This document shows, piece by piece, positions 1 to 64,000 of a stretch of 64,000 nucleotides of DNA. The translations under genes were made by a program, and so were the position numbers. The stretch spans positions 64,001-128,000 of the forward strand of contig CBDBZU010000004.1 in assembly GCA_965213625.1 (NCBI GenBank). Direction: 5' to 3'. Source of the DNA: a bacterium (lineage in GTDB: Bacteria > UBA8248). A model generated the notes under the pieces. It saw only the letters and a list, made by a program, of their open reading frames with translations. It did not search any database and was not told where the DNA came from. Position 1 is the stretch's first letter; every line of letters begins with the position of its first letter.

Positions 1-2007
1 CGCAATATTCACGTTTCCCGCGGCGTAACCCCAAGCCCCCAGGGACATGATTGCCGGAACGAAATTGGGTATTAAGCTCAGAAGCCCCAAACGAAGGCTT
101 TTGAATGCAAAAATCAACAGCAGTGAGACGATCGAGATCGCGATGAAGGTTCCGAGTAACATGTTCACGATGTTTCTCATCACCGAGTAAGCGCCGACAA
201 TGGCGACGCCGGTCGCTCCGGTTCGCATTTGCGGCGCATTTTTTCCCAGCCAGGCAGAAGCGCGATTGTCCAGCTCGATTTGCTCTTTGACCGACATTCC
301 CCCGATCACGACGGTCATCCGGGTCGCCGAACGCTCAAAGTTGATGAGATTGTTTATGTCGCGGCCGACCGGTAGAGAGAACTCGTATAAAAGCAGGTAT
401 TGCGCCGCAAGGTCGGAGTTTGCCGGCAGTGCATAGGTGCCTTTTGCGTCATTGCGCAGATTCTGATTAATCCGCTTCATGATATCAGCAATCGAGGTGA
501 CGTGAGAAACTTCAGGCTGTTTGCGAAGCCAATTGGCGAACGAATCCACCCGATGCAGGTACTCAATGTCGGTGATTCCCCCTGCACGCCCGGAATTCAG
601 TGAATACTCAAAGGAATCCAGCCCGGAAAAGTTCTCGTTTATGAAATCCCCCGATCGGCGCAACTCGTAGCTTTCGTTAAGCAGCTTGGCATTGTTGTTG
701 TCATTCAGTTTAATTCTCGAGACGCCATATGCGCTCACCAGAACGAGTATGACGAAAGTCCAAAGCAACAAGGTGCTTTTGGAAACGACGAAATCTCCCA
801 AACGCTTGAAAGTTTTCGTTCCGTTTCTCTTTTCGGCGGGCGCCCGCATGGGCATCATCGCCAACAATGCGGGCAAAAGCGTGACCGCGTAAGCGAATGC
901 GCACATGGCGCCGAACGCAACGATATTTCCCATCACTCGAAACGGGGGCATTTCCGAGAAATTCAGGCTCAGAAAACCGATCATGGTGGTGAGCGAAGTG
1001 AGGAATATCGGATGGGCATTGATTTGCAGGGAATGAACAACAGCGGCTTTACGTTCCATTCCACGAAGCATTCCATCGGTCATTCCTTCGATCAGATGGA
1101 CGGAGTGTGCGATGGCAATCGCCATCAGAACGAATACCGCGGCGCCGCTTTCCGCATAGAATTTCAATCCGAACCAGCCGGTTAAACCGAAACTCGATGC
1201 CATCACCGCAATTATCATCGCAATAATTCCACAAACGCTCCAAACCGAACGCAGCAATAGAATGGCCACCAGAACCATCATCGCAAACGCGATGGGCGCC
1301 AAAAAGGACATATCTTCATTCAGCGCCTCGCGAACCGCCCGATTCAACAACAGTTCACCATAGATGTGATATTCGATATCGGGGTTGGACGCGCGCTGTT
1401 TGTTGACGAGACCGTAGAGACCGTCGACCACTTCGATTTTGCGCTGTTTCCTTTTCTCATCGGGAATAGCCAGGCTCACGATCAGCCCGGCTACACGACC
1501 GTCGCGAGAGACGAAACGGCCGGCCGTTTCCTGTGTGGTGAGCGCAATCTCTCGAACACGGGCGAGTTTGACCTCGTCCAGCGAAGCCGCATCGTCGACC
1601 AGCTGCTCGACAATCAGTGTGTCCTCGATTCCCTCGGTGTGTAGGTAATTGGTTATCGAATCGACACGGACAGAATAAGGCGTTTGCCACAACACCTCCG
1701 TCAGTTGCTCAATCGCAACGAGTGCTTTGCGCGTGAAAACGGTGTCGTTCGGCGGGGCGACAATGACGAGCACGCTGTCCGACACTGCGTAGGTCTTTTC
1801 GAAATCGTCGAGTTTGATCAAATGCGGATCATCTTCATCGAAGTGATTTCGGATGCCTACATTGACGGTAATCAGGTGCTGCACTCCCGCGGCGAGAACC
1901 GCGGTCACCAGGAATGTGACGGCTATCGTCCAGAAGTATTGACCCACTACCAGATCGAAAAAACCGGACTTCGACTTGGATGTCATGTTATGTGCGCTTT
2001 CCCGCAT
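1..2007 (-). CDS. MMPL/RND-family transporter (3' end runs off the window)
   Basis: Manual translation gives an open minus-strand frame from ATG 2007 (AAGGAA RBS) to the window edge. It has alternating TM blocks and periplasmic loops, with motifs VDSITNY and IFLTSLTTMIGFLSLNFSEMPPFRVMG. It is absent from the ORF track because there is no stop in the window. Confidence 0.88.
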   Translation of the reverse strand, partial: MRESAHNMTSKSKSGFFDLVVGQYFWTIAVTFLVTAVLAAGVQHLITVNVGIRNHFDEDDPHLIKLDDFEKTYAVSDSVLVIVAPPNDTVFTRKALVAIEQLTEVLWQTPYSVRVDSITNYLHTEGIEDTLIVEQLVDDAASLDEVKLARVREIALTTQETAGRFVSRDGRVAGLIVSLAIPDEKRKQRKIEVVDGLYGLVNKQRASNPDIEYHIYGELLLNRAVREALNEDMSFLAPIAFAMMVLVAILLLRSVWSVCGIIAMIIAVMASSFGLTGWFGLKFYAESGAAVFVLMAIAIAHSVHLIEGMTDGMLRGMERKAAVVHSLQINAHPIFLTSLTTMIGFLSLNFSEMPPFRVMGNIVAFGAMCAFAYAVTLLPALLAMMPMRAPAEKRNGTKTFKRLGDFVVSKSTLLLWTFVILVLVSAYGVSRIKLNDNNNAKLLNESYELRRSGDFINENFSGLDSFEYSLNSGRAGGITDIEYLHRVDSFANWLRKQPEVSHVTSIADIMKRINQNLRNDAKGTYALPANSDLAAQYLLLYEFSLPVGRDINNLINFERSATRMTVVIGGMSVKEQIELDNRASAWLGKNAPQMRTGATGVAIVGAYSVMRNIVNMLLGTFIAISIVSLLLIFAFKSLRLGLLSLIPNFVPAIMSLGAWGYAAGNVNIA

Positions 2008-2689
2008 GATTTGATTCCTTCTCGCGGTGCCGACTCCTGCAGCATCCGGTAATCTTTTTTCCCATACCTCTATAATATCTGCCTTCTATTGTATGGCTTC
2101 ATGTCCATGGCCGCCACTTTTTTTATGACAGGTTGGCTTCTCGCGGGAGCAGACCATCAGACAACTCCGTCGAGACGACGGATCAGCGGTTCTGTGACGG
2201 AGATCCAGTCGTCCCGCATCGGGCGCGCCGACGCGCTGCTCCTCACGAGCACCCATGCCCGCGATTTGCTTAAAGGCGGGGGCGCGACGCTCGTCGGGGA
2301 GACGGTCGAGACGTTCGATTGCGCGGGCGCGCGCTGCGTCGCTCGGAACGGGACGGCGGTCTCAGCCTCTCCTGGGCGCACAACGTAATACGCCCCGGCC
2401 ATGAATGCGCTCGCCTTGACGGCCCAACAGGCACCATTGAGAAAGATCCGGTGTCGGTGTATATTTGTCGAATATTCGTTCAGCTTTGAGAAAAAGCGTC
2501 GTCTCATGAGAAAATGCGAACCAGCCGCTTTAGGCGCATATTCTCCTTGTGATTTGCTGCCTTGGGGAAAGCGGCGAGTCGCCCCTTCCGGCATCCTCTA
2601 GTGGAAACCTCCTGAAGAAAGAATGCAGCATCTCCCTCTTGCCGGGAGGGGCGGCGCTCGAACACATCATTTTCATTCGGGAGGGAAAG

Positions 2690-2960
2690 ATGCGGAAATC
2701 AGATATCTCGACCCATGTCGCAGATAGGGTCTCTCTCTAAGGCCGAAGCGCGAAGCGCTGTGGATGAGCTATTGGGTATCGTCGGGGATGCTCTCGCTCG
2801 CGGGGAGAGGGTCTACCTACCGGGTCTCGGGGCGTTCTCGCTCAGGAGCCGCCCGGCGCGGCGGGGACGGAACCCACGCACGGGGGAGCGCATCGACTTG
2901 CCGGCTTCGAAGACGCCACATTTCAAGGCCGCCAAGGCGCTCAGTAACACAGTGCGCTAA
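2690..2960 (+). pseudogene. HU/IHF-family DNA-binding protein, frameshifted in a (CT)4 tract
   Basis: MRKSDISTHVADRVSL* then KAEARSAVDELL...GLGAFSLRSRPARRGRNPRTGERIDLPASKTPHFKA in another frame. Adding one CT at 2731-2738 restores a 90-aa HU. Confidence 0.88.
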
Positions 2961-3488
2961 CACCGGCGTCGAATAGGTCCCCGGTGATGCCGTCCGCGAA
3001 GCAACCCAAGGCCTTCCATCGCCGAATCGCTAGTAAGGTGCGCTTAGCGCGTCGTAGTTTCGCTCTTGATCCGGCCCGGGAGTTTCTCCGCGAAGCCGAA
3101 ACAAGCCGCCAGCGTCGCCGAAATCGGCCACCTCCGATTCGACCGTATTATGCGTTGAGGCGTAAGGGCTACACAAGTCCTCACGCATTATATGCGCCGC
3201 GCTCTCGATACCCGGGGTTTTGAGCCCCCTGGGATGGAAATGCGACGCCCCAAAACGCCGTCTCCGGTGGCGCGGTTCGCCACGAGAGCATTATCCTGAG
3301 CCACTTGATCGTCAAGGGACGCAGCCGCAACACCGACCGGCTGTCCCTCACACCAGAGGAATGGCCCGCCGTCTGCGATGCGCATGAGTATCTATTCGCG
3401 CCGGAAGATTTCGAGGCATGGGACCGCAGGACACGCTCCCTGAGTGACCTCGCACGCGCAATTCGGCGAAAAAACGCTTGTTAATGAA

Positions 3489-3892
3489 TTATTTTTCACT
3501 GTCGGGAGGGAATCGGGACATCCCGTTCTCGCTGAACCGCTCGCTCAGACCCACGAACGACCCGACGAACACGCCCGTACGGCCGTCGCTCTCCTCGAAA
3601 TCAGCGTAGGTGAGGCCCGCCGCCAGCCGGGGGTTCCCGTCCGTGTCCTGGCGGCTGGACAGGGCCCCCAAGAATTTTCCTGGTGGCGGACTGTATCGAG
3701 TGTGCGGATGCGGCCATCGTGGTAGCCCACGTCGATGCTGTGGACGCCATCGACAGAGGTCGTCCGCGTGCGAAACGGTTGAGGTGTGGGCGTAAGCGTG
3801 GGCATCGAAATTAATAGCGGAGAGGAACCGCCACCGAAACAGCCCGCCGTCAGCGAAACCAGTAACAGGGTAATCAGTGTCCGGAGATTCAT
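3489..3892 (-). pseudogene. Probable lipoprotein remnant
   Basis: Signal peptide with lipobox (MNLRTLITLLLVSLTAGC) followed by a G/S/P/T-rich linker. Coding quality is lost after about 75 aa. Confidence 0.45.
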
Positions 3893-4411
3893 ATGCAGTC
3901 CTTTGCACGAAACGAGCCAGTGAAAAAACGGGGCGTTCGATCCTCTTCCCCGGTAGTCCCGACGACAGGAACGCCGGGAACGACCGCCAGATGTCCAGTA
4001 TACACTATCAATATGGGGTTGGTGTGAAGATTCGGGATGATGACTATGATAACATAATCATCGTGGAGAGATATGCCAAATTTTCAAGTGGCACACGAAC
4101 CTTCAGCGGCAAGGAATTCAGGTCGACCTCTCTGTCGCTCGAGGCTCTGCAAGCTCGCTTACGATCTTTCAGGCGACGTTCCTCGTACAAGTCACATCCG
4201 AAACCCGAATAGAAAGAGAATCTGCCTGCATACACGAAATGTTCGAGAGGAGGAAACGCTGCCCTGAATGGCCAAAACCCGCGCCTCCCCTCAAATAAGC
4301 CTCATTTTCACGGTACCGGGCCCCTGCAGCCGGGCACCGCCCTTGGACCCGATAACGTTCGTTCGATCATTAGGGGCGATCTTTCATTCTGCATCAAAGA
4401 CTGAAGAAGTG

Positions 4412-5332
4412 ATGCGAAAGGAAATGGAATTCACCGACTTCAAGCGCCACTACTTGGGCGAGTTTCCGAACAAAGATGCGCCGGCGCAGGACGTTTTACG
4501 TTATGGACGCGTAAAGCTGGAATCAGGAGCCACCCAGGCCCATGGCCACACGCAAGGGGCTTGGAGTTTTTCGTTCACGCCGAGCGGTGATAGGATTGAA
4601 AGATTCACACCGCCCTTGGTGAGTAAACGCCTCATGAACAAATGGTTGCGTCGTCCGGGAGCTCCGCACACGATTCCCTTGAATCCCGAGGAAATGAATG
4701 AAGTCTGCTCTGTCCTGGCGGGAGAGTTCGACGAACCCGATGAGGTTTTCATGAATTTCATGGTGCGCCTCCCCGGCTGGGCGAGACTCGAGTTCGAAAA
4801 CGTCGACAGATTGTTCGGGGAATTGACGAGGGGCCATGCGCCCCTGCTTGACTTCGTTAAAATGTGCCGGGTGCGGGTATATGACGATCGGCGAACCTTG
4901 GAGATTGCCTATCGCCGCCTTTGGCTGCTCGACAGCGTTCGAATACGTGCGGACGCTGAAGAGGAGGAGTGGCGTTTTCGTGCGATTGAGGCGGCGTCCC
5001 GGGTTCTCGAGAGCCGCGGGGAGCGTGTCCAGGCTTGCCGTTTCATAGTCTTGCTCCAGGGGTTCCTGTGGCTGGCGTTTCAGGCGTTTTCGGGTGCATC
5101 GCTAGTGTATCTGTGGAACATCGGGCGGACGGATACGAATCTCCTATGGGCGGGCGCCGCGGCCTTCTCGCTGTCTGCTGCCACGTTCGCGCCCGGCCTT
5201 TTGAAGCGGATGTTTCCCCAGGATACGGAAGTAGAGGCGAGAAGCCCACTGCGCCTGTTTCTGGGTGTGGTTTCTATGCTTTCGAGTATCGTTGCGGCTG
5301 TAGCGGTGATACTCGGCCTCGCCGGCATATGA
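4412..5332 (+). CDS. Hypothetical protein with about 3 C-terminal TM helices
   Basis: Long ORF (4268-5332) with probable start MRKEMEF and a hydrophobic C-terminus. No family recognised. Confidence 0.55.
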   Translation: MRKEMEFTDFKRHYLGEFPNKDAPAQDVLRYGRVKLESGATQAHGHTQGAWSFSFTPSGDRIERFTPPLVSKRLMNKWLRRPGAPHTIPLNPEEMNEVCSVLAGEFDEPDEVFMNFMVRLPGWARLEFENVDRLFGELTRGHAPLLDFVKMCRVRVYDDRRTLEIAYRRLWLLDSVRIRADAEEEEWRFRAIEAASRVLESRGERVQACRFIVLLQGFLWLAFQAFSGASLVYLWNIGRTDTNLLWAGAAAFSLSAATFAPGLLKRMFPQDTEVEARSPLRLFLGVVSMLSSIVAAVAVILGLAGI

Positions 5333-5365
5333 GCGCATGGCGTCGTTTATTCGGTAAACTTGAAA

Positions 5366-6003
5366 ATGACCACCGGGACGAGGGGAGCTAGAAACGCCCA
5401 AAGGAAGTTCGGTGACCTCCCAGTACCTTTGGGTCTGTCTCTGCTCGGCAACCTTCACCAGATTCGTTTTGCGAGGATGCACTGCATACTCGAGAGATGG
5501 GCGGATCGATACGGGCCGATCTATTGCATATCGCTGGGCAGGCGAAATTACGCGGTGGTCTCGGAACCGGACGCCATAGCCCATATACTGGGGAAGCGGC
5601 CCCACGGCTTCCGGCGCGAGAAGTCGAGCACCTGAGACGGTGCTGGGAACGCGCGGCCGATCATGGAGAGGCGATAGACCCCTACCGTGACCTCATGCGC
5701 TTCACCGCCCGTGTCACTATGCAATTCGTCTTCAGCGTCGACCTCGGCGCGCCCGAAAGTCCCGGCGCATCCATCCGTCACCATCTCGCCGCCATATTCC
5801 CGGTGTTGCACCGCCGTCTGAATCTGCCCTTACCCTTTTGGAGGTGCTTCCGGCTGCCTTCGGATCGAGCGCTCGAACGCGCTCTTGCCGGACTGAAAGC
5901 CGAGGTTCGCGACATGATCCGCACTGCTAAGGAACGAATGGAAGAAAACCCGCGGCGCAGCGTTACGCCTGGGAATTTCATCGAAGCCTCAATCGCCGCC
6001 AGA
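5366..6003 (+). pseudogene. Cytochrome P450 fragment (internal deletion/frameshift, C-terminus lost)
   Basis: LPVPLGLSLLGNLHQI...WADRYGPIY...VVSEPDAI...RPHGFRR, a frame change near 5630, then DLMRFTARVT...PFWRCFRLPSDRALERAL. No ExxR or heme-Cys motif. Confidence 0.8.
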
Positions 6004-6172
6004 GGATGTGCACGAGCGCCTCTCCTTCACCATGGCACCCGAGAAACTTATCGTACGCATAAGGCGCAGACAAGGCGCTTCATCCGGTTCGAATTCATCC
6101 CTAATCCCTCGCCGTGCCCAGGGCTACCACGCGGACGGTCGCGATGCCCGGAGGTGAAGATTATCTTCACGC

Positions 6173-6187
6173 TTTTTCAACAGCCCC
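6173..6187. repeat. Orphan IS/MITE-like terminal motif TTTTTCAACAGCCCC
   Basis: Reverse complement of GGGGCTGTTGAAAAA at 19108. It sits where group II intron B is truncated. Confidence 0.55.
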
Positions 6188-7235
6188 GTCAGTGCCTGCC
6201 AACAAACGCCGGCACATTCCATACTTATCCGATAGCACCGGGAAAAGAAGCGTTCGGGAGCTTCAGCTTCCCTCTTAGGAGAGCGTCGTTATCGTTTGTC
6301 GGGTAGGGCACTGGCGCGCGCACCTTTAGGCGGAGGGTTTCCAGCCCTGCCCTTTCGGTTCCAGGGTGGGGTCACAGTTCCGCCTTGAGCCACGTTTCCA
6401 GCCGCCCCCCCTAAAATTCCGTACGTCGAGTTTTCCTCGGTACGGCTTCCAGCAACAGGCACCTCCCAGTTTGGAGTGGAGTATTCCGCGGGAACACCGG
6501 GGTTTAAGACCGACCCTGCCATACCCCTCGGCGGGTCCAACGTTTACTCCGCCCTCAGGCTTCACCATGTGCAGAGCGCTTTCCCCCGCCTCTGTGTGCG
6601 GGCTGCCCGCCACGGTGTCGCCACCTGTGCCCAGAGGTCCTCGCTCCGGGTGGGTTGTGTTCTCCCACCCTTCATCGCTTGGCGACCTCGTCCGCCAGTC
6701 TGGAGGTCTCCGTCTCACTTCCCGGCGCCCCGGTTATAAAGACGGTCTTCGACATTCACAGGGTCATCCTGTCATGACCTCCACACCTTCCGGACTTTCA
6801 CTGCGCTACTTTCGAGTATTGCCGCCTTCAATACGCCGGGAGCCCCGGTTCGTGCGCCTCAGTTTCTTCTGCACCGGCACTGGCCATCGGTTAGGAGGGA
6901 GACCCTTGGCAACTCCATCTACCCCGCAAATCAGCTTCACGCGGGAAGTCCTTGTTTCGACGCTTCATCCGTTCACTTTCGTTACGGTCCTACTCGTTGC
7001 TTGCCTGCCGGGCTGATCGCACACGAGCGGCACGGCGGCCCCTCTGTACCCCGAGGCTTTTACGTCCGGGCTTCCAGAGCGCCGGGTCGCCCCGTACGTC
7101 TGCTGGATATGACTACGGCGCCAAACTGAGAATTGCGCCGGCGGGACTTTCACCCGCTAGTACCGCAGTTAGTCTCGCTGCACCCCTCCCGCAGGACTTT
7201 CACCAGCTGCACTGACACCAGTTAGCCTGGCGCAC
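6188..7235 (-). mobile_element. Group II intron B: 5' domain-I fragment (7235-7184 plus 6297-~6188), interrupted by intron A and truncated
   Basis: Minus strand begins GTGCGCCAGGCTAACTGGTGTCAGTGCAGCTGGTGAAAGTCCTGCGGGAGGG, a canonical GUGCG start. No DV/DVI belonging to it is found. Confidence 0.7.
6298..7183 (-). mobile_element. Group II intron A, ORF-less, 886 nt, apparently full-length ribozyme
   Basis: 5' GTGCAGCGAG. DV GAAGCCGTACCGAGGAAAACTCGACGTACGGAATT (about 6415-6449, AGC triad). DVI ends CCCTACCCGAC. EBS1 loop CCCUCC (6894-6899) is complementary to the 5' exon GGAGGG. Confidence 0.88.
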
Positions 7236-7562
7236 ACCCCATCGCTTGGTCGGGTAGGAGGGGGCATTGCTGCGCCCCTCCCCCCACAGACCCGAGCGTG
7301 CGCGATTGACACACTCGGTTCCTCACCTGACAGGTTCGCTCAAGGGGTTGTCACCCTTGCTCCGCAGGTCGAGGCATTCCTCGCCTGTTTGGCTATCCAC
7401 TGCTGTTTCGTGTACGTGTTGGTGGAACTCAGAGTTTCCTCCAGCGTTTCCCATCAGTGGCTCTGTACAGATGACGCCCCGCTTCCCTCCAGTGGGTCCC
7501 GGTGGCCACGGTTCCCCGCCTTCAGCGGTACTATCAGGGCGCTACGACTTCCTGCCCTTCTC

Positions 7563-7867
7563 TAATCGGGACGAGCAAGTCAAGTTCCTCTGCCCTGTTT
7601 TTTCCAGCTCTGTTCCGCCTTTGGTTTTAGACGATACTCCATGGGGGTCTCGCTTCTCTACGTGATCGGCACCCGGTCCGGGGCCGTCAACAGGATGGGA
7701 TCGGAGAACGAGGTGGAACAATCTCGCATACGTCCTCGCACCGTCACCGACGGAGCGGAACGGGGCAGGAAGCGAACTCACCTCGTCCCTCGTCCCCACG
7801 GGAGCATCCTCCGCCAGATCGGAAGCTGCCGTAGTATTCGGATTCTTCTCCTCTTGGATTCCCAAGG
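7563..7867 (-). ncRNA. Putative bridge RNA / seekRNA of the IS110 element (exact ends unknown)
   Basis: Four ordered guide-like segments: 7763-7772 (target left flank), 7722-7729 (target right flank), 7694-7701 (donor left), 7655-7660 (donor right). Strand polarity alternates as in bridge RNAs. Confidence 0.75.
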
Positions 7868-8908
7868 TCAGGCGGCTACGTCATCCACGCCGTCGCGTTT
7901 CCAGCGGAACTCGCTGCCATCCATCCATATGCGGTGCATGATGACGCCGAGCCGGCGGGCAAGCGCAACCTTCGCGCGCGCCTTGCCGCGACGCTTCGCC
8001 ACACCCATCGCCCAGGCTTTCAGCCATGACCACCGCGTCGTGCGCCCGAGCAAGGCGTTGGCGGCTTCGTAGAGCGCCGCGCGCATCATCGCGTCGCCGC
8101 ACTTGGAGATTCTTCCCGTTCGGTCGACCTCTCCGGATTGCCATTTGCGAGGCGCAAGCCCGAAGTGCGCGCCCACCGAGCGCGAACGAGCAAAACGCGA
8201 TGGCACGTCGACGCTCGCCCGGAAGGTGAGCGCCGTCACCGGACCCACGCCGGGGACCGTCATCAGGCGACGGCAGACCGGGTCGACGCGCACCGCCTCC
8301 AGCATCATCCTGTGCAGCCGGACGTATTCCGCCAGCAACGCCGCTCGCGCCCGCAGCATCGGCTTCACCAGGCCCGCCAGCGCCGGGCGCTCCGCGACCA
8401 GTCCAAGCACCCGCGCCTCCAGCCCGCGGCGGGTGACCTTGCCCATCTTCAGCCCGAAGTTGCGCAGCGTGCCCCGGATGTTGGCCTCGGCGTCGCACAA
8501 CTGCTTCAGCATGAACCTGCGGTTGGCGAGGAGCATTCGTTTCTCCTGGCTCGACACCGTCTTCACGTGCACCGGGCGAATCAGGTTCGCGCGAACCAGC
8601 TGGGCGATCCCGCGCGCGTCGTCACGGTCGCTCTTGTTCACCGTCGCAGATAGTATGGCCTTCAACTGCCGCGTCTCGGCGCAAACCACCGGGAGCCCGG
8701 CCTCGGCCAGGCCGTCATGGAGCCACTGCGACAGCGGCCCCGCCTCAAGACAGATGCGCGTCACGCCGAAGTCCAGCCCGGTGAAGAACGCCGCGAGGGC
8801 CGCGGGTTCGCTCGCGACCTTCGCCTCCCGGACGATCCCGCCGTCCACGTCCACCACGCACACGCTCGTCCACTCCAACGACACGTCGAGTCCTGCAAAG
8901 TAGTTCAT
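7868..8908 (-). CDS. IS110-family DEDD recombinase/transposase, intact
   Basis: MNYFAGLDVS, CLEAG, KSDRDDA (DEDD), VPGVGPVTA, FGLAPRKWQSG (catalytic Ser), GRISKCGD. AGGAG RBS. Confidence 0.95.
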   Translation of the reverse strand: MNYFAGLDVSLEWTSVCVVDVDGGIVREAKVASEPAALAAFFTGLDFGVTRICLEAGPLSQWLHDGLAEAGLPVVCAETRQLKAILSATVNKSDRDDARGIAQLVRANLIRPVHVKTVSSQEKRMLLANRRFMLKQLCDAEANIRGTLRNFGLKMGKVTRRGLEARVLGLVAERPALAGLVKPMLRARAALLAEYVRLHRMMLEAVRVDPVCRRLMTVPGVGPVTALTFRASVDVPSRFARSRSVGAHFGLAPRKWQSGEVDRTGRISKCGDAMMRAALYEAANALLGRTTRWSWLKAWAMGVAKRRGKARAKVALARRLGVIMHRIWMDGSEFRWKRDGVDDVAA

Positions 8909-9634
8909 GACTGCTCCTCCTGCGGGCGCGTAGAGACCGGACCATCCCGGCCTCGCCTCGATCATATGACAGAGGAACATCCCCTACACGCGGTAGTTCG
9001 AGGGCCGACCCGATTATCCCATCTCGCATCTCCTTCGGCTTATTGTTTTCACCAGCCGGTTCCGCGGGCGCCTGCCGGGTTCGTGTCCGCCATGGGGCGC
9101 TCCCGCCGCCGTGCAAGCCCGGCGACGGACCGGGGTCTGGATTTTCATGCTGGCCGTCCCCTTTCCAGCGTTCTTGCCCACGGGCAAGAGCAGGATCTCC
9201 CAGGTTCCCTGGCGACCCATCCCCGTAACTTTGCGCCGGTCCACGACCCCGGACGACCCGTTGCGCCTCGCCGATAGCGGCGCTTCCGGTGCTGCCCCCA
9301 CACGATTAACAATGAAGGCGTCGTCGATTCACCGATTTCGAGGCTTACCCCACCGCTTCGTCACCTGCTGTCTACGCTTCACGACGCACGTTGCCGCACG
9401 CCATGCAAGACTCGCTTCCGGCTGGCTGGCTTCGCCTTTGCCGGGCGGGAGTCGAACCCGCTGGGTCGCTACGAGAGGTTTCAGGTCATGGCGTCCTCCT
9501 CTCCAGGGCTTAGCCTGGCGCAATAAACGTTCGGCGACAGGGTGATGGCGCCGGGTTTACTCATTCCGGACTTAAGCAAAAGGTTCTTGTTGAGGGGCTG
9601 GTAACATCATCCGGCATGTGGTAATCATGTCGGC

Positions 9635-11982
9635 ATGAAGATTTGCACGGAAGGTGTCGAGACGAAGCCGGCGTTGGTCGAGAGGCCGAATGAGCCATGG
9701 CCTCATTCCCCTGATTTGTCCACAACCGCAGAGGCGTACTGGCGTTCGCAGTACGAGCGCGAGCGTGCGCGCGCGGAGGCGGCGGAGGCGCGCTGCGAGG
9801 AGTTGCGGTGGGCGGAAGTGGATTCGCGCGCCCGTGCGGGTAGGCTGAAGCGGCAGTTCGACGTCTGCCGGAAGAAGCTCGAGGAGGCCGCCGGTGAGGC
9901 GAAGGAAGCCCGCCGCGCGGCGAAGGACGCGCTGTCGCTCAAGACGGAAGTGGAGCGGCTGGAGAAGCTGCTTGCGGAAGCAGGGGTCGAGCCGCGCAAG
10001 CGCAGCCCGCTCATGTCGCTGCGCATGGAGGTCGTCCGGCTTCGCAAGGAGCTCTCGGGCGTGCCGTCGCCGGGGGAGGCGGGGCGGGTGCGCAAGGCCC
10101 TGGAGGAGCGCAGGGAGACGATTCATGCCCTGCGCAAGGAGGTCGGCCGGCGGGAGAAGGAGGTCGCCCGGCTGGAGGAGCGACTGGACCGGGAGAAGCA
10201 GAAGTCGGCGGCTCACAAAGAGACCATCCGGGGCCTGGACGAGGAGGCCATCGGGCTCTACAGGAAGTTGCGGCGATTGCGCGACCAGGCGGAGGTGGTC
10301 GAGTCGTTGTCCGCGGAGGTTTACCGTCTTAAAGTCTCCCTGGGAGCCGCAGGCATCGCGACCGAACGACTGAAGGCGCGGTTGTTGCGCGCAATGGAGG
10401 CGGCGCGCTCGAGGTCGCCGTCCCGTGCGGACGAGGAACTGCGCAAGGCCCTGGGGAGGTCGCGGCGCCAGAAGACGGCGCTCGGGTCCCTGTCCAGGGA
10501 GAATGCGCGGCTTCGCCGGGCGCTACGCAAGTCAGAGACCCGCCGGGCGCGTCTGGAAGCCGAGCTCGCGAAGCTTCGCGCCACGGGAGTGGTGCTGGCG
10601 AAGAGGCTGTTCGGGCGCAAGAGCGAGCGGCAGGAGAAGCCGCGCTCGGAGCGCAGGCGCGGCGGGCAGCCCGGCGCCCGGGGCCATGGCCGCACCCCTC
10701 GTCCCGCGCTCGAGGAGAGGACGGAAGTTCGCAACCCGCCGCCCGCGTCTGCGCCTGTTGCGGGCAGCCCTACGTGGCCAACGGCGCGCGTGTATCGAGC
10801 CTCGTCGAGATCGAGGTCTCGGCCCACAAGCGCGTCATCCGCCGTCCGCGGTGGCGCCGGGGGTGCGGTTGCGCGTCGTCTCCCATGGAGGTGTCGGCGC
10901 CGCCCGCGCCGCGCCTGTTCGCGGGCACGTCCTTCGGGACGAGCGTATGGGCGCGCTTCCTGTTCGAGCGCTACGCCTGCTTCCGCCCGCTGCGCCGGGT
11001 TGCCGCGTGGCTCTCCGACCAGGGGCTTACCGTCTCGGCGGGGACGCTGGGTGACAGCGCGCACCGCTTCACGCCCCTGTTCGAGCCGCTGGCCGGGGCG
11101 ATCCTCGCCCGCCAGAACGAGTCTACGCTGCGCCACGGGGACGAGACGACCTGGCGGATACAGTCGCTTCGCGAGCAGGGGCGATCGAGCCGCGCCTGGC
11201 TGTGGACATCGGTAAGCACGGACTCCGTCTACTTCCACGTCGACCCCTCGCGGGGCGCCGGGGTCGCGATGAAGCTGTTCGGCGCGGCCGGCCGCCATAC
11301 GGTCCTCGTCTGCGACCGCTACAGCGCCTACAAGAAGCTGGCGCGCGAACTCGACGGCGCCGTAATCCTATCCTTCTGTTGGAGCCACCAAAGAAGAACC
11401 TTTATCGACAGCGCGGCCGGCGAGGCGCGCCTGACGCCGTGGTGCGAGAGATGGATCGGGCGGATCGCCTTGCTCTACCGCCTGAACGAGGCGCGCCTGG
11501 CCCGTTACGACTCAGGTCTCGAACACCAGGACGCGGCGTTCGACGCGGCGCACGACGAATTGAAGAAGGCGCTCGAGGGCCTGTTCGCGCAGGCCCGACG
11601 CGAACTGGCCGCCCTGTCGGCGCAGGCGCCCGAGGGCAAGGCGCTTCGCTCGCTGCTGAACCACCGCGAGGGGCTGAGCGTCTTCCTCGAGCGCCCCTGG
11701 GTGCCGACAGATAATAACGCCATTGAGAGAGTGCTCAGGGGTCCCGTGATCGGGAGGCGGCTCTCGTTCGGCTCCGACAGCGAGGCCGGCACCGGGTTCA
11801 CGGCGATGATGTACTCCGTCCTCGGAACGCTCTCATCGAACGGCATCGACCCGCTCCGCTGGCTCGATGCATGGCTCACCGCCTGCGCGCAGAACGGCGG
11901 CCGGGCGCCCGGGGACCTCTCCGCATGGCTGCCCTGGTCGATGAATGCGGAGCGCAGGCGCGCCCTCACGGCGCCGGGATGA
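9635..11982 (+). pseudogene. IS66 TnpC transposase with long N-terminal coiled coil, frameshifted near 10740
   Basis: LFGRKSE and GQPGARGHGR, then in the second frame CACCGQPY zinc finger, HGDETTW, LVCDRYSAY, CWSHQRR, DNNAIERVLR. Confidence 0.9.
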
Positions 11983-11986
11983 CGCC

Positions 11987-12859
11987 GTGATCGAGTGCCG
12001 CTACTACGGACGCGACTTCACGACTGATGAGATGACGCTGCTGCGCGCGCTGATCACCGGCCCTCCCGCGCTCAATCGCAACGTGCTCTCCAAGGAGTTC
12101 TGCCGGCGCATCGGCTGGTTCAAGCCCGACGGCGGACTCAAGGACATGATGGCCCGGGTGACCATGCTCGCCATGCACAGAGACGGCCTGATCACGCTTC
12201 CCCCGCCGAAGCGCCCGCGGCACCCGGCCCGGCCGATCGTCTTCGGGCCAGACACCGAAGCGCCTCTCATCCCGGCGCCCGAGACCCTCGACGAGGTCCG
12301 TCCCCTCGGGATGCGCATCGTCGTGCGTGGAACCCGCGAGGGAAGGCTCTGGAACGAGTTCGTCGCCCGCTACCACTACCTCGGCTACAAGACCCTCGTC
12401 GGCGCCCAGATGCGCTACGCCGTACACGACCGCGACGGCAGGCCCCTCGCCATGCTCGGCTTCTCCACCGCCGCGTGGAAGCTCGCCCCGCGCGATGCCT
12501 TCATCGGCTGGACGCCCAGGCTGCGCGAGAAGAACCTTCCCCTCGTGGTCGACAACCCGAGGTTCCTCATCCTGCCATAGATCAAAATCCCCAACCTCGG
12601 CTCGCATCTCCTCGCCATCCTTCGCAGGCGACTGCCCGACGACTGGACCGAGCGCTATGGCACGACCCCCGTCCTCATCGAGACCTTCGTCGAGACGCCA
12701 CGCTACACCGGCGCCGTCTACAGGGCTTCAGGATGGATTCACGTCGGAACCACACAGGGACGCGGACGCTACGACAGGTACAAACGCCACGACAAACCCA
12801 AAAAGGATGTCTGGCTACGTCCCCTCCGCAACAACTGGAAGAAAGTCCTCAACCGCTGA
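11987..12859 (+). pseudogene. DUF4338 (DruA-like) protein with in-frame TAG at 12578-12580
   Basis: YYGRDFT...CRRIGW...LWNEFVARYHYLGY...RDAFIGW...NPRFLILP*IKIPNLGS...W.ERYG..PVLIETFVE...GAVYRASGWIHVGTTQGRGRYD. The TAG replaces an expected Trp. Confidence 0.85.
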
Positions 12860-13292
12860 AACAACTCCCATCACCCTGTCGCCGAACGGTTACCTACCCG
12901 GCCCCCGACAGGCGCACCCTTGGATACGCAGGCGTTGTAACGAATCCGCTTGCGGTTTGATTACGGGTTATGGAGGGTGGATCTCGGAGACTCGGTAAAA
13001 GAAAATGATATCAATATGTTAGATGGATATGTGTCCAATCGAAACTAGTGGATGCACCTGATTTCTCGAAAAACCCCGTGAATTTGTCTAATTTTATCGA
13101 TATTTCCAGATATTATTATTTGCATATTTCATGATCTGCGCCTGGACGAATCGCTCACCCGCCTCCATCGGTCCGCGCCCGCTCCATCTCCTGAAAAACC
13201 AATGGCCGACGGACGGCCTTCTCAGCATACCCCATCGCCCCGAAAATCCCGCCACGGCAAATGCGGGTCGAACCCGACCGAGGAGGTCAGTT

Positions 13293-13406
13293 CCGACCGA
13301 GAAGGGAGGAACTGACCGACTGAGAAGGGAGGAACTGACCGACCGGGGAGGGAGGAACTGACCGACTGAGAAGGGAGGAACTGACCGACCGGGGAGGGAG
13401 GAACTG
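13293..13406. repeat. 23-bp tandem repeat, about 5 copies
   Basis: Units G(A/G)G(A/G)AGGGAGGAACTGACCGAC(T/C) at 13299, 13322, 13345, 13368 and 13391 (partial). Confidence 0.92.
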
Positions 13407-13760
13407 CTTCGCCGGCCGACCGGGCAGGTCAATCGTGGCTGGGGAAGGAGCGGTTGTTGTTTGCGCGCACCGACCCAAACGATCGGCCCTTCCAACTTAC
13501 AGGCGCTCCCCTCCTCTCCCTTCACCGCGAATGCCCTCCCCGGTTCCAGGCCGGACCACCCACTCCATACGCATGAAACGTGGCGGCGCTCTCCGGTGAA
13601 GCCGCATCAAACGCCCCACCAGATACGATTTTGTCTCACCGAGGCGTTATGTTAGATTCATTCCATCATCTGGATTTAAAAGTTCGGCGAAAGTAATTCC
13701 GGGAGAAGACGAACTTCACGTCACCGCGCAGAAGCAGGCGGTGGAAACCCGAGGTTTCAC

Positions 13761-14663
13761 GTGGACCGAACCGACGCCCAAAAATCCCTCGACGCCCAGG
13801 ACGTGAAACGCATCGCCCGCGAGTTGGGCGCAGACCTCGCAGGCGTCGCATCGGCGGAGGATTTCGCGGAAGCCGCTCCCGGCTGCCGACCCAGAGACTT
13901 GTTCAACATGGCGAACAGCGTCGTCGTCATCGCCAAACGCATCCCCTTCGCCGCGGCCACGCCCTATCCCAGCATCGGCGCGATGGAATTCGGCGAATAC
14001 ATCCCGGAAAATTTCCTGAACGAAGCCTGCTACCGCCTCTCGCTTCATCTCGAAGACGCGGGCTATCTCTCGGGCGCCACGCCATGCGGGCGCGACATCA
14101 CGAGCTTCCGCGTGGAAGAAGAAGACCCCGAGCCCAGGGTTTTCCTCCAGGGTTCCTTCGATTTGCGGCTCGCGGCGGTCAAGGCCGGCCTCGGGCATAT
14201 CGGAGCCAACAACTGCCTCATCACGCCCAAGTACGGCTCCCGCGTCCGCCTGGGCGCGGTGCTCACCGAGGCGCGCCTCGCGCCTGACCCGCCCAACCAG
14301 TACGGCGTTGTTCCTGAGTTCTGCCGTGAATGTGGCTTTCGCTGCGTGGAGGCCTGCCCCGCGAACGCGCTCCCGGGCGACGGCACGGTCGATCACTACC
14401 GCTGCATGGTCATCCGGCCGGATCTGGTCGCGCCCGAAAAAGCCCTCACCCATTTCAAAAAACTGTTCCGGGGCAAGCCCCTCATCATGGCGGCCAAAGG
14501 CCTCTCCTACACTGACAGCCCGCCGCATGCCTGCAGCACCTGCATCGCCCTGTGCCCGATGGATCAGGGCCGCGATTTCGCAGATACGCCTTTTCACCGT
14601 GAATCCTGGTCCGATGAAGACGCGCGCAAGGTCATCGACCCGGCATTACTGGAGAATCCCTAG
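13761..14663 (+). CDS. QueG/reductive-dehalogenase-like 2x[4Fe-4S] protein, copy 1
   Basis: ARELGADLAGVA, AAVKAGLGHIG, TPKYGSRVRLGAVLT, CRECGFRCVEACP, CSTCIALCP. Confidence 0.85.
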   Translation: MDRTDAQKSLDAQDVKRIARELGADLAGVASAEDFAEAAPGCRPRDLFNMANSVVVIAKRIPFAAATPYPSIGAMEFGEYIPENFLNEACYRLSLHLEDAGYLSGATPCGRDITSFRVEEEDPEPRVFLQGSFDLRLAAVKAGLGHIGANNCLITPKYGSRVRLGAVLTEARLAPDPPNQYGVVPEFCRECGFRCVEACPANALPGDGTVDHYRCMVIRPDLVAPEKALTHFKKLFRGKPLIMAAKGLSYTDSPPHACSTCIALCPMDQGRDFADTPFHRESWSDEDARKVIDPALLENP

Positions 14664-14664
14664 C

Positions 14665-15510
14665 ATGGAAAACGGCCACGGAACCGGGATTTCCTCCGCC
14701 GACGTCAAGGCGCAGGCCCGTGAGTTCGGCGCGGACCTGGTGGGAATCTCATCGTGTGCGGGTTACGGAAAAGCGCTGCCCGGCTGCAAGCCCGAAGACC
14801 TCGTAAAGGACGCCAGGAGCGTCGTCGTCTTCGCGCGCCGCATGCCCTTCGGCAACGCCACCTCCCGGCCTACGGTGGGTTATCTGGAATTCGGCTATTA
14901 CGGGCACGAGGCATGGATCAACAAGCTCTCATACCGCCTCGCGCTCTGGTTGGAGGATCAAGGACAGATGGCGCTGCCCACCCCCGCCGGGCGGGACATC
15001 CCCTCGCTCCGCATCCTGAGCGAAGGCGCGGAGCCCGAGGTCTTCATGCAAGGCTCCTTCGACTTGAGGCTCGCTGCGGTGAACGCAGGCATGGGCGAAA
15101 TCGGCGTGAACAACAACCTCATCACCGCCGAATACGGCTCGCGCCTGAGACTCGGAGCGGTCATCACGACGGCGGCGCTCGAACCCGACCCGCCCAGGCA
15201 ATACGGCGTGGTGCCCGATTTCTGCGTGGAGTGCGGGTACAAGTGCATCAAGCCCTGTCCTGCGGGCGCCCTCCCCGGAGACGGCGCTGTGGACCACTAC
15301 AAGTGCATGGTGATGTATCCCCAAAAAGTCTCGCCGGAAAAAGCCGTCGACGTCTTCAAGAAACGCTACGGCTACCCCGAACTCCAGCTCGCCGGGCGCA
15401 TGATGGCCTTCACCGAGAACGCGCCGCACATCTGCGCGACCTGCATCACCCTGTGCCCGATGGACGAAGCGCGCCGCGTCAAAGAGAAGGCGAACGGCGG
15501 CGGGGACTGA
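14665..15510 (+). CDS. QueG/reductive-dehalogenase-like 2x[4Fe-4S] protein, copy 2
   Basis: AREFGADLVGIS, AAVNAGMGEIG, EYGSRLRLGAVIT, CVECGYKCIKPCP, CATCITLCP. Start ATG is 1 nt after the copy 1 stop. Confidence 0.85.
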   Translation: MENGHGTGISSADVKAQAREFGADLVGISSCAGYGKALPGCKPEDLVKDARSVVVFARRMPFGNATSRPTVGYLEFGYYGHEAWINKLSYRLALWLEDQGQMALPTPAGRDIPSLRILSEGAEPEVFMQGSFDLRLAAVNAGMGEIGVNNNLITAEYGSRLRLGAVITTAALEPDPPRQYGVVPDFCVECGYKCIKPCPAGALPGDGAVDHYKCMVMYPQKVSPEKAVDVFKKRYGYPELQLAGRMMAFTENAPHICATCITLCPMDEARRVKEKANGGGD

Positions 15511-15623
15511 GACTTTAATCAGAATTGCCAACCGACGAGAGAGAGGTGAACCACTTCCCTCTTGAGGTAGTTTCTGAAAAAGCCCTACTCGGTCGCAATT
15601 GACGAGCGGAGAGGAGCATGTTT

Positions 15624-15990
15624 GTAGGGGCCGCATACATGCGGCCCTGGTTTTTACGCCCACTAAATGGGACGCATTTATGCGTCCCCTACAACACGAA
15701 TAGCGCTCGTAGGGGCTGTTCGCGAACGGTGAGTATAACGGGCGAAGGCCGATGACGTGGGGGATCAATCCCGACTGAGAAAGGAGGATTGCGGTTTTGT
15801 TCGTCATTCCGGCGTCGAAAGCGATTGATGAATGAGGGTTCGACTGAATCCATTATTTGCTTTTTTTACTACTTGATTGCTCCCCGCCAATGACGGGCAG
15901 ATGTATAGCCCGTAGGGACAGGTCGCGACCTGTCCCTACAACTGGATTCCACAATCCCCCCTTCACTAGTCGGGACTGACACCGGAATGA
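15624..15990. repeat. Cluster of REP-like palindromes (GTAG type and GTCATTCCGG type)
   Basis: Inverted GTAG hairpins at 15624-15648 and 15669-15692. Perfect 28-bp palindrome at 15912-15939. GTCATTCCGG at 15803 and CCGGAATGAC at 15981. Confidence 0.8.
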
Positions 15991-16162
15991 CGGCAGTTAG
16001 CAACTCCAAGCGAGGCCGGGTTATTCAACAATCCTCCTCATTCGCATTCGACCCCCAAAAAGGGAATGATAAACACACCTGCTGGATACATTTCTGAATC
16101 AACCAACAAGAAAACTCACCAACTTAAGTATATAATCCCCTTTCTTTTCTTAGGAGCATGCA

Positions 16163-17395
16163 ATGCCGAAACCGCTGGAAGGATTCCGGGTGCTGGACTT
16201 GACCCAGTTCTACTCGGGTCCCTGGACGACGCTCCTGCTCGCCGGTCTGGGGGCGGAGGTCATCAAGGTGAACCACCCGGCCACGGGCGACGTGGTGGCC
16301 ATGGGGCCTCCTTTCGCGGGTCCAGAGGGCGTGTCCTTCCACCGCCAATCCGAGGACGACTTGGGCGTCGCTTATCTCAAGCGAACCCGCAACAAGAAAT
16401 CCCTGACCCTGAACCTCAAGGAACCGCGCGGGCTGGACCTGTTCTACCGCCTGGTGGATGAGGCCGACGTGCTCGTCGAGAATTTCTCGGTGGGCGTCAC
16501 CGGGCGGCTCAAAATCGACTACGAGACGCTCAGCAAGCGCAACCCCGGGCTCATCTACTGCTCCATCACCGGCTACGGGCAAAGCGGCCCCGACGCGAAA
16601 CTCAAGGGGTATGACGCCGTCACCCAGGCGGTCTCGGGCCTCATGAATCTCACGGGCTTTCCCGACGGCCCCCCCACCAAGGCTGGCTCCGCCATCGCGG
16701 ACAGCATCGGGGGCACGTTCGCCTACGGCGCCATCACCACCGCGCTCCTGCACCGCGAGCGCACGGGCGAGGGCCAGTGGATAGACGTCTCGATGGTGGA
16801 CTGCCTCTTGTCCCTGGTATTCGATGAGCCGATGGACTGCTACGACTCGCTGGGGCTGCCCGATAGGCTGGGAAACCGCATCATGCGCCTCTCCCCCTTC
16901 AACGCGTATCAGGCGAAGGACGGCTGGCTGGTGGTCGGTTCGGGCACTGACGCCCACTGGAACAACATCCTGCGCGCCGTGGGGCGCGAGGAACTGCTGG
17001 GCGACGCGCGCTATGCGGACCTGAGCGGCCGCATCACGAACAACGACGAGGTGGACGCCGTCATCACCGAGTGGACGGAAAAGCACACCGTGGATGAGGC
17101 GCTCGCGGAGTTGCGCTGCTTCGACGTCATCTGCGGACCCGTCCACACCATCAGGGACATCCTCGCCTGGCCGCACCTGAAAGAGCGGGAAATGATTGAA
17201 GACCTCCCCCACCCCACGCTTGGCCCTCTGAGCGAAGTCAAAACGGCCGCTTTTCCGCTTAAATTCAACAAAACCCCCGGCGGCTACGACGCCCCCGCTC
17301 CGCTGAATGGTGAGCACAACGAGGAGATTCTGGGCGACCTGCTCGGCCTCTCGAAAGAAGAGATCGAAAAGCTCAAGCGAGACGGTGTTATCTGA
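16163..17395 (+). CDS. Family III (CaiB/BaiF) CoA-transferase
   Basis: PLEGFRVLDLT, LGAEVIKV, RNKKSLTLNLK, ADVLVENF, SITGYGQSGP, GYDAVTQAVSGLM, IAD. Confidence 0.95.
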   Translation: MPKPLEGFRVLDLTQFYSGPWTTLLLAGLGAEVIKVNHPATGDVVAMGPPFAGPEGVSFHRQSEDDLGVAYLKRTRNKKSLTLNLKEPRGLDLFYRLVDEADVLVENFSVGVTGRLKIDYETLSKRNPGLIYCSITGYGQSGPDAKLKGYDAVTQAVSGLMNLTGFPDGPPTKAGSAIADSIGGTFAYGAITTALLHRERTGEGQWIDVSMVDCLLSLVFDEPMDCYDSLGLPDRLGNRIMRLSPFNAYQAKDGWLVVGSGTDAHWNNILRAVGREELLGDARYADLSGRITNNDEVDAVITEWTEKHTVDEALAELRCFDVICGPVHTIRDILAWPHLKEREMIEDLPHPTLGPLSEVKTAAFPLKFNKTPGGYDAPAPLNGEHNEEILGDLLGLSKEEIEKLKRDGVI

Positions 17396-17496
17396 GAAAT
17401 TACTCCTCAAGGTGTGTTGGAAACCCGGCTTCGGATGTGGGCGGTTTATGGGTGTTCGCTTAGGGGAAGGTATTGCCGACCTTCGAGATTACCCAC

Positions 17497-17635
17497 CGTC
17501 ATTCCGGCGCATGCCGGAATCCAGAGCCGATGAGAAGGAGAAAAAGCAGCACTCCATTTTTTCACTCATTTGCGATGAATGATGGTAAAAGAACAAAAAC
17601 AAAGTCACTGGATTCCGGCATGCGCCGGAATGACG
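17497..17635. repeat. Inverted pair of 28-bp REP-like palindromes
   Basis: CGTCATTCCGGCGCATGCCGGAATCCAG (17497-17524) and its exact reverse complement (17608-17635), between convergent genes. Confidence 0.88.
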
Positions 17636-17768
17636 AACAAAACCAAACCTTCCGTATTCTCTTCCTTCTCGTTCAGCAAGGTCAAAAAAAGGGGGGGGGT
17701 AATTATTAAATTCACTCCGGTGGGGAGTGATCTCTGCAGGGATCGCAAGTCTGGCCTCTGCTAACAGG

Positions 17769-18947
17769 CTAGGTTTCCGTCGTAGTCTCGGGTTGCCAGT
17801 CCGGCGCCGTTCCACAGGCGGCGGCGACCAGCGAACGTGGGCGGATTCCGGGAGGCATGCCCTCGGGCTGGAAGTTGGTGCAGAAACCGAACGCCATGTT
17901 CCGCGCCCTGTCACAGAACGTGAACGCCCCGCCGGAGCCGCCGTGGCCGAAGGCTTTCATGTTGCTTCCCATCAGTGTGTTGGGCGGGCAGTTGTGCATG
18001 AAGCCGAGGCCCATTCGCCGGACCGAACCGGTCATCGGGCAGATGCCCTCCCACTGAATTTTGGAGAGTTGCTCCACCGTTTCAGACTTGAGCAGGCGGA
18101 CGCCGTTGATTTCTCCATTATTGGCCAGCATCGCGTACACGCGGGCGATGGCGCGCGCGTTACCGTGGCCGCCCGAGGATGGGTTCTCGCCCACGCGGTT
18201 CTCACGGCAGTTCACCAGATCGACGCCCAGCGGCCGGCTCCCCCATGCCCTGTTCAGCATCGTGCCGGACTTTTCGCCCAACTCCCAGAATTTGTTCTCG
18301 GGATTGCGGTGCATGGGCGCGACCCGCGCGAGTTCTTCCTCATTGAGCCCGACGTTGTAATCCGCACCCAGCGGACCCGTAATCTCCTCCCGGATGAAGT
18401 CGCGGATCCGCTTGCCGCTCACCCGGCGGACGATTTCGCCGTGGATGAACCCGAAGTTGATGGAATTGTAGGCGCCCTGCGAACCCGCGGGCCAGGCGGG
18501 TTCCTGGGCTGCGATAGCGGCCACCTGGGCCGGGTAATCGAAAAAGTCACCGGGCTTCGCGGCGTCGCAGAAGATGACGCCGCATTGATGGGAGATGGTG
18601 TGCCGGAGCAGAATGTTTTCCTTGCCGCTCTGGGCGAATTCCGGCCAATACCGCGCCACCGGTTCCTCCAGCGAAACCAGGCCCCGGTCCACGAGCATGT
18701 GGACGGAGAGCGCGGTGATGCTCTTGGCGATGGAACTCATGAGCACGATGGTGTCTTCCGTCCAGGGCTGCGTGCGGGCCTCGTCCCGGTGGCCTCCCCA
18801 GAGGTCCACGACTTTCTCGCCGTCCTTGTACACGCATACGGCGGCGCCAATCTCGCCCCGGCTCGCAAAATTTTCCCGGAACGTATCTTCCACCGCTGAA
18901 AAATCGCTGTGGCAATGCCCTTCCACCCGGATATCGGCAACGCTCAT
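17769..18947 (-). CDS. Serine hydrolase, beta-lactamase/EstB-like family
   Basis: GAAVCVY.DGEKVVDLWGG, SIAK (SxxK), YWPEF, YNS, AFGHGGSGG. Confidence 0.92.
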   Translation of the reverse strand: MSVADIRVEGHCHSDFSAVEDTFRENFASRGEIGAAVCVYKDGEKVVDLWGGHRDEARTQPWTEDTIVLMSSIAKSITALSVHMLVDRGLVSLEEPVARYWPEFAQSGKENILLRHTISHQCGVIFCDAAKPGDFFDYPAQVAAIAAQEPAWPAGSQGAYNSINFGFIHGEIVRRVSGKRIRDFIREEITGPLGADYNVGLNEEELARVAPMHRNPENKFWELGEKSGTMLNRAWGSRPLGVDLVNCRENRVGENPSSGGHGNARAIARVYAMLANNGEINGVRLLKSETVEQLSKIQWEGICPMTGSVRRMGLGFMHNCPPNTLMGSNMKAFGHGGSGGAFTFCDRARNMAFGFCTNFQPEGMPPGIRPRSLVAAACGTAPDWQPETTTET

Positions 18948-19106
18948 ATTTTCCCCATCACTAAATGAAAATCCATGTTTATCGTCTGGATACGCCGCTC
19001 AAGACTATTATGAATTCATCCAGAACAACAAATGGAGCATCCAGATATATCGATATGGAAATAGTCTTTTTTCCGAAAACGCAAATTATTAGCGAGACGG
19101 CCCTCA

Positions 19107-19405
19107 AGGGGCTGTTGAAAAAACCTTAACTCGCTTGAGATTGACCTTTGCCTTTGCTCGTCATTCCGGCGAAAGCCGGAATCCATTTTCTCCTTTGTCT
19201 TTGGCCTGGACGTCCTCGCTCCCAGCGAGGAAGATACGGACGCCGCCTCATATATCAGACTAATCCGTTCCGGATTCAGGCGCGGCGATCCCTCCCGCGA
19301 GTCGGAATCAAATACAAAAACGCAAGCAAAATCATAAAATGGATTCCGGCTTTCGCCGGAATGACGGTGGTTTTCCCGCATCAAGGGTCTTTTTCAACAA
19401 CCCCT
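19107..19405. mobile_element. MITE-like element with TIRs and an internal inverted REP pair
   Basis: TIR AGGGG(C/T)TGTTGAAAAA at both ends. Internal CGTCATTCCGGCGAAAGCCGGAATCCATTTT (19159-19189) is inverted at 19336-19366. Confidence 0.78.
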
Positions 19406-19435
19406 CGGGCGCCGGCCTCCACCCCCGAAGGTTAA

Positions 19436-20311
19436 TTACTTATCCTTCCCTTCGTACACTTCGATGACACGGCTCGCGTCGTCTTTGCCCCAGCCGGCGG
19501 CCTCGGCCCGCTCGAACATCTTGCGCGCCGCGGGAACAATGGCGAGTTCAATCCCGTGCTCCTCGGCAAGCTTGATCGCGAGGCCCATGTCCTTCACGAA
19601 TATTTCCACCGCACCGCGCGGGGCGAAATCCCGCTCGAACATTCTGGGGGCAGTCTGTGAAAGCATGGAACCTTGCACGGAACCCTTCGAGAGGCAGTGC
19701 TGCATAATCTCGTGCGAAAGGCCCGCGCGCTCGCCCACCACGATCAACTCGGCGAACAGCGCCGTGCACGAGTTGACGAATAGGTTGGTCACGACTTTCA
19801 TGGTGGCCCCGGTTCCGCTCGGACCCGTGTGGGCCGCATCCGCCGCCAGCGGATCGAGAATCGGCTTTACCCGCTCGAAGACTTCTTTTTTGCCGCCCAC
19901 CATGAAGGAAATGGTTCTCGTATCGACCCTGTTGTGAGAACCCGATATCGGCGCATCCAGCATCTCGATGCCCCCGGCGGCGAGCCGCGCAGCCAGATCG
20001 GCCTGAAAGGAGGGCTCCATGGTGCTCATTTCGACGTGAATGTGGCCCTTCTTTCCGGCGGCGACAATGCCTTTCGGGCCGAACGTGTTTTCCTCGATGT
20101 GCTCTGGTTTCAGGAGTATGCTGAAAGTGATGTCGCTTTGCTCGGCCACTTCCTGCGCCGAAGCGGCGGGGCGTCCGCCTTCCTCCTCCAGCATCTTCAT
20201 CCGCGCGGGGTCGATGTCGTAGCCGACGATCTCGTGGCCGTCCGCCATCATCTGCCGCGAGAGCGGGAGCCCCATCTTTCCCAGTCCGATCATTCCAAGC
20301 TTTTCACTCAC
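19436..20311 (-). CDS. NAD(P)-dependent beta-hydroxyacid dehydrogenase (3-hydroxyisobutyrate DH family)
   Basis: GMIGLGKMG, LDAPISG, GTGATMKVVTN, KDMGLA. Confidence 0.93.
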   Translation of the reverse strand: MSEKLGMIGLGKMGLPLSRQMMADGHEIVGYDIDPARMKMLEEEGGRPAASAQEVAEQSDITFSILLKPEHIEENTFGPKGIVAAGKKGHIHVEMSTMEPSFQADLAARLAAGGIEMLDAPISGSHNRVDTRTISFMVGGKKEVFERVKPILDPLAADAAHTGPSGTGATMKVVTNLFVNSCTALFAELIVVGERAGLSHEIMQHCLSKGSVQGSMLSQTAPRMFERDFAPRGAVEIFVKDMGLAIKLAEEHGIELAIVPAARKMFERAEAAGWGKDDASRVIEVYEGKDK

Positions 20312-20536
20312 GATTTTTCTCCTGTGCTAATTAATTAGAGTCATTCGATTATCGGAAATTTACGCGGCAACCGAGGGCGTGTCGGCAATGAATTGGAGGA
20401 GGAGAAAAGACCGACCCTCGAGAAGGACTGTTCCACGCCCGCGAGTGGAGAATCACCCGGCTGCAACGGTTCTGACGCCTCGGGCATATCGTCGACGAGG
20501 CTTCCACAACCGGGCGAGCGCCCCCATCTATCCCGC

Positions 20537-22066
20537 CTATTCGGCGGAAGTTCCCCCGGTAAGCCCGAGTTTCGCCGCTCGGAACATGGCGGCCATGCTG
20601 TAGACCGCGGTGATGAGGGAGAGCACGAGAATGGTCGCCGTGATGGGGCTGGACAGGAGCGCCCACATGTCCCCGCCCGATATCGTGAGCGCGCGGCTCA
20701 GGTTGATCTCGATGATCGGCCCCATGATGAACGCGAGCACGATGGGCACAACGGGAATGTTGATCTTCTCGAAGAAATAGGCGAGCGCGCCCAGGATGAG
20801 CACCATGACGACGTGGGACGTGTAGTTCGCATACACGAAGCTGCCGACGACGATGAGGATCAGGACGAACGGCCCCAAGATGCGACGGGGCACCTTGGCG
20901 ACGAGGCTGAAGGCGCGGGTGCCGACGAGGCCCGTGCACAGGAGCATGAGGTTGATCACGAAAAGGCCGATGAACACCGTCATCACGAACGTACCGTTGT
21001 CGCGGAAGAGCAGCGGCCCGGGAACCAGCCCCTTGCTGATCAGGACGCCCAGTAGAATGGCCGCGCCGCCCGAACCCGGAATGCCGAGCGAGAGCGAGGG
21101 CACGAGCGTGCCCGCGACCAGGGCGTTGTTCGAACACTCGGGCGCGGCGACGCCCTCGATAATGCCGGTGCCGAATTTATCCGAGCGCTTCGACCACCGC
21201 CTCTCCTCGCTGTAGGCCAGCATGCCGGCGATGGAGCCGCCCGCTCCCGGCACGGCGCCGACTCCCGTTCCGATCAAGCTCGCGCGAATCCAGGTGGGAA
21301 TGAGACTGCGCACTTCCCACCGCTGAATCCGGTTGCGCTCATCGGCGGCGCCTTGAGAGGCGGTTTCTGTATTCTCAATCGTGCGCCGGTGCTCCACCAG
21401 GAGATGGAACGCCTCGGGCCCGGCCAGGAAGGCGATGATGACGACGACGAGCGGGATGCCGTCCATCAGGTAACCCTGGTCGAAGGTGAACCGCAGTCCG
21501 CCGAAGCCCGAACTCCCGACCGTGGCCAGCAGCAATCCGATGCCCGTCGCGAGGAAGCCGCGCGCGGCGTCTTTTCCGAAGAAGCTCGCCACTATCGACA
21601 GGCCGAACACGCCGACCGCGAACAACTCGCCCGGTCCGAACATCAGGGCGACGTTGCCGAGCGAGGTGCCTGCGATGATGAAGATCAGCGTGCTCGTAAC
21701 GCCGCCGATCACCCCCGAGTAGAGGGAGACGCGCAACGCCTTGCGCGCGAGTCCGTTGCGGGTCATCGCGTAGCCGTCGAGCACGGTGACGGCGGACGCA
21801 CCCGTCCCCGGCGTGCGGATCAGGATGGCCGGAATGGAGCTTCCGTATTCGACCCCCGAATAGACGGCGAGGAAGAACATGGTCGCGTGCTCCACGGGCA
21901 TCGTGAAGGTCAGGGGAAAAAGAAGGGCCAGCGCCTGGGAACTGCCGAACCCCGGCATCGCGCCCATGAGGACGCCGATGGCGACTCCCCCCAGCATGAT
22001 CGCAAGGATGGCGGGCGAGGCGAGTTGGCTGGTCGCTGCGAATATGTGCCCGAGAGTTCCTTCCAT
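20537..22066 (-). CDS. tctA: Tripartite tricarboxylate transporter permease TctA
   Basis: GAMPG, IPAILIRTPGT, GVAAPECSNNA, LSLGIPGS. Polytopic membrane protein. Confidence 0.93.
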   Translation of the reverse strand: MEGTLGHIFAATSQLASPAILAIMLGGVAIGVLMGAMPGFGSSQALALLFPLTFTMPVEHATMFFLAVYSGVEYGSSIPAILIRTPGTGASAVTVLDGYAMTRNGLARKALRVSLYSGVIGGVTSTLIFIIAGTSLGNVALMFGPGELFAVGVFGLSIVASFFGKDAARGFLATGIGLLLATVGSSGFGGLRFTFDQGYLMDGIPLVVVIIAFLAGPEAFHLLVEHRRTIENTETASQGAADERNRIQRWEVRSLIPTWIRASLIGTGVGAVPGAGGSIAGMLAYSEERRWSKRSDKFGTGIIEGVAAPECSNNALVAGTLVPSLSLGIPGSGGAAILLGVLISKGLVPGPLLFRDNGTFVMTVFIGLFVINLMLLCTGLVGTRAFSLVAKVPRRILGPFVLILIVVGSFVYANYTSHVVMVLILGALAYFFEKINIPVVPIVLAFIMGPIIEINLSRALTISGGDMWALLSSPITATILVLSLITAVYSMAAMFRAAKLGLTGGTSAE

Positions 22067-22095
22067 CTATCACTGCCCTTCCATCGAATACGGCC

Positions 22096-22644
22096 CTAGA
22101 GGATATAGATCGGCAAGAATTTGAGCGGCAACGGGATGTTCAGCATCGGCACCAGTCCCAGATACAGGATGAGCATCGTCGCCAGAGACAACAAAAAGCC
22201 CAGCACCAGCGCGCCGCGCGGTGCCGATTCCGCCCGCATGCGCGGGACCAGCAGGCACATCATGAGCGCGACGGTCATGATCTCGAACCCTATCGGCTCG
22301 AGCAAAAGCGCGTAGAGGTAAACGAACACGACGATGGAGACGAACTCCGCCCAATGCGTCTGGAGGTATGGGTCCTCGCCGCCTGCGGACTGCGCCTCCG
22401 GGGGCAGGAAAAACCCGCGCCCCAGGACGATGAGCGCCCAGATAATCGAGAAACCCAGAGCCAGCCGGGGGAAAAAGGCGTCGCCCGGATACCCCGGCTC
22501 GTAAGGAGGCTGCATCGCATAGGTTTCGTAGTAGAGATACACGAGTCCCCCCAGGATGAGGGCGGTGGTGGTCAACACCGCCGCCCTCATCGGAACCTTC
22601 AACTCATAGGGAGACGACGCGCTGTTTTCATTTTCTTCGGTCAT
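22096..22644 (-). CDS. tctB: Tripartite tricarboxylate transporter TctB
   Basis: Four TM helices, GDAFFP, LLEPIGF, LNIPLP. Lies between tctC and tctA. Confidence 0.85.
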   Translation of the reverse strand: MTEENENSASSPYELKVPMRAAVLTTTALILGGLVYLYYETYAMQPPYEPGYPGDAFFPRLALGFSIIWALIVLGRGFFLPPEAQSAGGEDPYLQTHWAEFVSIVVFVYLYALLLEPIGFEIMTVALMMCLLVPRMRAESAPRGALVLGFLLSLATMLILYLGLVPMLNIPLPLKFLPIYIL

Positions 22645-22693
22645 GTTCGCGCCTTACCGACGGCGGAGCCTTCCGCCGTCGGCTCAAATCCAG

Positions 22694-23683
22694 CTACTTC
22701 TTGATGATATTGTGGTCGAGCATGAATTGTTTCACGACCGCCTGGTTCTTCGCCATGTCCTTGTTGAGCCACTCCGAGCCCGTCTTGACGTCCAGGACGA
22801 TGTGCGTCCCCTTGGAGAGATAGTCCTTGTAGTCGGGCGAGCTGGTCACCTTGTAGACGGCGTCTTCCAGTATTTTCATGACTGCCGGAGGCGTGCCCCG
22901 CTTGACCATGAGGCCCTGCCAGTGAAGCGGGAGGTCGTATTTGAGGCCGACTTCCACCGCGCTCCGGACGTTCTTCCAGATCGGGTCGTGCGAGAGGCGC
23001 TTATGGGTCTGCGATACGAGCGGGCAGATGGTTCCCGCCTCGATATGCGGCCGCCACGTACGCGGCGAGGCCTGCCCGCTGGGGAGATGGCCGCCGAGTA
23101 CGTCCTTCACCACGTTGCCGTCGCCACGGTAGAAGATCGTCTTGACTTTGTCACCGATGCCCGCGGCCTTCAGGAAGGCGAGCTGATGACGGTGGTGCGT
23201 GGAGCCCCGCTTGTTGGAGCCCATCGACAGTTTGCCGGGGTTCTTCTTGGCGTAGGCGACGAGGTCCTCGAACGTCTTGATGCCGTACTTGTTGTTGCAC
23301 TTTACTGCGACGCCGTAGACGTGCTTCTCGACCTGGGCCAGCGTCTGGAAGTCGTTGTACGTCCTCCTGTAGTGCGGCAGGTGGAAATACCCGTAGAAGC
23401 TGGCGCTGATGTGCATGATGATGTGACCGTCGGCGGGCTTGCCCGAAACGTAGAGAACCGGCTCGTGCTGCGAGCCACCGCTCTTGAAGGTCACCCGCAT
23501 GGGAACGCCGAGCACCTTTGGAAACTCCTGGGCGAGAAGCTGGCACCAGACCGCCACGCTCGAACCAGGCGAGGTCGTGCAGATCAGCTCCATCGGTTTG
23601 GAGGGGAACTTCATTGCCAGCGCGGGAGCGCTCCATAAAATGAGAACGGCTGCGAGTACGAGTATGCGTTTGAAGCTCGACAT
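22694..23683 (-). CDS. tctC: Tripartite tricarboxylate transporter substrate-binding protein TctC (Bug family)
   Basis: Signal peptide, FPSKPMELI, PADGH, YAKKNPGKL, VLGGH. Confidence 0.9.
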   Translation of the reverse strand: MSSFKRILVLAAVLILWSAPALAMKFPSKPMELICTTSPGSSVAVWCQLLAQEFPKVLGVPMRVTFKSGGSQHEPVLYVSGKPADGHIIMHISASFYGYFHLPHYRRTYNDFQTLAQVEKHVYGVAVKCNNKYGIKTFEDLVAYAKKNPGKLSMGSNKRGSTHHRHQLAFLKAAGIGDKVKTIFYRGDGNVVKDVLGGHLPSGQASPRTWRPHIEAGTICPLVSQTHKRLSHDPIWKNVRSAVEVGLKYDLPLHWQGLMVKRGTPPAVMKILEDAVYKVTSSPDYKDYLSKGTHIVLDVKTGSEWLNKDMAKNQAVVKQFMLDHNIIKK

Positions 23684-24009
23684 CGTTTTCCCTCCTTCAA
23701 GGGGTGGGTATGATGGGGTAGGTAGGAACCCCCACTTTCTGTGGGTAATAGGTATTAAAGCTTATACCATTTCCCGGTGGAACATACAAATTTTTGTTTT
23801 TCGGGTGGGCCGCTTCGCATGGCGTCCGGGGAAAGCGCCACGACGACGGGCGGCGCAAATGGTCTGAACGGGGTGCAAAAGCCTTTCGAATCCTGTCTAA
23901 TGTCGACATCTTTAATTTCGACACCATGAAAATCCCGAGGCGCGAGGGACCCCGAAGAGCGCGAAGCAGCGGCGGCGCTTGGCCTCAGGATAACCGGAGG
24001 AATTCATCC

Positions 24010-24900
24010 ATGACCGACAGCAGCGTGTTGTCCTACAGCGGCGTCACGGATTTGGGCGGCGGCAAGGCCTACGCCCTCCACAACGTCTTCGAGCTCGACG
24101 GGCGCATCAGCGCCTATCCCAAAAGCGCCAGGGGCTTCGCTCCCTCGAACTGCTACCTCCTTTGCGAGGATGACGGCGCGATCCTGCTCGACACGGGCTA
24201 CAACGGGCACAAGCAATCCCTGTTCGAGCAGATAGGCTCCATCATCACGCCCGACACCCCGCTCTCGATCTACCCGCTCAGGCTCAACGAGTTCATGTCC
24301 GTCGGGAACGCCGCGGCGCTCGCCCGCGAGTTCAACGTCGTGGAGTGCTTCGCCCGGCGGCCCGACATGGACTTCTGGCTCGATTTCGACGTGGAGAAAT
24401 TCGGCCCCAAGAGCGAGGAGGAGCAGATATTCCCGACGACCGTCCTCGGAAACGAACTCGAATGCCGCGTCGGCGGGAACGAGAGCCGCGTCATCAGCGG
24501 CATCAACGCGCCCATCCGCCTCATCACCACCATGTGGATTTACGACGAAGCCACCCGCACCCTCTTCTCCTCGGACATGTTCAGCCACATCTGGGGAGAC
24601 GACCCCGAAGGCCCCTGGTCGGTGGAGGAAGATTCCGTGACGACGCCTGAGTTCGTGCGCTCGTTCCTGCTGAACACGCGCTACTGGTGGCTCGAGGGCG
24701 TGGATACCGGGCATGTCCGCAAAGGCATCGCCGACGTCTTCGACCGTTACGACATCGAAAACCTCGCCCCCGGCTACGGGGCCATACTCATGGGACGCGA
24801 ACTGGTCGAACGCCAGTTCTCGGTGCTCGACGATGTGCTGCGCGATCTGGATCGCTCCGTCGTCGACCCGCGCTACGTTCCCCGCGACATGGAAAGGTAA
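24010..24900 (+). CDS. MBL-fold / ODP-like protein, degenerate metal site
   Basis: NCYLL...ILLDTG, WIYDEATRTLFSSDMF, LAPGYG. The HxExDH region reads RLNEFMS. GGAGG RBS. Confidence 0.75.
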   Translation: MTDSSVLSYSGVTDLGGGKAYALHNVFELDGRISAYPKSARGFAPSNCYLLCEDDGAILLDTGYNGHKQSLFEQIGSIITPDTPLSIYPLRLNEFMSVGNAAALAREFNVVECFARRPDMDFWLDFDVEKFGPKSEEEQIFPTTVLGNELECRVGGNESRVISGINAPIRLITTMWIYDEATRTLFSSDMFSHIWGDDPEGPWSVEEDSVTTPEFVRSFLLNTRYWWLEGVDTGHVRKGIADVFDRYDIENLAPGYGAILMGRELVERQFSVLDDVLRDLDRSVVDPRYVPRDMER

Positions 24901-24902
24901 TC

Positions 24903-25676
24903 ATGAACCCCCACGAAAATCCCCTACCGCGCGAAATCGCACCCGGCATCTTCTGGCTCGGCATCTGCCACGAACAGCACCACAAGGGAAAGATTTACCA
25001 CAGCTACAACGCAGCCTTCCTCCTCATCGGCTCGGCGGGCACCATGCTCGTCGAAACGGGCCACCAGGGGGATTTCCCCGTCGTCTCCCGCCAGGTGAGC
25101 GAGATTCTGGCCGAGCGCGGCTCCACGCTCAAATACCTCTTCTTGTCGCATCAGGAAACGCCCCACGCGGGTGGGCTGGGCAGGCTGCTCGAAACATACC
25201 CCGAGATGACGGTCTACTGCGACGTGAGCGACTACCATCTCTCCTACCCCGAGCACGCGGACAGGATGCGGCAGATGGAAATAGGCGACGAGATCGACCT
25301 GGGCGACAGACGCTTCATCGCCGTCGAACCGGTCATCCGCGACTTGAGAACCTCGCTCTGGGGGTTCGACACCGGCGCGCGCGCCCTCTTTCCCGGCGAC
25401 GGCTTCGCCTACAGTCACTACCACTGGGACGGCCACTGCGGAAAAATTGCGGAAGAGGCCGACTCGCTCGACCTGGCGGAAGTCCTGGGCGTGTTCGCGG
25501 AACGCGCGCTGTTCTGGACGCGCTTCGCCGACATGAACATCTATTCGGACCGCCTGGAAGCGTTGCTCGAAGAACTCGACGTCACCGTCGTCGCGCCCTC
25601 CCACGGACTGCCGATTCTCGACCTCGCAGTCACCATGCCCAAGGTGCGCGAAGGTCTCATCGCCGGAAAGATTTGA
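24903..25676 (+). CDS. MBL-fold / ODP-like (FprA N-domain-like) protein
   Basis: PREIAPGIFWLG, FLSHQETPH, LFPGDGF, APSHG. Confidence 0.8.
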   Translation: MNPHENPLPREIAPGIFWLGICHEQHHKGKIYHSYNAAFLLIGSAGTMLVETGHQGDFPVVSRQVSEILAERGSTLKYLFLSHQETPHAGGLGRLLETYPEMTVYCDVSDYHLSYPEHADRMRQMEIGDEIDLGDRRFIAVEPVIRDLRTSLWGFDTGARALFPGDGFAYSHYHWDGHCGKIAEEADSLDLAEVLGVFAERALFWTRFADMNIYSDRLEALLEELDVTVVAPSHGLPILDLAVTMPKVREGLIAGKI

Positions 25677-25685
25677 GGAGCGCCG

Positions 25686-26882
25686 ATGGATTTTTCCCTG
25701 ACCGACGAACAAAAGGCGCTTCAACGACTAGCGCGCGATTACGTCAACCGCCACGTGAAACCCATCGCCGCCGAGTACGACCGGAACCCGGATCCGCTCG
25801 ACTGCATCCCCGCCGACGTCGTCGAGGAGGGTTCCAGGCTCGGCCTCCGCACCCTGGCGCTGTCTGATGCGCGCGGCGGCGGCGGGGCCGACATGCTCAC
25901 CCTCTCCATCGTCGGCGAAGAGCTGGGCGCGGGCGACTTGGGCGTGGCCGCCACCTTCGATCAGACCTGGAAGTTCACCCCCATCATCGAACACTGGACG
26001 AACGACGAGCAGAAAGAGCGCTTCCTCCCGGCGTTCGTCTCGGATCACCGTTTCCATCTGGCGACGTGCATCACCGAGCCCGACGCCGGTACGGATCACG
26101 TCCTGCCCTACGCCGCTCCCGGCGCAGGCGTGCAGATGCGCGCCGAGCGCGAGGGCGACGTCTACCGGCTGAGCGGCGTCAAGCGCTTCATTAGCAACGG
26201 CGGAACGGCAAAGCTCTACATCGTCTACACGCGCACCGACAGGACGAAAGGGGGCCTCAAGGGCATGACGCCCTTCCTCGTCCCCGCGGACACGCCGGGC
26301 TTAAGCATCGGGCAGATCCACGACAAGATGGGCCGCCGCCTCCTGAGCAACGCCACGCTCGTCTTCGAGAACGCCGAGGTACCCGCCGTCAACCGGCTGG
26401 GGGAAGAAGAGGGCCAGGCCGAGTCGCTGCGCACCAGCCGAATCGCGCGGGGAAGAGGCGGCTACGGAGCCACCGTGCTCGGCTCGGGCCGGGCCGCCTT
26501 CGAAGAAGCCGTGCGCTACTCGCAGGAGAGGGTGCAGGGCGGAAAACCCATCGGGGGGCACCAGGCCGTCGCCCAGATGATCGGGGAGATGTACACGAAG
26601 CTGGAAATGGCGCGCTCCGTGCTCTGGCGAACCTCATGGGCGGTGGATTACGCCGAGGACTATGATCCCAAAATGTCGTGGCTCACCAAGGTGGTTTGCT
26701 CGGAAGCCGCGTATGATGTCTGCCGCCTGGCGCTCGAGGTGCACGGCGGCGTGGGCTACATGCGCGAATGCCCCGTCGAGAAATACCTGCGCGACGTAAT
26801 CTCGTTCCTCCACGGCGCCGGGAACAACCACATATTCCGTATCAAGATCAGTTCCAGGATCACCGGCCTGCCGGCCGAATAG
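25686..26882 (+). CDS. Acyl-CoA dehydrogenase family protein
   Basis: MDFSLTDEQ, ITEPDAGTD, GVKRFISNG, KMG, ERVQGGKPI..HQAV, HGGVGYMRECPVEKYLRD. Confidence 0.93.
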   Translation: MDFSLTDEQKALQRLARDYVNRHVKPIAAEYDRNPDPLDCIPADVVEEGSRLGLRTLALSDARGGGGADMLTLSIVGEELGAGDLGVAATFDQTWKFTPIIEHWTNDEQKERFLPAFVSDHRFHLATCITEPDAGTDHVLPYAAPGAGVQMRAEREGDVYRLSGVKRFISNGGTAKLYIVYTRTDRTKGGLKGMTPFLVPADTPGLSIGQIHDKMGRRLLSNATLVFENAEVPAVNRLGEEEGQAESLRTSRIARGRGGYGATVLGSGRAAFEEAVRYSQERVQGGKPIGGHQAVAQMIGEMYTKLEMARSVLWRTSWAVDYAEDYDPKMSWLTKVVCSEAAYDVCRLALEVHGGVGYMRECPVEKYLRDVISFLHGAGNNHIFRIKISSRITGLPAE

Positions 26883-26943
26883 CGCCCCGGAAAACGACTC
26901 AGGGCGAGACGGCCTTCGGAAAGTTCTGTTCCCGGCCCCTCGA

Positions 26944-27336
26944 TCATGCCTGAATGAGCTCGATGGGCATTTCCTCGGGACCCTCGACAAAGGCGGCGAA
27001 CTTGCCGCTCACGTGGACGGGCATCTCCTGGATAATTGTCACCCCGTTGGCGCGCATATCCTCCAGCAATCCTTGCAGGTCATCCACGACGAAGCAGAAG
27101 TGATGGATTCCGTACCCCTTCGGGCGAGGGCCGTCCGCTTCCGTGAGTCCGTCCGGGGGACGGGGGGTGCGCACGCTGAGCGTCCCCTCCCCCACCCGGA
27201 GGACGAGGTTGCGCGCCCCGGCCGGAAACTGCTCGGCCACTATCTCACTCCCGAAGAAGCGCTCGAACCAATCGGCTACCCCGTCGGGATCCCTGCTGAT
27301 CATATGGACATGATGAAACGCGCCGACTATCGCCAT
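26944..27336 (-). CDS. VOC/glyoxalase family protein
   Basis: FHHVHM, GIHHFCFVVDDL, FVEGPE..IELIQ. Confidence 0.88.
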   Translation of the reverse strand: MAIVGAFHHVHMISRDPDGVADWFERFFGSEIVAEQFPAGARNLVLRVGEGTLSVRTPRPPDGLTEADGPRPKGYGIHHFCFVVDDLQGLLEDMRANGVTIIQEMPVHVSGKFAAFVEGPEEMPIELIQA

Positions 27337-27407
27337 TTTTTCATTTCTCCTCTGCGCCAAAACCAACCCCGTATATCCAGCCGCACTCCCCTCACTACCA
27401 CCTTATC

Positions 27408-27612
27408 GGGGTTGTTGAAAAAACCTGATTTCGTGATTCGGCTCGACGGATGTGAAGTTGTAGGGGTCGCATATTATGCGACCCTGCATTTTGCACCTGC
27501 CGACCATAGGCCGCATCATATGTCAGACATATATGTCTGACCTACACACCCTCCGATATGGCGGTAACCCGTCACCGTCATACCGGCATCGCAGGCTTTC
27601 CCAACAATTCCT
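27408..27612. repeat. TIR-like motif with an inverted GTAG-REP pair
   Basis: GGGGTTGTTGAAAAAACC at 27408. Hairpins at 27460-27485 and 27522-27545. Degenerate right end near 27597-27612. Confidence 0.65.
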
Positions 27613-27848
27613 AAAACCGGCATTCGGAAGGGAATCGTCATCCAGTTTGTATTTCACCATCTGCAGGTTAAGGAGAATCCATCCAGGGAGCAAGGTGACG
27701 AAACACCTGTATTCAAAATAGAATCATCAATTCGCCAGGTTCAAATCCGGGAACAGGGAGCACGCCGCTTGAATCGATCACCTGACCCGATTTTAATCGC
27801 CGTGTACAAACCGAACATCCCATTTTCTTTCCCGCAAGGAGACCCAGG

Positions 27849-28274
27849 ATGACAAAGCAAATCGAATCCGTGGACTGGCCCGACAGGCTCGACGTCTGGA
27901 CGCCCTACTCGATGGCCATCAAGGCGAGCGGCGGGACGACCGTCTATTTCGCAGGGGTCACCGCGGCCCCGCCCTATCATCACCATCCCCACCGGCCCGA
28001 GGAGTTCGACACGCTGCCGGGCGACTTACCCACCCAGACGCGCATGGCGCTCGAGAACCTCAAAAAAAGCTTGGAGGCCGTGGGCGGAACGTTCCGGGAT
28101 ATCGTCTTCTTCCAGTTCTTCTCGACGACGATGGAAGGCGCAGAGGAGGCGGGGGCCATCCGCAAGGAGTATTTCGGCGAGCATCGCCCCGCCTCCACCA
28201 CGCTTCAGGTCGTGCGCCTCGCCACCGACCCCAGGTGCCTGGTGGAGGTCAACGCGATAGCGGTGATGGACTGA
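27849..28274 (+). CDS. RidA/YjgF family protein
   Basis: PYSMAIK, QTRMALENLKKSLEAVG, RPASTTLQV..L, LVEVNAIA. Confidence 0.9.
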   Translation: MTKQIESVDWPDRLDVWTPYSMAIKASGGTTVYFAGVTAAPPYHHHPHRPEEFDTLPGDLPTQTRMALENLKKSLEAVGGTFRDIVFFQFFSTTMEGAEEAGAIRKEYFGEHRPASTTLQVVRLATDPRCLVEVNAIAVMD

Positions 28275-28459
28275 GGAGGGCTTCTGTCGTTCTTGCAGGG
28301 CGCGGCGCAAGCAAATATCCGCCATTTTTTCATTGCCCGCACCTGCCGCACTTCGCTATTATCCCGTCCTGTCGAGTCAAGACTGCGAGAATCAAACGAG
28401 GCGCGCCTGCCCTTTTGCAGGGAGTGGCGCGGCGGACCTAATCCAAAGGAGCCAAGGCT

Positions 28460-29305
28460 GTGGACATCATCAACGAGATCGGCGCGACCGCGTTCGTCAT
28501 TTCCTGTATGCGGGCGATGGAAAAAAATCAGGAGCACAAGCTGTTCGACGACCCCTATGCGACGCTGTTCGTCAACGAAGCGATTGAAGAGAAGGTTCAG
28601 GAGCAGATAAGGGTTTTCCCGCCCTCGCTGGAACTGGTTCGTTTCCGGGTGTGCGTCATGAGCGAGGTTGTCGAGCGCGGCATCGCGGACGGCATGAAGC
28701 AGATCGTCTCGCTCGGCGCGGGTTTCGATATGCGCGCCCACATCTATCAGACGGAAGGCGTCAGGTTCTGCGACGTCGACCAGCCTGCGGTGCTGCAGTT
28801 CAAGAACAAGGTCCTGGAAGCAGGCGGCGTCACGCCCTGCGCCGGAATCGATTGCAATTACCTCGAAGTCGACCTGCCCTCGGAACTGAAAAAAGCGGGC
28901 TTCGACCTCGAAGCGCCCATACTCTTCATATGGGAAGGCAACACCATGTACCTGCCGGTCGACCTGATCCACGATTTCCTCGCTCGAATGCGCGCGCAGG
29001 TCCCTCGTATGACCATCGCTTTCGATTATTTCTCCGAAAAGATCATCAACCGCACGTCCGGCGACGACAGGATCACCGAAGTCACGGATTTTTTCGAGAA
29101 CAACTTCAATGTGAAATGGGTGACGGGCTTCGACGACCTTTCCGTCCTCACGGAAAAGCACGGCTTCGAAGTGGTCGAATCCGAAAGCCTGATGGCAGTC
29201 GGCGAGCGACGCGCGCCGCAGTCCGTGGCGGCTGTCAAAGAGTACATGGACTTGGCGGCCAGTCTGTTGGAGTTGTATTCCTACTGCGTGCTCAAAGCGT
29301 CCTGA
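28460..29305 (+). CDS. SAM-dependent methyltransferase, LCM/Rv0731c-like family, copy 1
   Basis: TAF...RA.E...LFDDPYA, QIVSLGAGFDMR, DVDQP, FIWEGNTMYL, FDY. Confidence 0.9.
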   Translation: MDIINEIGATAFVISCMRAMEKNQEHKLFDDPYATLFVNEAIEEKVQEQIRVFPPSLELVRFRVCVMSEVVERGIADGMKQIVSLGAGFDMRAHIYQTEGVRFCDVDQPAVLQFKNKVLEAGGVTPCAGIDCNYLEVDLPSELKKAGFDLEAPILFIWEGNTMYLPVDLIHDFLARMRAQVPRMTIAFDYFSEKIINRTSGDDRITEVTDFFENNFNVKWVTGFDDLSVLTEKHGFEVVESESLMAVGERRAPQSVAAVKEYMDLAASLLELYSYCVLKAS

Positions 29306-29310
29306 GCTCC

Positions 29311-30132
29311 GTGGAAATCAACGAGGTCGGCTCCACGGCCTTTTTCCCCGCATGCGTCCGGCAGATGGAAAAAGACGAGGCGCGTCCCCTGTTCGAAGAT
29401 CCCTACGCGGGATGGTTCATCGACGAGGAAGCGACGGCGAAGTTCCGCGAGCTCATCCGCACCTTTCCGGCTGTCCGGGAGACGGCGCGCTACCGCGTGT
29501 GCATCATGAACGAGACGCTTAAGCGCGCGATCGCGGACGGCGTAAGCCAAGTCGTCACGCTGGGCGCCGGCTTCGACATGCGCTCGCAATTATACGCCAC
29601 CCCCGGCGTCAGCTTCTGCGACGTCGATCAGCCTGGGGTCCTCGAATTCAAGCGGAATGTTCTCGAAACGCACGGCGTCGCGCCCTGCGCCGCGGTTCCA
29701 GGCAATTACCTGGAAATCGACCTCCCCGGAGAACTCGGCCAGGCGGGCTTCGACCTGGAGGCGCAGACCCTGTTCATGTGGGAGGGGAACACCATGTACC
29801 TGCCGGCAAATCTCATCCATGACTTTCTGGATAGATTGCGCGCGCGGATTCCAAGCCTCATCGTCGCCTTTGATTATTTCTCGGAAAAAATCATCAACCG
29901 CACCTCCGGGAACGAGACGATGACGGCGACTTCGGATTATTTCGAAAGAAATTTCGGGGCGAAATGGGTGACGGGTTTTGACGATCTCTCCGTCTTCGAG
30001 AAGAGAAACAATTTCAAGATCATCCGCTCGGGCGCCATGCTGGACGTGTGCATGCGCTATGCGCCCGAATCCGCTCCGGCGCTCGCCGAGTGGACGGGGC
30101 TGCATTCCTACTGCGTGCTCGAATCCGCCTGA
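29311..30132 (+). CDS. SAM-dependent methyltransferase, LCM/Rv0731c-like family, copy 2
   Basis: GTG start, LFEDPYA, QVVTLGAGFDMR, FMWEGNTMYL. Clear paralog of the upstream gene. Confidence 0.9.
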   Translation: MEINEVGSTAFFPACVRQMEKDEARPLFEDPYAGWFIDEEATAKFRELIRTFPAVRETARYRVCIMNETLKRAIADGVSQVVTLGAGFDMRSQLYATPGVSFCDVDQPGVLEFKRNVLETHGVAPCAAVPGNYLEIDLPGELGQAGFDLEAQTLFMWEGNTMYLPANLIHDFLDRLRARIPSLIVAFDYFSEKIINRTSGNETMTATSDYFERNFGAKWVTGFDDLSVFEKRNNFKIIRSGAMLDVCMRYAPESAPALAEWTGLHSYCVLESA

Positions 30133-30280
30133 GTCTCACTTCCATCTCGGGGGTGTTTCGAAAAAACGCAGACATTGCAATCATTCCCCCCTTGAAGGTC
30201 ATTGGCGACTGATGAAAGAGGAAGAATCACTCCCCCCTTGGGGGGGGAGTGGTTGGTTAGTGTTCTACAAGGTGGGGGCA

Positions 30281-30308
30281 GTAGGGACAGGTCGCGACCT
30301 GTCCCTAC
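30281..30308. repeat. GTAG-type REP, perfect 28-bp palindrome
   Basis: GTAGGGACAGGTCGCGACCTGTCCCTAC, identical to 15912-15939. A neighbouring C6/G8 hairpin lies at about 30228-30252. Confidence 0.9.
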
Positions 30309-30358
30309 CGGAAACACAAAAATCGACAAACAAATAAACGATCGAATCCGCAGAATCC

Positions 30359-30736
30359 CTACAGCGTAATGACGAGGTCGGGCGCGGCGGGGGCGAGTGC
30401 GGCGTAGAGCTGCGGGAAGCAGCCTGCGCCCACGCCGGCCACCAGGCCCTTCGCCTTGACGTCGCCCGATCCGCATTGCTCGAACGTGCCCTCGGCGAGG
30501 TTGCGCCGCACGGCGCACTGATCGCAGACCATGAGGAGGATATTCTGCTCCGCGGGGACCTTGGCCAGGCGCTCGCCCACCTCGTCGCCCTCGCGCAGGC
30601 AGAACAGGTTGTCGTCGAAAAAGAACATGCCGACGACGTTCACACCGTGGTTGCCGGCTTCGAGTTGCGGCAGGATCATCGTGCCCAGTTTGTAGGTGGC
30701 CGACATGTCGGTGGCGAAAACGTATGCGATGTTCAT
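30359..30736 (-). CDS. DsrE-related sulfur relay protein, SaoD-like
   Basis: MILPQLE..HGV.VVGMFFFDDN, GERL, CDQCA, GCFPQLYAAL, VITL. Confidence 0.8.
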   Translation of the reverse strand: MNIAYVFATDMSATYKLGTMILPQLEAGNHGVNVVGMFFFDDNLFCLREGDEVGERLAKVPAEQNILLMVCDQCAVRRNLAEGTFEQCGSGDVKAKGLVAGVGAGCFPQLYAALAPAAPDLVITL

Positions 30737-30864
30737 TGTTTCAGTTCCTCCTCAGGTGTGTCTCTCGACTGGTTGAAAATGACCCTGCTACCCCTGTTCA
30801 CATCAAGTAATGTGTATTTTACGCTTGGAAACGGGGGTGAGCCTCTCATCCCGCGCAACCGGCG

Positions 30865-31695
30865 TCAACGCCAGTTTCTCGTTTCGAGGATTTTCCTGAA
30901 CCCAGGGATTTCCACCGCTTTTGAGGCTTCGACGCGCTCGACCTCACCTGCCTTCACGATGAAGAAAAATAACTTTTTGTAGATGCAGCCGGCGGGGCAA
31001 TCCCCCCACGCCTTGCGGACAACGACATGCCAGGCGTCGCCCGTTTTCGACGCTTCGATGTCAGAGCCGTCCCCCAGGTGCGCATCGGCTTCGGCGTACT
31101 CGACGCCCGCTATCTTAATGTAAGACTGCTGCGCCGCCCGGATGTTCAGGCGCTCGCTCAAGTGAATGACGAGGACGCCCGTATGTCGATAAGGACGCAC
31201 GGCCCGAAGCCCGAGCTTGGCGTTCAAGGCGTCGAACGCGCGATTCCCGGTGCGCAGCTTCACGGGTCCGTTTTTACCTTCAAGAAGGCTGGCGACAGCT
31301 TTGAACAAATCGGGTTTTACGCCCAGGAGAAGCACTCCGGGCAGGTGGTCCGCACGGACGAAAATTTTCGCTATCTCAGGGTGCGCGTATCTCAGCCGCT
31401 TGAGCACTCCCTCGATCTCGCGGGCAAGTTCGCGCCGCTGCTTCTCATCAAGGAGCAAGTCCTTGCTTTCTCTCGCCAGGATGCGGTGGGCCAGAACGGC
31501 CGCCTCGGAGAACGCCGCAGACTTTGTGGAATCGGCGCGTACGACCATCGGAGCCGTAGCCGCTTCCGAGGCTTGCGCCCTGGAGGAAACAACCCAGGCT
31601 ACAGACAGAAACAGGCAAACCGCCGCGAAGCGTAACCACTCCTTCGGGAAGGGATTTCCGCAATGCGTTCTATGGTGAGACAAACCCCCTTTCAT
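30865..31695 (-). CDS. Hypothetical exported protein with a WGDCPAGC motif
   Basis: Signal-peptide-like N-terminus (AQA), GDGSDI, C-terminal WGDCPAGC. Confidence 0.7.
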   Translation of the reverse strand: MKGGLSHHRTHCGNPFPKEWLRFAAVCLFLSVAWVVSSRAQASEAATAPMVVRADSTKSAAFSEAAVLAHRILARESKDLLLDEKQRRELAREIEGVLKRLRYAHPEIAKIFVRADHLPGVLLLGVKPDLFKAVASLLEGKNGPVKLRTGNRAFDALNAKLGLRAVRPYRHTGVLVIHLSERLNIRAAQQSYIKIAGVEYAEADAHLGDGSDIEASKTGDAWHVVVRKAWGDCPAGCIYKKLFFFIVKAGEVERVEASKAVEIPGFRKILETRNWR

Positions 31696-31739
31696 CTTGT
31701 CGAACCTCCATTAAGGGCCTTGCTATCCATAGTATCCTC

Positions 31740-33593
31740 TCATCCAGCAGCCCGCAGGCGGGGTCCAAGCCATATTCCCCAAGCCGCCAGCACGAGCAAC
31801 CCCGTAAATGCGGCCGCCCACGCGACCCCGCCAGTGGGGAACAGTATGACGGCCACGGCTACCACTCCATAAATCGCGCGCTCGGGGAGACGCAAAGGGC
31901 CTTTGAGATATCCGCTGAGCGCCACCGCCCAGGCGCCCGTCGCGCAGAACAGCGAAACGCACGCAAGGGCGACCCAGCCCAAATCTCCCTGCCCCAGCAG
32001 CCTCGGGTCGAACGCGAAGGCGAAGGGTATCAGGAACGAAACGAGGCTCAGGCGAAAGGCGATGAGGCTCGTCTCCATCGAGCCCGCTCCTGAAATTCCC
32101 GCTGCGGTGAACGACGCCAGCGCCACCGGCGGCGTGACCATCGAGAGCACGCAGTAGTACATGACGAAGAAATGGGCGGGAAGCTCTGCTATGCCTAAAT
32201 CCTTGAGCGCAGGCGCGAACAGAATCGCTCCGATGATGTAGGCGGCGACCGTCGGCAGGCCCATCCCCATGATGAGGCAGCCGATGATGATCAGGAACAT
32301 GGCGAAAAACAGCTTGCCGCCCGATGCGCCAATGAGCCCCGAGGAGAACTTGAGCGCCAGGTTCGACTGGATGGCGACGGCGATGATAATCCCGATGGCG
32401 GCGATGGGCACGGCAATTTCTGCGGCCTGTCGCGCGCCGTTCCGCACAACTTCGGCCCAGCCTGCGAGGCTCAGCCAGCTCCTGCGGCGAAAGTATGCGA
32501 CCACGGCGCACGAAGCCGTACCGATGACGGCGGCGTAGGTGGCCGAAAAACCCGCGACCAGCATGGCGATCAGCGCAAGCGGCGGAAGAAGAAGATAGAG
32601 CCTTCCCGCGATGGGTTCCTCGGGTGTCAGTTCGCTCGCCCCGAGCGCGAGCGCGCCCTCGGCCCGTGCCCGCAGGTCGATGAAGATGAAGATAGCGGCG
32701 TAGAACGCGAGTGCCGGGATGAGTCCCGCCACTGCGATGCGCGCGTAGGATATCTGCAGCAACTCCGCCATCACGAACGCGGCAATGCCCATGATGGGCG
32801 GCATGAGCTGGCCGCCTGTCGAAGCGATGGCCTCCACAGCGCCCGCGTGCGCAGGGCCGTAGCCGGTCTTTCGCATCAGCGGGATGGTGAAGACGCCCGT
32901 CGTCGCCACGTTCGCCACCGCGCTGCCGCTGATCGAACCCATCAGGCTCGAACTCACGACAGCGGCCTTCGCAGCGCCTCCGGCGAAGCGTCCCGCCACC
33001 TTGAGCGAGAGGTCGATGAACAACTGCCCGCCGCCTATCCCTGAGTAAACCGCACCGAAGAAAACGAAGTAGAAGACGAACTGCAGCGAAGTCGCCGTCG
33101 TGATCCCCAACACGCCGTTGGTCGTCATGGTCATGATCTCGACCACTTCGTCAATCGTGAAACCCCGGAAGCCGAGTGCGCCGGGCAGCATCTTGCCGAC
33201 GAACGCATAGGCGAAAAATACGAGCAGAACGCCCAGAAGCGGCCAGCCCACCGTGCGGCGCACCCCCTCGAACAACAACACCATGATGAGCGCGAAGGCC
33301 GCCACGTCGACGGCGAGGACCGGGTCGATGGTCTCCATGCGTTCGGTGAGGCGTGTGGATGAGAGGGCGTAATAGGCGAAAACAGCCGCCGTGCCGGCGA
33401 GCAGCAGACCGTCCGTCAGGCGATTGCGCCGCGCCTGAGCGCCAGTTTTATTCAGTGGGTTAAAGAGCAGGACGAGCGCCAGCGCCAGAAGCAGGTGGAT
33501 GGGCCGCTCGACCAGCGGCGCCTGCGGGTAGAAGACGATCCACATCTGGAACGCCAGCCAGACGCCGTCGATACCAAGCTTTTCCATGCGCAT
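31740..33593 (-). CDS. TRAP transporter fused 4TM/12TM permease
   Basis: GSISGSAVANVATTG, EAIASTGGQLMPPIMG, GMGLPT, TPPVALAS. Confidence 0.95.
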   Translation of the reverse strand: MRMEKLGIDGVWLAFQMWIVFYPQAPLVERPIHLLLALALVLLFNPLNKTGAQARRNRLTDGLLLAGTAAVFAYYALSSTRLTERMETIDPVLAVDVAAFALIMVLLFEGVRRTVGWPLLGVLLVFFAYAFVGKMLPGALGFRGFTIDEVVEIMTMTTNGVLGITTATSLQFVFYFVFFGAVYSGIGGGQLFIDLSLKVAGRFAGGAAKAAVVSSSLMGSISGSAVANVATTGVFTIPLMRKTGYGPAHAGAVEAIASTGGQLMPPIMGIAAFVMAELLQISYARIAVAGLIPALAFYAAIFIFIDLRARAEGALALGASELTPEEPIAGRLYLLLPPLALIAMLVAGFSATYAAVIGTASCAVVAYFRRRSWLSLAGWAEVVRNGARQAAEIAVPIAAIGIIIAVAIQSNLALKFSSGLIGASGGKLFFAMFLIIIGCLIMGMGLPTVAAYIIGAILFAPALKDLGIAELPAHFFVMYYCVLSMVTPPVALASFTAAGISGAGSMETSLIAFRLSLVSFLIPFAFAFDPRLLGQGDLGWVALACVSLFCATGAWAVALSGYLKGPLRLPERAIYGVVAVAVILFPTGGVAWAAAFTGLLVLAAWGIWLGPRLRAAG

Positions 33594-33667
33594 GGTTCAT
33601 GAAACCCCGATGCGAGGAAACGGAGCGGAAGACGAAACTCGTCGTCCCCCGCCCCGTCGTGGTCGGT

Positions 33668-34681
33668 CTACAGCCAGCCTTTTTCCTTGAAATACTTCGC
33701 GGCGCCCGGATGGAGCGGCACCCCGACGTTCGCCGTTTTGCCACCATTTTTGGGCTTGAAGAATCTCCAGGCCGCGTGGGCCTTGCCCATGGCCTTCTTG
33801 TTCTCGGCCAGCGTTTTCGTGATGGTGTAGGCGAGTGAATCCGACATGTCCTTGTGCGCGATGAGCACCGTTCCGAGGTCGACCGCCATTACCTTGCCCT
33901 TGATGCCCTTGAACCACTTGCCCGGCACGGCCGCCGTCCGCAGGCCATTGGCGGCGAGGGCCTTGAGCGCCTTTTGGGGGAAACTCAGGAAGCGCATCGC
34001 GTTGGTGGTCGTGACTTCCGTCACCGTCGGGTGCCTCGGGATGGCGACCTCGAAGTAGAGGTCCGCCCTGCCGTCCTTGATGATCGCCGGAATCTGGTTC
34101 GCGGCCACCTGGATAATCTTGCCGCCCCGCGCCTTCATGTCCTTGCGGCTGGTTCCCAGCGCGGCCATGAGCATGTCGGCGACGACGGGGACGGTGCTGC
34201 CCGCAGGCTTCATGACGATGCGCGCGGGCGGCTTGGAGAGCATCGCTTTTTCGAGCGTGTCGTTGCCCGTCCGCTTGATGTAGCTCTCCGTCACCATAGC
34301 TGTGACGCGCACCTTGTTCAGTCCGCCGATGAGCGCGCGGATGTTGTTGTGCTTTTGCTTGTATACACCCTTCAAGCCGTTGTATGCCCAAAGTGCGGAG
34401 GCGACGTTCGAAAGCGCGATGGTCGCCTTTTTCTTGTCCACGGCGGCGGGATTGCTCACGCCTCCGCCGCGCGCGATCACTTCGGGGTTGCTGCCCTTGG
34501 GCAGGCTGGGCTTGAGCAACTGCGCCAGCGTGGCGCCGAAGACGTACCAGGCCGAACCGGGCCGCATCGCGCCGATACTGAAAGAATCGGCGGCGTATGC
34601 CGCAGGGCCCGCGCCCGTTATCAGGGCCGTCAGTAAAAGGCCGAGCATCAACCCCTTGAAGCGCATTCTTTTTCTGAGCAT
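33668..34681 (-). CDS. TAXI-family TRAP solute-binding protein
   Basis: Signal peptide, GSAWY, GGGVSN, PLHPGAAKYFKEKG. Confidence 0.93.
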   Translation of the reverse strand: MLRKRMRFKGLMLGLLLTALITGAGPAAYAADSFSIGAMRPGSAWYVFGATLAQLLKPSLPKGSNPEVIARGGGVSNPAAVDKKKATIALSNVASALWAYNGLKGVYKQKHNNIRALIGGLNKVRVTAMVTESYIKRTGNDTLEKAMLSKPPARIVMKPAGSTVPVVADMLMAALGTSRKDMKARGGKIIQVAANQIPAIIKDGRADLYFEVAIPRHPTVTEVTTTNAMRFLSFPQKALKALAANGLRTAAVPGKWFKGIKGKVMAVDLGTVLIAHKDMSDSLAYTITKTLAENKKAMGKAHAAWRFFKPKNGGKTANVGVPLHPGAAKYFKEKGWL

Positions 34682-34723
34682 GGGTTTCCTCCCCTCTTTG
34701 GTTTGTCCTTGAGAGACGAATGT

Positions 34724-35677
34724 TTATCCGGTAGTCGCGGTTTCGAGTTTCAGCAGGCCCGATTGCTCCACGGCGTTTTTGATCGCCTCGAACGTGCGTC
34801 CCTTGGCCACCTCGCTCGGCGGACGCACGACGGGCGATTTGAAGCGCCCGGCGAGCACCATCGCCGTTTTCATGCGCGCGTGCGCCTCCCCTGAGGGCTC
34901 GCCGCTCGAATATACGACTTCCTTGAGCGGTAGAATCTGCGCCTGTATCTCCTGCGCGCGGTGCAGGTCGCCCGCCTTGACGGCCTCATAGAGCGCCACG
35001 ATGAGGTCGGGAATGAACGAGGCGAACCCGACGAGCGCGCCGTCCACGCCCTGCACCATCGAGGCGAGGAGATATTCGTCGTGACAGGTGAGGATCGTCG
35101 TATCGGGCGCGTTCTCGCGGATGGAGGCGATGTCGCGCGCGTATTGGGACATCTCGCGCGTGCCGACCTTGAAGCAGGTCACCCAGGGAATCCTCCCGAG
35201 TTCGCCCAGAAGCTCCGAGCTGTAGCTCGCCTTCGTCCACGCGGGATACACGTGCACCACCAGGTTCAGGTCGGACGCCTCGCCGACTGCCGTGAAGTAG
35301 TCGATGACGTGCTGCGGCCGGTGTCCGAAACGCAGCCAGTGGTGAAACGGCATCACGAGCAGCCCGTCGGCACCGGCTTCCCGGGCCATCTTGGCTTGTT
35401 CGATACCGTCGCGGATGCCCTCGCACGCAAGACCCGAGATGACCGGCACGCTTCCGCCTACGGCGTCAGCGACGATCCGCGTCACCTCGGCGCGTTCGCG
35501 TGCGGTAAATGAGAATACCTCGCCCGTGTGGCCGTTGGTGACGAGCCCGTTCACACCCTCGAATCCGGCCAGCCACCGGGAAAAACGGCGAAGCTCGGCC
35601 TCATCAATATCCATGTTGTCCAGCATGGGAACCTGCATCGCGGGCAGGATTCCCGAATAGCTTCTGCGTTCCACCAT
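34724..35677 (-). CDS. Dihydrodipicolinate synthase/N-acetylneuraminate lyase family aldolase
   Basis: GILPA..VP, NGHTGE, GADGLLVMP, Schiff-base Lys in CFKVG. Confidence 0.9.
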   Translation of the reverse strand: MVERRSYSGILPAMQVPMLDNMDIDEAELRRFSRWLAGFEGVNGLVTNGHTGEVFSFTARERAEVTRIVADAVGGSVPVISGLACEGIRDGIEQAKMAREAGADGLLVMPFHHWLRFGHRPQHVIDYFTAVGEASDLNLVVHVYPAWTKASYSSELLGELGRIPWVTCFKVGTREMSQYARDIASIRENAPDTTILTCHDEYLLASMVQGVDGALVGFASFIPDLIVALYEAVKAGDLHRAQEIQAQILPLKEVVYSSGEPSGEAHARMKTAMVLAGRFKSPVVRPPSEVAKGRTFEAIKNAVEQSGLLKLETATTG

Positions 35678-35900
35678 ATCGTGCTCTCCTTCTTGACGTT
35701 TCCGCCGCCGGGTTCTGCGGCGAAATAAACGGATTTTTCAGCGCCGGGGCGCTCATCTGTCGAACCAATGGTAGTCGGTTATTTTAGCCGAGCGGATATG
35801 AAATGCAATCGGGAGACTCGATCCTCACTTCATCTACAGCAAGGAATTCCCGGCTCACGCCTCTCGACCGGCCATTTTCTGTGAAACCAGTACGCCCGCC

Positions 35901-37427
35901 TTAGTCATCGATAACGCTCACCTCTGGCTCCAGTTCCATCAGAGCGGCCAGGGCCTCGAAGCGGCGCACGACGACCTCGCCTAGCATATTCCGGTCGCGG
36001 CGGCGGTACTTCAGCTTGAGAGAACCCCGGCGCGTCGACGGCTTGACCGAAAAACGCCCCAGCAGGCCGGGAACGCCGCCGCACAGAGTCTCGCCCAGGC
36101 GCACGGCGGAGCCGATGATGCGCGCGCGACCGGCGGTCTCCTCATCCAGCAGCCGCACGACGGTGCGCAATTCCCCTTGGGTATCCCGGCTCGTATAACG
36201 CCCGTAAACGGCCAGCGCGAGAAACACCCGCTCCTCGTGGCTGACGTGTAATGCGCGCGCATGCAGCACCTCGGCGCAGGCCTGGGCGGCCCGGTAATCG
36301 GGGTGCACCCGCCAGCCGACGTCGCTGAGCAGGCAGACGGCGTGACGCAGGCGCAGCTCGGACGCGCTCTCGCTGGGAAAAAGGCTTTCCGTCCACTCGA
36401 GCAGTTCAGGAGCATGGTCGGGAAACCGCGCGGTGCGGGAATGAATGTCGCCCACCGCACTGAGCAGCGGGTCCTCGTTCCGGACCCGCTTCCCCAGACA
36501 AGCATAAGCGAGTCCCTCGCGCAGACCGTGCGCGGAGAAGACGACGTCACGCGGCGCAGTGACCGCCAGCAGGCGTTCCATCACAAGTGCGGCGAGCGGC
36601 AGCAAATCGAGCCGCCTGCCCGATACGCCCCGAATTCCCGTCAGCGATTCCCGGCTCTGGCGGGATATCAGATCGGCGATTTGCTCGAGGTCGCCGCGGC
36701 TCAGCCGGTAATGATGAATGATGTTGAGCGGATAGCCCGAATGCGACATGTGGGCGTGCGCCAAAGCCCGCCAGTTGCCGCCGACGGCATAGAAAGTACG
36801 CTTGCGCATTTTGGTGAGCCAGGGCAACTCGGCCAAAGCCTCTTCGATAATCTTGCGCGCGCGCTTGCGCTGGCCGCCCGAGGCGGCGAAGAGGTTGAGC
36901 GGCCCGAGGGGCAGCGTCGCCTGCTCGGATATAACGCCATCGACCAGGTGGACCAGTTCGAGGCTGCCGCCGCCCAGGTCGCCCACGACGCCGTCCGCCC
37001 CCGGCGCTCCGCTCAACACGCCGAGCGCCGCCATCTCCGCTTCTTCGGCGCCGGAGAGCACACGCACGCGAAAACCGCACCGCCGCTCCACCTCGTCGAC
37101 GAACTTGGCCCCATCCTCGGCGTCGCGCACCGCCGCGGTGGCGATGGCGTCGAAGCGCGTCACCCCCATCGCGCGCAACAGGACGCCAAAGCGCTCGATG
37201 TTCAGGAGCGCCTGTTCGATGCCTTCCGGATTGAGCCTGCCGGTATCGTGTAAATTGCGGCCCAGGCCGCACAGGATTCTTTCGTTGAACAGAGGCAGGG
37301 GCGCGCGCAGCAACCCCTCGAACACGACCAGTCGGATCGAGTTGGAACCAATGTCGATTACGCCGTAGCGTTCGTGAGAGCCGGTCGCCTCATCGACGAG
37401 GCCTGGTCGTTCAACCGTCTTCCGCAA
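35901..37427 (-). CDS. ppx: Exopolyphosphatase Ppx/GppA
   Basis: [45 protein letters not shown]. Confidence 0.95.
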
Positions 37428-39570
37428 TACGCAACCTCGCCGGGCCGCCGGCCCGCCTGAGCGCGCTTCCGCGACCGGACAGACTCGGATTTGTCATGAA
37501 ATAGGTGTGCGCCGTAAAATCTTCTTCCCCGAGCGGCGCGCGCTCGTAGTCGCCGTCGCCGGCCATGTTCCAGCTTTGCGCATCGTCCTTGTAATTCGCC
37601 ACCATGATCTGGTCGAGCACCTGCTGGTGCACGGTATCGTTCTCTATCGGCACCAGCACCTCGCAGCGGCGGTCGAAATTGCGCGGCATCCAGTCGGCCG
37701 AGGTGATGAACACCTTCGCGTGAGGCGAGGGCAGCGGGTGGCCGTTGGCGAAACACACGATGCGCGAATGCTCCAGAAAACGCCCGATGATGCTCTTGAC
37801 CCGGATGTTCTCCGACAAACCCGGCACGCCCGGACGCAGGCAGCAGATGCCGCGCACCACCAGGTCGACCTGCACGCCTGCGGCGCTCGCCTGGTAGAGC
37901 TTGTCGATCACCGTCCCGTCGACGAGAGAATTCATCTTCGCCCACACCCCCGCCGGCCGGCCCGCTTCGGCGTTGGCTATCTCATCGTCAATCATCTCCA
38001 GGACGGATTTCCGAAGCCCCGAGGGCGCCACGGCGACGCACTCGAAACTTGCCGGCAGCGCATAGCCGGTCGTCAGGTTGAACACTTGCGCGGCGTCATG
38101 GGCGAGACGCTCATCGCAGGTGAAAAACGAGAGGTCCGTATAAATGCGTGCGGTAATCGGATGGTAGTTGCCTGTGCCGAAGTGCACGTAGCTCCGCAGA
38201 TCTTCTCCCTCGCGCCGCACGACGCAGGTGACCTTGGCGTGGGTCTTGAGCTTCATGAAGCCATAGACCACGTGGACGCCGGCGCGCTCCAGCGAGCGAG
38301 AGAGCTTGAGGTTGGTCTCCTCATCGAAGCGCGCCTTGAGTTCCACCATCGCGGTGACCGATTTGCCCGATTCCGCCGCCGCAATGAGCGCCCTGACGAT
38401 GGGCGACTCGTCAGTCGTCCGGTAGAGCGTCTGCTTGATGGCCAGCACGTTCGGGTCGGCCGCCGCCTGCTCGAGAAACTGCACCACCACGTCGAAACTC
38501 TCGTAGGGGTGGTGGACGACAATGTCCTTGTGGCGGATCGCCGCGAAGCAATCGTTGTCGTACTCGCGGATGCGCTCGGGAAAGCGCGCCCGGTACTCAG
38601 GGAAAATCAGGTCCGGCCGCCCGCAATCGATTAGCTCATCGAGTTGCGCCATGCCGATGGTGCCGGTCAGTTCCACGATGTCATCGGGCTGCGCGTCGAA
38701 CTCGTCAATCACCAGCTCGCGCAGCGAATCCGGCATATCGGCGCTCAGGTTCAGGCGCACCACACCACCGAGCCTTCGCCTGCGCAGCATGGTCTCGAAC
38801 AACAGGACGAGGTCTTCGGCCTCTTCTTCATATTCGATATCGCTGTCGCGGATGAGGCGGAACACGCCGCTGCCGACGATCCGGTAGCCGGGGAACAGCT
38901 GATCGATGAACAGTCGCACCAGATTCTCCAGCGCGATGAAGCGGACCTCCTCTCCCGGCAGGCGTATGAAGCGGCGCACCTGATCGGGCAGCGGCACCAG
39001 CGCCCGCATCTTCCGGGCGCCCTCGATGGCTTCGAGCTCCAGCGCCAGGGAGAATCCGCGATTTGCAATGAAGGGAAACGGGTGCGCCGGGTCGATGGCG
39101 AGCGGCGTCAGCACGGGGAAGACCTGCTTGAGGAAGTAGTCGCCCAGCCATTCGACCTCCTCCGCACTCAAGTCTTTTGCAGCGACCACCGATATACCGA
39201 CCTCGGCGAGTTCAACTTGTAAACGCCGCCACACCGCTTCCTGTTCGCGAATCAGCCGCGCGCTCTCCCGGGAGACTTCGGCCAACTGCTCGGCGGGCGT
39301 GCGGCCATCGAGGCTTTTCTGGGTCACGCCGTTCGCCACCTGTCCCTTGAGGCCCGCCAGACGCACCATGAAGAATTCATCGAGGTTGCTCGCCGAAATC
39401 GAGAGGAAGCGCAGGCGCTCGAGCACGGGGTGGCGGGGGTTGCTCGCCTCAGCGAGCACGCGCCAGTTGAAGGAGAGCCAGGAAAGCTCGCGATTCAGAT
39501 AGCGGCGGCGCGGATCGAGGATAGGCTCGGCGGCGACGGCGGAGGATTCATCTTCGGCCAGGCGCGACAT
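37411..39570 (-). CDS. ppk1: Polyphosphate kinase 1
   Basis: [57 protein letters not shown]. Confidence 0.97.
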
Positions 39571-39808
39571 GCTCTGCGTCCTCTTTGGATGCCTTGTGGA
39601 ACATACCGAATCAAGGCGACGCGAACCCGGACGGATTGTTCGTAACAACCGGAAAGACCCGGGCGACGCCGCCTCGAAGTCGGACGCATTGTAATCCGCG
39701 TGAATTGCGGAATGCAATGGAGCGCAGGGCTAAGATGGTTTGGAATTCAAGAGAATTGGGTGAACATGGCGGTGAACGTAAAGATGTGACCACATCACGG
39801 CCACCATA

Positions 39809-40060
39809 CTAGTTTCCGAACAGGCGCTGATTCACTTCATCCCGCGTCAGTCCAAAGCGCACAGCGACATCGGATACTATCGCGCTTAAAGTGCCCACAC
39901 GTATATGGCTATGTTTCGGGATAGTGACGTTATGCTCCGCCCCCTGGACTACGGCAGTCAGTGTCATGTGACTGCCTTTCTGGCGAGCGTGTCGATAGCC
40001 GAAGTGGCGTCTTAACAACCCGGCCAACTCATCACCGGATATATCACGGGGCAATCTCAT
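39809..40060 (-). CDS. hicA: Type II TA toxin, HicA family
   Basis: MRLPRDISG, RQKGSH, TIPKH, GTLSAI. Start overlaps the upstream stop (ATGA). Confidence 0.88.
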   Translation of the reverse strand: MRLPRDISGDELAGLLRRHFGYRHARQKGSHMTLTAVVQGAEHNVTIPKHSHIRVGTLSAIVSDVAVRFGLTRDEVNQRLFGN

Positions 40061-40272
40061 ACTGCGATAACTTCGTCCTTGACGAGATGTAACCTGACTA
40101 TTCCGGGCGCGTCCTCTTCCCCGAAATGGCAAAGCACCGCTTCTCTGACCATAGACTTCAGGTCGTCCCAGTCCTTCCCCTGGGTGAAGATACTGTAGCC
40201 CAGCGCCTTGGCGTCATAGCCGCCTTCTACGGCTTCGGTCACTTCGAAAATTACTTCGCTTGGTTTCATCAT
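40057..40272 (-). CDS. Short HicB-like antitoxin
   Basis: EVIFEV.EA.EGGY.A.ALGYSIFTQG..WDDLK.MVREAV.CHF. Coupled to hicA. Confidence 0.82.
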   Translation of the reverse strand: MMKPSEVIFEVTEAVEGGYDAKALGYSIFTQGKDWDDLKSMVREAVLCHFGEEDAPGIVRLHLVKDEVIAV

Positions 40273-40761
40273 CAGCCTCGCGTTCACGAAAAACAAAATA
40301 TAGCAAGTAATGGTTTAGCAAACTAGCCCAAATGAGGATGCCTGAGCCAATACTTTCATCTCAAAAACTTACCCATCCTCATTGAAACCGGTTTGGAGGG
40401 CAGTATGAAGTACGATGACCTCCCCTTCATTCGGCCCGGACCGGCCGGGTTCTGATCAATGCGAAGCTCACACCGGCCGACACGCATTTTCTCCATATTG
40501 ACGGAGATTCGTCTTGTTCCCGTATTTCATGAATCACCCGCATTCAAACCCGCATCCCGGCGCATATTCGGGGTCGACGTGAATAAGGTTTTCCGGCGCC
40601 CGGCGGTCCCGACAATCCTGACCTCGGTTGTAACGCTCGCTGCTTCGCAGAAAGGACTTTTTCGCCTACGATGGGGCTATGCCGAGAGAGAGGCGGAAGC
40701 CCCGCCCCCGAACCTCGATCATATCGCCGAGCCCGGTCTAAAACGTCTTAAGGAGCGAGAA

Positions 40762-42276
40762 ATGCAAACGAGACCGAACGTCCTCTTGATCAATACCGAC
40801 CACTGGTCCTCGCCCCTGCTTGGGGCGGCGGGGCACCCCTGCATCCTGACGCCGACGCTCGACACCTTCTGCAAAAACGGCGTGCGCTTCACGAACGCTT
40901 ATTCCGAACACCCGTTCTGCATACCGGCGAGGCGGTCGCTCATGACCGGCGCCAGCGCCCGCGCCCACGGCGACCGCGTTTTCAGCCCGACGATGCTGAT
41001 GCCCGACCACCTGCCGACGATGGCGCAGACCTTCCGCGACGCGGGCTATCAGGCGTACGCAGTGGGGAAGATTCACGTATATCCCCAGCGCGATCGCATC
41101 GGCTTCGACGACGTCATCCTGGACGATGAGGGCCGCTCGATTTACAACGTCGCGGATGATTACGACATTTATCTCGGCGACATCGGCTACACGGGCCGCC
41201 AGTTCGATCACGGCATGGGGAACAACCAGTACACCTACCGGGCATGGCATCTGCCCGAGGCGACGCACCCCACGAACTGGACCACCCGCATGATGGCGCG
41301 CACAATCAAGAGGCGCGACCCGATGCGGCCGGCTTTCTGGTATCTCTCCTACCGCCATCCGCATCCGCCGCTCGTGCCGCTGCAGGCCTACCTGGATATC
41401 TACCGCGATATTCCCATCGACGAGCCGTTCGTGGGCGAATGGGCGCGCGAGCGCGACAGGCTCCCCTATAACGCGCAGGCCACCCAGTCGCGCGGCGACC
41501 TGTACGGTGAAGGGGCGATTATCGACGCGCGCCGGGCGTTCTACGCGCTGTGCACCCATATCGAGCACCAGATCCGGATCATCATCGGCACCCTGCGCGA
41601 GGAAAGCCTCACCAACGACACGATAATCTGCTTCACGTCCGATCACGGCGACATGCTCGGCAACCACGGCATGTGGGCCAAGCGCGTCTTCTACGAATAC
41701 TCCGCCGGGATTCCGATGATCCTGGCGGGTCTCCCGGACGATGCACGCGTAGGCTCGGGCCGCGTCGACGACCGCCTCGTCTGCCTGCAGGACGTCATGC
41801 CCACCCTGCTCGACCTATGCGACATCGATATCCCCGAGACGGTGGAGGGCCTCTCGATGGTCGGCGAGGAGAAGCGGGAATTCCTCTTCGGCGAGGCGGG
41901 CGAGGATGCGCATTGCTCCCGAATGGTTCACGACGGGCGCCACAAGCTCATCTACTACCCGGTCGGACACTTCTTCCAGCTCTTCGATTTACAAGTTGAC
42001 CCGAACGAACTCGTGGACCTCTTCACGGACCCCGACTACGCTGACGTACTATCCCGGTTGAGTGAGACGCTGGAGGGACAGATGTACGGAAGCGACGAAA
42101 AGTGGCTCGAAAACGGAAAGCTCGTCGGCGAGCCGGGCCGGCGGTTCAAGCCTGGCCCCGACCGCACGCTGTCCGCCATGCGCGGAGACCAGTGGCCGTT
42201 TCCCCCGGCCACCGAAGAAGGCTTTCTGGAGTGGTTCCCGGAGACGAAGAGCAAGGAGACCGACGACGCCGGTTGA
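40762..42276 (+). CDS. Formylglycine-dependent sulfatase (choline-sulfatase-like)
   Basis: RPNVLLI.TD, TPTLD, CIPARRSLMTG (CxPxR), GKIH, PHPP, TSDHGDMLG.H..WAK. AAGGAG RBS. Confidence 0.93.
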   Translation: MQTRPNVLLINTDHWSSPLLGAAGHPCILTPTLDTFCKNGVRFTNAYSEHPFCIPARRSLMTGASARAHGDRVFSPTMLMPDHLPTMAQTFRDAGYQAYAVGKIHVYPQRDRIGFDDVILDDEGRSIYNVADDYDIYLGDIGYTGRQFDHGMGNNQYTYRAWHLPEATHPTNWTTRMMARTIKRRDPMRPAFWYLSYRHPHPPLVPLQAYLDIYRDIPIDEPFVGEWARERDRLPYNAQATQSRGDLYGEGAIIDARRAFYALCTHIEHQIRIIIGTLREESLTNDTIICFTSDHGDMLGNHGMWAKRVFYEYSAGIPMILAGLPDDARVGSGRVDDRLVCLQDVMPTLLDLCDIDIPETVEGLSMVGEEKREFLFGEAGEDAHCSRMVHDGRHKLIYYPVGHFFQLFDLQVDPNELVDLFTDPDYADVLSRLSETLEGQMYGSDEKWLENGKLVGEPGRRFKPGPDRTLSAMRGDQWPFPPATEEGFLEWFPETKSKETDDAG

Positions 42277-42410
42277 GGGGCCTGAGTGAATCTCGGCAGG
42301 GGGGGTAATTACACGGCGTCTTTTCGTTCCTGAGAAGTCAGTTTGGTTGTATTTCTGGTGGAGACGGCGGGGAATCGCGCAAGGCTACCGTCGCGGGCGT
42401 CTTCGCGCGC

Positions 42411-43226
42411 CTATTCGTCGAGTTGCGCGCTCTTCACGATGTATCCGCCGGACTTTTTGTCGAATTCCAGTTTCAGCATCCCGCGGGCTTTCGCGTCTTC
42501 GAGCAAGTGTTTGAACGTTTTGTATCCGTGATAGGATTCGCTGAATCCCGGTTTGCGGCGTTTCAGGGCCTGCTTCACCATCGATCCCCAGACCTTTTCT
42601 TCCTCGCCCCGCTCCCGGGACAAGTCCTCGGTCGTCTCCAGGACCAGATTGAGCCCTTCCAGCCGTTTTTCCTCGTCGCCGTCGACGACTTTCTTTCTTC
42701 CGGCGCGGGCGGTCGGCCGCTTCCGTTTGGCCTTTCCCTGTTTTTCGGTCTCGCGCATCAAGTCGTCGTAAAAGATGAACTCGTCGCAGCTCGAGGTCAG
42801 CAAGTCGGAGGTCGAGTTCTTTACGCCGACGCCGACAACCACCTTGTTGTTCTCGCGGAGCTTGCTGACCAAAGGCGAAAAATCGGAATCGCCGCTGATA
42901 ATCACGAAAGTATCGACGTGCGCCTTGGTATAGCAGAGGTCCAATGCGTCGACGACCATGCGGATGTCGGCGGAGTTCTTGCCGGACATGCGGACATGCG
43001 GTATTTCGATCAACTCGAAGGCCGCCTCGTGCATGGGAGCCTTGAATTCCTTGTAGCGCGCCCAGTTGCAATATGCCTTCTTGACGACAATGCTGCCCCT
43101 GAGCAGTAAGCGCTCCAGCACTCTTTGAATATCAAAATCCGCGTATTTGGCTTCGCGCACGCCAAGGGCGATATTTTCGAAATCACAAAACAGAGCCAAG
43201 TTCTGAATCGTGCTTTTTTCGTTCAT
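42411..43226 (-). CDS. NYN/LabA (DUF88) protein with C-terminal OST-HTH/LOTUS domain
   Basis: ALFCDFEN, GKNSADIRMVVDALD, SGDSDFSPL, FSESYHGYKTF..LL. Confidence 0.92.
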   Translation of the reverse strand: MNEKSTIQNLALFCDFENIALGVREAKYADFDIQRVLERLLLRGSIVVKKAYCNWARYKEFKAPMHEAAFELIEIPHVRMSGKNSADIRMVVDALDLCYTKAHVDTFVIISGDSDFSPLVSKLRENNKVVVGVGVKNSTSDLLTSSCDEFIFYDDLMRETEKQGKAKRKRPTARAGRKKVVDGDEEKRLEGLNLVLETTEDLSRERGEEEKVWGSMVKQALKRRKPGFSESYHGYKTFKHLLEDAKARGMLKLEFDKKSGGYIVKSAQLDE

Positions 43227-43243
43227 TTAAACTCCTGTTCGAT

Positions 43244-43264
43244 TGGCGGCGCATGGCGCCGCCA
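43244..43264 (-). terminator. GC-rich hairpin downstream of ssrA
   Basis: TGGCGGCGC-ATG-GCGCCGCCA, about 12 nt past the CCA end. No clear U tract. Confidence 0.45.
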
Positions 43265-43275
43265 GTATTGTATTT

Positions 43276-43636
43276 TGGTGGAGGCGGCGGGAATCGAACC
43301 CGCGTCCGCAAGGCTTCCGTCGTGAGCGTCTACGCGCGTAGCCGGTGGAAAGGGTTTCGCCCGGTCTCAAGCCCACCGGCGGGCCATCCTCCGGGCTAGT
43401 CCGATTAGATTTCGCCTAGCAGGCTCCGGACCGAAACCTGGGTCGGCTAGTCCGCATCATGACGTTCCGCACCTCCCCCGCGGACGAGGCGAGGGGGAAC
43501 GCTCGCTAGCGTTTAAGCAGCGAGAGCCAGCTCGTTGTCGGCTGGTGTGATTTTGCCACATTGATAACGGGGCCAAGTGGCGTCCCCGGCGCGCAGCTCA
43601 GACTTCAAATCCTCCCGTCGAAGCCAGATCGCCCCC
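43276..43636 (-). ncRNA. ssrA: tmRNA, tag peptide probably (A)ADNELALAA
   Basis: 5' GGGGGCG pairs with CGCCTCC-ACCA (G3:U). T-arm GCGGGTTCGATTCCCGC. Tag ORF at 43542-43513 ends GCT GCT TAA. Near smpB. Confidence 0.96.
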
Positions 43637-43697
43637 ATAAGAAATGAAGCAGAGGCTCCGAGGCGGCGATCATGGCCCCGGGCCCGTTTCTTATACG

Positions 43698-43904
43698 CTA
43701 TTTACGTCTCCTCCACATTTCGGGATAGAAGTCGTAGCTCAGATATGCGGCGGGGAGCAGGAATACCAGCCATATCCACAGCAGCCAGCCCTCGAAGGCT
43801 CCCGGCCAAGTAGCGCCTATGGCCAGACCGAACGCGGCCAACGAGATTTTCAGCAGACTCACCTGCCACCAGCGCATCGTGTAGTCCTTGAAAATGTGCA
43901 TCAT
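43698..43904 (-). CDS. Small 2-TM membrane protein
   Basis: 68-aa hydrophobic, Trp-rich ORF whose start overlaps the smpB stop. Confidence 0.65.
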   Translation of the reverse strand: MMHIFKDYTMRWWQVSLLKISLAAFGLAIGATWPGAFEGWLLWIWLVFLLPAAYLSYDFYPEMWRRRK

Positions 43905-44368
43905 CCCCGGTTCCTCTCCCTCAGCGCGCGCTCAATCTCGCGGTTCGCGGTGCGTTTTTTCAGCTCCTCGCGGCGGTCGTGGAACTTCTTGCCCTTCCCC
44001 ACGCCAATCTCCACCTTCGCGCGGCCCCGGGCGAAATACATCTTCATTGGCACGAGCGTCATGCCCCGCTCGTTCACCCGGCCGATCAAGCGTCCAATCT
44101 CGCGCTTGTGGAGCAGCAGCTTTCGCCTGCGCGTGGGCTCGTGGTTGTTGATGTTGCCGTGTCCGTAGGGGCTGATGTGGCAATCGACCAGCCATGCTTC
44201 GCCGTTGATGATGTCGCCGAAGCTCTCTTTTAAGTTCGCGCGGCCCTCGCGGAGCGCCTTCACCTCCGTACCCGTGAGGACGAGGCCCGCCTCATAGGTC
44301 TCATCGATCGCATAATCGGCGCGGGCGCGCCTGTTCTCGGCAACGATTTTTATCCCGCCCGCCATCAC
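43901..44368 (-). CDS. smpB: SsrA-binding protein
   Basis: NRRAR.DY, EAGLVLTGTEVKALR, RKLLLHKREI, GKGKK.HDRR. Confidence 0.98.
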   Translation of the reverse strand: MMAGGIKIVAENRRARADYAIDETYEAGLVLTGTEVKALREGRANLKESFGDIINGEAWLVDCHISPYGHGNINNHEPTRRRKLLLHKREIGRLIGRVNERGMTLVPMKMYFARGRAKVEIGVGKGKKFHDRREELKKRTANREIERALRERNRG

Positions 44369-44529
44369 GACACCTCACGAATCCTGAGAAAAAGAAAAAG
44401 GAGCGCATCGCTCCCTGAGTCTCTCCCATATCGAGAAACAATATAGCCCTTCACGGAATTTTTCGCCACAAGGAAAAATTCATGGCTGAATCAATTATCG
44501 CCAATCAGACGTCAAGGAGGCTGGGAGGC

Positions 44530-46821
44530 TCAGGAGCGCTTTCTCCGCTTAATCGCCGCTTTACCCTTCTTCTTGCGCCGTGGGCTCGAGGGTTTCTTCT
44601 TCCCGGAGCGACGACGCTCGGTGGAAATCGCCGCGCGGCGCGATTCCGCCGCATCGCCGACCAACTCCCTCGTCCCGCCCGCCATCAACTGGAACGTGAC
44701 GCGTCGCGAGGCCAGCTCCACGCCCTCCACCCGCACCGTGACGGGATCGCCCAGGCGGAATCTGCGGCCGGTCCTTCGGCCCAGCACGGCGTGTTCCTCT
44801 GGTATATAGGCGTAGTAGTCATCCGTCATGAATTCGAGCGGGACCATGCCCTCCACAAAAATATCCTCTAATTCCACGAAAATCCCGAAATTCGCGACGC
44901 CCGAGACGTGTCCCCGAAAGCGCTCGCCGACCTTATCGCGCATGAAGAGCGCCTTCATGAAATCGACCATCTCGCGCGAGGCGGCCTCCGCAGTCCTGTC
45001 TCGCTCGGAAATATCTTGGCAAAGGGCGGCGAGCGGCTTCACCTGCGGCTTTCCGCCTTCGCCGTGAATGAGCCGCGCGAGCCTTCTGTGGACGCACAGG
45101 TCAGCGTATCGGCGGATGGGCGAGGTGAAATGCGTGTAGCGCTCGAAGCCCAGTCCGAAGTGAAGGGCGGGCGCCGCCTCATAGCGCGCAAGCTTCATGC
45201 TCCTGAGCGCCGCGAAGTTCACATAACGCTCCACGTCCGACCCCTCCACGGCGTCGAATACCTCCTGAAGCCCGCCGGGACGCTTGAGTTCCTCCAGACG
45301 CGGCGCTTTCATGCCCAGTTTTGAGAGAATCGCCCTTAAACCCTGGAGATTCTCCTCCGCCGGCGCCTCATGGACGCGGAAGACGGAAGCCCCGCCCGCG
45401 CAGGCGATATATTCCGCCACCGCCCGGTTCGCCGCCAGCATGCATTCTTCAATCAGGCGGTGCGCGGAAGTTCTGGGAGCGCGCTCTATGCCCGTCGGCA
45501 ATCCCTCCTTATCGAGCAGCACCTGGGCTTCGGGCAAATCGAAATCGAGACTGCCCCAGCGCATACGACCCGCGTGGAGCTTCTCCGCAAGCGCCGATAA
45601 CTCCCGGAGCGGTTCTTCGAGCGCGCGTGCGCTTTCCGCCTCGTTCACCTCTGGAATCTCCTCGCCTTCCAGAACCGCAGCCGCGCCGCGATAGGTCAAG
45701 GATGCGCGCGAGCGAATGCGCGCAAAGGTGAGGCGCATTTCCGATTGGTTCCCGTATCGGTCAAAATCGATGAAGACGCTCAAGGTCCTGCGAACGGCCC
45801 CCTCGCCCAGAGAACACACCTCGCCCGTGAGGCGGGGCGGCAGCATGGGCACTGCCCTGTCCGGGAGATAAACGCTCGTCCCCCGATCGAGGGCTTCTTT
45901 GTCTATCGCGCCGCCTGGTTTCACGTAATGGCCCACATCGGCGATGTGGACACCCAAGCGGCAGCCGCCGAACTTGAGTTTTTCTATAGAAACCGCGTCG
46001 TCACGGTCACGCGCGTCGAAAGGATCGATGGTGAACGCGCACAGATCCCTCAAATCTTCCACACCCTCCGGGAAAGGAGTATCCTCCCCCGGCGGAGATA
46101 TTTTCTTTTCCTCATCCAGAACTTTTTTTGGGAAATCCTCGCGTATTCCGTGCTTGGCGAGCACCATCCGCCCCTCCGCGGCGGGGTCTTCGGGATAGCC
46201 GAACGACCTCAGGATACGCCCTCTGGCGGGCTCTTTCTGCGTGGGATAGCGGGTAATCTCCACCTCCACCCACTCGCCCCGCTTCGCTCCTCCCCGCTCA
46301 CCTGCGCCCAGCACCACGAGGTGCGGTATGCGCCCTCCCTGGGGCTCCACCCACGCGCTACGTCCCTCCACGCAGAGCCTGCCCACCAGGGTTTCGTGCG
46401 CGCGCTCTATCACGTCGAGCACGGTGCCCTCGAGCCTCCCGTCGGGATGGACCTTCTCCACCCTGGCGGAGACCGTATCGCCGTCCATTGCGCCCCGTGT
46501 GCGGGTTTTCTTGATCATGATGTCGGGAGACTTTTCTTTATCGCCGGATTGGCCTGGAGCCACGAACCCGTAGCCTTGCGCGTGTCCCCGGAATCGCCCC
46601 TGGTATATGGAGAGGGAACCCGGCGTCGAATAGCGGCCGCGCACGCGGACGAGCGCACCCTCTTCCGCCATGACGCGCAGGCGTTTTCTGAGCGCAGGCC
46701 GCGCGTCGGAGGGTACTTCGAGCAGGCGCACGAGTTCTCGCACGGCCATCGGCCTGTCCTCACGGGCGATCAGGCGGAATATCTTCTTATCGTCTGGAAT
46801 TGCTGCCTGGTTGCGCCTCAT
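44530..46821 (-). CDS. rnr: Ribonuclease R
   Basis: GYGFV CSD, FTIDPFDARDRDDA, VHIADV, YTHFTSPIRRYADL, S1 domain, basic tail. Confidence 0.96.
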   Translation of the reverse strand: MRRNQAAIPDDKKIFRLIAREDRPMAVRELVRLLEVPSDARPALRKRLRVMAEEGALVRVRGRYSTPGSLSIYQGRFRGHAQGYGFVAPGQSGDKEKSPDIMIKKTRTRGAMDGDTVSARVEKVHPDGRLEGTVLDVIERAHETLVGRLCVEGRSAWVEPQGGRIPHLVVLGAGERGGAKRGEWVEVEITRYPTQKEPARGRILRSFGYPEDPAAEGRMVLAKHGIREDFPKKVLDEEKKISPPGEDTPFPEGVEDLRDLCAFTIDPFDARDRDDAVSIEKLKFGGCRLGVHIADVGHYVKPGGAIDKEALDRGTSVYLPDRAVPMLPPRLTGEVCSLGEGAVRRTLSVFIDFDRYGNQSEMRLTFARIRSRASLTYRGAAAVLEGEEIPEVNEAESARALEEPLRELSALAEKLHAGRMRWGSLDFDLPEAQVLLDKEGLPTGIERAPRTSAHRLIEECMLAANRAVAEYIACAGGASVFRVHEAPAEENLQGLRAILSKLGMKAPRLEELKRPGGLQEVFDAVEGSDVERYVNFAALRSMKLARYEAAPALHFGLGFERYTHFTSPIRRYADLCVHRRLARLIHGEGGKPQVKPLAALCQDISERDRTAEAASREMVDFMKALFMRDKVGERFRGHVSGVANFGIFVELEDIFVEGMVPLEFMTDDYYAYIPEEHAVLGRRTGRRFRLGDPVTVRVEGVELASRRVTFQLMAGGTRELVGDAAESRRAAISTERRRSGKKKPSSPRRKKKGKAAIKRRKRS

Positions 46822-46833
46822 GAACGATTCAAC

Positions 46834-47496
46834 TTATTCGACATCGTGGACGAACACCTGGTGGCAGTCCACGATGCCGGCATCGGCGAGCTGCACGCAG
46901 GTCAGGCACCCGCCGTTTACGGCGCGCGTGTCTATCCCCAAATAATACGGGAGTCTGTTATTGAGCCCGTCTGTCTGCGTGTGCCCGAAGATGACGGGAT
47001 TTCCGAAATCATATTCCGCGTAAAGGAATTCCTCCCGTATCCAGACCATATCCATCGGGTCCTGTCGGTCGATGGGAACGCCCGGCCTCAAACCGGCATG
47101 CACGAAGATGAATCCGCGGCTCGTATGAATCCACTCGAGGGCATTGAAGAATTTCAGATGCTCAGGCGGCACCAGAACGTCGCCTCCCTCATCACGGTAG
47201 TTTTCCAGCGTCGCGTCGCCGCCGTTCATGAGGTAGACGCCCGAATAATAGTTCCCGCCGCCCGCGAGATAATCCAGGAGCATGTCCTCATGATTGCCCC
47301 GCAGGAAAACGGCTTTTGGGTATTCGCGCTTGAAGCGGAGCAGCAAATCGACCACGGCCTTGGAATCGCGACCCCTGTCAATGTAATCACCGAGAAAGAC
47401 GATCTGGTCCTCCTCCTGGAAGGGCACGCGCTCCACCAGGGCTTCGAGCATGTGAATCTGGCCGTGGATGTCGCCGACCGCGTAGAGGTTGGACAT
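46834..47496 (-). CDS. Calcineurin-like metallophosphoesterase (PPP/ApaH-like)
   Basis: GDIHG, GDYIDRG, LRGNHE, FVHAG, FGHT. Confidence 0.93.
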   Translation of the reverse strand: MSNLYAVGDIHGQIHMLEALVERVPFQEEDQIVFLGDYIDRGRDSKAVVDLLLRFKREYPKAVFLRGNHEDMLLDYLAGGGNYYSGVYLMNGGDATLENYRDEGGDVLVPPEHLKFFNALEWIHTSRGFIFVHAGLRPGVPIDRQDPMDMVWIREEFLYAEYDFGNPVIFGHTQTDGLNNRLPYYLGIDTRAVNGGCLTCVQLADAGIVDCHQVFVHDVE

Positions 47497-47514
47497 GACG
47501 AACGTGCACCTCCG

Positions 47515-50247
47515 CTACTTGAGCTCGCCCCAGTTATCGCCCGTGCTCACGTCCACGTCGAGGGGTACGCGTAATGGCATCGCGCCGCGCATCTCCTCTG
47601 CGACGAGGGCGGAGACGCTTTCGATCTCTGCGGGCGGTATCTCGAACAAGAGCTCATCGTGCACCTGGACGAGCATGCGCGCTTCTTTTTCTTCGCTCTT
47701 CAGGCGATCGGCGATGGCAATCATCGCGAGCTTGATGATGTCGGCGGCGCTGCCCTGGATCACCGAGTTCACCGCCGTCCGTTCGGCGGCGTTTTTCGCG
47801 TTGCGGTTCCGGCTGTTCAGATCGGGGAGATACCTGCGCCGCCCCATGATGGTGGAAACGTAGCCGCGCGTCCTGCCGCTCTCGATGGTCTCATCCACGA
47901 AGGCGGGCACGGAGGCGAAGCGCTCGAAATAGGTGTCGATGAACGAGCGGGCTTCTGACTGGGGGATGCCGATGGCCTGGGAAAGGCCAAAGGGCCCCTG
48001 CCCGTAGATGATCCCGAAATTCACCGCCTTGGCGACACGGCGCATCTCCGAGTCCACCCCGTCTAGGGCCACGCCGTAGACGGCCGAGGCGGTCGTTGCG
48101 TGGATGTCCTCTCCCTTGCCGAAGGCGTCGACGAGGGCCGGGTCGTTCGTGAAATGCGCCAGCACCCTCAGTTCAATCTGGCTGTAATCCGCGGATAGGA
48201 GCTTCCAGCCCTCCTCGGGCAGGAAGGCCCGGCGAATCTGGCGGCCCAGATCCGTGCGGATGGGGATGTTCTGCAGATTGGGGTCCGAACCGCTCAGCCG
48301 GCCCGTGGCGGCGACCGTCTGGTTGAAGCGCGCGTGGATGCGGCCCGTCCGCGGATTCACGAGTTCGGGCAGGGTATCCACATAGGTGCTCTTGAGCTTG
48401 GAGAGCTGTCTGAAACTCAGGATTTCCTGGGGCAAGGGGTGCTGCGGCGCCAGCCTCTCCAGCGTGTCGATGTCGGTGGAAGGCCCCGTTTTCGTCCTCT
48501 TGATCACGGGAAGGTTCAGCTTTTCGAACAGGATGACGCGCAGCTGCTTGGTGGAATTGATGTTGAACTCCTCGTCCGCCAGCCCGTGGATTTCGCTCGT
48601 CATCTGCTCAAGGCGCGTTTCGAGCTCCTTGCCCATGTTCTGCAGGAATTCCCGATCCAGCCGGATGCCCGCGCGCTCCATTTCGAGCAGCACGCGCAGG
48701 AGCGGGACTTCGAGTTCCTCGAAGAGGCTCACCAGCCCGTCGTTTTCGAGTTGCGGGGCCATCTCCTGGGCCAGGCGGTACGTGATATCCGCATCCTGGC
48801 AGGCGTAAGGGGCCGCCGCCTCGACCGGCACGTGGGAGAAGGGAATCTCCTTGGCACCCTTGCCGCAAAGATCGGCGTATTTGATGGTCGTCACCCCGAA
48901 ATACTCCAGCGCCAGATGGTCCATCCCGTGGCTCCGGCGGCTCGAGAGCAGGAGGTAAGAGGCGAGCATGGTGTCGAACAATGGGCCGCGAACCTCGCGG
49001 CCGGCCTCTTTGAGCACCGCGATGTCGTACTTGATGTTCTGGCCGATTTTCTCGATTTGAGTCGATTCCAGCAGCGGCGAGACCTCACGGAGCACGTCTT
49101 CGAGCGGAAGCTGGGGGCCTGCGTCCATCATCTCGTGTCCCACCGGCACGTAGAACGCGCGGCCGGCGGCGGCGGAGAAGCTGAAGCCCACGATGCGCGC
49201 CTTCATGGGGTCGAGCGATGTGGTCTCCAGGTCGAACGCGAAGCGCCCTGCCTTTTCGAGTTCTGCGAGCATCGACTTGAGATCATCGAGAGTTCTGATG
49301 GTGTGGTAGTCGCGCTCCTCCTCTACCGCTGGAGTAGCCGCCTCCTCTGCCGCGGCTTCTTCCCCCTCTGCTGCGCTGTAGCCGGGGAGTTGCTCGACGA
49401 TGTTCTTGAATTCAAGCTCCTCGAGGAAGAGTTTCCTGCCCGCCTCGATGTCGGCGTCGCCCAGACGGCACGATTCCAGGTCCCCTTCGAGCGCCAGGTC
49501 ACGCTTGATGGTGCAAAGCTCCCGCGAGAGCTTCGCCATCTCGACGTTTTCCTCGATGTTCTCCCGCTGCTTGGGACGTTTTATCTGATCCGTGGATGCG
49601 AGCACTTCTTCCAGCCCGCCGAACTGCTGGATGAGGGCGACGGCTGTTTTCTCCCCGATGCCCGGCACGCCCGGAATGTTGTCCGCCGTATCGCCCATGA
49701 GCGCCTGGATATCCACGAATTTCTCGGGCGGCACGCCCCATTTCGCTTCGATCTCCGCAGGCCCCATCTCCTCGTCCTTCATCGGGTCCCAGATGCGCAC
49801 GTTTTCAGTAACCAACTGGGCGAAATCCTTATCCGCCGTCACCAGGACGACCTCGAAATCCTCCGCCTCCGCGCGCGCGGCCAGCGTGCCGATGATGTCG
49901 TCGGCCTCGGCGCCCACCTGTACGAGCAGGGGAATCCGCAGCACCTCGACCACACGGTGCATGAACGGGATCTGCTCGACCAGGTCTTCCGGCGCCGCGT
50001 CGCGGTTACCCTTGTAGGCAGGGTAAATCTCGTGGCGGAAAGTGGGTTCGGGGCGATCGAAGGCGATGGCGACGTACTCGGGCGCGCGCTCGCGAATTAC
50101 CTTCAGGAGCATTCTGGCGAAGGCCAGCGTACCGCCCGTGGGCACGCCCTTCGAGTTCGAGAGCCGCTGGCGCATCGTGCCGTAATAGGCGCGGAACATG
50201 TAGCCCGAGCCGTCTATCAGAAAGATTCGTTTTTTATCTTCCGTCAT
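47515..50247 (-). CDS. polA: DNA polymerase I
   Basis: 5'-3' exonuclease (LIDGS, EADD, DNIPGVPGIG), 3'-5' exonuclease (FDLETT), polymerase (DYSQIELR, AKAVNFGIIYG, QVHDEL). Confidence 0.98.
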   Translation of the reverse strand: MTEDKKRIFLIDGSGYMFRAYYGTMRQRLSNSKGVPTGGTLAFARMLLKVIRERAPEYVAIAFDRPEPTFRHEIYPAYKGNRDAAPEDLVEQIPFMHRVVEVLRIPLLVQVGAEADDIIGTLAARAEAEDFEVVLVTADKDFAQLVTENVRIWDPMKDEEMGPAEIEAKWGVPPEKFVDIQALMGDTADNIPGVPGIGEKTAVALIQQFGGLEEVLASTDQIKRPKQRENIEENVEMAKLSRELCTIKRDLALEGDLESCRLGDADIEAGRKLFLEELEFKNIVEQLPGYSAAEGEEAAAEEAATPAVEEERDYHTIRTLDDLKSMLAELEKAGRFAFDLETTSLDPMKARIVGFSFSAAAGRAFYVPVGHEMMDAGPQLPLEDVLREVSPLLESTQIEKIGQNIKYDIAVLKEAGREVRGPLFDTMLASYLLLSSRRSHGMDHLALEYFGVTTIKYADLCGKGAKEIPFSHVPVEAAAPYACQDADITYRLAQEMAPQLENDGLVSLFEELEVPLLRVLLEMERAGIRLDREFLQNMGKELETRLEQMTSEIHGLADEEFNINSTKQLRVILFEKLNLPVIKRTKTGPSTDIDTLERLAPQHPLPQEILSFRQLSKLKSTYVDTLPELVNPRTGRIHARFNQTVAATGRLSGSDPNLQNIPIRTDLGRQIRRAFLPEEGWKLLSADYSQIELRVLAHFTNDPALVDAFGKGEDIHATTASAVYGVALDGVDSEMRRVAKAVNFGIIYGQGPFGLSQAIGIPQSEARSFIDTYFERFASVPAFVDETIESGRTRGYVSTIMGRRRYLPDLNSRNRNAKNAAERTAVNSVIQGSAADIIKLAMIAIADRLKSEEKEARMLVQVHDELLFEIPPAEIESVSALVAEEMRGAMPLRVPLDVDVSTGDNWGELK

Positions 50248-50485
50248 GTCTCAACGCGTGAAAGAGGAAAGGAGGCGGTCCGGCCCCAAGTTTGCACGGA
50301 AGCACTTTTCCCGCAACCCGCAGCGGCGAACCCCTGTTCGCCTCGCCGCAGGGGTCTCTGCGGGCGGCCCATCCGTTTGCGGGTAAGGCTCGATGAGTGC
50401 GTACACCCGCAATTTTCAGAGGTGGAGGAGACCCGATAATTACAAGGCGCAATGGTTCCCGAAGTAAAAATCGTCTTCTCGCCGG

Positions 50486-51511
50486 CTAACCGATGACTTC
50501 GTCCCCCGTAATGGCCGCTTCGCCATAAACTTCGGGGTTGAAGACGTCATACGGCCGCTTTCCGACGATAAAACGCTCGATATTCATCACCGTGCGCAAG
50601 GCCATCTCCTCGCGCGTCTCTCGACCCGCGCTGCCCATGTGCGGGGTAAGGACGACGTTCGGCAGATCTTTAAGCCCCGCTATCGGCCCCGGATTGGGCT
50701 CGGGAACCTCGGTCTGATAGACGTCCAGCCCGGCGCCCCGGATTCGCTTTTCTCTCAGGGCTTTCTCCAGGGCCGCCTCGTCCAATACGAGGCCACGCGA
50801 AGTGTTGATCAGGATGGCGCTCGGCTTCATGAGAGAGATGAGGTGTTCGTCGATGAGACCCACCGTCTCTTTGGTGAGCGCCGGGGTCAACGCGATGAAA
50901 TCCGCTTCTCTGAACAAATCGTCCAGGGTGCGGAATTCGGCTGAACCGAGGACAAATTCCTCCGCCGGGCTCAGCGGGGTGCGCTTGTTATAGGTAATGC
51001 GCATATCGCATGCGGCGGCTTTGCGCGCCACCAGTTGCCCGATCCGGCCCATCCCGACGATTCCGAGCGTCTTGCCGAAGAGGCGCGTACCCATGAAAGC
51101 CATCGACTGATTCTGCCGCCAGCGGTCCTCCCGGAGGAACGTATCCGCCTCCGGCAATCGCCACGCCGTCGCCATCAAGAGGGCGAACGTGAATTCCGCG
51201 GTTGTTTTCTGTGTCATGCTTTTTTGGCCCGAGACCGGAATGTTGCGGCGCGTCGCCGCTGCAAAATCGATGAACTTCGCCGACCCGTGCATGACGGAGA
51301 CGAACTGCAACTCTTTCGCCGCGTCGAACACTCGCTCGTTGAAGGGAATCTCCCCGATGCCGAACAGAATGTGTTTGTCGCGCACGGCTTCGAGCAGCTC
51401 TGCTTCCGGAATCATGCGGTCGACGTGCGGATATGTGGTCACCTCGCCCAGAGTATCAAGCTTGGCGGCAGCGGCCTCCGGAATCGGTTGCGGCACAAAA
51501 ATTCTTTTCAT
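50486..51511 (-). CDS. D-2-hydroxyacid dehydrogenase (glyoxylate reductase-like)
   Basis: GIVGMGRIG, INTSRG, GLDVY..E, LTPHMGSA. Confidence 0.92.
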   Translation of the reverse strand: MKRIFVPQPIPEAAAAKLDTLGEVTTYPHVDRMIPEAELLEAVRDKHILFGIGEIPFNERVFDAAKELQFVSVMHGSAKFIDFAAATRRNIPVSGQKSMTQKTTAEFTFALLMATAWRLPEADTFLREDRWRQNQSMAFMGTRLFGKTLGIVGMGRIGQLVARKAAACDMRITYNKRTPLSPAEEFVLGSAEFRTLDDLFREADFIALTPALTKETVGLIDEHLISLMKPSAILINTSRGLVLDEAALEKALREKRIRGAGLDVYQTEVPEPNPGPIAGLKDLPNVVLTPHMGSAGRETREEMALRTVMNIERFIVGKRPYDVFNPEVYGEAAITGDEVIG

Positions 51512-52063
51512 GATTTTCCTTTCCATTATTTTGGAGCCGAAAAAAGTTCATACACAGAAAGTCGATCGGCCACATTTGCCGACGCGCGAGTCATCCTCAA
51601 TTCTGACTTGGTCGGCGGCTCCCGGCTATTCGGCTCCGCGACGGAAGCGCATGAAGGGCGGTTTACCCATTGCCGAGAGATGTCTAAGCAAGGTTCCGAC
51701 TGCACCGCCGGGTGTCGCAGACGCGATCTCCTCGAGCCCATCGACGTAGAACAGGCCACCATCCCTCCCTGCACGCTCATACCAAGACTCGAGGAAAACG
51801 GTATGCATGGATACAATGTACATGTTATCCACCCGGCTCTTGAACCACCCTACTCCGAGCGGGGAAGAATGACTACCTCTCCTCGGTATACTCGACTCCC
51901 CGCACCGTAGTTAGCGGCATCGGGCATACTTGGAAGTGAGGCGCGATTCCCCCTCTATCAAAAAAATTCCACTTCCCCTCTCCCCCGCATCCTTGCTATC
52001 CTGAATACGTTTCAATGAGTCGACTCCAAAAGCGCAAGACCAGTGGCAAGGAGGTTCCTGTCC

Positions 52064-52840
52064 ATGTCCGCAGAATGCTGCGATAATGTAGGGCAAATCA
52101 AAAGCGCCGTTCGAGAGCTCTATGCGAAAGTCGCCGCCGGGGAAGTTTCCTGCTGCGGGGAGGCGGACGCCGAGATGCCCATGGGCGCCGAAAACGTCGA
52201 TTGCATCGGATATTCGGCAGCGGTCGTGGAGGAACTTCCCCCGGACGTTTTAACCGCCAACGCGGGATGCGGGAATCCCATTGAGGACGCGCATCCCAAG
52301 CCGGGCGAGATGGTGCTAGATCTGGGCTCGGGCGCGGGGCTGGATTGTTTTCTCGCCGCGAAGGAGGTGGGGCCGGAGGGGAGCGTGATCGGCCTCGACA
52401 TGACGGACGCCATGCTGGAAAAAGCCGAGAGAAACAGACGGAACATGGGGCTTCAGAACGTCTCGTTCAGAAAGGGCGAAATGGAGAATATGCCCTTAGA
52501 AGACCAATCGGTCGACGTCATCAGCAGCAACTGTGTCATCAATCTCTCGCCGGACAAGACGGCTGTGTTCCGCGAATCTTTTCGCGTCTTGCGTCCGGGC
52601 GGGCGCTTCGTGGTGTCGGACGTCATACGGTCGGGCGATGCGTCGGGAGACGAAACCACCGAGTCACCCACAGAAGCCTCCATCGAGGATTGGTGCGCTT
52701 GCATCGCGGGCGCCATCAGCGAGGATGCGTACACCGCCGGTTTGCGCGAGGCCGGTTTCACCGACGTGGAAATCATTGGGCGTAAACCTTACGTTTCGCC
52801 TGAACTCGCGAGCGCGACCATCCGGGCCGTCAAGCCCTGA
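52064..52840 (+). CDS. arsM: Arsenite methyltransferase-like protein
   Basis: [44 protein letters not shown]. Confidence 0.85.
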
Positions 52841-52957
52841 CTTATCTACCTCCAGCCGAAGCAAAAAAATTGTGAATCCACAACCGGGCGGAAAGACGCC
52901 TTATCATTGACACCCCTCGTTCGCGGGTGCTAACAATCCGGTTCGGCTTTTCCCATC

Positions 52958-53956
52958 ATGGAGACGACAAGAATGCACATCGACGCTCATTGCCACATAT
53001 ATCCCGATGAATACTTTGAGATCCTGGAAAATGAGGGCCCGCGCTACGGAGTGAAGCTCACCACGAACGCGGATGGCAAGCGCATCGTGGACATCAAGGG
53101 CATGATACACCCGCCCATCGAGCCTTTCACCAACGTGGACTTGAGGCTCGAGACCATGGACGAGATGAGCCTGGACATGAACATTCTCTCCTTCTCATCG
53201 AACCCGGGTTGCTACTGGGCGGACGACGGCCTGGCCGATGAACTCTGCAAGGCGGCGAACGACGCCTACGCCGACATCATCGAGAAACACCCCACCAAAT
53301 TTCATGGCCTGGCCTCCCTGCCCGCGCAGAACATCGACCTCTCGGTGAAGGAGTTGGAGCGCTCCGTGAACAAGCTTGGGCTCAAGGGCGGGTTTTTGAG
53401 CACGAACGTGAATGGCCGGTATCTCGATGACGAGAGTTTCTATCCCATCTACGAGGCGGCGGCGGGCATGGACGTGCCCATCATCGTTCATCCGGCCAAT
53501 CCGGCGGGCGCGGCGCAGATGAAGGATTACCACCTGTTCAACCTCGTCGGCTTCCCCACGGAGAGCGCGAACAGCATCGGACGCCTCATCTTCTCCGGGA
53601 TATTCGAGAGGCTGCCGAACCTCACCTTCATCTTCCTGCACGGAGGGGGAACCGTGCCCTATCTGGTCGGCCGCTTCGCACACGGCTGGAAGGTGCGGCC
53701 CGAATGCAAGAACATATCTCGCGCGCCCATCGAGTACCTGCGCTCGAACTTCTATCTGGATATGCTGGTCTTCCATCCGCCCGTCGTGCGCTTCCTGGTG
53801 GACGTCATGGGAGGAGACCGGGTCGTGCTGGGCACGGATTTGCCCTACGACATGACAGACACCGATGCGGTCGAAACGCTCCGGCAGTCGGGACTGAGCC
53901 AGGAAGAATACGAGAACGTCTCGCACAAGAACATTCAGCGCTTGTTGAACCTCTAG
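52958..53956 (+). CDS. Amidohydrolase_2 family (ACMSD-like decarboxylase/hydratase)
   Basis: IDAHCH, IIVHP, HGGGTVPYL.GR, LGTDLPYDM. Confidence 0.9.
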   Translation: METTRMHIDAHCHIYPDEYFEILENEGPRYGVKLTTNADGKRIVDIKGMIHPPIEPFTNVDLRLETMDEMSLDMNILSFSSNPGCYWADDGLADELCKAANDAYADIIEKHPTKFHGLASLPAQNIDLSVKELERSVNKLGLKGGFLSTNVNGRYLDDESFYPIYEAAAGMDVPIIVHPANPAGAAQMKDYHLFNLVGFPTESANSIGRLIFSGIFERLPNLTFIFLHGGGTVPYLVGRFAHGWKVRPECKNISRAPIEYLRSNFYLDMLVFHPPVVRFLVDVMGGDRVVLGTDLPYDMTDTDAVETLRQSGLSQEEYENVSHKNIQRLLNL

Positions 53957-53974
53957 CCGGAATCGTCCGTACCG

Positions 53975-54718
53975 ATGTGGCCAACCTGGGATATCACGCT
54001 TCTTGTCTTCGCCGCGGCCTTCTTAGAGGGAGCCGCAGGAATCGATTTCGGCCTCCTGGCGACGCCTGCGCTGGGCGCCCTCATCGGGGTGCGCGATTCC
54101 GTGCTCACACTCTCACTGCCAAACTTGATCCTGGTGGCGATTCGCGCGATCGGCGGCGGCGTTCCCACCCCATCGCTCAAACGCCTCATGCCTTTCCTGG
54201 GTGCGGGTGCTGCGGGCGCCGCCGTAGGCGTGCTGACGCTCATATCCAGCCCGCCCACGTTCCTCAATTGGTCGGTGGGCGTCCTCGTCCTGTTGTTCGC
54301 CGTCTACAGCATCTCGCGCCAGAGGGTCCAACTCGATATGCGCGATGAGACCTTTTTCAACTATCTAGCTGGATTTTTCGCAGGCGGCCTGAGCGGCTTT
54401 TCATACGCGGGCAACCCCATAAGCATCATGTATCTCGATAGCACGGGCGCCGGCCGCGCCCGGATGATGCGACTCGCCTACACGAGCGCGCTGGTATTCG
54501 CGAGCGTTCAGATAATCATCCTGAGCGGCTCGGGCACGCTGGGGGCCTTCGAATCGGCGCGCTCCGCCGTATCGATCCTGCCGGCAGTCGCCGGATTCCT
54601 CATGGGAAGGCTGCTGCGCGGACGCATTCCGCCCGCCATCGGCTTCACGGTTGGCCTGGGGCTGATGATAGCCGCAGCGCTCGCCCTTTTAATTTTCGGG
54701 CCTTCGGGGTGGAAGTGA
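53975..54718 (+). CDS. TSUP (TauE/SafE) family membrane transporter
   Basis: About 8 TM helices, GAAGIDFGLLATP, GGLSG...GNP. Confidence 0.8.
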   Translation: MWPTWDITLLVFAAAFLEGAAGIDFGLLATPALGALIGVRDSVLTLSLPNLILVAIRAIGGGVPTPSLKRLMPFLGAGAAGAAVGVLTLISSPPTFLNWSVGVLVLLFAVYSISRQRVQLDMRDETFFNYLAGFFAGGLSGFSYAGNPISIMYLDSTGAGRARMMRLAYTSALVFASVQIIILSGSGTLGAFESARSAVSILPAVAGFLMGRLLRGRIPPAIGFTVGLGLMIAAALALLIFGPSGWK

Positions 54719-54784
54719 GGAACGGGCCGAGGCAGTTCCTGGAAGTTCTGGAAAAATTTCCCTGACTCTTTCACGGGGAAACGG

Positions 54785-55747
54785 CTACACCACGCTTGCC
54801 CGCAGTAGATGGTGCAGGTGCAGCACACCCGCCAGACGTACGTCCGCGCCCGCGGTGACCGCCAGGCACGTAATGGCGCTCGCCTCCATCATCTGAACCG
54901 CGGCGGCGGCCATTTCATCCTCATCAATCGTCTTCGGAGTTGTCGTCATCAGATCTTTGGCCGTAAGCCCGGGCAGATCTCCAATCTTCTCCATCGCGCG
55001 CCTCAAGTCCCCGTCCGTAATGACACCGAGTAGTTCCTGCCCGGAGCCCATCACGCACGCCATCCCCAGCCTCTTGGCGCTCATTTCGCGCACGACCCGG
55101 CCCAGGGAAGCCGCCTCGTCCACGCGCGGCACGTCATCGCCCGTGACCATCAACTCTTTCACGCGAATGAGCCTTTTCCCCAAAGCCCCGCCGGGATGAA
55201 AACGCGCAAAATCCTCGGGCTGAAACCCCCGCGCCTCCAGCACGGCCATCGCCAGCGCATCGCCCATCGCCAACGTGGCGGTGCTGCTCGCCGTGGGCGC
55301 AAGCTGAATCGGGCAGGCTTCTTCTTTCACGTGAATGTTCAGCACGGCCTGCGCCGCCCGCCAGAGGGTGGAATCCTCGGTTCCGGTGATGGCGATGAGC
55401 GGCGCGCCCAGACGGGCGAATACGGGCAGGATGCGCACCACCTCGTCCGTCTCGCCGCTGTAGGAGAGCGCGACGATGACGTCGTCTTTCGTCACCATAC
55501 CCAAATCACCGTGAACGCCCTCTGCGGGATGGAGAAAATAAGAAGGCGTGCCCGTGCTCGCGAGAGTGGCGGAAATCTTCTGTCCGATCAGTCCGCTTTT
55601 CCCCATGCCGGTGACCGCGACCTTGCCCTTGCACCCCAGAACGATATCGACCGCCTCGATGAACCCCTCATCCAGCCGCTCGATGAGACCGGAAAGCGCC
55701 TCGGCTTCGATACGAAGCGTCCGCACACCCCTTTCGACGGGATTCAT
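54785..55747 (-). CDS. kdsD: Arabinose-5-phosphate isomerase (KpsF/GutQ; SIS + CBS)
   Basis: GMGKSGLIG.KISATLASTGTPS, HPAEGVHGDLG, EACP..LAPT, FHPGGALG. Confidence 0.95.
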   Translation of the reverse strand: MNPVERGVRTLRIEAEALSGLIERLDEGFIEAVDIVLGCKGKVAVTGMGKSGLIGQKISATLASTGTPSYFLHPAEGVHGDLGMVTKDDVIVALSYSGETDEVVRILPVFARLGAPLIAITGTEDSTLWRAAQAVLNIHVKEEACPIQLAPTASSTATLAMGDALAMAVLEARGFQPEDFARFHPGGALGKRLIRVKELMVTGDDVPRVDEAASLGRVVREMSAKRLGMACVMGSGQELLGVITDGDLRRAMEKIGDLPGLTAKDLMTTTPKTIDEDEMAAAAVQMMEASAITCLAVTAGADVRLAGVLHLHHLLRASVV

Positions 55748-55989
55748 GGAAGATACTGTTTTTCGAGAGATCAGAACCCATCCTCCCCGGAAACGTCTGG
55801 CGGAAAAATATCACCCCGTCACCAAGGTGTCCACGCGGGGCTTTTCGAGACCGGACCCGGCAGGCCCAAGTCTTTACTCTCACCGCCCCCCATGCTAGAA
55901 ATTATAGTCAGAATGCCTCATGAAGACGAATGCCCTTCGGATGGAGAGGGATAGAACCCCACCGCAGGAGAATCGCAGGAGTACCCGTC

Positions 55990-56739
55990 ATGTCCGGTCA
56001 TTCCAAATGGAGCACCATCAAGCGGAAAAAAGGCGCACTCGACGCCAAGCGCGGCAAGATATTCACCAAACTCATCAAGGAAATCACCATCGCGGCCCGG
56101 CTCGGCGGAGGAGACCCCGACGGCAATCCCCGGCTGCGCACGGCGATTCAGACGGCGAAAGGGGCCAACATGCCCCAGGACAACATCGCACGCGCCATCG
56201 CCAAGGGAACGGGCGACCTCGAAGGCGTGAGTTACGAGGAATGCGCCTATGAGGGCTACGGCCCCAACGGGGTGGCGGTTCTCATCGCGGTGCTCACCGA
56301 CAACCGCAACCGCACGGGCGCGGAAATCCGCCACATCCTGACGAAGAACAACGGCACCATGGCGGAGCCGAACGCCGTTGCGTGGAACTTCGAGAAAAAA
56401 GGATTGTTCCTCGTACCCCAGGAAAGCGTGGATGAAGAAACGCTCATGGAACTCGTTCTGGAAGCGGGGGCGGAGGACTTTGAATCCACCGACGATCTGT
56501 TCGAAATCCATACGTCGCCGGATGCGTTCGAAGACGTGCGCGAGGCGCTCGAGCAGAGCGATATCCCGACGGAATCCGCCGAGCTCGCCATGCTGCCCAA
56601 ATCGACGGTGAAGCTCGAGGGCAAGGAAGCGGATCAGATGCTACGCCTCATGGAAGCGCTAGAGGACAACGACGACGTACAGAACGTCTACGCGAACTTC
56701 GACATCTCAGAAGAACAGATGGCGGAAGCTTCTGCATAA
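55990..56739 (+). CDS. yebC: YebC/PmpR family protein
   Basis: [43 protein letters not shown]. Confidence 0.97.
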
Positions 56740-56745
56740 ACGCAC

Positions 56746-56772
56746 AACCCACCGCCCGTGGGGTTCTTTTTT
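56746..56772 (+). terminator. Intrinsic terminator-like hairpin between yebC and ruvC
   Basis: AACCCAC-CGCCC-GTGGGGTT followed by CTTTTTT. Confidence 0.5.
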
Positions 56773-57304
56773 GAAGCAACCTGAAAACACATTTCGCGTG
56801 CTGGGCGTGGACCCCGGTCTGGGCGTGACGGGCTACGCCGTCTTGCGCCTCGATGAAGGCGAATACGAACCGCGCCTGGTGGACGGCGGCGTCCTCAAGA
56901 GCGACTCAAATGCGCCCCTCGAGAAGCGTCTCTACGAGTTGCACAAGGATCTTGCCCAGATTATCGAGGCGAACGAACCCCACGTAATGGCCGTGGAAAA
57001 CCTCTACAGCCACTACAAGCACCCCCGCACCTCCATCATCATGGGACACGCCCGGGGGGTGATCTTCCTCGCCGCCTCGCAGGCGGGCGTTAAGGTGGTG
57101 AGCTATGCGGCCACGGAGATTAAAAAATCACTCGTCGGCGCCGGACGCGCCACGAAAACGCAGGTGCAGCACATGGTCCAGCAACGCTTGGGATTGCACG
57201 ATTTACCGGAACCCCCGGACGTGGCCGACGCCATCGCCGCGGCGTATTGCCACATCGACCGCAGCCACTTGAGAAGTGCGCAGATTATCGGGAGCAGGTC
57301 ATGA
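56771..57304 (+). CDS. ruvC: Holliday junction resolvase
   Basis: LGVDPG, AVE, GHARG, IKK...G.G.ATK.QV, DVADAIA. Confidence 0.96.
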   Translation: MKQPENTFRVLGVDPGLGVTGYAVLRLDEGEYEPRLVDGGVLKSDSNAPLEKRLYELHKDLAQIIEANEPHVMAVENLYSHYKHPRTSIIMGHARGVIFLAASQAGVKVVSYAATEIKKSLVGAGRATKTQVQHMVQQRLGLHDLPEPPDVADAIAAAYCHIDRSHLRSAQIIGSRS

Positions 57305-57936
57305 TCCGCCAGATATCGGGAGAGATCGTCGACGTCCTGGCCGAATGCGTCATCCTCAATACGTCGGCCGGCATCGCTTATGAAATACAGGTGGGCGGGT
57401 ATGCGATCCATGAGCTTCAGGCGCTCATGGGCGCACGCGAGGCGGTGGAACTCCACACCCACCATTACCTGGAAGGAAACGTGGCCACGGGCCAGCTTCT
57501 GCCCCGATTGGTGGGGTTTCTCTCCGTGGAAGAAAGATCTTTTTTCCTCTCTTTCATCAAAGTGCCCGGCATCAGCCCCAAAAGCGGGGTCCGGGCGATG
57601 AGTCTCCCTCCCCTTCAAATCGCAGAAGCCATCGCGACGGCGAACACCGTCATGCTCACCAAACTGCCCGGCATCGGCAGAAAAAAAGCCGAGCAGGTAA
57701 TATCTACGCTCAGAGAAGAAATAGCGGAACTTCAACTGGTGGGAGAGGCTGCGCTCCCGACTGGGGAGCGTCAAGACGCCACGCCCTTACACGGGGACGT
57801 CATGGCCGTGCTGGTGGGGCAGTTGGGCTACCGCACGCCCGAGGCGGAGAATCTCGTGGAGCGCGCCGTCGCCTCGCTGGGAGCGGAGGCCGAGGCCGAG
57901 GCCATCTTGCAGGAAGTGTTCCGGCTGAGCCGATAG
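57301..57936 (+). CDS. ruvA: Holliday junction branch migration protein A
   Basis: MIRQISG, GIAYEI, VPGISPK, LPGIGRKKAE, LGY. Lies between ruvC and ruvB. Confidence 0.93.
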   Translation: MIRQISGEIVDVLAECVILNTSAGIAYEIQVGGYAIHELQALMGAREAVELHTHHYLEGNVATGQLLPRLVGFLSVEERSFFLSFIKVPGISPKSGVRAMSLPPLQIAEAIATANTVMLTKLPGIGRKKAEQVISTLREEIAELQLVGEAALPTGERQDATPLHGDVMAVLVGQLGYRTPEAENLVERAVASLGAEAEAEAILQEVFRLSR

Positions 57937-57946
57937 GGAGAAAACC

Positions 57947-59011
57947 ATGGTCATCGAGCGGCGCGTGAGCGCGAAGGCGGCGAGCCCGGCGGAAGAGCGA
58001 ACTTTCACCTCGCTGAGGCCCACGCAGCTTGAAGAGTACGTGGGCCAGACCGACCTGGTGGCGAAACTGCGCATCGCGCTCGAGGCCTCGCGCAGAAGAA
58101 ACGAACCCCTGGGCCACATTCTCTTCCACGGCCCGCCGGGTTTGGGAAAAACCACGCTTTCGCACATCATCTCGGAAGAAATGGGCACGCGCCTCGTCAA
58201 GACCTCCGGTCCTTCCCTCTCCAGACCGGCCGACCTCATGGGAATACTGACGGGCTTACAGCAGGGAGACGTGCTATTCATTGACGAGATCCACCGGATG
58301 CCCAGCGCGGTGGAGGAATTCCTCTACCCCGCAATGGAGGACTACCGCGTGGACTTTGTCGTCGATAGCGGACCCATGGCGCGCACCATCAATTTTCCGC
58401 TCAAGATATTCACGACCGTGGGCGCCACGACGCGTCCCGGCGCCCTGACCGCCGCCTTGAGAGAGCGCTTCTATCTCGTCTACCACGTGGATTTTTATTC
58501 CGAAGAAGAACTCGTGCAGATTCTCCTGCGAAGCGCAGTGCGTCTCGACACCCCGATTGAAGAAGAGGCGGCGCGCGAACTCGCCCGAAGAAGCCGGGGT
58601 ACGCCACGCACGGCGAACAGGCTCCTGCTCTGGACGCGCGATTTCTGCCAGGCGCGGGGCGACGGGGCCATCAGTCTCGCCATGGCGCGTGAGGCGCTCG
58701 CTATGGAGGGCGTAGACGAACTGGGACTGGACGGGCTGGACAGGAAGTATCTGCGGACGATCATCGACCAATACGGCGGCGGCCCGGTGGGGGTGGAGGC
58801 CATCGCCGCCACCATGAACGAGGAGTCCGACACTCTCGTCGACATGGTGGAGCCATTCCTGTTGCGATCGGGTTTCGTACAGAGAACACGCGGCGGGCGG
58901 CGCGCGCCCTCGGCGGCGTATTCACACCTTGGTGTCGCCCTGCCCAAAGGCGTTCAGCGAGAACTTTGGGACGCCAGCGCGACGGATGAGGAAACCGAAA
59001 CATCCCCTTAA
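57947..59011 (+). CDS. ruvB: Holliday junction branch migration helicase
   Basis: LRP..LEEYVGQ, GPPGLGKTT, LFIDEIHR, GATTR, RGTPR, EPFL. Confidence 0.98.
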   Translation: MVIERRVSAKAASPAEERTFTSLRPTQLEEYVGQTDLVAKLRIALEASRRRNEPLGHILFHGPPGLGKTTLSHIISEEMGTRLVKTSGPSLSRPADLMGILTGLQQGDVLFIDEIHRMPSAVEEFLYPAMEDYRVDFVVDSGPMARTINFPLKIFTTVGATTRPGALTAALRERFYLVYHVDFYSEEELVQILLRSAVRLDTPIEEEAARELARRSRGTPRTANRLLLWTRDFCQARGDGAISLAMAREALAMEGVDELGLDGLDRKYLRTIIDQYGGGPVGVEAIAATMNEESDTLVDMVEPFLLRSGFVQRTRGGRRAPSAAYSHLGVALPKGVQRELWDASATDEETETSP

Positions 59012-59026
59012 GAGGAAAGATCGTAG

Positions 59027-59251
59027 ATGGAGCCTTTCGGCGGTTTTGGGAAAACGCTGATTCTGCTCGGCGCGGTTCTGATGGTCTTGGGCGTGGTGTT
59101 TCTTGTGGCGCCCAAGATTCCGTTTCTGGGGAAACTGCCGGGAGACATACACCTGAAGGGTAAGAACTGGAGCTTTTCCTTCCCGGTCGTGACCTGCATC
59201 GTCATCAGCGTCGTACTGACGCTGCTTTTGAACCTCTTTTCGAGAAGATAA
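59027..59251 (+). CDS. DUF2905 small membrane protein
   Basis: LGKLPGDI...FSFPVVTCIVISVVLT. Typically found after ruvB. Confidence 0.88.
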   Translation: MEPFGGFGKTLILLGAVLMVLGVVFLVAPKIPFLGKLPGDIHLKGKNWSFSFPVVTCIVISVVLTLLLNLFSRR

Positions 59252-59262
59252 CCTGGCGCGTC

Positions 59263-60027
59263 CTACTTCCACCCCCCGCCGCCGTTTGCGTACACGGTGT
59301 CCGCCGTCATGAACTCACACGCATCCGAACACATGAACAACACAAGTTCGCCAATCTCTTCCGCCGTGCCGAAGCGGCCCATCGGTATCTGAGCGCGCAT
59401 CGACTCCTTGAGTTCCTCCGAGGAGACGTCGTGAAACGGCGTGTCGATGGGGCCCGGTGATATCGACATGCACCGGATGCCCCTGTCCGCAAACTCGCGG
59501 CCCACGCCCATGCTCATCGTCACCACCGCGCCCTTGGCCGCCGCGTAGTGCACCGAGTGGCCCGGCCCCCCGCGCTTGTGGGCCATGCTCCCGATGTTGA
59601 CGATGACGCCACTGCCGTTTTCGAGCATTTCGGGAATCGCGGCCTGCATGCAGTAGAAAACGCCCTTTACGTTCAGATCGAACGTCCGCTCCCACAGGTC
59701 GTCTTCAATGCCCAGAAAATCAGAACGGCGCAGCGCGGCGCCTGCGGAGTTGAGCGAAAAATCGACCCGGCCGAACCGCTCCTTGGCGCGCCTCGTCATC
59801 TCGAACGCTTCTTCGCGCGAGGTGACATCCACCTTCATATGCACGCCCCGGCCACCGTTCTCCGTTACGCGCTCGGCTATTTCGGCGGCGCCTTCCTCGT
59901 CCAGGTCCGCGCAGAAGACGTTGGCCCCCTCGCGCCCGAATATGAGCGAGGTCTCCTTGCCGATGCCGCTGGCCGCGCCGGTGACGATGATAGTTTTTCC
60001 ATTGAAATATTCAGGTGTCTTGGGCAT
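59263..60027 (-). CDS. SDR family oxidoreductase
   Basis: TGAASGIG, NSAG, YAAAK, PGPIDT, PMGRFG. Confidence 0.94.
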   Translation of the reverse strand: MPKTPEYFNGKTIIVTGAASGIGKETSLIFGREGANVFCADLDEEGAAEIAERVTENGGRGVHMKVDVTSREEAFEMTRRAKERFGRVDFSLNSAGAALRRSDFLGIEDDLWERTFDLNVKGVFYCMQAAIPEMLENGSGVIVNIGSMAHKRGGPGHSVHYAAAKGAVVTMSMGVGREFADRGIRCMSISPGPIDTPFHDVSSEELKESMRAQIPMGRFGTAEEIGELVLFMCSDACEFMTADTVYANGGGGWK

Positions 60028-60064
60028 CTATGAACTCCAAAAGTTAGAAGAGTCTTTTCCCGGT

Positions 60065-61066
60065 TTACGCGTTCGCATCGGCGGTGATGATGCGCTGCAT
60101 CTCGTATTCCTCATCCGGCACGAGCCCAGGAATCGGCTTGCCCGCCAGGAAGCACAGGACGTTTTCCGTCGCGTCGAGTTCCATCTGCAACCGCGAGGAG
60201 CGCGCACGCGCGCCCAGGTGAGCTGTGAGAATGCAGTTGGGCGCTCCCACGAGGACACCCCGGTAGGGTTCTTCTGGGAAAACGTCGATCCCCGCACCCC
60301 CCAGATGGCCCGAGCGCAGCGCGCGCGCAAGCGCCTCATCGTCCACGATGACGCCGCGCGCCGTATTGATGAGCAAAGCGCCTTTTTTCATCATCTCGAT
60401 TTCGTCTTCCCCCAACATGTGAATCGTCTTCGGCGTAGCGGGTACGTGTAAGGAGACGGCATCGGCGCGCCGGTAGATTTCTTCTTTCTCGGCCCATTGC
60501 ACGCCGTAGCGCTCGCCGAATTCCGCATCGGGAGCCAGGTCGTTCGCGATGATTTTCGCACCGAAGCCGGATACGTGGCGTATCACCCGCTTGCCGATGC
60601 GCCCCACGCCGATGACGCCCAGTGTGATCTCATCGAGCGTGCGGCCCATGTATTGGAGCCACTCTCCGCGCAAAAGCGCGTCATGCGAGTGATGCACACC
60701 CCGCAATAGCGAGAGCAGGAGGCTCAGCGTCAGTTCCGCCACAGCTTCCGAGTTGGCCCCGGGAGTATTCGCAACGAGAATGTCCCGCTCGCGCGCCGCA
60801 TTCAGGTCCACCGTCTCGAGACCCACCGTGGCCCGCGATATGAACCGCAGTCCCTTCGCCAAATCCAGTATCCTCGGCGTGAACGGTTCCAGGCCCGCTA
60901 TGACGGCGTCGAAGCCACCTAGAATCATCTCGGCGAATTCGTCTTCATTCGGCCGCTTGCCCAGCGTGTTGCGCACGTACTCCACGCCCGCGCTCTCGAG
61001 CATCTCGACGGGCTTGGGGTCGATTTCACCGAATGGCGTCGTGGAGACGAGTATGCGGGTAGCCAT
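60065..61066 (-). CDS. Phosphoglycerate dehydrogenase-like D-2-hydroxyacid dehydrogenase
   Basis: NTPGANSEAVAE, GVIGVGRIG, INTARG, IDVFPEEP, TAHLG. Confidence 0.9.
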   Translation of the reverse strand: MATRILVSTTPFGEIDPKPVEMLESAGVEYVRNTLGKRPNEDEFAEMILGGFDAVIAGLEPFTPRILDLAKGLRFISRATVGLETVDLNAARERDILVANTPGANSEAVAELTLSLLLSLLRGVHHSHDALLRGEWLQYMGRTLDEITLGVIGVGRIGKRVIRHVSGFGAKIIANDLAPDAEFGERYGVQWAEKEEIYRRADAVSLHVPATPKTIHMLGEDEIEMMKKGALLINTARGVIVDDEALARALRSGHLGGAGIDVFPEEPYRGVLVGAPNCILTAHLGARARSSRLQMELDATENVLCFLAGKPIPGLVPDEEYEMQRIITADANA

Positions 61067-61439
61067 GGGAAATCTCCCGAAAAACACGAGAAACAAAACC
61101 AACCCATATAGCGGTTGGTGCAAGAATTATCTCAATGGGTTAAAGTGTTTGAAAACCCAGCGGAGATTATATGCCTCGATAAAGCGCTGTCAAACTCAGA
61201 GAGGCATCTGACAGAATCGAATATCATCCCCCGGTGGTGGAGGTGCGCTTATGCTCATTTGGCGCTCACCCTAAAAGTCGAGCCGGTGAATATATGTGAT
61301 GAAAATCGTCTATAGATGGAGCTTATAATGAATTGAACACGAGATGCGTCGGGCATGTCCTCCCGCTCGGCCCTTTGCAGAACGCCGTCTGGATGATCGA
61401 GGCGAGGCGCTTTTCACCTCGATGAACAGGAGGAATAAA

Positions 61440-62660
61440 ATGTGTCCCAAAACCGCGGCGAGTAAGTCATACGAAACGCTGATGGATCTGAAATACGACA
61501 AAACTATCATCGACAAAATCAAAGCCCTCACGCCACAGATGGCCGAGATGGCGGCCGAGATCGACCGAGAAGGCCGCTTTCCCACCGAGAACTACAAACT
61601 GCTCACCGACGCGGGCCTGAACGCCCTTTGCATCCCCGAAGAATGGGGCGGCTCGGGCGCGAATTCCCTCACCTACAACATGGCGCTCGCCGAACTGGGC
61701 AAGGCGTGCGCCTCCACCGCGCTGACCTGGAACATGCACCAGACCTGCGTGAGCCTCTTTTTCGACCTGGCGAATGAAGAACAGAAAAAACGCGTACTCC
61801 CCGACATCGTCGAAAACGGCAAGCTGTTTTCCTCCGTCACAGCGGAACGCGGCATGAGCTTCCGCCACCTCGTGACGCTCAAGTCCATTTTCTCTCCCGT
61901 CGAGGGGGGCTACCGCCTCAGCGGCAGGAAGATTTCCGCCTCGATAGGCGAGCACGCCGATTATTACTTCACCACGGGGTTTCTCGAAGGGAAGAAGACC
62001 GCTGCCGAGGCCATCATGACCGCCGTGCTCCATAAGGATTACGGAGGTTCATCCGTACAAGTGGTGTGGGACACGATGTCGATGCGGGGAACGGCGAGCG
62101 ACGACATCATTTTTGAGGATACATTCGTGCCGCACGAGGATATCCTGGGAGGTGAGAACTTCATCGGCGCGCTGGGGAAAATCGACATCACCATGTTCCA
62201 CTTAGGCTTTGCCGCCGCCTACCTCGGCATCGCGGAGGGAGCCTACAATCACCTGGTAGAATACGTGAAAACAACGCAATACCCGCCCAACCCCGAACCG
62301 CTGAGCCACAACGAGATGTACCAGAGCAACATCGGCGAGTTGAGCTCCGAGCTCCGGGCCGCGCGGATGCTCCTCTACGAGGCCTGTCACGTGAAGGAAC
62401 AGGGCGACGGCATGGCGAACCAGAACACGGTGAAAACAGTCATGCAGTCCAAATACATTTCGTGCGAGGTCTGCGCCAAGGTGGTGCAGCACGCGATGCG
62501 GCTCGTTGGGGGTCGCTCCATCGCGCGGCGTTATCCCTTCGAGCGGTTCTACAGAGAGGGCATCACCGGCGTGGTGATGCCGCCTGCGAACTCGCGCTGT
62601 ATCGAGGTGGCCGGCTGCATCGAATGCGGGATCACCGGCATGGTACTGCAATACGGCTAG
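61440..62660 (+). CDS. Acyl-CoA dehydrogenase-fold flavoprotein (possibly monooxygenase-type)
   Basis: IDREGRFP, STAL..NMH, WDTMSMRGTASDD, AAYLGIAEGA, FERFYRE. AGGAGG RBS. Confidence 0.85.
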   Translation: MCPKTAASKSYETLMDLKYDKTIIDKIKALTPQMAEMAAEIDREGRFPTENYKLLTDAGLNALCIPEEWGGSGANSLTYNMALAELGKACASTALTWNMHQTCVSLFFDLANEEQKKRVLPDIVENGKLFSSVTAERGMSFRHLVTLKSIFSPVEGGYRLSGRKISASIGEHADYYFTTGFLEGKKTAAEAIMTAVLHKDYGGSSVQVVWDTMSMRGTASDDIIFEDTFVPHEDILGGENFIGALGKIDITMFHLGFAAAYLGIAEGAYNHLVEYVKTTQYPPNPEPLSHNEMYQSNIGELSSELRAARMLLYEACHVKEQGDGMANQNTVKTVMQSKYISCEVCAKVVQHAMRLVGGRSIARRYPFERFYREGITGVVMPPANSRCIEVAGCIECGITGMVLQYG

Positions 62661-62765
62661 GGGGCATCTGCTCCACCACCAAGAGGCGCACGTTTGTCCG
62701 GCGTGAGCCGTGGAAGTTACTGTTTTTCAGGAACCGATCAGAATCGCGACAAGGATTAACAAGTC

Positions 62766-63110
62766 TCATTCCAGCAGCGAAATGGGACGGCGGCCGGCGA
62801 ACCCCGCTTCGTAGCGGTGAAAATGTTCGATGTCGTCTTCACCGAGTTTCCAGCAATAATAATAGCCGTCTCCCGAATCGAAATCCGCCAGCCACAGGCC
62901 TTTGACTTCAACCCCTAAGTTTCTGACGGCCTCGACCCACTCGCCCACCGCGTCGTTCATGAGTCCTTCGAGGCGCTTGACGTCTTGCGACTCCTCGATG
63001 TTTTCCAGTTGTCCGCGCATCTCCTCGACGACGTCATAATAATGCTGCGTCACTTCCTTGACCTGCGGCAGCAAATCGCGGGCTTCCTGCAAGGTAAAGA
63101 TAGCCATCAT
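62766..63110 (-). CDS. DUF2203 family protein
   Basis: FTLQEARDLLP, GVEVKGLWLADF, YYCWKLGE, H..EAGFAGRRP. Confidence 0.88.
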   Translation of the reverse strand: MMAIFTLQEARDLLPQVKEVTQHYYDVVEEMRGQLENIEESQDVKRLEGLMNDAVGEWVEAVRNLGVEVKGLWLADFDSGDGYYYCWKLGEDDIEHFHRYEAGFAGRRPISLLE

Positions 63111-63226
63111 GGTTCCTTTGCTATAAGTACAGGATTTATCTGCTCTTTCCAGGGACATTCCAGCCCCAATATGCCAGGCGGACGCGAGCCGCTATCATGA
63201 GTCACACCCTTTTGATCGGTGTTTTC

Positions 63227-64000
63227 TCACTCTCCCCGGCGCTGCGAGAATTTTCTCCCGAATATACCCGAGGCGATCACGTTTCGCTGCGCCTGGGTGG
63301 TGCCGCCGCCGATGGTGAACATCCGCACGTCGCGCGCCATGCGTTCGATCGGCAGATCGCGCGAATAGCCCGCGGCCCCGAAAATCTGGAGTGCGTCGTT
63401 CGTCACCTTGATCGAGGCTTCCGCCGAAAACGTCTTGGCGATGGCGGCGAGGTGCATGTCGGGAAAGCCCGACTTTGGATCTTCTTGGACAGCCGCACGG
63501 TGGAGCAGGAGCCGAGCGGCGTCTAGCTGAATGCGTCCATCCGCCAGAATCCACTGAAGCCCCTGGAATTCCGATATCGGGCGCCCGAACTGCTCGCGCT
63601 TTTTTGCATATTCCACCGCCTGCGCAAATGCGCCTTCGGCAAGGCCCAATGCCACCGTGCCGGCCCCCACCCTTTGGGCGTTATAAGCGGCCATCAGGCG
63701 GCCGAAGCCCACCGTCACCAGGTTTTCACTCGGCACACGGCAGTTCTCGAAAATTTCCTCGCTCTCAGGAATTCCTCTCAAACCCATCATGAAGGCGCGC
63801 TCCCCGATGCGGAAGCCCTCTGTTCCCAATTCCACGATCAGCGCACCGATTCCCTGCTCGTCCCCCCCGTGCACCACGCGGGCGAACACGAGGTTGATGT
63901 GGGAGACGCCCGCGCCGGTAATCCACTTCTTCTTGCCGTTCAGGATGTATTCATCGCCGTCGAGCACGGCCCGCGTCGTCATGTCGGTGGCGGCGCTGCC
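63227..64000 (-). CDS. Acyl-CoA dehydrogenase family, 3-sulfinopropanoyl-CoA desulfinase-like (5' end outside the window)
   Basis: GKKKWITGAG, MGLRGIPE, LMAAYNAQRVGAGTVALG, REQFGRPISEFQGLQW, RDVRMFTIGGGT. Confidence 0.85.
   Translation of the reverse strand, partial: GSAATDMTTRAVLDGDEYILNGKKKWITGAGVSHINLVFARVVHGGDEQGIGALIVELGTEGFRIGERAFMMGLRGIPESEEIFENCRVPSENLVTVGFGRLMAAYNAQRVGAGTVALGLAEGAFAQAVEYAKKREQFGRPISEFQGLQWILADGRIQLDAARLLLHRAAVQEDPKSGFPDMHLAAIAKTFSAEASIKVTNDALQIFGAAGYSRDLPIERMARDVRMFTIGGGTTQAQRNVIASGIFGRKFSQRRGE

Follow-up and report, generated by a model that had tools for sequence, protein, structure and literature searches.

Five mobile elements are stacked within or beside one another in a repeat-rich intergenic stretch of the 64,000-nucleotide window analysed here, and we are about 85% confident that site-specific mobile elements really did insert one into another here, step by step. 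An IS110-family element of the IS1111 type lies inside a group II intron (C), intron C splits one end of a decayed IS66-family element, and beside it a further group II intron (A) adjoins the first 52 nt of another (B). The observation is exact almost to the base, and the element boundaries are each reproduced in independent copies, which is more than chance would give. All four inserted elements (A, B, C and the IS110) are on the minus strand and thirteen nucleotides (7236-7248, CAAGCGATGGGGT) separate the 3' end of C from B's GTGCG at 7235, both as a sequence-only reading of this DNA had stated. That reading had also proposed an order of arrival, IS66 then C then IS110, and separately B then A, and the interruption pattern and the empty-site copies bear it out. 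An uninterrupted IS66 end, intron C without the IS110 and intron B without A are all found in this genome or its relatives, with boundaries that agree. Published precedent exists for each nesting layer, and the stack is a clean, fresh example of them without a new mechanism.

The IS66 element and the intron at its repeat tip

The IS66-family element occupies 9524-12893 on the plus strand plus base 7248, as judged from Pfam matches and from a second copy in the same genome (copy 2, C4:510397-513732) that is 86% identical and retains intact frames of 781 and 349 codons, its transposase scoring 262 bits against NF033517. The outer element had been called decayed, and two lesions in its genes agree with this. 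A 7-bp deletion at 10743/10744, called relative to copy 2 and to one contig of run X1, breaks the window transposase (Pfam DDE_Tnp_IS66, 1.7e-52) into two frames, 9635-10743 and 10774-11982, and the second ORF (Pfam DruA, 8e-19; 11945-12580) ends early through a TGG>TAG change at 12578-12580. Terminal inverted repeats beginning GTAA and an 8-bp target duplication are typical of the IS66 family, and canonical members carry accessory tnpA/tnpB genes. The window element has repeats that start in this way, GTAAACGTTCGGCGACAGGGTGATGG on the left (9524-9548 plus base 7248, reconstructed across intron C) and GTAACCGTTCGGCGACAGGGTGATGG on the right (12868-12893), identical at 25 of 26 positions. It has no tnpA/tnpB, only one transposase (781 codons in copy 2) and a DruA/DUF4338-like ORF, and by this gene content it resembles single-ORF IS66 subgroups. 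The 8-bp duplication is absent at the window element, where the flanks read CATCGCTT and CCCCGACA (the latter after a probable 10-nt scar), and the flanks of copy 2 are also unlike each other; an IS66-derived miniature element in genome G026 has CCGACAGG on both sides.

Intron C splits the left repeat between GTTTA and C, as seen by comparison with the intact right repeat (...CCGAACGGTTAC at 12868-12893) and with the left repeat of copy 2; copy 2 and contig C23 of the same-genus genome G016 both carry the left repeat with nothing inserted in it. The intron runs from 9523 to 7249 on the minus strand, one base from the repeat tip, and that base, 7248, both closes the IS66 left repeat on its outer side and opens the 3' exon of C. 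Its 5' segment (9022-9523, minus strand, nt 1-502) begins UUGCGCCAGGCUAAG, the 5' boundary being set by comparison with intact repeats, and its 3' segment (7249-7555, minus strand) comprises intron nt 503-809 once the IS110 is removed. Ribozyme domains I-IV are recognised by Rfam RF02005, which is matched over its full length at 9237-9454 on the minus strand with 132 bits (cut-off 49), and candidate domains D5/D6 lie at 7323->7249, where RF00029 aligns over its full model (7249-7323) at 32.4 bits, below the cut-off of 40 (E 2.4e-4 to 2.5e-3); the intron terminates ...CCUACCCGAC. None of the eight C copies that were read has a 5' GUGYG: all eight start UUGCG, and the following 12 nt match B's GUGCGCCAGGCUAA. 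The UUGCG start is a variant of the C lineage and not decay.

In the window copy, the reverse transcriptase (RT) region is reduced to a remnant by a deletion between 7379 and 7344. A full-length copy elsewhere in the genome, 95.7% identical to the 5' segment over C4:3545930-3546457, carries a 449-codon open frame (C4:3546560-3547906) that scores 355 bits against TIGR04416 (cut-off 300) and holds the only RVT_1 match (E<=1e-5) of the entire genome. The window intron is thus an ORF-less derivative, and ORF-less C introns with the identical deletion break and no IS110 occur in two other genomes (G013:C2:1593034-1593874 and G026:C1:2638969-2639813).

The choice of site by this lineage is recurrent. 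In seven of the eight copies read, the 5' exon is an IS66-type repeat tip (...CCGAA/CTGAA nnGTTA), and the eighth, the 694k copy of the same genome, shares the final TTA only. A candidate EBS1 loop, GUUAAUCG, lies at 9310->9303. Its pairing shows no covariation in L069 and is weakened in the window, where the left repeat reads GTTTA and intact repeats read GGTTA. The mirror-image tip may also have been used: the 10 nt at 12893-12902 on the plus strand, CCTACCCGGC, reproduce the 3'-terminal letters of C-type introns without a difference and fall exactly at the intron insertion point of the right repeat. They are probably a scar left by another C-type intron, nearly all of which has been lost.

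An IS110 element with guides that fit intron C

The IS110-family element occupies 7556-9021 (9021->7556, minus strand, 1466 bp) and interrupts C after nt 502. Its limits follow from an uninterrupted copy of the intron in the same genome (C4:3545930-3547984), and among 12 full-length relatives at 90-95% nucleotide identity the similarity ends no more than 10 nt from them. The nesting of the IS110 in C, and of C in the IS66 end, stands as the sequence-only reading had it. The transposase ORF (8908->7868, with an upstream ATG at 8980, giving ORF 7868-8980 on the minus strand) matches Pfam DEDD_Tnp_IS110 (PF01548) and Transposase_20 (PF02371) and scores 227.6 bits against NCBIfam NF033542 (cut-off 140). 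Published accounts of the IS1111 group give it 7-17-bp subterminal inverted repeats and ends of unequal length, the right being the longer (PMC11208160). The window element has both: 8-bp repeats TAATCGGG (9016->9009) and CCCGATTA (7570->7563), 5 and 7 nt from the ends, and a right end of 312 nt against a left end of 113 nt.

The IS110 DNA is single-copy in the genome. In the IS110-free C of the same genome, the empty site reads GATGCGAGA^GCAGGAAGTCG, with no duplication upon insertion, and IS110-free C is also present in G016 (two places), G002, G012 (two), G018, G011, G013 and G026, with the insertion site itself read in seven of these loci. Attempts at placing the crossover or core dinucleotide were rejected, as no register yielded a duplicated core. 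About 100 nt separate the site from the remnant protein-coding region that follows it, and an ORF-less intron might tolerate an insertion at this position. An assignment of the site to domain III or IV was dropped because the minimum-free-energy fold of the 809-nt intron is architecturally implausible; in that fold nt 502 sits in a long helix.

Within the 3' non-coding region of the IS110, 8 nt are identical to the left flank (8/8) and 9 nt are complementary to the right junction (9/9). A bridge RNA is predicted within about 7790->7600, with a right-target guide CUUCCUGCC at 7772->7764, a left-target guide AUGCGAGA at 7729->7722 and a donor-guide-like UAGAGAAG at 7660->7653 that equals the right end. 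The published layout of IS1111-type bridge RNAs has subterminal repeats, a long right end and two guides pairing with opposite strands (PMC11208160), and the window element, with its 8-bp subterminal repeats, ends of 312 and 113 nt and opposite-strand guides, is arranged as described there. A hairpin is predicted between the two guides, only 2 of the 71 pairs in the consensus fold of the right end have compensatory changes, and an Rfam search of the right end matched no family.

The closest relatives, L001 and L002 (95% nucleotide identity), carry other guides that fit their own flanks at 7-8 of 8 and 9 of 9 positions. The target in the window's intron C is ATGCGAGA^GCAGGAAG and the L001-type target is ATGAGAGA^GCCGACAG, and the guides of the window element differ from those of L001 and L002 exactly at the positions where the targets differ. 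Base-pair guidance of the IS110 into C by the predicted bridge RNA is directly supported by the 8/8 and 9/9 matches. The guides had been supposed to aim at a conserved part of the preceding element, and here the proposal has to be narrowed: the left guide matches this genome's own C variant and not ATGCAAGG, AAGCAAGG or ATGCGGGG, which are found in seven C copies of relatives (where the target reads, for example, ATGCAAGG^GCAGGAAG).

An alternative is that a loose or half-complete match to a short ...AGA^G motif sufficed for the IS110 to land, with the guide match secondary or coincidental. Ten of 13 related copies are at sites that fit only the left guide well and two fit neither; the right guide is in register in three of the 13 elements (the window element, L001 and L002) and reaches at most 4/9 in the other ten, and the left guide reaches at most 4/8 in two (L004 and L005). 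A non-cognate control gave a weak contrast (cognate mean 11.2/17 versus 9.2) because all flanks share ...AGA, and a 2026 preprint describes half-match off-target insertion by bridge recombinases. However, matches of 8/8 and 9/9 at fixed RNA positions are far above chance, and between the window element and its 95%-identical relatives the guides change where the targets do. We regard loose targeting as very unlikely and guided insertion as the better account.

The IS110 lineage is not dedicated to introns. Close relatives are located in a REP-like repeat, and none of 16 related IS110 loci gave an Rfam match at gathering score, group II intron families included. With the bridge RNA retargeted onto the genome's own C variant, the interrupted intron might conceivably still splice and retrohome by means of the intact C-type RT, an idea we consider highly doubtful; if true, an RNA retroelement would be carrying a DNA transposon with it into the tips of IS66 repeats. 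A 25-nt pattern for the left junction of C with the IS110 had no exact match in metagenome contigs, and among the IS110 copies listed in relatives none reaches more than 10 nt into C.

Introns A and B and the integrity of the stack

Intron A (6298-7183, read 7183->6298 on the minus strand) is an ORF-less group II intron of 886 nt. Its 5' end (GUGCAGCG, also given as GTGCAGCG) begins at 7183 and it finishes at 6298 (...CCCTACCCGAC, with the 3' terminus ...CCCUACCCGAC). Rfam RF02003 gives 46.5 bits at 6977-7159, just below the cut-off of 49, and RF00029 had no match on A at E<=10; a D5-like hairpin recognised by eye at 6447->6416 is conserved in G026, in the 1922k copy of the same genome and in G005. 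A homologue in G026 (C1:3970079-3970912) has 83% identity and the same ends, and 885-nt copies are present in metagenome contigs L085 and L089. A 57-nt stretch in A's 3' end is absent from G026. The possibility that 6360->6298 is B's own domain VI was rejected, as the G026 and G005 copies show A's 3' end there.

The B stub (7184-7235, read 7235->7184 on the minus strand) is all that is present of intron B, 52 nt running from GUGCGCCAGGCUAAC to GGGAGGG, in keeping with its earlier description as truncated. The spacer that precedes it is itself informative: 7236-7247 is, on the minus strand, AAGCGATGGGGT, the conserved 5' exon of B-type introns. Stub and 12-nt exon together are 90.6% identical to C4:316952-317015 of the same genome, where the intron runs on into an RT remnant, and the same 52 nt begin a B-type intron in G016:C12 that has a 506-codon RT/maturase frame (TIGR04416, 358 bits; L074). 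B is continuous across nt 52/53, without A, in the 317k copy of the same genome and in L068, L072, L073 and L074.

Guidance of A into B is likewise directly visible in the pairing of A with its exon. EBS1 of A, CCCUCCU at 6899->6893, pairs over 7 bp with the GGGAGGG of the stub, and in the G026 copy, sited at a different B site, CCUUUCU pairs over 7 bp with GGAAAGG, two compensatory changes. EBS2/IBS2 of A and EBS1 of B and of C are by-eye candidates without covariation. The proposal that every arrival was guided by base-pairing thus holds for the IS110 in C and for A in B, and for C at the IS66 repeat tip it extends to a candidate EBS/IBS pairing only. Among five distinct metagenome contexts, A is found at B nt 52 in three and at non-B sites in two, and so is not B-specific.

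That A lies inside B had been claimed outright, and this holds on A's 5' side; on its 3' side the remainder of B is absent. Apart from the A tail, the best B-like match in 6297->5950 has E 0.33, the longest B-type query covering about the first 1.9 kb of B; a sensitive blastn search of 6330->5950 against seven B-type sequences found only the A tail, and a genome-wide blast with 4000-15000 found no further piece of B. The left limit of the stack therefore moves from the 6173 first given to 6298, where A ends, and 6173-6297 lies outside it. The loss of B coincides exactly with A's 3' end.

It is quite possible, though not the reading we favour, that the left half (the B stub and A) was not built here by insertion and reached its place beside the IS66 element either through recombination among scattered copies of A or by arriving with the IS66 element. 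The flank 3' of A is not B, and the reciprocal junction, in which the 3' end of A runs into B from nt 53 on (C4:1922442 of the same genome), adjoins the same 70-bp module that flanks the IS66 element. A also occupies non-B sites, and in G016:C23 the IS66 left repeat, AAGCGATGGGGT and B adjoin without C, so B may have arrived before or after the IS66 element. However, A has homed repeatedly to B nt 52/53, with three further B variants in metagenome contigs, so B was entered by A somewhere, and there is no sign that this took place elsewhere than here. We retain insertion of A into B as the working account of the left half.

All parts of the stack but the IS110 are repeated in the genome, short-read contigs break at each repeat edge, and neither a contig nor a read spans the full 6.7 kb, and a chimera of collapsed or mis-joined repeat introns and insertion sequences thus has to be weighed. 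Contigs of runs X19-X21 cover 7527-9050 and 5800-6337 without differences, the latter crossing the junction of A with its flank, and one X19 contig, with four differences, spans 6922-7309 across the A/B, B/spacer and spacer/C joints; these runs may derive from the same sample as the genome assembly and so may be its own source, and their contigs extend only 29 nt beyond each IS110 end, against a bridging criterion of 31 nt. A joint of 6187->7251 in run X1 was discarded, having only 21 nt on one side. Yet the host contig is 4.13 Mb long, the joints coincide exactly with canonical element ends, and the IS110 guides fit the intron flanks at 17 of 17 positions, which a mis-join would not give. We accordingly see an assembly artefact as extremely improbable and treat the nested stack as genuine.

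A proposed sequence of events and its place among nested elements

We propose that the stack arose in steps. An IS66-family element would first have come to lie beside AAGCGATGGGGT, the homing site of B-type introns. An already ORF-less C would then have retrohomed into the outermost position of its left repeat, between GTT(T)A and C, a site that the C lineage uses at either repeat and in IS66-derived miniature elements, with the RT probably supplied in trans by the only intact intron RT in the genome, that of the full-length copy at C4:3546560-3547906. An IS1111-type IS110 would next have integrated after C nt 502, steered by its own bridge RNA, whose left-target guide repeats the left flank and whose right-target guide is complementary to the right junction. 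Separately, ORF-less A would have invaded a B-type intron after nt 52, its EBS1 CCCUCCU finding the purine run GGGAGGG. Either a deletion or recombination among scattered A copies may later have removed the remaining B, and the IS66 genes decayed.

RmInt1 of Sinorhizobium meliloti has ISRm2011-2 as its host insertion sequence. The natural homing site of this group II intron within an insertion sequence is documented (PMC4238363; PMC3035460), and, relative to those accounts, C-type introns differ in their target, the extreme tip (1 nt in) of either inverted repeat in IS66-type elements and their miniatures. The introns of Thermosynechococcus elongatus include ORF-less forms that arose from a single ORF deletion and are mobilised by a relative's protein, some evolved toward conserved sites of other introns (twintrons) or of an insertion sequence, and an IS element breaks one of them, TeI4g::ISEL2f (Mohr, Ghanem & Lambowitz 2010, PMC2882425). 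Compared with the cases reported there, the IS within the intron here is an RNA-guided IS110/IS1111 element with guides matching the intron, and the inner intron's point of entry is nt 52 of the outer one, in domain I, and not the ORF start, the outer intron being a 52-nt stub. In Methanosarcina acetivorans, group II introns are nested up to five deep by repeated site-specific homing; their exons contain no host gene, and the nesting has been interpreted as a perpetual homing site (Zimmerly & Semper 2015, PMC4424553). The description of our locus as a safe-harbour sink for mobile DNA is accordingly a fair one, and as an idea it is already in print for nested introns. Unlike the intron-only stacks of that account, this locus combines three chemistries, a DDE IS66 element, retrohoming introns and a DEDD bridge recombinase. 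IS110 elements of the IS1111 group are described as targeting mobile DNA, such as IS4321/IS5075 in Tn21-family terminal repeats and others in attC and REP sequences (PMC11208160; PMC12288879), and the window element is like them in its subterminal repeats, its long right end bearing the predicted bridge RNA, its lack of a target duplication and its preference for repeated or mobile sequence. It differs in that its target is the interior of a group II intron, for which no IS1111-group precedent was found in open-access text.

The locus thus offers a natural layering of three unrelated chemistries, a DDE transposase, target-primed retrohoming and a bridge-RNA recombinase, in which the guide that chose the site can be read beside that site for two of the layers. 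It provides a ready natural target and guide pair for an IS1111-type bridge recombinase, with a 95%-identical relative carrying another guide pair as a built-in specificity control. Group II introns can serve as landing pads for RNA-guided insertion sequences, and this extends the idea that mobile elements pile up in one another since the conserved sequences of parasites are safe and repeated targets.

Intron C and the repeats of an IS66-family element

The nested stack of mobile elements that a sequence-only reading had proposed for positions 6173 to 12893 is real, and most of that reading's logic holds. The five elements occupy 9523 to 6298 on the minus strand and 9524-12893 on the plus strand, with the probable scar of a sixth beyond. 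The IS66-family element (plus strand, 9524-12893 plus base 7248) was characterized by Pfam matches and by comparison with a second element of the same genome, copy 2 (C4:510397-513732), to which it is 86% identical. DDE_Tnp_IS66 (1.7e-52) matches within the frame at 10774-11982, and DruA (8e-19) within 11945-12580. Copy 2 encodes its transposase in one open frame of 781 codons (NF033517, 262 bits), plus a DruA-like frame of 349 codons, whereas in the window the loss of 7 bp at 10743/10744 (CGGTGCG, present in copy 2 and in a contig of sequencing run X1) breaks the transposase into two frames, and TAG stands at 12578-12580 where copy 2 has TGG. These are the frameshift and nonsense codon already noticed from the sequence. 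Elements of this type (L080, C4:510200-514000; window 9635-12580) encode one 781-codon transposase, whose N-terminus is a long coiled coil, together with a 349-codon DruA/DUF4338-like ORF within the repeats; tnpA and tnpB are absent.

The right inverted repeat of the element (12868-12893) is CCATCACCCTGTCGCCGAACGGTTAC; the left repeat, its inverse but for one base, is interrupted one base from its tip by intron C (9523->7249, minus strand). The corresponding repeat of copy 2 is uninterrupted, providing both the empty IS66 end and confirmation that intron C lies inside it. Exons across intron C join as GTTTA|CAAGCG (copy 2 counterpart GGTTACAAGCG), and setting them against uninterrupted IS66 repeats gives an intron that begins UUGCG and ends ...CCUACCCGAC. 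Rfam recognizes group-II-D1D4-6 at 9237-9454 (132 bits, cut-off 49), while the D5/D6 match at 7249-7323 scores 32.4 bits, below the cut-off of 40. A full-length relative in the same genome (C4:3545930-3547984) carries a 449-codon open frame that is the genome's only RVT_1 match at E<=1e-5 and scores 355 bits to TIGR04416, a group II RT/maturase model. Intron C is 95.7% identical to it over 9022-9548, 96.7% over 7379-7558 and 90.7% over 7248-7344, and lacks the ~1.25 kb that carries the reverse transcriptase, making it an ORF-less derivative. Because the same deletion form, ~840 bp long, is found in two further genomes (G013:C2:1593034-1593874 and G026:C1:2638969-2639813), intron C was probably already ORF-less on arrival here.

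Insertion at IS66-type repeat tips is a habit of the C lineage. Among eight C copies whose 5' exon was read (six from this genome, two from relatives), seven come directly after an IS66-type repeat at ...CCGAA/CTGAA nnGTTA, and the eighth (694k of this genome) has only the final TTA in common with it. The host repeats belong to full elements or to miniature elements of 110-150 bp made of two such repeats. All eight copies, including the full-length one with its open RT frame, open with UUGCG (window 9519-9523) instead of GUGYG. At the other end of the element, immediately 3' of GGTTA in the right repeat, positions 12893-12902 read CCTACCCGGC, identical to the final 10 nt of C-type introns and placed exactly where these insert; the 3' exon beyond is of the kind seen at C4:211632. 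A second C-type intron, either truncated at its 5' end or deleted afterwards, probably left this scar.

A module of ~70 bp (...CCGACAGG...AACGAATCCGCTTGCGGTTTGATTAC) lies 3' of the right repeats of IS66-type elements at five places in this genome (window 12903-12964; C4:513.74k, 219.70k, 211.64k and 3547.99k) and also in the related genome G026, with locus L070 among its occurrences. It also occurs in reverse orientation at 316.88k and 1922.21k, where it precedes a B intron and an A fragment. The module may belong to these elements or serve them as a favored target.

An IS110-family element and its guides

The IS110-family element is 1466 bp long (9021->7556, minus strand), with ends set by an uninterrupted C copy and 12 relatives. 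The uninterrupted copy, full-length and in the same genome, reads GATGCGAGA^GCAGGAAGTCG at the site, and IS110 in the window is bordered by GATGCGAGA on its left and GCAGGAAGTCG on its right, with no duplication and no loss. The insertion of IS110 into intron C is confirmed, and intron C without IS110 exists. The 12 full-length relatives, from other genomes and 90-95% identical in nucleotides, align only from 9024-9031 to 7554-7557. The transposase matches NF033542 (227.6 bits), and the 8-base subterminal inverted repeats (TAATCGGG / CCCGATTA) and end lengths (left 113 nt, right 312 nt) are marks of the IS1111 group, for which Durrant et al. 2024 (PMC11208160) locate the bridge RNA in the right end. 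The element is single-copy in this genome, where five more IS110-family transposase genes belong to other lineages (C4:4131975, 927684, 522545, 1823177 and 2211979).

Aligning the right ends of 13 such elements shows a conserved sequence broken by two short variable blocks. In the window, the first, CTTCCTGCC (7772->7764), is the exact complement of the terminal base of IS110 together with the adjoining 8 nt of right flank, and the second, ATGCGAGA (7729->7722), is identical to the 8 nt with which the left flank ends. In the closest relatives, L001 and L002, the blocks are ATGAGAGA and CTGTCGGCT; the left flank is ACGAGAGA or ATGAGAGA and the right flank A+GCCGACAG, so that 7-8 of 8 and 9 of 9 positions match. 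Across the 13 elements, the left guide matches its flank at 8/8 in eight, 7/8 in three and <=4/8 in two; the right guide, in register, matches at 9/9 in three and <=4/9 in ten, most of which lie in one REP-like repeat that has only CCGAC in common with the guide, one base off register. Non-cognate guides separate weakly (mean 9.2 of 17, against 11.2 for cognate ones) because all sites have ...AGA in common. In a consensus fold the two guides flank a hairpin, as in a target-binding loop, but compensatory changes back only 2 of 71 pairs. The guide assignment is strongly supported for the window and L001/L002, and we infer the bridge RNA itself.

The sequence-only reading had the guides directed against a conserved part of intron C. 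They do match intron C on either side of IS110, but the left guide fits only this genome's C variant; at that position, the seven C copies examined from relatives carry ATGCAAGG, AAGCAAGG or ATGCGGGG. A second perfect 16-nt target lies unoccupied in the full-length C (L077, C4:3546450-3546465). We rejected the idea that this IS110 lineage is a dedicated intron parasite: none of 16 related loci, with flanks up to 2.5 kb, gave an Rfam match at gathering score, group II intron families included, and no copy in relatives runs into intron C. Related copies in other genomes sit in a REP-like repeat distinct from the ~50-bp one at window 13061-13114, which has >30 copies in this genome. The last base of IS110 (window 7556; L001-L015) is G, A or C, differing even at the same REP-like target, and in the window and L001/L002 is complementary to the base after the right-target guide, a pattern that may bear on the crossover position.

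Introns B and A

Directly 3' of intron C lie the 13 nt reported earlier, CAAGCGATGGGGT, of which the first base is the IS66 repeat tip, and then GTGCG of intron B. The left repeat, AAGCGATGGGGT and B are also adjacent in G016:C23, a contig of a related genome, without C; copy 2 has AAGCGATGGGAT there, with neither B nor C. Only 52 nt of B precede a switch to intron A (GTGCAGCG...), which ends ...CCCTACCCGAC at 6298. With the 12 preceding nt, this segment is 90.6% identical to C4:316952-317015, where the intron runs on into an RT/maturase start (64 bits, first 84 model positions), and the same 52 nt begin an intron in G016:C12 with a 506-codon RT/maturase frame (358 bits). B is continuous over 52/53 at five other places, giving B without A.

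A has a homologue in G026 (83%, identical ends) and copies of 885 nt in metagenome contigs. Its loop CCCUCCU (6899->6893) pairs with GGGAGGG closing its 5' exon; the G026 copy lies ~337 nt into a B-type intron, 3' of GGAAAGG, with the homologous loop CCUUUCU, which amounts to two compensatory changes. A follows B nt 52 in three of five distinct metagenome contexts and non-B sites in two, with the motif forced in these hits since GGGAGGG was part of the search pattern.

The proposal that A lies inside B stands on A's 5' side, and we find no B-like sequence 3' of A, at 6297 and lower, which moves the left limit of the stack from 6173 to 6298. B here is a 52-nt stub, truncated as the sequence-only reading had it. 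A loss ending exactly at A's 3' end is what recombination between dispersed A copies would give, and it is conceivable, if less than probable, that the B stub and A came to lie here in that way, or along with the IS66 element, instead of by insertion at this locus. We also observe a reciprocal junction at C4:1922442, where A's final 172 nt are followed by AGAAGGCCAGCCACC..., B from nt 53. A- and B-type introns have in common a domain-V-like hairpin with the base AGCC...GGAA (window 6416-6447; L063, L072, L079), in which AA stands opposite AG of the catalytic triad; RF00029 gives no detection.

Setting and relation to known systems

The window is positions 64001-128000 of a 4.13-Mb contig of a 4.15-Mb genome with 59% G+C. 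Sequencing runs containing the stretch carry mostly sponge labels, and some are labeled coral-reef or viral metagenomes. Contigs assembled for three runs from a single study, possibly from the genome's source sample, match 7527-9050 and 5800-6337 with 0 differences, and one run contig covers 6922-7309 with 4 differences. The IS110 run contig extends 29 nt beyond each element end, below the 31-nt threshold for bridging. The agreement between guides and flanks supports both IS110 joints independently, on biological grounds. The stack lies in decayed, repeat-rich DNA. A P450-like remnant at 5497-6066 matches Pfam p450 below its cut-off (E 0.0015) and shares 76-82% identity with a portion of the small contig C3, and a tmRNA gene lies at 43276-43636 on the minus strand (RF00023, 172.6 bits).

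We found neither an IS110-family element inside a group II intron nor an intron lineage specialized on IS66 repeat tips in the open-access literature. The stack is not a new kind of system. In one cyanobacterium, Mohr et al. 2010 (PMC2882425) describe ORF-less introns derived from a single ORF deletion and mobilized in trans, introns that evolved to enter another intron or an insertion sequence at a conserved site, and one intron that an IS has interrupted. In Methanosarcina acetivorans as many as five introns are nested, an arrangement read as a perpetual homing site (Zimmerly & Semper 2015, PMC4424553). Durrant et al. 2024 (PMC11208160) cite IS1111-group elements whose targets are transposon terminal repeats, attC sites or REP sequences. 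The value of the stack is as a clear natural example that can be checked and that comes with a guide/target pair ready for use with an IS1111-type recombinase.

Follow-up and report, generated by a model that had tools for sequence, protein, structure and literature searches.

The window, a 64,000-nt stretch of contig CBDBZU010000004.1 from a bacterium of the UBA8248 lineage, contains an insertion sequence (IS) that interrupts a group II intron, both lying on the minus strand (Table 1). The IS is an intact IS110-family element of the IS1111 type, as an earlier note on this DNA had proposed, and both its recombinase gene (tnp) and an RNA region downstream of tnp are recognizable, the former by Pfam and NCBIfam matches and the latter by a covariance model, R1. 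The recombinase matches DEDD_Tnp_IS110 (PF01548, 47 bits) and Transposase_20 (PF02371, 79.5 bits) in Pfam, as well as NCBIfam NF033542 at 227.6 bits (cut-off 140), and its C-terminal half aligns with PDB chains of the ISCro4 and IS621 transposases. Its translation also contains GLAPRKWQSG, which fits the GL-P----S(t)G motif described for the C-terminal domain of IS1111 transposases in PMC11187229. No named IS relative was found in a plasmid search, and the best annotated relatives, about 60% identical, are labelled just "IS110 family transposase". Non-coding DNA amounts to 311 nt downstream of tnp, at the right end, versus 113 nt upstream, at the left end.

Table 1. Features of the insertion sequence and the interrupted intron, in positions of the window.
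Feature	Position	Strand	Remarks and basis
Inserted IS	7557–9022	−	1466 bp, one AG core copy counted; junction contigs of runs X5 and X6
tnp, 346 aa, intact open reading frame	7868–8908	−	Pfam, NCBIfam and PDB matches
Core AG, left junction (CT on + strand)	9023–9024	−	AG precedes ATGGGR in every relative
Core AG, right junction	7557–7558	−	...TAGAGA-AG ends every relative
Left subterminal inverted repeat TAATCGGG (tnp sense)	9009–9016	−	6-nt extension ATGGGA before it; direct reading, conserved in relatives
Right subterminal inverted repeat CCCGATTA (tnp sense)	7563–7570	−	4-nt extension GAGA after it; direct reading, conserved in relatives
Conserved structured core of bridge/seek RNA	7639–7801	−	Covariance model R1, 195 bits
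Target guide 1, CUUCCUGCCC	7763–7772	−	Complementary to core G plus right target half-site GGCAGGAAG, tnp-sense strand; 5' side of first internal loop
Target guide 2, AUGCGAG	7723–7729	−	Identical to left target half-site ATGCG plus core AG; 3' side of first internal loop
Donor guide 1, AUCCCAUC	7694–7701	−	Complementary to core G plus left end ATGGGAT
Donor guide 2, UAGAGAAG	7653–7660	−	Identical to right end TAGAGA plus core AG
Left target half-site ATGCG in intron	9025–9029	−	Direct reading; uninterrupted intron copies
Right target half-site GGCAGGAAG	7548–7556	−	3' strand of basal helix of an intron domain of ~185 nt; 3 compensatory pairs
5' part of interrupted group II intron	9023–9523	−	Start inferred at UUGCG; RF02005; 95.8% identical to paralog L001
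3' part of same intron, without maturase ORF	7249–7556	−	Putative DV/DVI at 7249–7323; RF00029 below gathering score

The boundaries of the element can be read from contigs of the public runs X5 and X6, in which position 7556 is joined to 9023, with 1466 nt skipped and 2 letters that fit either side, and a skip of equal size is present in run X1. AG directly before ATGGGR on the left and a right end in ...TAGAGA-AG are likewise shared by each of the 12 full-length relatives and by some 48 further relatives that are more distant. Insertion is site-specific and produces no duplication beyond the short core, as both the skip in the contigs and the family-wide AG indicate, and the subterminal inverted repeats are perfect over 8 bp, within the range of 7–17 bp plus terminal extensions that characterizes the IS1111 group. 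The earlier note had taken TCTC/GAGA as the core. The ends of the relatives, 18 empty intron sites and the junction contigs all give AG (CT on the + strand) instead, and the site length in each of the 18 uninterrupted intron copies matches an AG core, none of them having the 3 extra bases of the former reconstruction. The target and circle junction as first rebuilt were therefore wrong by 3 nt, and the junction sequence that had been proposed for PCR would miss. In tnp sense, the circle junction is ...TAGAGA-AG-ATGGGA... and the target is ATGCG-AG-GGCAGGAAG.

A search of 100 sources with model R1 yielded 94 matches, including matches downstream of tnp in relatives, and with the loci set so that tnp is on the + strand, all but one match fall on the tnp strand. 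In the RNA alignment A2 (74 distinct rows), which was fitted to the model and thereby favours structure, 89.8% of cells are paired versus 36–49% when partners are slid, compensatory changes on both sides occur at 37 of 47 pairs, and the covariation score of 0.327, against 0.04–0.08, was reached by none of 500 shuffles. The architecture is a long outer stem carrying two internal loops, the first of which holds the target guides and the second the donor guides. The donor loop has no stem of its own, and the outer stem closes it at a three-way junction. An RNAalifold consensus of 9 sequences leaves both target guides unpaired between the closing stem and an inner hairpin, and keeping all four guide segments unpaired costs 6.5 kcal/mol (−111.3 versus −117.8). 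The earlier reading, with the four segments placed in two internal loops and target and donor each read on alternating strands, is supported. As a single sequence, the RNA region folds unexceptionally (z = −1.54; 11 of 100 shuffles fold equally well), and the non-coding region has no Rfam match, whether at gathering score or with E as high as 1.

The four segments first singled out on the minus strand, CUUCCUGCCC (7763–7772), AUGCGAGA (7722–7729), AUCCCAUC (7694–7701) and UAGAGA (7655–7660), are all present, and their limits change with the core: since the core is AG, the last A of AUGCGAGA does not read the target, and UAGAGA extends to UAGAGAAG, core included. The two donor guides correspond to the joined ends of the element itself, again with the core, and in one relative (L003) ACCCCA faces that element's own end TGGGGT, a covarying base in donor guide 1. 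Target guide 1 has a C facing the core A. Target guide 2 carries the sequence of the left half-site and core and so would pair with the opposite strand. When the 305-nt non-coding region was subjected to 20000 mononucleotide shuffles, AUGCGAG occurred in 471 and the 10-mer CUUCCUGCCC in 6, with both in none. The guides had been thought to follow the order LTG-RTG-LDG-RDG. In the orientation of the element, they are instead arranged as RT-guide, LT-guide, RD-guide and LD-guide, which is the published order of IS1111 seekRNAs, reversed relative to IS621 (PMC11187229), and not that of IS621 itself (PMC11208160).

Among relatives whose recombinases are 90–97% identical, the non-coding region is near-invariant apart from the two target-guide blocks, and in these near-identical elements the variation of the blocks follows the flanks. 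The blocks match the flanks in the window, in the G013 type (3 of 4 copies), in the G014 type (4 of 6, fully or with one mismatch), in L014 and in L015/L016. Across 60 distinct guide/site combinations, a count that left out the 27 of 91 RNA matches without recognizable conserved ends, guide 2 agrees with the left half-site on average at 4.05 of 6 positions versus 1.60 in non-cognate pairs, from which pairs having a guide or half-site in common were left out. The contiguous run of guide 1 averages 6.6 nt versus 2.3 nt in the non-cognate pairs, and runs of at least 8 nt are found in 36 of the 60 cognate pairs versus 42 of 3352. A relative in run X5, about 98% identical, retains guide 2 and the left flank unchanged, with 6 changes in guide 1 and a different right flank, and seems to have altered just one half-guide along with one half-site. 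The flanks cannot be predicted from the guides in every case, since several other relatives occupy sites that their guides mismatch (L005, L008/L060, L017/L062 on the right side; L070 on the left). A guide-pattern search of metagenome contigs returned no copies with the guides of the window element, and a protein scan there gave relatives of at most 80% identity. For distant relatives with the right half-site GGACTCGAAC, a tRNA T-arm target was considered and rejected, as ARAGORN found no tRNA in 11 loci or in 11 rebuilt sites.

The flanks of the window element belong to a group II intron, which had been correctly recognized. RF02005 (group II intron domain I–IV) is matched at 9237–9454 with 132 bits (gathering score 49), and RF00029 (domain V/VI) scores 32.4 bits, below its gathering score of 40, the same region of the paralog L001 scoring 27.3 bits. 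L001 is uninterrupted and carries a maturase (TIGR04416, 355 bits), whereas in the window copy the extended ORF retains just its first 22 residues, so the occupied copy is an ORF-less derivative. A whole-intron MFE fold proved too unreliable for assigning domains, and an alignment of intron copies (A3) was used for this reason; it contains a helix between columns 22–29 and 201–208 with 3 compensatory pairs. The target supplies the 3' side of the basal helix in a large intron domain, probably DII, as assigned from position and one covarying helix rather than from a curated intron model. Of the former placement at the DII basal stem / J2-3 region, the part supported is the 3' basal strand of a domain that by position would be DII. 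The 16-nt target occurs in the 18 uninterrupted intron sites of the genus exactly in 2 cases, with one mismatch in 13 and with two mismatches in 3.

The analysis establishes the anatomy of the element, a conserved and covarying RNA, guides that change together with the flanks, precise insertion boundaries, and flanks that are intron. The locus is very probably a bridge/seek-RNA-guided IS1111-type element that was directed by its own guides into a 16-nt site within a group II intron. We infer that the RNA is produced and bound by the recombinase, and that the element remains active. By homology to IS621 and ISEc11, a complex of RNA and recombinase would bring the excised circle and the target together. 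In the target loop, guide 1 would pair with the tnp-sense strand (core G plus GGCAGGAAG) and guide 2 with the opposite strand, and the two conserved guides of the donor loop would likewise read the joined ends on two strands. Strand exchange at the AG core would leave AG on both sides with no further duplication, and insertion would in this way be steered into the ATGCG-AG-GGCAGGAAG site of the maturase-less intron copy. We lean towards seeing the intron as simply the place where a matching 16-mer occurs, rather than as a preferred niche.

Points of comparison are offered by IS621, whose bridge RNA is reportedly also the subject of Hiraizumi et al. 2024, and by IS1111 elements with seekRNAs. 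According to Durrant et al. 2024 (PMC11208160), the IS621 bridge RNA shares with the RNA described here a target loop and a donor loop, each reading both strands, a 2-nt core within the pairings, and guides that covary with targets across orthologues. In IS621, however, the RNA lies in the left end with LTG before RTG, whereas here it lies in the right end with the order reversed; the core is CT in IS621 and AG (tnp sense) here; the inverted repeats of the window element are longer; and the IS621 donor loop has its own stem, in place of an outer stem closing it at a three-way junction (PMC11208160). The IS1111 elements with seekRNA (ISEc11, ISPa11, ISKpn4 and ISPst6; Siddiquee et al. 2024, PMC11187229) are alike in having a DEDD transposase of 330–350 aa with GL-P----S(t)G, subterminal inverted repeats with short terminal extensions, a long non-coding region downstream of tnp, and an RNA whose match to the top strand lies 5' to its match to the bottom strand, the two overlapping in the target. 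Unlike those elements, the window element targets the inside of a group II intron.

IS4321/IS5075 and the IS1111-attC group are IS1111 members with a fixed target inside another mobile element. These elements insert into the terminal repeats of transposons or into integron attC sites, whereas the target of the window element lies in an intron; works cited in PMC11208160 report Tn21 terminal repeats and integron attC sites as IS1111 targets. ISPpu9/ISPpu10 and other REP-targeting IS110 elements share with it a repeated, hairpin-capable target sequence, although the window copy occupies the strand of an intron helix and not a REP. A full-text literature search found no IS1111 target inside a group II intron, and the per-element target supplements of PMC11208160 and PMC11187229 might include one. 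Our verdict is a known mechanism with an apparently unreported type of target. Since that mechanism is the one already published for bridge/seek RNAs, we propose no new category; the intron target adds one more case of an IS1111 member landing in another mobile element.

The window element may be a stranded copy that is no longer mobile, with its anatomy intact and its RNA or recombinase not made in the host, and we regard this as possible but doubtful. Such a state would fit the single copy of the IS in its own genome, as well as a scan of 7500–9100 that found no sigma-70-like promoter, nor any intrinsic terminator. The element is also almost without cover in RNA contigs, with most of 7568–8974 uncovered in X15, although this is one metatranscriptome run represented by contigs only and says nothing on expression either way. 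On the other hand, the element has an intact ORF, perfect inverted repeats and two donor guides that fit its ends, and relatives reach 4 copies in G013 and 6 in G014. If the insertion were instead off-target or a half-match, the resemblance of guides and flanks being partial or accidental, the precedents would be the half-match insertion reported for IS621 in 10.64898/2026.08.31.748434 and those relatives, noted above, whose sites fit their guides on one half or not at all (L017/L062, L070, L005 and L008). This is hardly credible for the window copy, in which both halves match, over 7 nt and 10 nt, at the exact guide positions of the family, a combination that none of the 20000 shuffles produced.

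The earlier note had gone further in calling the element specialised on a group II intron family. On such a reading, the intron would offer a landing pad that is multi-copy and selectively neutral, and it might also act as a vehicle, since an IS in the same orientation as the intron could travel inside retrohoming intron RNA. The conservation of the 16-nt target in the intron family across the genus, the co-orientation of IS and intron, and the targeting of mobile elements reported for other IS1111 members would all be in keeping with this. We nevertheless think it unlikely. There is one insertion in one genome, with no second copy there even though the paralog offers an unoccupied site that differs by one base, with A at the first position of the right half-site; all 18 uninterrupted sites found in the genus are empty, and G020, the holder of both exact sites, has no IS match. 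An Rfam scan at gathering score gave an intron flank at none of 16 loci of close relatives. The occupied copy has no maturase, and because the insertion splits a helix strand, its splicing or retrohoming is doubtful. The bolder form of the idea, in which an RNA-guided IS lineage retargeted its bridge RNA onto a conserved group II intron helix as a neutral multi-copy landing pad, perhaps being carried during retrohoming, strikes us as distinctly improbable; if true, it would mean that a DNA transposon hitch-hikes on a retroelement by way of an RNA guide.

Independently of the intron, the relatives form a natural series within one genus, in which elements with 90–97% identical recombinases differ almost solely in two target-guide blocks, and this series documents the speed and modularity of target reprogramming in nature. 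The AG core and the end structure are now defined, with corrected boundaries, for a large subfamily of IS1111 whose range takes in sponge symbionts as well as Alphaproteobacteria from soil. The G014-type relatives, for their part, sit in a small palindromic repeat.

The earlier note had placed the element among IS110/IS1111 insertion sequences, an identity that is borne out by both the transposase and the ends. Beside its Pfam matches, the transposase scores 227.6 bits against NCBIfam NF033542, "IS110 family RNA-guided transposase" (cut-off 140), its C-terminal half aligns with PDB chains of the ISCro4 and IS621 transposases, and its translation holds GLAPRKWQSG, which corresponds to the motif GL-P----S(t)G described for IS1111 transposases in PMC11187229. 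The ends have 8-bp subterminal inverted repeats, with a short left end (113 nt) and a long right end (311 nt), the layout that passages of PMC11208160 and PMC11187229 give for IS1111 elements. The architecture and, by homology, the mechanism are those of the published IS1111 seekRNA/IS110 bridge RNA systems, all of whose testable defining features were found here, and the window element is a new member of these systems. It occurs once in its own 4.15-Mb genome, where other IS110-family genes are at most 36.5% identical.

Features of the element and of its predicted guide RNA region (window positions)
Feature	Position	Strand	Basis
tnp, 346 aa	7868-8908	minus	Pfam DEDD_Tnp_IS110 + Transposase_20
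Insert	7557-9022	minus	relatives' ends, uninterrupted sites, contig joins
Target-side segment CUUCCUGCCC	7772-7763	minus	read directly
Target-side segment AUGCGAGA	7729-7722	minus	read directly
Donor-side segment AUCCCAUC	7701-7694	minus	read directly
Donor-side segment UAGAGA	7660-7655	minus	read directly

Three independent results set the core at AG, not at TCTC (GAGA in the gene sense) as the earlier note had it. The left end reads ...AG/ATGGGR and the right end ...CCCGATTAGAGA-AG/ (slashes mark the boundaries) in 12 of 12 full-length close relatives regardless of the flank, and about 48 more distant relatives have an identical end pattern. The uninterrupted intron paralog in the same genome reads GATGCGAGAGCAGGAAG at the site, whose length is the same in 18 uninterrupted intron copies in the genus (no mismatch to ATGCGAGGGCAGGAAG in 2, one base in 13, two bases in 3); the target rebuilt in the earlier note is 3 nt longer than every uninterrupted site found (n = 18). 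In public sequencing runs, examined as assembled contigs, X5 and X6 connect window position 7556 directly to 9023; 1466 nt are left out, two letters at the join could belong to either side, and contigs of X1, which is probably the source sample, show a skip of equal size. Taken together, the relatives' ends, the empty-site length and the contig joins delimit the insert and give a target of ATGCG-AG-GGCAGGAAG and joined ends of ...TAGAGA-AG-ATGGGA...

All four RNA segments claimed downstream of the transposase gene are present, matching or complementing the flanks and ends as described. Shuffling the 305-nt region 20000 times produced the 7-mer in 471 sequences, the 10-mer in 6 and the two together in none. 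Their order, given before as LTG-RTG-LDG-RDG, becomes RT-guide, LT-guide, RD-guide, LD-guide in the orientation of the element (right and left target, right and left donor), which is the order, reversed relative to that of IS621 (PMC11208160), that PMC11187229 reports for IS1111 seekRNAs. The donor guides are conserved among relatives, and one position covaries with the element end (ACCCCA opposite TGGGGT in the relative L003). Guide 1 (window 7761-7763) shows two pairing registers within the family when compared with L009 and L014: in these two relatives and in L101 the guide carries CU opposite both core bases, and in the window and L003 the core G alone is paired and guide 1 pairing extends 9 nt into the right half-site.

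The earlier note proposed folding the region to see whether the segments lie in loops, and in the minimum-energy fold they fall in two loop regions with weak cross-pairing; keeping all four unpaired by constraint costs 6.5 kcal/mol. Fold energy alone is unremarkable (z = -1.54; 11/100 shuffles fold equally well). A consensus computed with RNAalifold from 9 distinct sequences leaves the two target guides unpaired, in an internal loop with a 14-pair closing stem on one side and an inner hairpin on the other; the donor guides stand on either side of a second hairpin, under a common outer stem. A covariance model made from the alignment of these sequences gave 94 matches in 100 sources searched, all except one on the tnp strand (loci oriented with tnp on +). 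In the alignment of the matches, which has 74 distinct rows, the paired cells make up 89.8% versus 36-49% with slid partners, 37 of 47 pairs show changes on both sides, and the covariation score is 0.327 versus 0.04-0.08 (reached by 0/500 shuffles), counts that rest on an alignment fitted to the model and biased toward structure, a bias that the slid-partner control limits. At locus L132 a second match (1640-1778) lies in tandem behind the first (1426-1581), and L109 1-112 (minus strand) holds a partial RNA copy at a contig start with no tnp adjoining; they could be duplicates or orphans of the guide RNA, for which the abstract on ssr9 of ISPpu9 offers a precedent.

Guide-target covariation, which the earlier note had proposed to check, is seen in close relatives and family-wide. 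Where transposases are 90-97% identical, the non-coding region is near-invariant apart from two blocks that coincide exactly with guides 1 and 2. The window guides fit their own flanks over 10 nt and 7 nt, and the guides of L014 and L015/L016 also fit theirs; guides fit in 3/4 copies of the G013 type, and in the G014 type a full match or a single mismatch is seen in 4 of 6 copies, a fifth copy has a single mismatch per half and the sixth matches in the left half only. No fit was found at L005, L008/L060, L017/L062 (right side) and L070 (left side), which may reflect later guide change or half-match off-target insertion, as reported for IS621 in 10.64898/2026.08.31.748434. The reverse complement of guide 1 lies downstream in 46/74 cognate versus 242/6422 non-cognate cases, and the exact guide-2 8-mer upstream in 13/86 versus 80/7480. 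Recognisable ends in 64 of the 91 RNA matches yield 60 distinct guide/site combinations, in which guide 2 agrees on average at 4.05 of 6 positions (1.60 non-cognate), and the guide 1 run averages 6.6 nt (2.3 non-cognate), reaching at least 8 nt in 36/60 versus 42/3352. A relative in X5 (~98% identical over window 7556-9033) keeps guide 2 unchanged and shares 11 nt of left flank with the window copy. It differs in the right flank and by six substitutions, all inside the RT guide (7760-7771), which points to half-sites changing independently; the relative looks like a natural one-half-site reprogramming.

The reading of the flanks as a group II intron stands, on an RF02005 match of 132 bits at 9454-9237 (minus strand) and on the uninterrupted paralog, which spans the insertion site at 95.8% identity; the DV/DVI match is weak (RF00029, 32.4 bits, below gathering, 7323-7249, minus strand). 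The paralog encodes a TIGR04416 reverse transcriptase/maturase (355 bits), and a single intact maturase of the family is found in the whole genome. In the occupied copy ~1250 nt are missing, the maturase ORF included (window 7344-7379 against paralog L001 1635-2889), and we read it as an ORF-less derivative because 22 ORF residues are left. Aligning 12 intron copies pairs columns 22-29 with 201-208, joining the right half-site to a segment that lies ~175 nt further upstream; two-sided changes in the two divergent copies preserve three of these pairs, and the left half-site extends the same helix. The target domain is branched, ~185 nt long, and follows the closure of domain I; after it come one ~70-nt domain and a stem preceding the maturase ORF. 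Of the proposed DII basal stem, then, the basal helix strand holds, with its three compensatory pairs, and the name DII follows from position, which makes the placement plausible. A different group II intron piece (6977-7159, minus strand; RF02003, 46.5 bits, just under the gathering score of 49) lies ~90 nt beyond the DV/DVI of the first intron in the downstream direction and has a GUGCGCCAGGCUAA-like start, and thus two introns lie in tandem. A third copy of the first intron, 97% identical (L002 ~1455-1868; G000:C4:3427362-3427867), stops 17 nt short of the IS target site, on its upstream side, with unrelated sequence beyond, a junction also seen as a loose end in X1.

The site for which the guides are programmed is a conserved one in this intron family, and the earlier note took the element to be specialised on it. 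The remaining evidence is negative: there is one insertion, in one genome. The sole near-target in its own genome (one mismatch) is empty, as are 18/18 uninterrupted sites in the genus, and a genome with both exact sites (G020) has no match to the IS. Near-full-length copies in 5 of 22 other same-genus genomes searched all have other guides, 0/16 relatives' loci match a group II intron at Rfam gathering scores, and G014-type elements target a small palindromic repeat, a few copies of which are empty. The simplest reading is that of a lineage free to retarget from one repeated sequence to another, one variant of which has landed on an intron. The literature searched holds no report of a group II intron as natural target, although supplements of the founding papers might list one.

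Among soil relatives, L115, L116, L119, L121, L151, L112, L155, L122, L107, L023 and L153 have in common a right half-site, GGACTCGAAC, that looks like a tRNA T-arm; as a candidate target the T-arm was rejected, ARAGORN finding no tRNA in the loci or rebuilt sites. The window also holds a tmRNA gene at 43276-43636 (minus strand; RF00023, 172.6 bits).

Follow-up and report, generated by a model that had tools for sequence, protein, structure and literature searches.

A group II intron lies in the left end of an IS66-family element in the window, the 64,000-nucleotide stretch of bacterial DNA analysed here, which raises the question whether it arrived there by accident or by recognition of the transposon end. 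The copy, termed intron C, is very probably a dead member of a group II lineage with an endonuclease-less IEP that retrohomes into the tips of the terminal inverted repeats (TIR) of IS66-family elements.

Intron C and its host element

Intron C was identified by Rfam matches, by identity to an intact copy in the same genome and by comparison with an intron-free paralogue of its host element. It spans 2275 nt on the minus strand (7249..9523), and its RNA reads 5'-UUGCGCC...CCCGAC-3'. The distal domain I with the EBS elements (9237..9454, minus strand) matched RF02005 (group-II-D1D4-6) over model positions 1-225 of 225 with 132 bits (gathering score 49). Domains V-VI and the 3' splice site (7249..7323, minus strand) matched RF00029 (D5-D6) over model positions 1-77 of 77; this match of 32.4 bits (E 0.0039) is under the gathering score of 40 and ends exactly at 7249, the boundary defined from the DNA. 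The two matches uphold the sequence-only reading, which had placed a group II intron at 7249-9523. The boundaries are unambiguous, because the paralogous IS66 copy of the same genome (C4:510397-513732) shows the uninterrupted site: the paralogue reads ...CCCATCGCTT-GTAACCATTCGG... and the window ...CCCATCGCTT-G[intron]TAAACGTTCGG.... Intron C splits the left TIR between nucleotides 1 and 2. TIR nucleotide 1 is G7248 on the plus strand, in accordance with CTT-GTAAC in the paralogue, and represents on the intron strand IBS3 (+1, C). The inverted-repeat match between the two ends assigns nucleotides 2-26 of the left TIR to 9524..9548 and nucleotides 26-2 of the right TIR to 12868..12892 (both plus strand); these segments are complementary at 24 of 25 positions, and at 25 of 26 with G7248 and C12893 included. 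Removal of the intron thus rebuilds a 26-bp TIR, as had been proposed from the letters alone. Group II introns have the consensus ends 5' GUGYG and 3' AY. The 3' end of intron C, ...GAC, agrees with AY, whereas its first base is U instead of the canonical G and the 5' consensus is not matched. The window copy and most relatives start with UUGCG, some with UAGCG, and only L063 with GUGCG. A further group II intron, intron B (6298..7235, minus strand; RF02003, 46.5 bits at a gathering score of 49), lacks an ORF and belongs to another class; it starts 13 nt downstream of the 3' end of intron C, with GTGCGCC at its 5' and ...CCCTACCCGAC at its 3' end.

The window copy has decayed, as revealed by the intact copy c2 of 2029 nt (C4:3545955-3547983), which is 96.8 % identical to intron C at intron positions 1-502 and 96.7 % identical at positions 1966-2145. 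c2 encodes a group II RT/maturase of 449 aa (TIGR04416, 355 bits versus a cut-off of 300), in which Pfam detected RVT_1 alone. An intact intron-encoded RT/maturase is absent from the window copy: about 1250 nt of the ORF of c2 are replaced by 32 nt at a deletion scar (7345..7376, minus strand), and a 1466-bp IS110-family element occupies intron positions 503-1968 (7556..9021, minus strand, boundaries uncertain by about 3 nt), a point across which c2 is contiguous and which probably lies in domain IV. The sole long ORF within intron C (7868-8980, minus strand) codes for a transposase of the IS110 family instead of a reverse transcriptase (Pfam DEDD_Tnp_IS110 and Transposase_20; NCBIfam NF033542, 227 bits versus a cut-off of 140). 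The window copy is a dead, non-autonomous fossil that lost about 1250 nt of its RT ORF and then gained the IS110-family element; in principle, the RT/maturase of c2 could serve it in trans. ORF-deleted forms with end points like those of the window copy were found elsewhere, in L001 from 6640 to 7890 (X5) and from 6641 to 7884 (X19, an RNA library). Among the contigs assembled from sequencing runs, none joined both exons of c2, neither as an exon-exon nor as an empty-site joint. Loose ends in these contigs, 10 nt upstream of the intron, revealed other TIR-like 5' exons.

In Pfam, the host element body (9524..12892, plus strand) matched DDE_Tnp_IS66 with 179 bits and DruA with 68 bits. The transposase gene is broken into two frames (9635-11215 and 10774-11982, plus strand, DDE_Tnp_IS66), and the DruA-like ORF is truncated (11945-12580, plus strand). 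The related locus L012 has a single transposase ORF of 635 aa (NF033517, 256 bits; cut-off 180) and a DruA-like ORF of 329 aa. IS66-family elements have TIRs starting with GTAA, generate an 8-bp target-site duplication (TSD) and carry the accessory genes tnpA and tnpB. With the intron taken out, the TIR of the window element starts with GTAA, likewise those of L012, L021 and L082; tnpA and tnpB were not found in L012, where the transposase and the DruA-like ORF were the only ORFs of at least 150 aa with a family match. No 8-bp TSD was present around the window copy (left flank CATCGCTT, right flank CTACCCGG, or CCCGACAG past the scar described below) or at the paralogue. Since the TSDs are missing and the two copies have 12 nt of left flank in common, rearrangement has occurred at these loci. 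Part of the right flank in the window belongs to a dispersed repeat, with a 95 % match at C4:219693. Directly at the right TIR, the plus-strand segment 12893..12902 (CCTACCCGGC) is identical to the final 10 nt of the 3' end of the intron family, and at C4:211536-211629 a 94-nt remnant of an intron 3' end, which terminates in the same 10 nt, precedes a homologous flank (80 % over 86 nt). The segment is probably the scar of a second intron, in which case 12903 (C) would be the true terminal base.

Pairing of the intron with the TIR

The positions of the target-recognising elements were established by an RNAalifold consensus fold together with covariation. EBS1 (UAAUCGU, 9302..9308, minus strand) occupies the terminal loop of a hairpin, and EBS2 (UCGGUGA, 9329..9335, minus strand) a 13-nt internal loop 5' of this hairpin. 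They face the exon sequences ACGUUUA (-7..-1) and UCGCCGA (-14..-8), i.e., IBS1 at 9524-9530 and IBS2 at 9531-9537, read on the minus strand and located within the left TIR. The one EBS1 mismatch at the window site, U.U at -4, falls on the sole TIR position at which the two ends disagree. For both pairings and for the place of the mismatch, letters and coordinates proved to be as the sequence-only reading had given them. In the fold of 20 diverse relatives, EBS1 lay in a 10-nt loop on a covarying stem and EBS2 in the adjacent internal loop, with compensatory changes in 12 of 28 pairs of the consensus structure. The modelling of domain I thus placed both elements in loops at the expected positions, and both covaried with the exon.

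The covariation was most distinct for EBS1. Over 62 related introns with 42 distinct combinations, EBS1 paired with its own IBS1 on average at 6.26 of 7 positions, compared to 3.09 of 7 in cross-target controls and 2.1-2.5 in shifted registers. EBS1 covaried with the exon over more than ten target types and tracked the variants of the TIR: TAAGCGT occurred with ACGCTTA, TAATCGT with ACGATTA or ACGGTTA, and TAACTGG with ACAGTTA. For EBS2, the signal was modest and the register flexible, with a longest helix to the own exon of 4.65 on average versus 3.59 in controls; covariation was seen in L023 (UCGUU/AACGA), L041 (UCCGUU/AACGGA) and L056 (GCUCU/AGAGC). A candidate for EBS3 is the G at intron position 280 (9244, minus strand), selected by the complementarity of its alignment column to +1. 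The column complements +1 in 55 of 57 introns (G:C 34, U:A 21), a count open to phylogenetic confounding because only two states vary. The candidate likely pairs with the first C of the 3' exon, the complement of TIR nucleotide 1.

A mechanism can be proposed from established knowledge on group II introns and the RmInt1 type. EBS1 would pair with TIR nucleotides 2-8 and EBS2 with nucleotides 9-15, approximately; EBS3 (G) would probably pair with the complement of nucleotide 1, and the intron would reverse-splice between nucleotides 1 and 2. RmInt1-type endonuclease-less introns use replication forks. Because nearly the whole target would be located on the IS side, the same outward-read site is offered at both ends of any IS copy, regardless of the sequence that flanks it.

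Recurrence of the target and competing explanations

Within the genome, all five distinct 5' junctions of the intron family followed a TIR-like exon ending in TTA, and all five 3' junctions started with C. For the junction census, 68 junctions were read in 79 related loci. Thirty of these, in 11 other assemblies, were of the TIR type (...CGAACNNTTA|intron|C), with C as the +1 base in 26, T in one and an unreadable base in three. With this genome included, the TIR-type cases come from MAGs labelled as two phyla. An IS66 DDE gene was present on the exon side within 2.5 kb in 14 of the 30 TIR-type junctions, at 11 right and three left ends. Both ends were occupied in L019 and L020, and the window presents an intron at the left end and the candidate scar at the right end. 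The proposal of a lineage that homes to IS66 TIR tips, with two targets per IS copy, was substantiated by these occupied right and left ends. In two of three testable cases, L012 (ACGAGGCG) and L021 (GTGCACGG), G...[intron]C is enclosed by an 8-bp TSD; in L082, no 8-bp TSD bracketing the element was found. With the duplication on the outer side of G...[intron]C at L012 and L021, the intron resides there inside a normally transposed IS.

The other 16 TIR-type junctions had no IS66 transposase gene within 2.5 kb. The expectation that the flanks of further copies would be IS66 TIRs is therefore only partly borne out: all five junctions of this genome and 30 elsewhere had the TIR-type exon, but insertion is not limited strictly to the ends of IS66. 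For three of the 16 (L013, L035, L044) and for c2, an inverted TIR partner lay 111-122 nt away, and these sites look like the ends of MITEs of about 135 bp. For the other junctions of the 16, the best inverted partner matched at 11-13 of 18 positions, which is the background level; these look like ectopic sites that keep the IBS motif alone. Together with four exons that resemble a TIR only within about -1..-12 (L016, L017, L030, L036), the 16 junctions without a nearby IS66 gene speak for an intron that reads any ...CGAACNNTTA|C motif, with IS66 TIRs merely as the commonest carriers of this motif in repeat-rich genomes. We consider this explanation improbable in view of the 14 junctions at true IS66 ends, the four sites with an inverted TIR partner, the many exons that remain TIR-like past the IBS (e.g., ..CATCNCC.. 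at about -18 to -26), and the EBS1 variants that follow the TIR variants. It differs from homing to TIR tips in emphasis only, because the EBS-IBS pairing defines the target either way.

The junctions could also have arisen without any targeting of TIRs, by insertion of IS66 elements beside pre-existing introns or by recombination between repeats, and the rearranged loci of the window copy and of the 510-kb paralogue, without TSD and with a partly common left flank, would fit such a history. It is nevertheless extremely unlikely, given the TSD outside the intron-bearing element in L012 and L021, a TIR that is always split between nucleotides 1 and 2, and the covariation of EBS1 with so many exon types, which is inexplicable by an IS inserting beside an intron. 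Chance, too, was rejected on the TSD and covariation evidence.

Lineage, consequences and known systems

In a tree of the IEPs, the TIR-type label required a single change: 14 of 15 TIR-type rows fell into one clade with 96 % SH-aLRT, while the remaining row, L039, was placed in an unresolved fork. A sister clade with 19 of the 68 junctions is inserted antisense within the DDE_Tnp_IS66 ORF, at about residue 202/203. The best plasmid relatives of the lineage were ltrA genes of Bradyrhizobium (72 %). A Bradyrhizobium plasmid copy adjoins an annotated IS66 tnpB. No Sinorhizobium was among the 30 best plasmid matches, beyond which there are up to 8 further records with more than 60 % identity.

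Insertion of the intron would destroy the cleavage end of the element and immobilise the IS. Should an IS with a capped TIR tip be unable to transpose, introns of this kind would be inherent opponents of the spread of IS66. Since TIRs function at the DNA level, splicing would not lift the block. Judging from the sister clades found at other IS ends, endonuclease-less introns may have a general niche in the termini of IS elements. A wider reading, which we offer tentatively and regard as rather doubtful, combines these observations: a widespread endonuclease-less intron lineage would be an obligate parasite of IS elements, with sublineages at the termini of at least four IS kinds (IS66, IS110, ISKra4-like, IS5/IS1182-like) and one in the IS66 transposase ORF; EBS1 would track TIR variants between genomes, the capping of TIR tips would brake IS proliferation, and the intron would ride the IS between many bacterial phyla of sponge-type communities. 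The homing to IS66 TIR tips adds no new class of mechanism. It represents a second, independent and much broader case in which a retroelement is directed to the terminal repeats of DNA transposons, and the natural covariation data define EBS1, EBS2 and EBS3 for the lineage.

In the open literature, a search that excluded subscription journals and supplements, we found no paper on a group II intron in IS66 TIRs. Specific insertion into the TIR of another transposon is a trait of IS4321 and IS5075 (IS1111/IS110 group), whose targets are the 38-bp TIRs of transposons of the Tn21 family; unlike intron C, these elements are DNA recombinase-based, are not retroelements and have no EBS-IBS RNA-DNA pairing. 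Other group II introns live inside IS elements, among them Sr.md.I1, which occupies an IS66 transposase ORF of S. medicae, and RmInt1, found within ISRm2011-2 (PMC4615759, PMC5894124). The sister clade in the DDE_Tnp_IS66 ORF resembles these two introns, but in contrast to the lineage of the window they interrupt the transposase gene and not the TIR.

The closest known system is RmInt2 of Sinorhizobium meliloti GR4, for which the inverted repeats of ISRm17 serve as homing sites (Martinez-Rodriguez et al. 2014, PMC4615759). This intron uses both inverted repeats, giving two opposite-strand sites per IS, and has an IEP without endonuclease domain; both traits are shared with the lineage of the window, as is a target defined by EBS-IBS pairing with tolerance of mismatches. 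Head-to-tail tandem copies are reported there for RmInt2, and one was found in our lineage (L019). The host IS differs, as ISRm17 is assigned to the ISNCY family (PMC10194956), and EBS3/IBS3 is U-A in RmInt2 compared to G-C in the window lineage, which inserts at the extreme tip of the IS, between TIR nucleotides 1 and 2. The class D motif LX3AX3PXLF[V/A]HW (PMC4615759) was not seen by eye in the C-terminus of the c2 IEP. Together with the lack of Sinorhizobium among the top 30 plasmid matches, this sets the intron in a lineage other than that of RmInt2. The strategy of homing into IS ends is thus known from RmInt2 and ISRm17, and is encountered here with another intron lineage and another family of IS.

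Identity and decay of intron C and its IS66 host

The segment from 9523 to 7249 on the minus strand is a group II intron (intron C). Rfam identified domain I at 9454..9237 on the minus strand (group-II-D1D4-6, 132 bits, gathering score 49) and D5-D6 at 7323..7249 on the same strand; the latter match had 32.4 bits (E 0.0039), below the gathering score of 40, but covered the full length of the model and stopped precisely at 7249. The inverted repeat pair that the sequence-only reading had assigned to the IS66 ends proved real: the terminal inverted repeats (TIRs) 9524-9548 and 12868-12892 were complementary at 24/25 positions, and at 25/26 with G7248 and C12893 added. An intron-free IS paralogue in the same genome (C4:510397-513732, 86.8% identity) read ...CCCATCGCTT-GTAACCATTCGG... 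across the site in its left end, the window ...CCCATCGCTT-G[2275 nt]TAAACGTTCGG.... Because the paralogue shows the uninterrupted site, the inserted block is 7249-9523 and cannot be shifted by one base. Together, Rfam matches, repeat pair and paralogue confirmed the location of the intron in an IS66 TIR. The intron RNA starts with UUGCG and ends with ...GAC; the canonical group II 5' end is GUGCG.

The window copy of the intron is a fossil. Its sole long ORF (7868-8980, minus strand) encodes an IS110-family transposase (Pfam DEDD_Tnp_IS110 and Transposase_20; NCBIfam NF033542, 227 bits, cut-off 140). The intact copy c2 (C4:3545955-3547983, 2029 nt) is unbroken across intron positions 502/1969, therefore the IS110 element is a 1466-bp insertion (window 7556-9021, minus strand). 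This element is single-copy, interrupts the c2-type sequence between ...GCGAGA and GCAGGAAG... and carries the sub-terminal inverted motifs AATCGGG/CCCGATT. Some 1250 nt of c2, coding for a 449-aa group II reverse transcriptase/maturase, are missing from intron C and replaced by 32 nt (window 7345-7376). The c2 protein matched TIGR04416 (355 bits, cut-off 300) and in Pfam only RVT_1; just 38 residues follow the model, thus there is no room for an endonuclease domain. In comparison with c2, intron C is thus a derivative with a deleted ORF and an IS110 interruption, and with identical EBS regions.

The host element between the TIRs 9524-9548 and 12868-12892 carries a DDE_Tnp_IS66 ORF (179 bits) and a DruA-like ORF. 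It is decayed as well, with the transposase spread over two overlapping frames and the DruA-like ORF ending at 211 aa; its relative at locus L012 in another assembly has single ORFs of 635 aa (transposase) and 329 aa (DruA-like). The DruA-like ORF (PF14236, formerly DUF4338) is conserved in this IS66 subgroup downstream of a single long transposase (window 11945-12858, L012:2360-3349 and 14 other loci), stops some 9 nt short of the right TIR and adjoins the DDE gene at 72-91% identity in at least 12 loci (tblastn); neither tnpA nor tnpB was seen among the L012 ORFs of 150 aa or more. The Druantia signature domain is an odd passenger or accessory gene for an IS.

Target site duplications were present neither at the window IS66 copy nor at the 510-kb paralogue. 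Both copies share a 12-nt left flank (window 7236-7247, C4:510385-510396), and the window right flank is a dispersed repeat (window 12903-13000; C4:219693-219887 and 211623-211708). The 3' end of intron C is followed after 13 nt by a second ORF-less group II intron, intron B (window 6298-7235, minus strand; RF02003, 46.5 bits), whose last 170 nt have a 94.7% copy at C4:1922271-1922441. Five or six tandem 23-nt repeats (CCGACYGRGRAGGGAGGAACTGA) occupy window 13270-13407, just right of the IS66 element. In the first and last 20-40 kb of contig C4 (G000), the matches at C4:21240 and C4:4117325 were identical (offset 4,096,085); the two ends of the contig probably overlap, a circular chromosome having been left untrimmed.

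Intron junctions within the genome and in related genomes

In the same genome, blastn detected three 5' fragments (c3, c4, c5) and three or four 3' fragments besides the window copy and c2, the one intact copy. The flanks of these copies were tabulated: all five distinct 5' junctions had a TIR-like exon ending in TTA, namely CCATCACCCTGTCGCCGAACGTTTA (window), CCATCACCCCACGACCGAATGGTTA (c2), TTATCACCCCTCCGCCGAACCGTTA (c3 and c4) and ...GACCGCCGCTTA (c5), and 5/5 3' junctions began with C. A regex scan, sorted by eye on the ...ATCACC... context, detected 11 distinct TIR-like ends, four with an intron 5' end, one with a scar and six empty. The probable scar, at the right TIR of the window element (12893-12902, CCTACCCGGC), matches the final 10 nt of the intron exactly; over 86 nt, the flank beyond it shares 80% identity with the sequence that follows a 94-nt intron 3' remnant (C4:211536-211629). 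With the intron in the left TIR, both ends of the window IS66 were thus probably hit.

The intron-encoded protein (IEP) of c2 was searched against GTDB species-representative genomes. The best 80 of 494 related stretches were kept, representing 79 loci with 64-97% identity; intron ends were located with nhmmer and 68 junctions read. In this best-80 set, 30/68 junctions from 11 assemblies were TIR-type, with exons ending in ...CGAACNNTTA or ...ATA. The first 3'-exon base (+1) at these 30 was C in 26, T in one (the L019 tandem) and unreadable in three. Nineteen of the 68 were antisense within the DDE_Tnp_IS66 ORF near residue 202/203 (exon ...GCCCAGC, +1 = A in 17/19); 18 had other targets and one was the second unit of the L019 tandem. 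On the exon side, 14 of the 30 TIR-type junctions from the best 80 stretches had an IS66 DDE gene no more than 2.5 kb away. Eleven of these junctions were downstream of the gene in sense direction (right end) and three were antisense to it (left end, the arrangement of the window); the other 16 of the 30 had no such gene within this distance. For three of the 16 (L013, L035, L044), and for c2, a TIR-like partner in inverted orientation lies 111-122 nt upstream, so that they look like IS66-derived MITEs; the remaining ones appear to be ectopic sites keeping mainly the IBS motif.

At three loci (L012, L021, L082) the IS was whole and its left end empty. Perfect 8-bp duplications bracket G...[intron]C at L012 (ACGAGGCG) and L021 (GTGCACGG); L082 has none. 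The duplications lie outside G...[intron]C, hence the IS66-family element transposed normally and houses the intron, which separates TIR nucleotides 1 and 2. L019 and L020 carry the intron at both IS ends. At L019:3397-7450, two intron copies are arranged head-to-tail with zero exon bases between them; the candidate EBS3 (G) could there form a wobble pair with the first U of the intron itself. At L029:5425-5445, L008:5425-5450 and C4:519724-519760, two IS66 ends abut head-to-head with about 6-9 nt between the TIR tips, possibly because the IS prefers to insert beside its own kind; at L029 and L008 the intron occupies one of the two ends.

Pairing of intron and exon

EBS1 (UAAUCGU, 9308-9302) and EBS2 (UCGGUGA, 9335-9329) were placed alike by the Rfam alignment and an RNAalifold fold of 20 diverse relatives (28 predicted consensus pairs, 12 with compensatory changes). 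EBS1 forms the terminal loop of a hairpin with a covarying stem, EBS2 a 13-nt internal loop immediately 5' of it. Domain I modelling hence agreed with the sequence-only reading, whose letters for EBS1, EBS2, IBS1 and IBS2 were correct and whose single EBS1 mismatch (U.U, -4) indeed coincides with the sole TIR position differing between the ends. Sixty-two introns with 42 distinct EBS1/IBS1 combinations were compared, omitting L019_5424, L040_1282, L052_827 and L053_827 (the second tandem unit and copies with interrupted domain I). EBS1 paired with its own exon at a mean of 6.26/7 positions, at least 5 in all 42 combinations, versus 3.09/7 for cross-target and 2.1-2.5 for shifted-register controls. 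Such pairs as TAAGCGT with ACGCTTA, GGTCAAT with ATTGACC, TGTGAGT with ACTCGCA, GTTGGGY with GCCCAGC and CCAGCAT with GTGCTGG point to strong covariation of EBS1 and exon. EBS2 appeared to follow in the same direction, more weakly (mean longest helix 4.65 versus 3.59 in controls; clear compensatory cases L023, L041, L056, L063, L074). Complementarity to +1 holds in 55/57 introns at intron position 280 (window 9244), close to the base of the d stem in domain I; EBS3 of IIB introns is expected there, which makes the position a candidate EBS3.

Probable homing to IS ends and relation to known introns

Group II introns choose their reverse-splicing site in DNA by EBS-IBS pairing. The TIR-type junctions, the duplication-bracketed IS copies and the EBS1 covariation support the proposal of a retroelement homing to IS66 ends. 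Its target would run from TIR nucleotide 2 to about 15 and take in the terminal G:C as well; because nearly all of it belongs to the IS, each element would offer two sites, whatever the flank. After insertion the intron U would follow ...TTA, the transferred-strand end would read ...TTAT instead of ...TTAC, and the true terminal base would be moved 2 kb off; a block of IS transposition is a plausible prediction. According to the RmInt1 papers, IEPs without an endonuclease domain exploit single-stranded DNA at replication forks.

A quick-search IEP tree of 39 distinct rows, midpoint-rooted for drawing only, required one change of the TIR-type label. Fourteen TIR-type rows formed one clade (96% SH-aLRT), L039 stood in an unresolved fork, and the IS66-ORF group formed the other main branch. 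A sister clade with other targets was likewise located at IS ends: L045-49 3 nt from a repeat end downstream of an ISKra4-like transposase (168 bits, below the cut-off of 205), L042, L043 and L050 downstream of an IS110 transposase (264 bits), and L056-58 beside an IS5/IS1182-like transposase (below cut-offs). In these sister sublineages (L042-L050, L056-L058), 3-14 nt separate the intron from the end of another repeated element.

A literature search for group II introns in IS66 TIRs found no description. Retrohoming of RmInt2 into the inverted repeats of ISRm17 was demonstrated experimentally by Martinez-Rodriguez et al. 2014 (PMC4615759); the authors also argue for two sites per IS, one of them on the lagging strand, describe head-to-tail RmInt2 copies, which the L019 tandem resembles, and locate Sr.md.I1 in an IS66 transposase ORF. 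The present lineage differs in its host, IS66 instead of the ISNCY-family element ISRm17 (PMC10194956), in the G-C pair of its candidate EBS3 and in lacking the class D C-terminal motif (c2 IEP, by eye). Homing to inverted repeats is thus already known from RmInt2 and ISRm17, and the present case adds the IS66 TIRs and another intron lineage.
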